In this document: positions 1 through 42,171 of the stretch, piece by piece | How positions within the stretch are numbered: the stretch's first letter is position 1 | Layout: each line of letters begins with the position of its first letter | Assembly: GCA_049999805.1 (NCBI GenBank) | Contig: JBNGIO010006284.1 | Span: forward strand, 1 to 42,171 | Length of the DNA: 42,171 nt | Direction of reading: 5' to 3' | Origin: Folioceros fuciformis | Lineage: Eukaryota | Made by a program: the position numbers and the translations under genes | Notes under the pieces: model-generated | The model's database searches: none | Told to the model about the DNA's origin: nothing | What the model saw: only the letters and a program-made list of their open reading frames with translations

Positions 1-1200
1 CCCCTCCACAGCTGCCAGCCTTCTCCTGTACGCCAGATTGAACAAACCCTGAGCCAATCCTCCCTTCCCCTCCACCTGTTTCCTCACCCCGTCCCGAACC
101 CGATCCAAAATAGCAGGCACCGCCGTCATCAGCGTCGGCCTGAGCTCCGACGCGTCTCCCTTACTTCCCTTCTTGATCTTGCTGCTGTTGTCTGTCAATG
201 TCAAGGGAGAACCATACCCGATACCAGCCCCCTTCGCACACATGGTAACTTCCGCCTCCAGCTCCAGCACATGCGCAAGAGGGAGGTAGGCAATGTAGAC
301 ATCCTTGGGCCCCAGATCAGGCACAAGCTGCGAAACCCCGCCCACGGTTGCCACAATGTTGCGATGCGACATCACCACTCCCTTCGGCAGCCCTGTACTC
401 CCGCTGGTGTACATGATGACAGCAACATCCGAGTCTGACGGCAGATCCGCCTCTGCCGGACTCCTTTCCCCCGAGCTCTCCACTCCAGAGAATCCCACCA
501 CGCTCCACGCAGAGCTCCGGCCATTTCTCCCCACCTGATCCAGCTCCTGCCCGGGATCCTCCATGACCACCACCCTCTGCACGAAGTGCAGTTGTTCCCC
601 AAGACCCTCCAGCTTGGAGAACTGCTTCCTGTCGCAAATGATGGTGGAGACCTCGGTCTCGTTGAGGGAGAAGGCGAGGGCGTCCTCACCCAAGGAGGCG
701 TAGATGGTGACCACGGGCGCGTTCCTGCGGAAGCAGGCCTGGGCTGCGATGAACCATTCCGCTCTGGTTTCCGCGAAGATGGCCACCCGCTCGCCCTTGC
801 CGTGCCCGATGACGGCCAGGCCGGAGGAGAAATTGCACACCCGCTGGAAGACCTGGGCGTACGAGAGCCAGAGGTACGGCCCGAGGTGGAGCTTCTCCAT
901 GGCGCGCCCGTCCGGACCGGTCAAGACCTCCCGGGAGAGCACCTCCCTGGTGCCCAGGAGGCGATGGTGGGCGTACCTCTCCTTGCATGCGTTCTCGAAG
1001 AGCGTAGGTATGGTGACCGCGCCCTCGCTGTCCGCCACCAGGGTAAGGAACCTCCCGTTCCGGAAGGTGATGGCGTCCGGTGTGGATGCCCCGAGCTCGG
1101 ATGCTAGAACTCCCCGCTGCTTGCGCTTCTTCCTTCCCTGTCGCCACGCCATGGTGACTGCCAGTGCGGCCGCCATCCCTGCCACCACGCCTGCTGCCAT
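1..1200 (-). CDS. LACS: Long-chain acyl-CoA synthetase, LACS8/9-like; 5' part, continues beyond the left edge of the window
   Basis: Manual minus-strand translation from ATG at 1200 is open to position 1: MAAGVVAGMAAALAVTMAW...AIFAETRAEWFIAAQACFRRN..VVTIYASLGEDAL...AVIMYTSGSTGLPKGVVMSHRN (AMP-binding motif)...YIAYLPLAHVLEL...GYGSPLTLTDNSSKIKKGSKGD. It is absent from the ORF track because there is no stop in the window. No intron in these 400 codons. Confidence 0.93.
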   Translation of the reverse strand, partial: MAAGVVAGMAAALAVTMAWRQGRKKRKQRGVLASELGASTPDAITFRNGRFLTLVADSEGAVTIPTLFENACKERYAHHRLLGTREVLSREVLTGPDGRAMEKLHLGPYLWLSYAQVFQRVCNFSSGLAVIGHGKGERVAIFAETRAEWFIAAQACFRRNAPVVTIYASLGEDALAFSLNETEVSTIICDRKQFSKLEGLGEQLHFVQRVVVMEDPGQELDQVGRNGRSSAWSVVGFSGVESSGERSPAEADLPSDSDVAVIMYTSGSTGLPKGVVMSHRNIVATVGGVSQLVPDLGPKDVYIAYLPLAHVLELEAEVTMCAKGAGIGYGSPLTLTDNSSKIKKGSKGDASELRPTLMTAVPAILDRVRDGVRKQVEGKGGLAQGLFNLAYRRRLAAVEG

Positions 1201-1457
1201 GGGCGGCCTGAATTGCGCCCCGAATTTGGGCTGGAGCCTGTCACAAGATCGTTGCTGCTGCTGGCGGGCAGACTGCAAGGCGGAGGCCAACGAGAACGAA
1301 TGCGAATACTAACTGGAACGGAAGGAAGGAGGCGTGACTACGGGGGACGCAGAGAAGCAGGCAGAGGCCGGCACGGAAGAAGAATTGACGCAGCACCAGG
1401 CTGCGAGGCTGCGTTGCTAGCAAGCCTCTTAACAAAGCTGTGCGTGAATGCCCTCTT

Positions 1458-1467
1458 ACATATATAG
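1458..1467 (-). promoter_or_regulatory. Putative TATA box of the LACS gene
   Basis: TATATAT on the minus strand about 260 bp upstream of the LACS ATG, in an otherwise GC-rich stretch. Confidence 0.35.
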
Positions 1468-1500
1468 TAACTCAACACAAGACAAGCACCCGTCGAGACA

Positions 1501-1790
1501 GGAGGCTGCCGGCACCTCGGTAACGTCTTCCAAGGACAGAGCTCGAAACAAGAGGCTGCAAGCCCCTTGGGAATGTGTTACAGAGACAGAGCTCTGAGCA
1601 AGATGCTGCAGGCACCTTCGTCACGCATTACAGAGACACAGTTCTGCACAAGATGCTGCAGGCACCTTCGTCACGCATTACAGAGACACAGTTCTGCAAA
1701 AGATGCTGCAGGCACCTTCGTCACGCATTACAGAGACACAGTTCTGCAGAAGAGGCTGCAGGCACCTGGGTAACGTCTTCCACCAGACGA
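1501..1790. repeat. 50-bp tandem repeat, about 6 copies
   Basis: agatgctgcaggcaccttcgtcacgcattacagagacacagttctgca(c/a/g)a starts at 1601, 1651 and 1701 (near-identical), with diverged copies at 1501, 1551 and 1751. Confidence 0.92.
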
Positions 1791-2189
1791 AAGGGCTGCA
1801 GACAGCTTTGCTGGCTTAGTAGCAGCAGACACAGAAGACAAGCACCAGACGAAAGGGCTGAAAGCAGCTTTACTGTGAAACCAACAGAAGCTACTAGATG
1901 ACTCCACAGTAGAGTCTGCTATTATCTCAACAGCGGATAAGAGGCTGCAGTCAGCATTGCAAGTAGCTCAACAGACACAAGCTCTGGCCCACCGAGAGTG
2001 CGGGAAGCAAAACCGTCCGAGCTCCCAACCGTGTGCCGGGCCCTGCCAACACAGTATTGTACCATACAACAACACCACCCTATCCTACAAGTACCACATC
2101 CCTATTCCACAAGACGGTCAGTCGATGGTCGTTGTCTTGACCTCCGTCCCACACAACGCCAACGCTAAAGCCCACCCAGGAAGCTCCAC

Positions 2190-2690
2190 TTGGAAGCAGC
2201 TGCAACGAGAGACTTGGTTGTGCCACAGGTTGGGCTGTGGTGGCGGACGCCGGCCTTACGTGGATCTGGCTGGCCAGTAAGCCGGCAAATTCGGGACAAA
2301 GATCCCACTTCTTTCCTGACAGGCTGACGAAGCATATAGGTAGGCGTCGTTTTCCAGATTCATTTGCCTGGCTCCCATGTACTGCACTTTCCGCGTTCCA
2401 GCTACCGTTGGTCCAGTCACTTGGGGTCTGGAAGAGGCTGGTCCAGGTGGCGATATCCATATCCTCCACGCCCGACTGTCATAGGTCCATACCCTGTGGG
2501 CCCGAATTCGAAACTCGTCTGTTGAATCGCTTTCAGGACATCGACGTACGGGACCATAGAAGCTTGCAACCAACAACCAGTGCTTCGATGTCCACTGCCA
2601 ACCTGATGCTTCAACAAGGGAGGTCCACTCCCCTTGATGTGAGGTCACCAGGATCGGAATAGACTGGATTGGTTGCACAAGGCACACCGG
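2190..2690 (-). pseudogene. Possible decayed C-terminal fragment of an F-box/Kelch-like gene
   Basis: Pieces in different minus frames: HRVWTYDSRAWRIW, ATWTSLFQTPSDW, FVSLSGKKWDLCPEF. These resemble beta-propeller motifs of plant F-box proteins; weak. Confidence 0.25.
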
Positions 2691-2789
2691 TGGCTGGCTA
2701 CACAGGAGCTAACGAGCCGCGATGTGGACCACAATCAATGGATTATGCAGCAAACCAAGCACAACACGAGAAATAACATTGGTTCAATA

Positions 2790-3110
2790 ATTATATTTAG
2801 AATTAATTGATAATAATAAAATAAAATAATCTACCAAAAGACTTCCACAGGACCAGAGCAATGAACTCAACTTAACTTTGGTTTATTCATATCTCTCATG
2901 ATTGATCGAGAAACAACGAAGAGGCTCTCGATGACTAGAATTTATATTTAGAGTAAATTTATTATAATAAAATAAATAAATAAATTATTATCAAATACTT
3001 TTGAAGGATAAAAGTAATGAACTTAATTAAATTTTTATATATTCATATAAAAAGTATTTTTTCATGATCAATCGACAAAGGAAGAAGAGGCTATCGCAAA
3101 GTAGTAGAAG
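2790..3110. repeat. Degenerate AT-rich tandem duplication (2 copies of about 150-170 bp)
   Basis: Two copies (about 2790-2940 and 2941-3110) share ordered blocks: ttatatttaga, taataaaataaa, aatgaact, tattcatat, tcatgat..atcga, gaagaggct.tcg, tagaa. Confidence 0.7.
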
Positions 3111-3176
3111 TGAACACTATATATGTAGGACTGGGTGTGCCATAATAGGTATCTCTTTTTTGTTCTACCTTGTGCA

Positions 3177-4805
3177 ATGGTTTATGCTATGATGCCAAAG
3201 ATGGGATTATGTGTTGTACTGTGTTTGACCTTATTTTGGGCTTTGTGCAATGGCATGGACACTAAAGCTGACTGGGTCTCAAGTCTTGAGATTACATCCA
3301 TTCCGGGGTTTGATGGGAAATTTCCATCCAAACATTATGGTGGCTATGTGGAGATTGATGAGAAGAATGGAAGATCTCTCTACTACTACTTTATTGAGTC
3401 TGAAGGCAATCCTCAGAACGACCCTGTTCTTTTGTGGCTCAATGGTGGACCTGGATGCTCTAGCTTTGACGGATGGATATATTCGCACGGGCCCTTCAAC
3501 TTTGTACCATCCAATCAACAGGGGGGATTGCCACAATTGACAATCAATCCAAATAGCTTATCGAAAGTAGCTAATGTGATATACTTGGATAGTCCTGCTG
3601 GGGTAGGCTTTTCATTTTCAAAATTGCAAACGGATTACAACACCAGTGACACAAAGACTGCCCAAGATACGCATGAGTTTCTCTTGAAGTGGTTCATGCT
3701 TTTTCCTCAGTTTCAAGTGTGTTTCTCTCCTTGCTTTTGTTGAGTTTGCTTTTTGTTCTTTTAGCAATGGTATAAGAAACCTAACAAGCTAACATGGTTT
3801 TCATTTGTGTGTGTGTTTTTGCAGTCCAACCCATTGTATTTGAGTGGTGAGTCTTGGGCAGGTGTATACATACCTACTTTGGCCACGCAAGTTGATTCTG
3901 GGATAAAGATAGGAGTGCAACCAATGTTAAACTTGAAAGGTTATGCTGTGGGAAATCCTTGGACGGATGATGTGATAGATACAAACTCATATTTGCCATG
4001 TCTTTATGGCATGGCTTTGGTGTCACCCCAACAGTATGAAGCAGCTCAGACATCCTGCAACAATAGCTATGTACCGCCATATACTTCACAGTGTTATGAC
4101 ACATTGGTGCAGATTGATGAAAGCACTGTAGATATCAATGAGTATAATATCCTCCAACCTTGCTTCCACGAACCGAGTGGACAGACATCTACAACCAACC
4201 TATCAAGAATTTCTGAACTTGGCCTTCGAAATAAGGTCTTGAAGACTCCTCACCGGCTACCCTTAGACCGAGTAAGATCTCTGGGATTGGAGGACTTTCG
4301 TACTGTACATAAGTCACTTAGGGGTTCTATTAACGCTGAGCAGAGTCATCGTGTGATGGTCCCATGTTTTGATGATAGTCTTGCAACAAATTGGTTGAAC
4401 CATGAGGCCGTTAGAAGCGCCATCCATGCACAACCCAGCTCTGCCGGCCAGCCATGGGTTTTATGCACAAATGTTTTAACTTACGACCATGATGCAGGAA
4501 GTATGATACCCTTGCATGAAGAGTTGACCAAAAACTTGGGTTACAGGGCTTTACTATTTAGTGGTGACCATGATTGTAATGTGCCTTACATAGGTACAAG
4601 ACAATGGACAGAAGGATTGAAATATAGCACTGTCAAGGCTTGGCGCCCATGGTATACCCAACAACAAGTGGCTGGGTTTGTGGTGGCATATGATCATGAT
4701 CTATCTTTTGCGACAGTTAAAGGTGCTGGACATAGAGTAGCACAATGGAAACCTGCAGAGTTCTTGGCCATGATTCAAGGCTGGTTGCAAACAAAGGAGC
4801 TCTGA
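3177..4805 (+). CDS. Serine carboxypeptidase-like protein (peptidase S10, SCPL20/21-like); exons about 3177-3716 and 3825-4805
   Basis: Signal-peptide-like N-terminus; LYYYFIESEGNPQNDPVLLWLNGGPGCSS; YLDSPAGVGFS; GESWAG (catalytic Ser); SGDHD (Asp); ATVKGAGH (His). GT..AG intron at 3717-3824. The start could also be the ATG at 3189, 3192 or 3201. Confidence 0.93.
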
Positions 4806-5019
4806 ATGTAGAATGTTGGGATGGAGTTTTTGTCATATTAGCTTCTACTACTAAGCATAGTTGATCTAAGTAGAGCAGGTATCATGATATCATTTCAAAG
4901 TCGTGAGGATGTTGTTTCTGTTGTGTACTGCTCATTCTCCGGGCAGCAGGAGTCCAAGAGCTAGTCTTGAAATAAAGATTTACACGATTTGAGTTTGGCA
5001 CAAAACTAAGCATGAATTG

Positions 5020-7305
5020 TCAATGTCGATCCCCACACGAACACGACCCATCAATGAAACGGTGTACTCGGTGGATGTCTCGAACAATTATCTCTCGGTT
5101 TTCGAGCCTTGACATGACCTTGGTACCGCTGTGACAGTCATCGCACATACGAAGGTTCTTGGTCACTAGCAAAGGTGTGCCATCAGGTGTGTTGAGGAGC
5201 CCAAAGGCCAGGGCTAGTTTCTCAGCGTGGCCACATAATGCATCTTCTTTTTCACTCTCAGACATTTCCTGCAGCACCAACTCGGTATGAGGCACGTGAC
5301 CTCCGTCCTTCAGCCTCTTATTCAAGGTACTGAGCTTTGATGATATTTCTGGTCTCTCTTCCCCAACGGTGAACTCGTGGACTTTGTTATTCAGTTCGAT
5401 GCAGGCCCTGGCAGGCTTCTTCTTGGCACCTGCAGTCTTTCTCAAACTCTCTATCATGTCGACATCCCCCCACCTGCCGGCGCCTGCATAAATGTGTGCC
5501 AAAAGCACATACGCCAGAGAATATTGAGGTTGCAACTCAGTAAGGCTATCAAAACATCTCCTGCCACGATCTACGTCTCCATAGTTTTTGCATGCAGCTA
5601 GGAGTGATGTCCATCCAACAACATCACTTTGAAATGGCATAGTTCGCAGCATATGTTCTGCCTCATCGAGGTGCCCGGACCGCCCAAGAAGATCGACCAT
5701 GCAATTATAATGCTCCAGGGATGGCTTCAGGCCATGGTCCGCCATCATTTTGAAGTACTGCTTGCCTTCAGTCACCAGGCCCTCGTGACTGCACGCCACG
5801 AGGAGGCAGGCGAAAGTAGCATCATCAGGCCTGACACCATGCTGCTGCATCTCTTCGAAACATTGCAACGCCATTTGACTGTCACTGCCTTCAGCATAGG
5901 CATTCAGCAAAGCAGTCCAGGTCACTACGTCTCTGGTAGGCAATCTGTCGAAGACCCTGCGAGCGTCGTCCACGCTCGCACATTTCCCATACATGTCCAC
6001 TAGACAGTTGCCGACAACAACATCAGCTTCCAATCCCCGTTGCTGGATCTGTGCATGGAGCTGCTTTCCCTGATTCAGAGCTCCAACGGTTCCGCATGCT
6101 TGCAGGAGGGCCACGAATGTAACCTGATTTGCAGGAGTGATGCCCTCTCGCTGCATATCAGCAAAAAGAGAAAGGGCCTCTACGCCGAGCTCGTTTTGCG
6201 CATATCCTGAAATCATGGCAGTCCATGTCACCACATCTCTGCACGGCAATGTGTCAAAAACCCTGCGTGCATCCTCCAAGCTCCCACACTTTGCATACAT
6301 GTCCACCAGGCAGTTCCCCACGAACATATCAGGCTCCACTGCACTCGTCAAAATATCCCTATGCACCTCCGCGCCAGCAGCCAAATCTGCTGCAGCGGCA
6401 CACGCCTTTAGGACAGCCACGAACACATAATTGTCTGGCTCCGCAGCAGACTCACGCATCTGCCGATACAGCTTGACCGCCTCCGACGCTTGTCCGTGCT
6501 CAGCATGAGCCTTGATTATGGAAGCCCACATAAAGGTGTTGGGACAAGCCACCTTGCTGAACACCTCCTTCGCTTCAGCCAGCTTCCCATGGGCAGCATA
6601 CATACAAATAAAGTGATTACCTAGAAACGAGTCTGACCCATGCCCACCTCTCAAACTGAGAGCATGAACTCGCCTGCCAAGCACCAGATCCCTCTGAGCA
6701 ATGCACTTCTTAAGCACACGGTAGAAGAGGGAGACCTCCACAGCCCGACCTTCGTGCACAAGAAGGTCCAAAGCATCCACAGCACCTCCAAGATTCCCCT
6801 CCTCAAACAACTTATCCCATTTCTCAACCCCAAAGCTCTCTCGATACATGCCAGTGTCACTACCCGAAGTTGTTGTAGTCCCTTCAGACGCATCCGCTGC
6901 TCGGGTGGACTCCAAGCCTGCTTGAGAGTCCCACAGAGCAAGCTTGGAGTCCACCCAAGCAGGCTTGTTTCTGTTGTCCATGTACAGGGCTTCCTTGGAC
7001 CTTTTGTGCCTGAAATCAGGATGACGGGGGCTCCTCTTCTCGTGCCGGTTGTCCCACCACTGCGTGGGGTCTAAGAAAAAGTCTTGCCACAGCACTTCCT
7101 GTCTATCTTTGTGAGTAATTCTTTCGCCCGTGGAGCTCCCTCCAACCCGCAAATCAAACCCGACATTTCCCGGCAAGGGTGGACTGGACACAGGACAGCG
7201 GATGCAACCAAACGAGGAATTTGATAACCATCCATCGAGGCGTGCCTGCTGAATCCTGCTGTTCACCAAGTCGGGAACCAAAAAAATTGAGCTGGCACAC
7301 ATCAT
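5020..7305 (-). CDS. PLS-class PPR protein with E1/E2 and a DYW:KP (DRH-type) deaminase domain, plus an N-terminal OSB-like PDF motif; candidate organellar RNA-editing factor
   Basis: Intronless ORF, first ATG at 7305. About 11 P/L/S repeats, then E1/E2, KKPARACIE, HAEKLA, CDDCH, ending CSCGDRH. N-terminal WQDFFLDPTQWWDNR..PDFRHK..EAL..PAWV motif. Confidence 0.95.
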   Translation of the reverse strand: MMCASSIFLVPDLVNSRIQQARLDGWLSNSSFGCIRCPVSSPPLPGNVGFDLRVGGSSTGERITHKDRQEVLWQDFFLDPTQWWDNRHEKRSPRHPDFRHKRSKEALYMDNRNKPAWVDSKLALWDSQAGLESTRAADASEGTTTTSGSDTGMYRESFGVEKWDKLFEEGNLGGAVDALDLLVHEGRAVEVSLFYRVLKKCIAQRDLVLGRRVHALSLRGGHGSDSFLGNHFICMYAAHGKLAEAKEVFSKVACPNTFMWASIIKAHAEHGQASEAVKLYRQMRESAAEPDNYVFVAVLKACAAAADLAAGAEVHRDILTSAVEPDMFVGNCLVDMYAKCGSLEDARRVFDTLPCRDVVTWTAMISGYAQNELGVEALSLFADMQREGITPANQVTFVALLQACGTVGALNQGKQLHAQIQQRGLEADVVVGNCLVDMYGKCASVDDARRVFDRLPTRDVVTWTALLNAYAEGSDSQMALQCFEEMQQHGVRPDDATFACLLVACSHEGLVTEGKQYFKMMADHGLKPSLEHYNCMVDLLGRSGHLDEAEHMLRTMPFQSDVVGWTSLLAACKNYGDVDRGRRCFDSLTELQPQYSLAYVLLAHIYAGAGRWGDVDMIESLRKTAGAKKKPARACIELNNKVHEFTVGEERPEISSKLSTLNKRLKDGGHVPHTELVLQEMSESEKEDALCGHAEKLALAFGLLNTPDGTPLLVTKNLRMCDDCHSGTKVMSRLENREIIVRDIHRVHRFIDGSCSCGDRH

Positions 7306-7558
7306 TCCAGCAGCTTCAACGCACAAACAACATCAGGTCCTCCAAACTGCACCAGCAGCTCGCGGTACCCGTGGTTCGCGGGGCAAATCGTTCAACAGAT
7401 CGATCTCCAACGTACATTTCGCTACTACCCCGACAAAAACGAAACCGTGGCTCGGATTCCAAACTCCTGATCGTAGCAAGATTCCTTGAGGACGACGTAC
7501 ACATCTGTGTCCCTTCCGCAAGTCATGTATTGGCGATGGCGAAGCTACGTGTTCCAGG

Positions 7559-7567
7559 AAACCCTAA
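7559..7567. promoter_or_regulatory. Telo-box (AAACCCTAA) upstream of the PPR gene
   Basis: Exact aaaccctaa about 250 bp upstream of the PPR ATG; telo-boxes are known plant promoter elements. Confidence 0.3.
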
Positions 7568-8565
7568 CTTGGGAGAGGAGACGCCATAGTAGCTTCGCAC
7601 CTGTGTTCAGCAGAATTCAGTTCAGGGAGAGCATGGCTGAAGGAGCCTCTCCTAGGCCCAGTCCTACCTAGGGAGAACGGAACGTAGCGTGGCTGAAAGA
7701 CCAGCCATGAGTGTGGAGGAAAGGATGCAGCTGCGAGCAGTGAAGGACGACAATTTGAGATGCACACTAAGAAGGCCATATCCATGTTCCCCCAAGTCTT
7801 GTATCTTGCTCTCGATTAACAGGTCTGTGTCCTTTGGTGTCAGTCATGAAATCTCCCTTGGCCTCTGGACAATATCTGACGATGCTGCTAAAATACTGAA
7901 GAGCTTCGACAATCAACCGTCAGTCAAATATGTAGTGTAGTAAGACCTTCGTGTGGATAGTTGAGCTTAGCTTACGCGACATCCAGAGAACGAGGCCGAT
8001 TGCCAGGACCGGAGAGGATATCGACGAAGGGGGACAACATTCTTCTGATGCATTTTTCTTGTCCTCAACTCAGTCTGGCTCAGAGGCCACCGTGCCACGT
8101 ATGCACGAGCTTTGCTTGAACCCTGTCACGTTCAATGTACTCCAACCCCTAACCCGATGTGGCACGGTGGGCACCCTAAACCCTTAATAGGTGACAACAC
8201 GCACTCATCCTAAGCAGCTGGTCGGGTATGTGGTCTCCTCAACTCCTCCCAAGGGGCAACAAGGAAAGACAGCAAGAGGTCATAGTCATAGCCTTCCAGC
8301 ACACTGAAATTTGAGTGAAATGTTCAAGGCTGCTACTAGTGCGATCATCTTTCCTGTGCATCTGGAAACCCAAAGAAGTAGCTGAGGGGCTCCATTCCTG
8401 TGCAAACCTCCAAGTAGCCTTAGGCACTATTGCAAGGAGTTCCACAAAATTGTCTAACATTATGGTACATGTAACTCACAATGAACCTCGAGCTGAAACA
8501 AAATAGGCAGATGCTGCAGAATGGAACTGATAGGACCCCTCCATCCTTCCCCCGTTCGATCTAAT

Positions 8566-19645: not shown

Positions 19646-22600
19646 ATGACGACGAGCTTCATTCATTCGACATCGCTAGCGGTAGGGGGCAGGTACTTGG
19701 TGCCCTGGACGCCCAAATTCCGTAGCCATGCACACACAGGCAAAGTGCTGTTTCTTCCCCGTCCCCTGCTCCACTTCAGGAATGCGCGCAATCGCCGTGT
19801 GATGCCGGCCTGCCCTGTTGCCAGCATCGAGCCTCTCCTGCTCTCCAATTTCGACTTGGCCACTCCCTCTCTGTATCTGCTCACGTCCCTGCTCTCCGTG
19901 GCCGTGGCCTCGGCCACCTACGGCTTGCTACAGGCCAGTCCCTCGAGGTCCGAGGCAGAAGGGGCGGGGAAGGAGGAGGAATTGGAGTCGGAGTCGGAGA
20001 AGGGCCAAGGCCGGAGCTGGGTTGTGCGATGGAGCGACGGCAAGTTCTACGACTTCGTGTACAGCCGGTGCCCAGCTGTGTCCGGGAAGCGAGTGCAGGT
20101 GGAGCAGGAGGGGCGGGAGGGGCAGGGTGTTGGGTACCGGAGAGTGTGTTTGCACGCGGGGGACGGGGGGACGGTGTCGCTGGACTGGCCAGCGCACCTG
20201 GCTTTGGAGAAGGCGGACGAGCTGGACTCCGTGTTGCTGGTGGTGGCCGGGAATGTTGAGGGCAGCGCTGAGGCCGGGGTGAGGAGCTTGGTGGACAGGG
20301 CGTTGCAGTGCGGATTCTTCCCGGCCGTGCTGAATCTCCGGGGCTGCGGAGGCTCGCCGGTCACGTCTCCAAGGCAAGCCCATTTCCGGGATGGGGACAT
20401 GGATGGATGTGGGTTTGGGCGCACGGCGCAGCACGGATTGCGGGACTGATGATCTATCTTGGGTTCTTGCTGGTTAGGCTCTTCTCAGCTGCAGACAGCG
20501 ATGACGTGCAGCTGGCTGCGGGGTTTCTGCAGCGGGCCAGGCCTGATGCCACCATTCTCGGCGTCGGGGTGGGGGTCGGCGGGAACGTGCTGGCCAGGTT
20601 TCTCGGGGAGTGTGCGGACCAGGGGTTGGTTAAGGCCGGGGTCTGTGTGGGGAACCCGTTTGAGGTTGGTGGTCAGTTGGAGAAGGAGGAGGTGGAGGAT
20701 GGGTGCTGGAAGCGGATTGTTGCGGTTCTGGAGGCGAATCAGGTGTGAGGAGAGGGTTGTTGCATTTTGTTGTTGGTTTTGTGAATTTGGGTTCAGGGGT
20801 CGGGGTCATGATGGTTTGGACGCCTGGTGTGGTGTGCAGATGCTGTTTGCAGGCACTCAGAATGGGTTCGACTTGGCTGGAGGGCTTGCAGCCACATCCA
20901 TGTGGGAATTCGATGCTGCGATATCCAGGGTCTCGCATGGGTTTGAGACTGTGGACGATTTTTATGCCTATGCCAGTAGTGGGCGGAGTATGTGGAAAGT
21001 GCGGACTCCCTTGCTGTGCATTCAGGTATGGATGTGTTGGTGCTCTGTGTTCGTGTTGAATTTGGAAGCAGGCGTGTGGAAGGGGATGGCAGTGTTTGTT
21101 GCTTCTTCGATTGAGATAGCATGTGTGCATGCAGGCAGACTATCCATCCGCTCCTTTGTTCGCTGTTCCAGGACAAGCGTTTGAGAAGAATCCCTACTTG
21201 AGTTTGGTGATGTCGCCGGGAAGAGGTCAAGTTAGCGACGATCTTTTGAGCTTGCAGGAGTTCGTGTTGCAGGTACGGTTGGAGGGATAGTAAGTTCAGG
21301 GGCCTCCTGGCTGCTTGTTTGTGATTGCTGATGAGGAGGCGGTGAGTGGTTGTGTGGCAGTGGCTGGCTGCAGTGGAGTTGGCTTTGTTTAAAGGACGTC
21401 ATCCCCTCGGCGATGTTGCGAACGGCGCTGTCAATGGTGTAGCTCAAGGGAGTAGGAACGAACGGCAGCTGCAAGTTGCAGCGGTACGGGAAGCTGGTGC
21501 CAATGCTCTCAGGGACTTGGGATCTCGCGAGGAACTCGGAGAACAGCCAAAACTAGCTGGAGATGCTGAGCACAGAGGAGGATGGAGCACGGTAGTGGCT
21601 GAATCTGGGGTTCAACAGATTTCTTCTTTGAGAACAGAGTCCGATGTTGATGACAAGCTAATAGACATGCCACACACGAGTTACAAAGTCCATAAATTGG
21701 GCGATGATGAAGCTCATGAAGTTGAAGGTAGTGTATATGCTCCGAGCCCTGTGGGTATTGATACATTGGCAGTCACAGCTCAGCCTGACACAGGACAGGG
21801 TCGTGCTGCTCTGATGGATGGTGGGCAAAGTGAGGCAAGAACAGTGGGAACACAAGTGGATGAAAACGCTGGTGGGGAGGGAGAGGCAGATGGTGAACGG
21901 GGTCAAGTAGAACAAGCAGCAGAGAGTATTATGAAGGTGCTGGATGTCACTATGCCAGGAACTCTATCTGAAGAGCAGAAGAAGAAGGTTTGGGTCCTTT
22001 CCTGTGGTCATGCTGCTTTACAATTTGATTCGTGATGTATGTGACAAAGGTAGGGCAGGCTCGGATCGAAGGACGGAGGTTGGAAGTGTCGTCTGACAAC
22101 GTGGGATTGTTGCACGTGCAGGTCATAGCTGCTGTGGGGAGAGGTGAAACCGTAGTGACTGCCTTGCAAGAAGCGGTTCCTGAGAATGTCAGGGAGAAAA
22201 TGTTCAATGCTGTTTCTGGAGCTGTCCAAGCTAGTGGTATCAGCTCTCAGCTGGTAGGGTTTGGGAAGAACTTTCCTCCCCCTTCTATCCCTGATGATGT
22301 GTTGAAGAGGATCAAGGAGAAGCTATCTGCTTATTCCCTGCTCCCTGGGAATTCTAGCCCAGCTCAGTCAAACAGCGCGGGTCGTTCTTCTCTACCGCAG
22401 CCGTCTGAGAGCTCTACCGATAGTCCTAGTCCAGAGGGAGGGTTAGAAAGGCGTGGAGACATTGGTGGAGGTGCGGAGGGCAACGGTGCTGGCACAGGAG
22501 ATGTACACTCTGACACAGGGAGTGAAACGAATGTGTCAGCACAACAAGGCTTGCAGATGAAGGAGAACGTTGGTCCAGGAGACAAACAGCAAGGCACCGC

Positions 22601-25600
22601 AGAAGCGAGTGATGCTCACAAGCAAGGTCGAGTGGATGACACGGGGAAAGAAACCAAAAGTGACACACATGATGAACCATTGCAGACAGATGGCCAGGCC
22701 GACGGAAGTTCACAGCAGAACAATACACCAGATTCAGACTCTGGTACGCAAGAGACCCGTCCACTAGGAACTACTCAGAGTAGTCACGGGGATGCCAGTC
22801 CTCCAGATCAAGCAGACAAACAGGACCGTAGCACTCATAGGGCAAAGGATGTTGCCAGCGATGCATCTCTGAACAAGGGCCAGGCAGATGCAGGGCTGAA
22901 TCAGGCAGGGGCTCATGATGATTCAGCAGACAACAACGGTCAGAGTGAAGACGTTCTAAAGCGGGGCAAGGTGGTCGGCTCTGATGGGGGTACTAAAGAT
23001 GCACCAGGGCAAGGGGCTACTCAAGACGCTCCCTCAGATTCCAGTGGTCAAAAGGGTGACGTTGCAGATGGATCGCGGGGGGCCACGAGCAAGTCAGGAG
23101 ATTGTCAAGCGGGGCCTACTGATCAGGATGTTGTAAAGCAGGAAAAGAAGGTTGACACTGATGGAGGATCACGTGACGTGGCAGGCCACGTCGACCAAGT
23201 GGTTGCAAATGCCAGCGAGGGAAAGACAGGAGCAACGGATGTGATAGATCCAGCAGAGCAGCCTCCAGATAGTTCACCGAGGGACGATCTGAATCAGAGT
23301 TCTGCGCCTCCTGCTGCAAAGACGTTCCAACCATCCCCAGCTCAAGTTCCTCCTGCTGTGGACTTCAACAGTGTCCTGCAAATGTTCACAGGGTTTGATG
23401 ACTCCACGCAAATGGCTGTAACAAATGTATTTGGAGTTGTTGAAAGCATGCTCGATAAACTTGAGGCAGAAGACAATGGAGACCAGAAGCAGCAACCAGA
23501 GGCGCCAGGGTCACCAAGATTAGGTGAAGGCAGACAACTGGACATTAACTCTGCAGATGAGAGCAATGTGGGGGATCAGGTCAGCACTCTCAGGCATTTC
23601 GACGCAAATGTGAAAGGTGATTTGCAGAGTAGTGATGGTAAGGATCCCTACAGCAGCACTCCACAAGCACATGAGACGGTCACAGCAGAAGGGAATGGAG
23701 CAGCTGTTTTGCTGGAGATAGGACCTGGTGAGGTGGAACAGGGACATGTGGCTGTCGCACGGGAGATTGTCATCGAGTCAGTGATGTCAGACCTGCTGAA
23801 AAGAATAGGACATGCTGGTATTGAAGCGTCTGGAGCTGACCTTCAAATAGAAGTTGGAGAAGTTGCAAGTGCTGTTGCTTCTGCCGTCCAATTAGCGGGG
23901 AGAAGTTCATCTCAGGCCGATAGTAGCCTTGTGTCTCAGATTAATGGTAGGCTGGGCACGGTACCTGGGCAGGCTGTAGTCACTGCTCTTGGCTCTGGGC
24001 TAGGCCGTACTAAATTATTAAGCAAGCTGGTCCCTGGTGGAGTTCTTGTGGAGGTAGTGTTGTCAGCATTAAGGACCCGTTTCCTTGTAGAGATTGAACA
24101 TGGACTGCAGACATCAACAGTGGGTGCTGTGGGTAGTAGTGGATCCTTGGCTCCAGAACGAGCCAGGGATATCCAAAATGTGGATGGCCATGCTACTGGA
24201 GACTTTGTGCAGAGCAGTGAATCGCATGATGGACTGGCCAACATGAAGACTAGTAGCATGGTGGGTGCCTTGGCAGCTGCTGTGGGAGCAATAGGTCAGG
24301 ATATGGGGCCTTCTCTAGATGAGTTGGCATCCTCCCCAGTAGCCGAGTCTGTTGAGGGGGAAGTGGGGAATTCGACACAGACACACAACATTGTTAGCTC
24401 AGTTGCGGAGAAGGCTTTATCTGTTGCAGCACCCGTTGTTCCCAAGACAGAGGATGGTGACGTGGATCAAGACAGGTGGGTAGTCATTTCCTCTTGTTTC
24501 TTCCACTACAAGTCTTGGTTACCTTTGGATTGCATCACCCCACTGTCACTCTCCGTTCTGTGGACAGGATAGTTGCAATGCTGGCAGACCTGGGTCAAAG
24601 AGGCGGAGTATTACGCCTTCTTGGAAAGGCTGCCCTTCTCTGGGGAGGATTGAGGGGCGCCATGAGTCTAACTGACAGAATGCTAGCATTTTTACGGATG
24701 TGGGAGCGACCTTTGCATCAGAGGTACGTGTGAACCCACAGAACTGTCTTTGTGAACATCGGTCAGTTCCCACAGGGAATTCTATTTGTGGACATCAGTT
24801 AATGCGTTTCTTTTCGTGTGTGTGCCATTGCAGGTTGGTAGGATTTTTGGGCATGGCTCTGCTTTTGTGGGCTCCGGTTCTGGTTCCACTTTTGCCGTCT
24901 CTGTTGGAGCAATGGTCGTCCCAAACTTCAGGCGGGGTTGCAAGCTTTGCCTCTGTGGTTGGTCTCTATGGGGCCATCATCATCCTTCTCACGATCTGGG
25001 GAAGGAGGATACGTGGCTATGATCAGCCACTCGCCCACTATGGATTGAGAATCACGTCACCTTCTAAGGTGTGTTGCTAATCGAGTTGCTTCATGTTTTT
25101 GAACCTGACTAGTTTCTTCACCGATTGATGTACATGCAGCAAAAGAAGATGGACTGATGGACTGAGTAGATTGGTGCTCGTATTCTTGGAACAGTTTGTT
25201 GCTGTTGCACAAGGACTTGGGCTGGGAGTGCTACTTGTCGCATCTCTCTACAGTCTTGAATCCTATCTGGGCTATGTGCAATTCTCGTGGTCAGCATTTG
25301 CAGTGACAGCACCGACCATCACAAACATTGGCCTGATCACCGCCAGCCTCCCACCAGCTTTGCTAACTTGTTGGAAACTAGTTATGCTGGTTGCACAGGC
25401 AGTTGGTGTGGGATGTGCTATAGCTCTTGTGGAGGAGCTGCTTTTCCGTGGATGGCTGCAAGAAGAGATTGCGGTGGATCTTGGGTACATCAATGCAGTG
25501 CTTCTCTGTGCGGCAGCCTTTGCTGTTGTTCACTGGTATGTCATGATACGGAGCTCCCCTAGTGACATTCTGCGACCTTTTGACCTGTTAGCCTGATTCT

Positions 25601-25899
25601 GTAAGTGATTGTGCTGCAGGTCTTTGCCGGCAGTTCCAGGGCTGTTCTTCCTCTCCGTAGCCTTAGCCGGGGTTAGAGCCCGGTGTAAGGGAGATCTGTC
25701 AGTTGCTATCGGATTACACTCTGGACTGGTGTCCGCGAACTATGTGCTCACTGTTGGAGGATTTATACAGTATATTGTTGGGGCCCCAGAATGGCTCACA
25801 GGTGCTCATGTGGCCAATCCTTTGGCAGGGGCTTTAGGTGTGGGCTTGGTAGCAGTTCTGGCACTCTTTCTGTACCCAAGGGATGGTCCCAAGCATTGA
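19646..25899 (+). CDS. Alpha/beta-hydrolase-like N-terminal domain + long low-complexity linker + C-terminal CAAX protease/CPBP (Abi) domain; At2g03140-like, probably plastid-targeted; multi-exon
   Basis: YRRVCLHAGDGGTVSLDWP, NLRGCGGSPVTSPR|LFSAADSDD, MKVLDVTMPGTLSEEQKKK, GFDDSTQMAVTNVFGVVE, AEKALSVAAPVVPKTEDGDVDQDR, LGQRGGVLRLLGKAALLWGGLRGAMSLTDR, VEELLFRGWL..FAVVH..IGLHSG. Start is ATG 19646 or 19586. Confidence 0.88.
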
Positions 25900-26224
25900 G
25901 CAGTGTCAGCATCTTGTAGGAACGCGGAGGAACAGGGCATTCCCTGGTGTTGTAAAATATGGAGGAGAGGTTGAGGCTAGACTGAAGTACGAGAATGCAA
26001 GGAAATNNNNNNNNNNTGGAGGAGAGGTTGAGGCTAGACTGAAGTACGAGAATGCAAGGAAATCATGTTAATTTCAAGTGGAGCTGTATATCATCACACT
26101 CAAGTTCCTTGCATGCAAACCAAAACCAAGCTCGTCATCCCATCCCAGCTGATCGGCATGCTCAAATTGATGTATATTGTACTGTTTTAAAATGATTCCT
26201 GGTGCACCTGGAAAAAGCTGCAAC

Positions 26225-26701
26225 TCAGTTGAGGATGGTAAGCGCACCTTCTTTGGAGACGGAGTAGCTGAGTTTCTTGTCGGGTCTTATCATTAAGCAG
26301 TTGATGGCTTTCCAAATCTCCAAGTTCTCCCTGTTGAACGTCTTCACCTTGGGAAAGAACTTGGGCTGCAGCATACGCTGGTACTTGCTGACCGTGACCT
26401 CGCTGAGAAACCTCAGAAACTTCTTGCCCACCGGCACGACTACAACTGTAACCCGCTTCACCCTAGGAGCTATCCGAAACACCCACAAGCGTCGATTGTC
26501 CAGGCACCAAAGCTTCTCGTCGTACTCCACCACTCGCATATTTGGAAACTGGCGGAGATGCAGCACCTCCTTCTCCACCAGCCGCACCGCCTCGTCGATT
26601 AGCAGCTTCTGGTGCGGCGGCCTGAACCGAATGTTGATCATGGGCTTGGTGAAGAGGAGGTCGTCCGGGTTGCACGTCAGATCCTGGTACGGCTTGTACA
26701 T
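26225..26701 (-). CDS. Orphan protein with a ParB/sulfiredoxin-like motif pattern (P..L.FT..I..RF ... FPNMRVV ... CLDNRRLWVF)
   Basis: Open ORF from ATG 26701 (MYKPYQDL...) to TGA 26225, with many G/C-ending codons. An upstream exon is possible. Fold call is by motif recognition only. Confidence 0.6.
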   Translation of the reverse strand: MYKPYQDLTCNPDDLLFTKPMINIRFRPPHQKLLIDEAVRLVEKEVLHLRQFPNMRVVEYDEKLWCLDNRRLWVFRIAPRVKRVTVVVVPVGKKFLRFLSEVTVSKYQRMLQPKFFPKVKTFNRENLEIWKAINCLMIRPDKKLSYSVSKEGALTILN

Positions 26702-28694
26702 GCTCCGCAGCGCACACACCATCGTCATTGGCTCAGGCAGGCAGATCACCAAGTGTCCACCAACGCCTCAGCCCACAACGCCACACAAGCCAAGAATCAA
26801 CAACTTCTTAAGCCCCTCCTCGTGCCCGCCAACTCAACTCCCCATGAGCACCCTCTCTGCCGCTCCTGCACGTCGCCACCTCCGTAGTGCAGCCATAGCC
26901 ATACACATCGAACCCTTGCGCTCCCTCATTCCAAGCAATTTCTGCAACCTGCTCGATGCAGAAGGCGTGGCCAAGAGACGAGAAGAGAAGAGAAGAGAAG
27001 AAGAGAGGAAACACTACAGTGCCGCAGTCGAGCAGTCAACTGCCCAGCTTCATGAGGTGATGAAGAGGCGCCGCTTCCAACCCACAGGGTTTACGACAAC
27101 CGGACATGTCTGTGGTGTGGTCAAATGCCTGGTTACTTCCACCCCATTTTCTGCCGGAATCAATGCCTGCCAATCATGCTGAACCATCACATACGCTCGA
27201 GCAGATCAAGCCCCAGACGCCTCTCTGCGATTCAAGCAGTGGCCGAATGTGATGCACTGCGTCGGTGATGCGCTATCGCTCTCCAACTCACCCATCTCTT
27301 CTTGATATCAGGTAGCTCCAGAAATAGAAGGAAGAGAGCAGGATCCGGTCTGGCTCTCAGAGTTTGGCCTACGCCTCCCATCACGCACCTAAACCTCCAC
27401 ACGCTCCAGGACAATTGCTGGCAGGAACAGGGACTCCATGACACCACCCAGAAGCAAGACATGGATCCAATTGTGTGGACTTCTCCTGGACTCTCATTGA
27501 CAACGTCCTCCAGCACCTCCCGGCACCGAGCCAGCAGTGAGAAAGCGGTAGCGTTCTCTTCCCTCCTGATCAGCCTTCATCTCCGCCCACGACCCGGGAG
27601 GCTTCTCACGCTGCGGGCCTTCAAGCCGTCCCCACCCATGCACGAGTGCATCCCGCACCGAGTCCAGGACTCCTCGACCGTGCCCCTGGCCAGCATAGTA
27701 TCCGGTTTGTGAACACGCGTTGGATCCGACCATGCTCCCCTCCACTTAAGGCACTCAAGGTGGCGTCGCAGATCGGGCTAGTGTTCATGGGGAGCCAGGA
27801 AGGTGTTCATCCCGCCCCGGATTTGCGTCTCTCTGAAACCCCGCCACAGAGACCTGGCGCCAGTTTTCTGACCTCCGATGCAACACCTGCGAGGATCCCG
27901 GGACCAGATGGCGTGGTATGCGGCCGGCAGGAGAGGCTTCCCGGTGCTGGTGATCGCTGAGACTCCACCCCCTGCTTCTGTGTCTGCTCCAGCTCGGGCT
28001 GGAGCATGACCAGCTCCAGGTCGATCGGGTGCTGGTACGCTCTGATTGATGCCCTGGGCGGGCTGGGATGGTGTCGCCTGCCTGCGGGGAAGAGGTCGGG
28101 CGGCTTGGGCCTGGTCGTTTGCTAATGCTCTTCTTCATCGGGAGAGTGCATCAGGCGCGGAGTGTCAGGGGAACGCCGACTTAGTGCAGGCCAACGTGCG
28201 TCAGTGCCGGATCTGGCCTTTGGATCCAATCCTAGCCGGGTGGAAGCAGACCTTCGTCATGTCGGATCACTTCCTGGCTCATATGAAGCTCCAGTTTCCC
28301 GGAGACGAGCCCGACCTTCAATCCGTTACTGGCTTATGCAGATAGCTGTATCTGGACACACCGTCTTCCTGCAACCTCTGTGCCAAGGCCACACTCATTT
28401 TATAGTTTACCGTTTCCTACTCAAGCGATGGCGAGTCGTGCTGCATGATGCTTGCTATTCGCACACTCTCCCTTTGATCCCCTAGGCTTTGCGTGTGAAG
28501 CTTGAAGCATAGAACTAAAGTAAACAGTGGGATGAGCCACTCTCGGTTTCCCGCCATCACATATTTTGTGTAGGTGTTCAAACTTGCTACTTCTAAATCA
28601 GCAGCCAAGCTAGAGTGTTGCTTGATTCTTTCACAAAGCAGACATCAGCTTCAACATCAGATCACCAGCTCCTTACAGTTACGGCTATGACAAC

Positions 28695-29700
28695 TCCAAT
28701 GAGGCAAAAGATACGATCTCATTCAAGAATGATTCCTCTTTGCAAGACACTGTTGTTGTTCTCATGCTGTGAAAAGACGGGAGGGTTTGAGCAGGGAGCG
28801 AGGACGAGGCTGATACATTGACGGATTTCTTGAGCTTCCCGTCTCACACGGAGAGGTATAGAAGGTTGGAGGAAGGAGATAAACCTGATGGAAGAATCAT
28901 GTTCTCTTTTGTTGTCTCGGGGCAAGACGACGAGAAGGCTTAAGCAGGACGGCGAGCAAGAGCCCGATAGATTGGTCGATTTCTTAAGCTTTCGGCCTCA
29001 CACGGAGAAGAGTAGCAGGATGGAGGCGAAAGATACAATCTCATGCAAGAAACAATTCCATAGCAAGGCACTTTTGTTGCTTTCGTGCTGTGGTAAGACG
29101 AGAATAATGTTCAACCAGCACGGCGAGGAAAAGGCATGAGCATTCGGTCCCACACGGAGAGGACTAGGATGATGGAGGCAAAAGCGCAACCTCGTGCGAG
29201 AATCGCCCACTTCGCAAGGCACTTTTCTTGTTCTCGTGGCATGGCAAGACTGAGGGGTAGGTTCGCGTCACACGGCGAGGATTCATTGACGGATTTCCTG
29301 AGCTCTCGGTCTCACACGGAGAGGAGTAAGAGGATGGAGGGAAAAGCTACAACCTCATGCAAGAAGCATTCCCTGATCTTGTGGTATGGAGAGACTAAAG
29401 GTGTGAGCAGCACGGTGAGGAGAAGGTTCCAGGGAGAAGAACGGTGAGGAGAAGGTTGGAGAAGCACGCTGAGGAGAACGTTGCAGCAGCACGGTGAGGA
29501 GAAGGTTGGAGAAGCACGATGAGGAGAAGGTTGCAGCAGCACGGTGAGGAGAAGGTTGAATCAGCACGGTGAGGAGAAGGTTGGAGCAGAACGATGAGGA
29601 GAGGGTTGGAGGAGCACTGGGAGGAAGTGGCTATACATTGACGGATTTCTTGAGATTTTTATTTCACACAAAACCGTAGAAAGGGTATAGGAGGATGGGA
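28695..29700. repeat. Degenerate tandem repeat of about 150-165 bp, about 5-6 units
   Basis: Anchor cacacggaga at about 28845, 28999, 29151 and 29313. attgacggatttc recurs at about 28817, 29285 and 29637, and ggatggagg..aa recurs in each unit. Confidence 0.85.
29406..29634. repeat. 25-bp minisatellite (about 9 copies) nested within the 155-bp repeat
   Basis: ag(c/a)agcacg(g/a/c)tgaggagaaggttg(g/c) units at 29460, 29485, 29510, 29535 and onward, with alternating variants. Confidence 0.9.
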
Positions 29701-30480
29701 TGGCCTGATGACCTGGACGTGAAGGAAGGCGCAGATGAGAAGAGAGAGGGAACCCGAGGAATGGGATGTAAGGAGAGTTTCCAGGCGTGAATGGGCTTCC
29801 TACGAGCAGAGGAGGCACACATGAGGGCAGTGAGCGAGCGTTGTCTGGACAAATTAGGGCAACTCGGGCCCAGGAAGGGGAGGAGAAGAGAATGTGTGTC
29901 CAGCACAGGAAGCGAGACCGGCCGTACCGTGGGGTGAGGATGTTATACATGTACAGTGCAAACGGGGTGTAGTGTGGCCCCAGGGCCGAGCTCCAGCTCT
30001 GTGGTTCGGGTTACGACACTTGTTTTTTCAAGGTGCGCTGAAGGCCGTGTTGCCGCTGCTGACGCTGCTCGCTGTCACTCGCTGATGCTCGCCCCTGCTG
30101 ATGCTGCTGCTGCTGCGTCCGCCATGGCTCGTCTTGCAGCAGCAGCGGAAGCTGAGCAGCACCGTTTCCTGCTCGTCTGGTTGCTGCCGCCGGTCCTTCC
30201 TTGTGCGCTGCTTGCTGGTAATCTCTGCACTGTCCCGTTGCCTGGCATGGCCAGGGTTTCGGATGCGCAGCGCGGGCCGGGTAGACTGATGACAGGAAGC
30301 CTGCTCGCGTCTCTTCTTCGTGTCCTGCCGGAATCTGGACGCCGCGACCTGCCTCTTCCTTGTAAGTGCAAGGCGATGTATGTTGAGCTTTGGTTTGCTC
30401 TTCACAGCCTTGAGTAGGTCAAGTGATGACACTCTCCTTCGCGCTGCAGGCCAGTAGTGTTGTGAGGCGAATCATTGGAG

Positions 30481-31533
30481 ATGGAGTTCTGGCCGGAGTT
30501 CCTCGCGGGCTCCTGGGGGAAGGAGTTCCTGGCGGGAGCGCTCGGGGGGATGGCGGGAGTGGTGGCTGGCCATCCTCTGGATACTGTCAGAATTCGGTTG
30601 CAGCAGCCCCGCTCCTTGGCTTCCACTGAGCCTGTCTCGGCCTTTGCAATGATGCGCAAGATTGCGTCGTCGGAAGGCCCCCTGGCTCTCTTCAAAGGCA
30701 TGGGGCCACCGCTGGCTACTGTCGCCTTCCAGGTATTGTTTGCCGTCCTCATTTTCGTTTGTCTTCATGGAAGTCTTTCGTTTCTTCACGACTTGCTTCG
30801 TGGATTGCTGCAGAACGCTGTGGCCTTCCAAACCTACGCTCTTCTGAAACGAGCTTTGTCGGAACCCGGCTCCGACGATCCCCTCCCGTATTCCAAGATT
30901 GCCTTGGCCGGGTCATGTGCAGGCACAATTCAGACGCTCATCCTCACTCCCGTCGACCTCATCAAGATCCGACTGCAGCTAGAGACGGCCAGATTGGCAG
31001 GAACTCGGCCTTCCCTGGCCACATTCAGGCAACGGGAGATAGGACCCCGCAGTCTCGCTAGCAAGATTGTCAAAGCTGAAGGTGTACGAGGCTTGTACCG
31101 AGGCCTCACCATCACGGCTCTGCGAGACGCCCCTAGCCATGCTGTCTACTTCGTCACCTACGAGTACGTGAGAGAGCAGCTTTCTCCGGGTTGCCGGAAG
31201 AACGGGCAGGAGAGCGTCATGACCATGCTCACCGCAGGTGGCCTCGCCGGAGTGGTGAGTTGGGTGTGTTGTTACCCTCTGGATGTCGTCAAGTCCAGGC
31301 TCCAGGCCCAGTCCCCGACCAAGCCAAGATATGCCGGTATCACTGACTGCATGAGGAAGAGTATACGGGAGGAAGGATACTCCGTCCTGTTTCGAGGCTT
31401 GGGAGCTGCTGTGGCGCGTGCTTACATCGTGAATGGTGCCATCTTCTCTGCCTATGAGCTCGCCTTGCGATTGCTGTCTGCTCCTCCTCAGACCACGAAC
31501 TCGACTGGCCCTCAGCAAGCCCTCCAAGACTGA
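30481..31533 (+). CDS. BAC2: Mitochondrial basic amino acid (arginine/ornithine) carrier, BAC2-like; intron 30733-30813
   Basis: MEFWPEFLAGSWGKEFLAG N-terminus typical of BAC2. Three carrier signatures: PLDTVRIR, PVDLIKIR, PLDVVKSR; also LRDAPSHAVYF. GT..AG 81-bp intron between AFQ and NAVAFQ. Confidence 0.92.
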   Translation: MEFWPEFLAGSWGKEFLAGALGGMAGVVAGHPLDTVRIRLQQPRSLASTEPVSAFAMMRKIASSEGPLALFKGMGPPLATVAFQVLFAVLIFVCLHGSLSFLHDLLRGLLQNAVAFQTYALLKRALSEPGSDDPLPYSKIALAGSCAGTIQTLILTPVDLIKIRLQLETARLAGTRPSLATFRQREIGPRSLASKIVKAEGVRGLYRGLTITALRDAPSHAVYFVTYEYVREQLSPGCRKNGQESVMTMLTAGGLAGVVSWVCCYPLDVVKSRLQAQSPTKPRYAGITDCMRKSIREEGYSVLFRGLGAAVARAYIVNGAIFSAYELALRLLSAPPQTTNSTGPQQALQD

Positions 31534-31826
31534 AGTTCGCTATCACGAGTCTGTTTCTCGTTCAACCACGGTTCAAGCTTTCCGTCTCCTGCGCTGTCTT
31601 TGGTGAAGTGCAATCTCGCATCAGGCAAGTCTGTTTAGCATGAGTCACTACGAAGTTTTCTAATAGGATGCCACCGTGTGCCAAGGAGCTGAAGGAGGGG
31701 ACAAGCATCTACCTGACGCAATGTGCGTAGTACAACGCCTGGCGGTTCCACCCTGCTGCCCTGGTCATCAAAATCTTTCTCAACTTCTGTGCTGTGAAGT
31801 CCGTTCTTGTACGGAAATCTATTAGA

Positions 31827-31913
31827 CACATGATGTATTTCATTTGGAAAAAGTGCACATGATGTATTTCATTTGGAAAAAGTGCACATGATGTATTTCA
31901 TTTGGAAAAAGTT
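31827..31913. repeat. 29-bp tandem repeat x3
   Basis: cacatgatgtatttcatttggaaaaagtg three times; the last copy ends in t. Confidence 0.93.
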
Positions 31914-32156
31914 CCGGCCAGTCAGGGGTTACTTCTTTGTGACTGCACGGCTTCCTGTCACGGAGTTATCAAATTCTGGAAGTAAACCTAACAATTTACT
32001 GCTTGTGTCGCATGTGTTGTTCTTCCGACAGCGCATTGTCAGTTTTGAGCACCGGATTCTGGACTGCGCATTTTGCGACCTTCACACTGCTGCAGCAGAA
32101 CTCCGCTGTTGTAGCGCGGCCAGCTGAAGCACGAGCTGTTGTCGGAGGTGGCGGCG

Positions 32157-33116
32157 ATGATTCTGCTGCAAGGGCCGTCGCGAGCGCTGCAGCATACTCT
32201 TCACGCTCGACTGCGCTCTCTGGACCGGGGAGTGGAGATCGACTATCATCTGGTGGAGTTCGATGACGTGCGGTACCACATCTACGCCACAGCCAAGGAG
32301 CCGCATCACCTCTTCTTGTCCATCTCCATTCCTCCGCCTCCGCCGGAGACGGTCTTTTCCGGCGGCCTGCCCTTCGGTGCGACGGAAGCTGTGAGAGGAG
32401 CTTATGGCGGTGCGGTGCAGGTTATGGAAACTACGGAGCCCGGGTTTCATCTCACCTTGAGGCTGGATCTCACCCGACTTCCTGCTGACGAGGGAGAGCG
32501 CATAAATCTGGTGACGAGGCTGGCGTCCCTGCGGTCTGTGGTGCTAGGAGCTCCGCTGCGCAAGATCTTGAAGCATCTGGCGGCGAAGCAGGTGGATCCG
32601 GATGCCGACTCGCTCACCTCACTGGTGCACAGGCCGAAGGAGTCTTATTTTGTGATCCCCCAGCCGGAGAAGGTGATTGTGGTTTTCCCGATGCGCTTCA
32701 AGGATGGGAACGATGTCATTCTGGCAACGTCCTTCTTGCAGGAGTTCATGGAGGCGAGACGCACCGCAGGTCTCAACACAGCGCCCCTTTGCAAGTGGTC
32801 TCCTACTCCTCCCCTTGAACTCAAAGGTGCACCTCCTCAAGCCCTGGATGCCAATTCCGGATTCATGTCCTTCGTCATTTTCCCTCGTCATGTGGAGGGG
32901 CCCGACAGCCTTGACAGAGTAGTGTGGAGCCTCTCAACCTTCCATTCTTACGTCGGCTATCATATCAAGTGCTCCAAGGCCTTCATGCACACCAGAATGA
33001 GGAGGAGAGTGGACATTCTGATTCAGGCCTTTAACAGAGCCAAGCCAGAGGTGGATCCCACCACAGTGAAAGAGCGGAAAACAGCACAGGGGAGATCTTT
33101 CAAGCGGTCTGTGTAA
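32157..33116 (+). CDS. ARPC2: Actin-related protein 2/3 complex subunit 2 (p34-Arc), intronless
   Basis: MILLQ..SR, VEFDDVRYHI, VHRPKESYF, VVFPMRFKD..D..LATSFLQEFMEARRTAGLNTAP, FVIFPRHVEG, YHIKCSKAFMHTRMRRRV; single open ORF of 319 aa. Confidence 0.95.
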   Translation: MILLQGPSRALQHTLHARLRSLDRGVEIDYHLVEFDDVRYHIYATAKEPHHLFLSISIPPPPPETVFSGGLPFGATEAVRGAYGGAVQVMETTEPGFHLTLRLDLTRLPADEGERINLVTRLASLRSVVLGAPLRKILKHLAAKQVDPDADSLTSLVHRPKESYFVIPQPEKVIVVFPMRFKDGNDVILATSFLQEFMEARRTAGLNTAPLCKWSPTPPLELKGAPPQALDANSGFMSFVIFPRHVEGPDSLDRVVWSLSTFHSYVGYHIKCSKAFMHTRMRRRVDILIQAFNRAKPEVDPTTVKERKTAQGRSFKRSV

Positions 33117-33639
33117 TACCCAGGCCATGTCCAACCAGGAGAACTCCGTTTTAGCGGAATCAGATGTTAGCCCACAGCTTTCGACTGACCGAAAGAAAAT
33201 GCTCTCTGTACGGACAAGAAGGAGGCAGGCAGCCCAACGCCGAGAATGTTGGCACGCTCCATTTAGGCCATATGGAATAAGTGCAAGTGGCACAGTCATG
33301 GCTCGTTCCATCAAGGACAAGGGCAAGGCAAGATCAGGGCTGCTGCGAAATGAAAAGACTGAATTAGTGAAATGCTACGTTCATTCCCTCCTCGAGAGAT
33401 CCGAAGAATGGTTGGCGAGATATTTCTGTGCTCATGATGCTTTCTTCTCTGAAGGATGTCGAGTCCATCACGAATGGTCTTCCAGCCACGTGTGCCCATC
33501 CTTCGTGTGTACTTGATGAGCCTTGCATTCACCAGTACGAGCTAGGTTTTTCATGGTGAGGTCGGGGCTGCTCATTCTTTAGGACTGGCTTTTCCCGTTC
33601 TCAATTGGTAGCTTTGTAATTGAGAAATTGTGGTATGAG

Positions 33640-34770
33640 GAACACGAGGGAAGCTGCAGTCTCAGAGATGGAAGAGCTGAGCAGGTGCTTCTAGGATGAG
33701 AAGCTGTTAGGCGCTGTGGAAGCATTGCAGGCCCTCGTGGCGCCAGGGACTGAGCTCCTGCCTCTGTCTGCTTCCTCGGGCTGAGGAGGTGTATGCAGGA
33801 CAGGATTTTGGGTCTTGGCAGGGCCCTTGCTGAGGACGGGAAGGTGACCATAGAAGGTGGTGATTCTATGGTCATATTTGGTGGACATGTAGGGGAAGTA
33901 TGGCTGTTCGGAAGATGCCTGCAAGAATGGTGGTGACTTGGACATTCACGACCCCAGGGTATTCTCGGCTGAGAGCCGGACATGGATGAAGCCCTTGTAT
34001 TGTATTCTTTATGCAAAAGTAGGCTGTGAGCACAGCTGTTAGTGTTACCTTTGTGTGCCTTGTGCAAGCGTGTGCTGCTGCTGTTGGTGCTTCCAGCTTA
34101 CATAGACGGGAAAAATCTTGCAAACTGACGTGGTGGTTGGCAATTGTCTGTTGGACATGTATGTCAAGTGCGGGCATCTGGAAAATGCACGCAGAGTTGT
34201 TGAGGGGATGCCCTAGCAGAATGTGGTGCCATGGTCTGCCGTCCTTGCAGGATATGCCCAGAGGTGATGGTGAAGTAGCCCTGGATGTTTATGCAGCTGG
34301 AAGCACGTGACTCCTGCCATGGATGCACTTCATCAGGGAACGCAGCATAGTACGCTCAACTGTGCAAAGAGCTGCTGTTCATGCACTTCCTTGTCCTCTG
34401 CAGCCCTGCTGGCTTCCTGAGTCGAAACACTGTCACACTACGTCTTATTGTGTGCCGCGTTATGCAAAAGACACATGCATGCATATGATTACGTCCGTAG
34501 GTCCGAGTTATTCAAGATGGAGGGTGTGCGTGTGAACTGTGTTAAGTCTTATCTCAATGAAAGGACTGGACGTGGTGTCCTCACGTCTAATAGCGAAGCA
34601 GCCTCCTATATCGTGAAGGGCGGGCTACTGAGCTGAGAGAAGCCTGAACACCACGTCGAGTCCATGATACGAGAGTCGGTTATTGTGTTGTGTGCGTTGA
34701 CGTTGGACGTACTGGTGTCTACTGTGTGTAATCAGGCGTCACATTGCTCTGGCCAGGAAAAGGGGAACAA
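33640..34770 (+). pseudogene. Degenerate PLS-PPR pseudogene
   Basis: Fragments with frameshifts and stops: VTFVCLVQACAAAVG, LQTDVVVGNCLLDMYVKCGHLENARRV, MP*QNVVPWSAVLAGYAQ, GDGEVALDVY. Boundaries approximate. Confidence 0.8.
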
Positions 34771-36049
34771 CGGTGCCTACCTCTGCTTGTCTCGGCTCGC
34801 GCACTGGTGGAAGTGAGGAGCAGGTGATATGCGCATGGCAAACAGCGGGGGCGTGGCGAGTTTCAGCGAATGGAAACCGGAGGGCGTGGATCCGCTGCCT
34901 CAAGCCTTGCAGAAGCTCCTGGCCAGATGAGGCGGCGCCATCCCATGGCCAGCATCAGCGTCAGCCTCTGTTCCCCATCACAGACCAGCCGTCAGCCACA
35001 TCGCACCTGTTTCAGAGGCCCCAGGTGACGTCCTCTCGCCCGCACTCCCAGGCTTCGCGTGTTGAACATCAGCGGCGCCGGCATGAATCCCAGCGGATTA
35101 GTCCATCTCCGCAGCGCGCTGGGAGCCAACCCCAGTGCCGCGCTCCCTGCAACAATGCAGGCGAGCGGAGCAGAGGGGCTGTGCAGGTAGCGGCGCTGCT
35201 CCGTCCCCCTGTGTCCCTCCCTCCAGGGCGTGGAGATGCATTGGCTGGAATGTGGAAGGCGCGGAAACAATCGGGCAGGCCATGGCCAGGAACACCTCCT
35301 TTGTGCCTTCTCCTGCAAACCAGACTGGCTATGGGTGACGCGGGAAGCAGCAGGATCATCGAATCTGGCGTGAAGTATGGCAACAGCCGCATCATGATAC
35401 CTTCACATTTCCGACATGGAGAAGAGAACGTGGCCGACGGCCAGGCTCATGGCTAAGATTGAGGTAAGGGGTGTGGTGAGATGGAGAAGCGGTGGAGGAT
35501 GAGGAGGTGAAGGAGGCTCGGGGGAGGGACACCTCTATCAGAGCCAGGCCAGAGCCAACACTGCTGGGTTTGCAGGAGGTTGTGAACGAGATCTTAAGCG
35601 GGAGCAAATGTCCAGCTTCAGCCCCTCCTGCCTCACCCACATTCACCACAAACGGAAAGTCTCGACGTTGCCAAGTCTTTCCGAAGTCTTTCAAGTTTGT
35701 GGTGAGGAAGATTTTCCTGCCCAAGTCCGGCTCTATGACATATGGGCATCGGGACAGGAAAGGAAAAGGGCGTACTATGGGAAGGAAGAATGAGGAAAGC
35801 ATTGACGACCAAACGTTTCTAGAGCTGATGCCCGTACGCGAGGTCTTGGGATCGAATGTCTGTGGAAAATCTCTAATGTGCCATTGTGCGTCCTCCAAAC
35901 TCCTCCCCTCCAGGTTCCAGGTGCCAGATTTGAAATCTTATCCACCTTGAAGCCGTTCAGATTCACAAACCTGCATTAGAGTTACAGAAAAAAACGGATA
36001 GATTGGAATTTTCGCTCACGATTCGGTAGCTTTCGTTTTCCCGCCCTAG

Positions 36050-37110
36050 GAGAAATGAAGCGACACCATCTTTGGCTTCCAGGTGCATAAAGGCTTGCTG
36101 ATGATGTTTCTCGAACTCCCTTTCAGTTGAACATCACGAAAACAAGGACGACGATGGACACCGTTTTACACGGTCTGTCAGTTTGGCTTGATCATGTGCT
36201 TAGGTTGGTAGATGTAAGGATCAGTGGTTGGGAGACGCTGTTTCCAGGACAGGACCTGACTAATTCAAGCACAGCAAGGGAATTACAAGCACTCGGGAGA
36301 GAAGGAGCACGCCGAAAGTTTCAGGTACGTGTGTGGCGTACTTCCACCTTACCTCGCTGCGGACGTCGTGTCCGAGTTCGGAAACCTGCAACCTCTTTGA
36401 ACGATAGGTGATCGGATTGCACATCCACGGCTGATCCCGTGCTTGCTCTTGCTTGTGATCAGTTGGAGGCGGTGGAACGTGGAGCCGTTGCGGTGGTGCC
36501 AGTCAGGGACCTATTCTTTGCAGAGACCAGGTTCACAATGTATCTGATGCAACGCAATTCACTGCGAGAAGCTCTTATTGCTCTTTCCAGTTTCCAATCA
36601 ACTCTATCTCTTCATCCAAAGCCTGTACTCGAGCCTGCTGTAGCAGCTGCCATGGAATCTTTACTCCAAGCTCTGAAATTTATCGTCGGAATGCACGGGC
36701 TCTGTGTCATGAAGAATTCTGACCTTAAAACGGCTTCACATGATGGTCAGATTGCGACTGTGTTCCCTACCCTTCGCTCCCTTCGCCGGAGAAAGTAGGG
36801 TTGGCAACCTTGCCAAAGGCGAGGACATATGTTGTAGTTGCCAGCCGGATGTATACTGCTGTAGATCACCAATTGACATGGCTTTCCATGGACGAACACG
36901 AGAGAGAAATGTGTGAAAATTTGAAGGTTTGTCCTTCGCCACCCTCGTTGTTCTCACCAACGAATGGGATGGAATAAAGCCTTACCACATAAAAATTCCG
37001 CTCGCTCGCTCTCTTGTAGATCGGCTTCTATTTTTTCAACAAACAATTTGTGCAAGACAAAATTCCAGTCTGCTACGCTTTTGGAAACTGCTAGATGCAG
37101 CGTGCAGGGG
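36050..37110 (+). mobile_element. Possible decayed hAT-like transposase fragment
   Basis: LFFAETRFTMYLMQRNSLREALIAL resembles the hAT 'TRF/W..y.ml.R...l.eaL' block. Several stops; no terminal inverted repeats found. Confidence 0.25.
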
Positions 37111-37820
37111 ATGAAGCACAGCAACGCAACCAGACCTACTGAAATTACACATGCATTCCTGCATCACAAAACGTAACAAGTATTATATCCTACATACGGA
37201 TAATAGTATTATAGATAATAACAAACGTATGAAAAATATCTTAATTCGTTTCGGGCCTTCATCGCGCTCTTAGCTCCAAATGATACACAGAAAGGTGACT
37301 CGTGCCTGCTGTTTGCCGAACCACGCACATTTCCAAATAGGAATAAGGGGACCATGTATGTATGATAATATCAAATATGTATTACACGGAAAATTCAATG
37401 GCCAAATTTCAAACTGGTAACCGGATTTCAAGCGATGAAGAAAGACCATATACTCGCATATGAGCGTACCCTACTTTCACTTCGATTCACTGGCATATCG
37501 GTGCGCATTTGGAGTTCTTGTAAGCTGATCTAGGTGGCACTGCGGGATGGAGGATGTTTAATGGATCCAAGTTTTTATATACACGGAGTGGTATCCTTGT
37601 CTTGAAACTATGAATGAGGGGGGGAGAGACTTGAGGGACAACATTAAGGACGATGGTTAACCCTAAGTTCCATCACAAAAACGATAGCTAAATTTAGCAA
37701 ACAAGGACCGCAAAGGAGCTGTGAGTTGAACCTTGAGAACAATTTGTAACCTAGCTCAAAGGCTTAGGATCAGTCGGCCATAGCCTGTGTATATGTATTT
37801 GCAAATGTTATATGCATGTG

Positions 37821-38164
37821 TGTCGGGGACGAAAGATTCTCACTCAAGATGGCATGTGATTCCTTTTGGAGGAGATTTTCCAGCTGCAGACGACGCTCTC
37901 AATCACATCACAATTCACTAGCTGAAGTTTAGGGAAGATACCGCATATAGATGTGCTCCATGGATTTGCAGTGCAACGCGCACCATGCTCCCTTGCGTAT
38001 TTAAGGGGTGCAAAGACACACCTCGTTGTGCTGTACCTTTCCATGTTGTTACTCCGTCCCAGTCTCCTTTAACTTTTGTGCACTCCTTCACCAATGCTCC
38101 TTTTTGCTATTGTGCTCTCATAGCATCTCTCACTTTGCGTGTGTTGTGAGCTCTGTTCTCTGCA
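37821..38164 (+). repeat. Putative 5' LTR of the copia element
   Basis: TG(tcgggg)...CA ending directly before the PBS; TATA-like tatttaag at about 37998. The 5' boundary is tentative because no second LTR is in the window. Confidence 0.5.
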
Positions 38165-38177
38165 GATTATGGGCCCA
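38165..38177 (+). promoter_or_regulatory. Primer-binding site complementary to the anticodon arm of tRNA-iMet (half-tRNA priming)
   Basis: gattatgggccca matches GGTTATGGGCCCA at 12/13; that sequence is the reverse complement of tRNA-iMet TGGGCCCATAACC. It lies immediately after CA and just before gag. Confidence 0.75.
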
Positions 38178-41100
38178 TAAGATCAAGCAGCGATGATGAT
38201 CGAAAACGTATGCATCATTGAGAAGTTTGATGGAACAAACTACCACATGAAGAAGTTCAAGGTGTAAATCTTGCTAGAAGAGAAGGGAGACTGGAATGTG
38301 GTAAACGAGAAGGAGAAGTCACCAAAAGCCCAGGACACAACCAGAGCGACGAAATGGAAATAGCGGGATTGCAAAGCATTTGTTACGATCCATCTGAACC
38401 TTCAAGACACTCAACTTCAAATGGTGCACAGAGCAGAAACCTTAAAGGATGTTTGGGACTGATTGAGGGAGCGCTATGAGACGAATAGTCTGGTGAGCGA
38501 GGTATTCCTGGTCAAATGACTGGTCACACTGCAAATGGGGGAAGAAGGCAACATGAAAGAGCACTTGGCGAAGGTGAAGACCTTAAACGAGCAATCTCGA
38601 AGCTGACTTCAAGAAAAAAGTCTTCATCATCTTGCTTTTGGCCAGCCTCCCACTTACGAGACATTGATGGTTGCATTAGACTCACAAGGTGACACACTGA
38701 CCAAATAACTCGTTTGGTCAAGACTATTGCAGGCGGCAGCTTGACGCAAGGAGAAAAGGAAGGAGCAAGCTAATGAAAAGGACTCAACATCCATTGCTCA
38801 TGGGAACTCCAAGAGTAGCGGCAAAACACGAGGCGATGAGAGGACCAAAGCCTCAAAATCGACTCTGTCCACATTCAAGTGCTTCTACTGTGACGAGGTC
38901 GGTCACAGGCTTTGAGCTTGTCAGAAAAAGGCAGTAGATCTCAAGGCAAGAAAGGGAACCAAAGCATTTGATTCCCATAAGGCAAAGGTGGCTACCACGG
39001 AGGAGAGGGAGGCCACATCAAAGGCGTCTTCATGGTGACAATGGACAATTTGGAATCCTGGAAGGACTGCAATGAACAAGCATCAGTGCACACAAGCGCA
39101 ATGGGAGCACACAACCCACACGGAGAGGATGCTTGGTTCATCAGCTCCGCCACAACATCACACATGTCACCAAGAAAAGAGTGGTTCACATCGTTGAGTA
39201 AGATCGCACCAAAGCGAGTTCGCATGGGGGATGATTTCGTCCAACTCTTCGTCACAGTGGAAGACATACGGATTATGCTACCCCTTGTCCACGAAACACC
39301 TCGATCAAGGACTATGATATGGGGAGTGTTGTTTGTCACAAGACTCACTAAGAGCTTACTATCCGTGCACAGGCTCACAACTATTGGCTTGAAAGTGGCA
39401 TTCATGAGGTCAGGCTGCGTGATTAAGAACTCGTGCGGTGATAGAATTGCCGAACCCACCCTAGGGGATGACAACCTATAGTGGCTATCTTGCAGCATTC
39501 TTGAGACTAGAAGCAAGAGCGAGGAGCAGCTTGCAAGACAGAGGGCGAAACTAACCAAAATCAAGGTTGCAAACGAATCAATCTGATTGTGGCATAAGAG
39601 ATTTGGGCACCTAGGAGATTGTGACCTACGATTGTTGGCGAATCGCATGATGGTCCATGAGCTCACGCTTTTGGGCGATAGTGAGTTGAAGTTTTGCGAA
39701 GAGTATGTGTTGGGAAAGCTCTGCAAGGCTCCCTTCACACGGGAAGGAGCTGCATGAGTGCAAGCACCACTTGGACTTGGTGCACAACGACTTATGCGGA
39801 CCCATGAACACCCGATCACTTAGATGGGTACGGTATGTTCTAACATTAATCAACGACTACACAACATAGATATGGGTATACTTCCTAAAGTCGAAAGATG
39901 TAACACTCAACTATTCCAAGAAATTTAAGGCGTTGGTTGAAAAGGATTACGAAAAACTCATTAAAATCCTTCGATCAGATGGTGATGGAGAGTACACGTC
40001 AAAAGCATTCAAAGGATACTTAACAGAACACGGAATTCAACATCAAATTGCCCCCCGATCGGTACAAAACTCTACTATGGAGAGGATGCATTAGACAATT
40101 GTCGAGCAAGCTAAAAGCATGTTGCATGCTCGGAAGCTACACAACCAATCTTGGGCAAAAGCAGAGGCAACACTGGCATATGTTCAGAATCGTAGCCTGA
40201 CAAAAGCATTGAAGAACTAAGGCATTACCCCAGAAGAATCGTGGACGCGGCACAAGCCATCCATGAAGCATTTGAGGGTCTTTGGCTACAAGGCATACGT
40301 ACACATTCCAAGAGAGGAGTAGAGCAAGTTGGATGCCAAGTCCATCGAATGTATCTTTCTCGGGTACTCCCCGGGCAACATGGCATACTGGCTGTACAAC
40401 CCACAAACTAAGCGGATCAATCGAAGCAGAGATGTTATCTTCGATGAACGGGGAACACAATGAGAAGAATTGCTGCCCCCATCCCTCTTAGCAAGCAGGG
40501 AACTGCCGCAAGGCATGCTCGGAGAGAACCCATCGGAGCACATCAACCCCGTACCTATAGGAGATCAGGCAAGAGGAGCAGACTTGAGGACTAGAGGAGA
40601 GTAGGACACACTGGTCGCCGGTAATTACCTACTTCTTTTTGCGTAGCAGGTCCCCCCGACACACCCTTGCTTAGTCGATGTTGTGTTCTATCCTCCTCTT
40701 CCTCCCCCAATAGAGCCTCAGTGTATACCACTTCCCGTCTCCGCCTTCGCCAGCGACTCTGCGGCAATCGGGTGGACTCCGTGCTCTGCCCACCTTTCCT
40801 TGACATTATATCCTACCTTGTACCATGGGGTGGAGGAATTCTCCCTGCTCCCACGCCACCTCCAACATGTCAATTGATGTAGGCCTCAATAGCCTCCAAT
40901 TCCACCATCAAGGCCCCTCGTGTTCTTCCCTGCATGCACTTCTTGATAATCTCCTAACAATTTGTTCCCATCGCTGCACATCCAAGTAAACCCGCCGCAG
41001 GATTTGTCCTTACTCCCCATAGACTGCCTTCCATAGCCTCCCCACATTGCTCTAGGCCCAGCTCCTAGCTACAATGGCGGCTATGTCTTTGGCATTGTCA

Positions 41101-41326
41101 CTCCCTCCTGAGGCTGCTTTCACATGGTACCCCCTCCACTCCACTTGCAGCTCCTACAACATCCGCAACTGCCCCTCAAGGTCCAGTCGACTTGCAGGTA
41201 TGCCTTCACGTACCTCTCACCTTCACAGGCATTGAAACCGGCATACTAAGAATATGGTTCCACACCTAACCCATTTTTAGTTGCCTCCACAGCCCCCTAG
41301 AGTCCTCCCTTTAGGTACCCTTTACC

Positions 41327-41426
41327 NNNNNNNNNNNNNNNNNNNNNNNNNNNNNNNNNNNNNNNNNNNNNNNNNNNNNNNNNNNNNNNNNNNNNNNNNN
41401 NNNNNNNNNNNNNNNNNNNNNNNNNN
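41327..41426. other. Assembly gap (N run)
   Basis: Run of Ns. Confidence 0.95.
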
Positions 41427-42171
41427 CCATCCCTATTTGTCTGGTGTTCTAGCCAAGCAACGAATACCTACCAGGCAAGCACACCTGCCGGCTACAAAGC
41501 ACTAGATCAGAGCAAGTGCCACAACTGCATATGGTGGACAAGTAGCGATAGTTATAATTGCATATACCAAAGAGGCTGCCCCACATACAACCCATGTACC
41601 AGTAACTCCCAAATAGTTGTTCCAGGGGACCCGCCTTCGTCGACCTATCCACGCCATCTCCCACTCCACTCCCCTTGTTGTTGTCATTTATACTAGCCCC
41701 CGACCTCCAATGCTCTTGCGTACTGCACTACAACAGTCCCCAGCCCGCTATGTCGTGGTGGTTGCAAAGATAGAACCCACCTTAGGTTCTGGCCTATTGC
41801 TTGCCTCAACACGACATTCGAGTTGCCCGTAGTCACCAGAGAAGCGAATGATTCCGCTTCCATGCCAAAGATTTGTGTCGCAGCTGAGAATGCTGTGGCC
41901 CACACTCACCCCACTCCATTCGTTGAGCAAGATGCGGACCCAATACATGTCTGAGCTTCCCCTCCATTCTCCGCATTTTCTACAGCTGTTGGCTTGCAAT
42001 GTCGTTCGGCAATAGTTCAGCTAGCAAACAATAGAAATTGGGAGGTGTCGATGTTGTTAATGACCACTATTGCTTGAATGTAGCTCAATAAGATCATCTT
42101 TCTAGTGATTGCCGCCTTCATGCAATCCAATGTCCACCATTCCATCTTCGTGGGCAAGAGACTGGGGTTCA

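Follow-up and report, generated by a model that had tools for sequence, protein, structure and literature searches.

A 42,171-nucleotide contig of Folioceros fuciformis (JBNGIO010006284.1; this whole stretch is referred to below as the window) encodes, on its minus strand, a protein, P0001, in which an OSB-type PDF motif precedes the first repeat of a PPR array that leads into E motifs and a DYW domain. We regard it as practically certain that this segment is a true PDF module of the OSB type and that it is fused to a PPR-DYW protein. Based on its sequence features, P0001 is predicted to be a nuclear PLS-class PPR-E-DYW editing factor with a KP/DRH-type DYW domain, and comparable sequences from ferns, a lycophyte and Sphagnum place it in a recurrent family of PDF-PPR fusions, which apparently has so far gone unremarked. 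PPR-DYW editing factors are commonly seen as self-contained combinations of an RNA reader and a deaminase; the fusion bears on the question of how editing factors find nascent transcripts in plants without MORF-type helpers.

Searches initiated with a 76-aa piece containing the motif, using phmmer against 1.84 billion representatives, recovered 687 proteins at E<=1e-3, of which 207 also reach E<=1e-10, with proteins named 'protein OSB3' by NCBI among them. In a BLASTP comparison with 'protein OSB3' of Amborella, the motif is 57% identical across 51 aa (E 1e-17), and four HSPs fall on the four repeats of OSB3. We then built an OSB-only HMM, seeded with Amborella OSB3, from 201 aligned instances in 79 OB-bearing proteins, which had themselves been found by searching with the window motif. 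Against this HMM the motif reaches 69.4 bits (E 8.6e-24), within the range of 200 OSB instances (14.1-92.4, median 77.65), while the best of 2000 shuffled sequences reaches 8.8 bits and there is a single match among 902 segments from the six reading frames of the window. The preliminary description had named the segment an OSB/PTAC9-type PDF motif and had proposed a scan with an OSB-derived HMM, counting the lack of a significant profile match as grounds to abandon the assignment; the match obtained, the similarity to OSB3 and the consensus all bear the assignment out. The peptide quoted there corresponds to residues 72-122, and the profile match to residues 72-123, which lie inside the interval 6935-7105 given for it.

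The consensus given in the preliminary description is in accord with that of the matches. Residues 72-123 fit the approximately 50-aa core consensus of the matches, W..F..P..WWDNR..K..P..PDFKHK...EALW....P.WV, and keep its invariant W, W, D, R, K, P, F and W; the sole deviation is the replacement of the near-invariant tryptophan after 'EAL' by tyrosine, with the other core residues intact. Pfam assigns no family to the 76-aa piece; none of the domain databases used here has a model of the motif, a gap that would account for its being missed in domain-based surveys. A word-indexed protein search with the motif and with region 55-200 of P0001 likewise gave no match, which we read as a sensitivity limit of the index in view of the 687 HMMER matches. 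A look-up of the motif in the ESM Atlas yielded no usable match, a PDB sequence search yielded none at E<=10, and tBLASTn within the window detected no second copy.

The reading frame of P0001 is unbroken from the PDF motif through the PPR and E motifs to the DYW domain, as seen in both the ORF and the Pfam matches, and its first ATG is preceded at a distance of 30 nt by an in-frame TGA (Table 1). Pfam and AF2 agree with the earlier placement of the motif between a transit-peptide-like N-terminus and the first PPR of an intronless ORF. The PPR array is recovered by PPR_2 (6.4e-54) and PPR (2.4e-48), as well as PPR_1 and PPR_3, and is modelled by AF2 as helices extending from H160 to H555 with pLDDT of about 90; the whole-protein model has 14 helical hairpins, two of which are the E1/E2 motifs. 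In the same model the PDF motif, with pLDDT of about 73-92, is situated between segments with pLDDT <50 (residues 1-62 and linker residues 133-156), and the isolated 76-aa piece is modelled as a helix, a small beta element and a second helix (pLDDT 89.1, pTM 0.74). According to these models, the PDF module spans about 60 residues and folds on its own between two disordered segments. Searches with the motif model for structural relatives retrieved nothing informative from the PDB with Foldseek (best E 7) and no chains at Z>=5 in the VIA wide fold search (best Z 4.5), a result that does not show the fold to be new.

Table 1. Features of the P0001 locus, in window coordinates
Feature	Residues	Position	Strand	Remarks
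CDS P0001	761 aa	5020..7305	minus	intronless; stop codon 5020-5022 included
Presequence-like N-terminal segment	N-terminal 71 residues	7093..7305	minus	S/G/R-rich, predicted disordered (composition, AF2)
PDF motif	72-123	6937..7092	minus	OSB-only HMM, BLASTP, AF2
PDF sub-block WWDNR		7045-7059	minus	
PDF sub-block PDFRHK		7003-7020	minus	
PDF sub-block PAWV		6952-6963	minus	
Linker	124-159	6829..6936	minus	tail of second PDF helix, then low-complexity T/S/G-rich
PLS-type PPR array	160-561	5623..6828	minus	about 12 helical hairpins (Pfam, AF2)
E1/E2 motifs	562-624	5434..5622	minus	Pfam E_motif 575-636, 1.1e-12; AF2
DYW domain, KP/DRH kind	625-761	5023..5433	minus	Pfam DYW_deaminase 669-759, 6.3e-35
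KPA box		5404-5424	minus	DYW signature
HAE(K)		5218-5229	minus	DYW signature
CDDCH		5131-5145	minus	DYW signature
DRH			minus	DYW signature, C-terminal
Unspliced RNA-like coverage		4796..7901	minus	three overlapping X1 contigs: 4796-6298, 6292-7040, 7011-7901

The fusion, for which the preliminary description had asked for support from RNA-seq or long reads, is present in the RNA-like contigs of run X1, which jointly cover the locus without a splice, including a leader of roughly 600 nt. X1 was taken as RNA because it also contains a contig in which the neighbouring gene is spliced; the DNA run X2 reads through the introns of that gene, and X1 and X2 show no mismatches. No one X1 contig covers the full ORF, the unitigs breaking at 6292-6298 and, within the coding sequence of the motif, at 7011-7040. 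In X4 and X10, from related organisms, one contig each (6291/6294-7318) bridges the motif and the start of the PPR array; this region is about 92-93% identical in these organisms, and the gaps amount to 24 letters, a multiple of three.

Examination of the 150 best motif matches for their domain architectures revealed an OB domain in 79 (jackhmmer; Pfam detects SSB in 48), and PPR proteins with one to three N-terminal PDF motifs in at least 12 by BLASTP and 14 by Pfam; the sets of 79 and 12 do not overlap. The remaining 59 carry no OB domain and no PPR domain, and many of them are short fragments. As many as 13 PDF motifs can follow one another in tandem. The fusion shows PDF to be a portable domain and no private feature of OSB proteins. 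The PDF-PPR proteins come from Diphasiastrum, Pteridium, Adiantum and Sphagnum, via independent genome annotations and a transcriptome. In all 17 instances, from 12 PPR proteins, the motif is N-terminal of the PPR array. Two types of junction are seen, and in nine proteins the motif adjoins the first PPR directly through a conserved junction; the linker-free type is represented in Sphagnum and by one Diphasiastrum gene. All 11 columns that are invariant across 20 PPR-linked sequences fall inside the motif.

The preliminary description had implied that the fusion goes with enzymes of the U-to-C type and with short PPR arrays, and neither tie holds across the family: the protein from Sphagnum compactum ends in a canonical PG-box/HSE/DYW domain, and the members from Diphasiastrum are 1100-1280 aa long, with very long PPR arrays. 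The annotated Diphasiastrum fusion isoforms that we inspected all stop within the E motif. A tree of 359 of the 399 motif instances, based on 52 columns and leaving out 40 low-scoring or partial instances, places the PPR-linked motifs that group with the window motif in a clade of their own with a local support of 0.81; the supports in this tree, at most about 0.87, are too weak to choose between a single origin and several. No fusion from a seed plant was found among the 150 best matches. It is a rather improbable extension of these observations that PDF-PPR proteins represent an ancient, unnamed class of land-plant editing factors that exists in hornworts, mosses (Sphagnum), lycophytes and ferns and was lost in seed plants, and in which the OSB-derived ssDNA-binding module would couple both C-to-U and U-to-C editing to the organelle nucleoid co-transcriptionally, this anchor having later been replaced by the MORF, ORRM and OZ trans-helpers.

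The box that characterizes DYW:KP domains is worded 'KPAxA'. Alignment of P0001 with the DYW:PG protein P0104 from Sphagnum revealed that KPA replaces the PG box, that HAE replaces HSE and that the protein ends in DRH, and the zinc-binding signatures HxE and CxxCH are present as HAE and CDDCH. These KP and DRH features are those defined for hornwort DYW:KP proteins in the part of PMC9478123 used here. Hence, by its sequence, P0001 belongs with the DRH subgroup and is a candidate U-to-C editing factor. In the same part of that paper, the three DYW:KP designers reported as U-to-C-active in E. coli comprise a GRP-based pair and the fern-type KP6, the DRH-based designer not being among them (PMC9478123). 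As described in the portions of PMC9478123, PMC11845758 and PMC11332814 drawn on here, members of the DRH subgroup share with P0001 the PLS array, the E1/E2 motifs and the KPA/HAE/DRH DYW domain; the N-terminal PDF module of P0001 forms no part of the architecture described, and the portion of PMC9478123 drawn on does not mention it.

[quoted passage not shown] Membership of P0001 in the OSB family was considered and rejected on these grounds. OSB2 is the same protein as PTAC9, a part of the plastid transcriptionally active chromosome, and some PPR-SMR proteins are found in nucleoid/pTAC fractions. The latter resemble the PDF-PPR proteins in combining a PPR array with a domain from the world of DNA metabolism, but their SMR domain is C-terminal and unrelated in sequence to PDF, their PPRs are P-class and they have no deaminase, going by the part of PMC3858433 used here. 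ORRM1 (a MORF+RRM fusion), RRM-PPR and OZ-PPR, known accessory-domain fusions, follow a similar logic, the editing machinery being equipped with a domain that binds nucleic acids generically or acts as a helper (PMC13386178, in part); their domain is an RRM, a MORF or a RanBP2 zinc finger, that of the PDF-PPR proteins is PDF, and the fusions with PDF come here from spore-bearing plants and not from angiosperms. In the text of that kingdom-wide survey of editing-factor fusions, OSB and PDF have no occurrences, and no publication that connects PDF motifs to PPR proteins came up in our search of article texts and abstracts.

To our knowledge, the sole activity known for the PDF motif is ssDNA binding of high affinity. 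According to the parts of the studies used here, the PDF motif of AtOSB1 alone suffices for it (PMC6963530), ssDNA is bound by the PDF domains and not by the OB fold (PMC6451138), and OSB1 and OSB2 bind ssDNA in preference to dsDNA or RNA (PMC4166229). By analogy with these proteins we tentatively put forward, as a possibility held at less than even confidence, that the PDF module serves as an ssDNA tether that couples PPR-DYW:KP editing to the nucleoid. Under this proposal the presequence would be removed after import and the PDF module would stay on the mature protein, acting as a sequence-independent anchor on single-stranded nucleic acid as in OSB1. The favoured ligand would be nucleoid ssDNA, either the displaced strand of a transcription bubble or R-loop, or intermediates of replication or recombination; held at the nucleoid by its flexible linker, the PPR tract could scan RNA as it is being made, for the DYW:KP domain to edit, and such anchoring would favour editing near transcription. 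An RNA ligand is about as plausible as ssDNA, because the substrate of PPR-DYW proteins is RNA, and the PPR-linked motifs that share a clade with the window motif may have changed ligand. Four lineages of spore-bearing plants have a conserved PDF module placed 5' of the PPR tract, which offers a testable handle on the coupling of editing to the nucleoid and transcription, and the module is a natural candidate accessory for the design of U-to-C or C-to-U base editors. The tyrosine in place of the near-invariant tryptophan after EAL in the window motif was counted against an ssDNA tether.

In PPR proteins the N-terminal motifs recognize the 5' portion of the target. A module at this end could alternatively bind the substrate ssRNA, in a sequence-independent manner, just 5' of the PPR footprint, and thereby add affinity or keep the RNA unfolded; it would then be a built-in counterpart of the trans-acting helper proteins of seed plants. 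We consider this possible, if on the doubtful side. The constant position of the motif N-terminal of the array and the conserved junction through which it adjoins the first PPR in nine proteins are both consistent with it, and where the linker is missing an extended RNA path fits better than a loose tether. The occurrence of the fusion with both KP and PG deaminases fits a general aid to substrate binding, and RRM-PPR and other helper-domain fusions furnish precedents (PMC13386178, in part). On the other hand, the preference of OSB1 and OSB2 for ssDNA over RNA (PMC4166229, in part) argues against an RNA ligand, and the very long arrays of the 1100-1280 aa members should need no added affinity.

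A third explanation, which we judge unlikely, is that the PDF module makes no contact with nucleic acid and instead docks the editing factor on OSB oligomers, on other PDF proteins or on the import or assembly machinery. The tandem arrays of up to 13 copies, the 59 best matches devoid of both OB and PPR domains, the tetrameric state of AtOSB2 (PMC6963530, in part) and the predicted form of the motif, a small helical/beta unit with conserved aromatics, are all compatible with such a role. Against this, ssDNA binding has been assigned to the motif itself (PMC6963530, PMC4166229, PMC6451138, each in part), and many of those 59 proteins are short fragments.

Still less probable, and indeed very unlikely, is that the motif is a dispensable passenger, lost along with the transit peptide or decaying as a relic of the capture of an OSB exon. 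Its proximity to the N-terminus, the substituted tryptophan and the want of seed-plant fusions among the 150 best matches might be taken to point this way; however, the rest of the core is intact with a score typical of OSB motifs, 12-14 representative PPR clusters belonging to four plant lineages have held on to the module, with all invariant columns inside the motif, and the related organisms preserve the region with in-frame gaps, while the 62 residues upstream, modelled as disordered, would suffice as a presequence. Finally, the notion that the fusion is an artefact, whether a chance likeness, a mis-assembly or a merger of two genes, for which the unitig break inside the motif and the want of an X1 contig across the ORF could be cited, is effectively refuted by the profile E value as against the shuffles, the single uninterrupted ORF, the perfect agreement of X2 with X1, the contigs of X4 and X10 that bridge the motif and the PPR start, and the recurrence of the same architecture in independently annotated genomes and a transcriptome of other plants.

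The protein under study, P0001, is encoded by an uninterrupted ORF with an in-frame TGA 30 nt 5' of its first ATG. The peptide cited in the preliminary description corresponds to its residues 72-122, and a profile match places the PDF motif at residues 72-123, within the interval 6935-7105 first assigned to it. Downstream of this motif, Pfam detects PPR repeats together with an E motif at 575-636 and a DYW deaminase domain at 669-759; the motif piece alone matches no Pfam family. Elsewhere the window, which includes 210 N, carries ordinary eukaryotic nuclear genes, indicating that the P0001 gene is a nuclear gene of the plant. tBLASTn with P0001 also recovers a short PPR-like fragment at 33912-34261 (+) with 40-56% identity (E down to 1.7e-17); no long ORF is listed there, and the fragment could be an exon or part of a PPR pseudogene.

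Coordinates of the P0001 gene and of other long ORFs in the window
Feature	Position	Strand	Basis
ORF of P0001, 761 aa	5020-7305	-	ORF reading
PDF motif, residues 72-123	6937-7092	-	profile match
Serine carboxypeptidase S10	3924-4805	+	Pfam
DUF7750	22035-24572	+	Pfam
Mitochondrial carrier	30481-31533	+	Pfam
Arp2/3 p34	32157-33116	+	Pfam

A phmmer search of 1.84 billion representative proteins with a 76-aa piece of P0001 (residues 60-135) recovered 687 proteins with E<=1e-3, of which 207 reach E<=1e-10 and 18 reach E<=1e-30; in many of these the matched stretches number 2-13, so that the PDF motif often occurs as a repeat. Characterization of the best 150 of the 687 matches revealed a Pfam SSB domain at E<=1e-3 in 48 (2/10, 22/71 and 24/69 by batch, the two in the batch of 10 falling under the Pfam curated cutoff) and an OB domain in 79, the latter in an iterative search that started from residues 1-220 of P0007, an Amborella trichopoda protein named 'protein OSB3, chloroplastic/mitochondrial' by NCBI. 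With the window piece as query, BLASTP aligns to P0007 in four HSPs, one for each of its four repeats, and identity in the best of them is 57% across 51 aa (E 1e-17). Following the check suggested in the preliminary description, we constructed an HMM exclusively from the PDF motifs of OB-bearing proteins (79 proteins; 201 aligned instances, including the Amborella repeat as seed), and it matches residues 72-123 of P0001 with 69.4 bits (E 8.6e-24). The scores of 200 OSB instances range from 14.1 to 92.4 bits (median 77.65), although this set was fetched with the window motif as query and hence does not sample OSBs independently. As controls, the 902 six-frame segments of the window include a single match to this HMM, and the top score among 2000 shuffles of the piece is 8.8 bits. 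The residue after 'EAL' is Y in P0001, versus a nearly invariant W in PDF motifs. The OSB-only profile thus bears out the original recognition of an OSB-type motif, and at the sequence level we consider the identity of the segment as a PDF motif to be solid.

We then judged expression of the fusion from public sequencing runs matching the window. The neighboring gene at 8136-9885 (-) is interrupted by three short introns, at about 8698-8781, 8940-9030 and 9344-9430, and a contig from run X1 is joined over the corresponding gaps (8697/8782, 8939/9031 and 9343/9431), two of the joints having CT..AC ends, i.e. GT..AG on the minus strand; contigs from runs X4 and X10, from two other organisms, are also spliced there. 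The RNA label of X1 is in itself only a guess; given its joined contig, and given that the DNA run X2 from the same organism reads through these introns unbroken, we take X1 to be RNA. Three overlapping X1 contigs cover 4796-7901 without mismatch or splice, and this coverage ends at edges where X2 continues; no single X1 contig holds the whole ORF, a unitig junction at 7011-7040 falling within the motif coding sequence. X4 and X10 each provide one contig (6291/6294-7318) reaching from the PPR array over the entire motif to just beyond the start codon; relative to the window these contigs differ in 70-81 letters and have 24 gap letters, a number divisible by three. The unspliced X1 cover and the bridging contigs together indicate that the motif is present in the mature transcript and kept in related species, confirming in RNA-like contigs the in-frame fusion first read from the ORF. 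X1 additionally runs ~600 nt 5' of the start codon without splicing (7306-7901, -), with 7521-7695 also aligned in an X4 contig; this is either a leader of unusual length or a second, overlapping transcript. The X1 and X2 unitigs both break at the same 30-nt overlap, 7011-7040, around the HEKRSPRHPD codons, a weak hint of a second locus in the genome with the same stretch, possibly in PDF-bearing paralogues.

The PDF-PPR fusion is a family rather than a singleton, and this recurrence is new information. Pfam identifies PPR repeats in 14 of the best 150 motif matches (6/10, 0/71 and 8/69 by batch), and 12 of the 150 match the PPR-E-DYW part of P0001 by BLASTP at E<=1e-5; all 17 PDF instances of these 12 proteins, with 1-3 copies in each, lie N-terminal of the PPR array. 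Organism-named PPR-linked matches among the best 150 of 687 include none from seed plants. Several short matches are probable N-terminal fragments of such genes, and P0079 and three cluster members of P0115 bear the source name 'pentatricopeptide repeat protein'. Two junctions are distinguishable: in type 1 the motif(s) are followed by a variable 20-60-aa linker and a first hairpin of the 'LC.EG.L..A' kind, and in type 2 the motif adjoins a P-type motif via a conserved 'PGT.Q...F.WN..L.RYVK.G'.

PPR-linked matches and probable N-terminal fragments of PDF-PPR genes, with junction type
Source	Proteins	Status	Junction
Window	P0001	window protein	type 1
Diphasiastrum complanatum	P0108, P0116, P0131	PPR-linked	type 1
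Diphasiastrum complanatum	P0085	PPR-linked	type 2
Sphagnum compactum	P0104	PPR-linked	type 2
Pteridium aquilinum	P0064	PPR-linked	type 1
Pteridium aquilinum	P0140	PPR-linked	
Adiantum capillus-veneris	P0024	PPR-linked	
Logan records	P0003, P0081, P0073	PPR-linked	type 1
Logan records	P0147	PPR-linked	type 2
S. troendelagicum	P0130	short match, probable fragment	type 2
S. jensenii	P0151	short match, probable fragment	type 2
Cluster with S. jensenii members	P0086	short match, probable fragment	type 2
JGI/IMG	P0115, P0145, P0079	short matches, probable fragments	type 2

In the alignment of 20 PPR-linked sequences 11 columns are invariant, and every one of them falls inside the motif. A FastTree phylogeny of 359 motif instances (40 of 399 omitted as weak or partial) places the window motif in a clade of 12 with local support 0.81, nine of them PPR-linked, on an alignment whose 52 columns are too short to separate one origin from several.

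When aligned to the canonical DYW domain of the Sphagnum protein P0104, that of P0001 displays KPA in place of PG in the PG box, HAE in place of HSE, CDDCH in place of CGDCH and, at its end, DRH in place of DYW. The available text of PMC9478123 distinguishes DYW:PG from DYW:KP by three regions, namely PG box/KP, HSE/HAE and the C-terminus, and lists DRH as one of two hornwort KP subgroups; P0001 hence belongs to the PPR-E-DYW:KP(DRH) proteins and has an additional domain. The same text describes U-to-C editing in E. coli by three of seven designer proteins, two GRP-based and one with the fern-type KP6, and a designer based on DRH, the subgroup of P0001, is not among the active ones reported in it. 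U-to-C activity of the DRH subgroup is plausible. P0104, a complete PDF, short PPR, E and DYW protein, retains the canonical PG box, HSE and DYW, so that the fusion is not specific to the KP type, and the Diphasiastrum members, whose examined gene models end in the E motif before any DYW, reach 1100-1280 aa, so that it is not confined to short arrays; the links to U-to-C-type enzymes and to a short PPR array that the preliminary description had drawn are accordingly abandoned.

AlphaFold2 models the 76-aa piece (44 homologues) as a confident mini-domain (pLDDT 89.1, pTM 0.74) with a helix at 6-19, short strands and a helix at 58-75 in the numbering of the piece; Foldseek (best E 7) and VIA (best Z 4.5) returned no informative fold relatives of this model. 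The whole-protein model (20 sequences, mean pLDDT 76.8) is confident over the PDF motif and over 14 helical hairpins in residues 160-624, corresponding to 12 PPR, E1 and E2, and falls below pLDDT 50 in residues 1-62 and 133-156; the DYW part, which no more than two of the aligned sequences include, is for that reason poorly modelled. The prediction is therefore of a presequence-like tail, then a folded PDF bead that a flexible linker joins to the PPR-E-DYW body. In a PPR tract the N-terminal motifs lie on the 5' side of the RNA; the DYW domain works on the 3' side of the footprint. Given this polarity, an N-terminal PDF bead could either hold nucleoid ssDNA or grip RNA 5' of the footprint. We lean slightly, and tentatively, towards a tether, in which the bead would hold the factor on nucleoid ssDNA and its PPR tract would meet nascent RNA, because the one activity measured for the module is ssDNA binding, in OSBs, and because the junction type of the window protein has a flexible linker. 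According to the accessible text of the respective studies, the AtOSB1 PDF motif suffices for ssDNA binding, its own OB fold seemingly having lost this capacity (PMC6963530; PMC6451138), and OSB1 and OSB2 favor ssDNA over dsDNA or RNA (PMC4166229). That the bead instead binds RNA is a somewhat unlikely but serious alternative, favored by the type 2 junction, which is without a linker, and by the presence of the module with both deaminase types. A protein-interaction role appears rather improbable, a dispensable or cleaved segment is quite doubtful in view of the conservation, and an artefact is effectively excluded. The further suggestion that the motif brings the deaminase to ssDNA as a substrate finds no support, the cited work all treating DYW domains as RNA editors. 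The biological meaning of the fusion is directly testable.

At the module level P0001 shares the PDF motif with OSB proteins; however, these have an OB fold, and P0001, being without one, is not an OSB at the protein level. In the main text of open-access articles we found no link between the PDF motif and PPR proteins: text searches gave 0 occurrences of 'OSB' or 'PDF' in a kingdom-wide survey from 2026 of domain fusions in editing factors (PMC13386178) and 0 of 'PPR' or 'pentatricopeptide' in a 2026 paper on OSB evolution (PMC13393729), whose scan, as its accessible text presents it, apparently considered proteins with PDF and OB-fold-like domains together. The fusion is thus likely to be previously undescribed. 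Among the best 150 matches, 59 have neither an OB nor a PPR domain, many being short fragments. In the tandem-PDF proteins P0004, P0005, P0011, P0014 and P0002, 9-13 phmmer-matched stretches make up most of the protein; P0002, a 1160-aa protein of Kingdonia uniflora, carries the motif 13 times, and its sole SSB match lies below threshold. In P0047, a Coptis chinensis gene model of 1526 aa for a kinesin motor protein, three PDF stretches are matched at the N-terminus, which may reflect either a genuine fusion or the merging of gene models.
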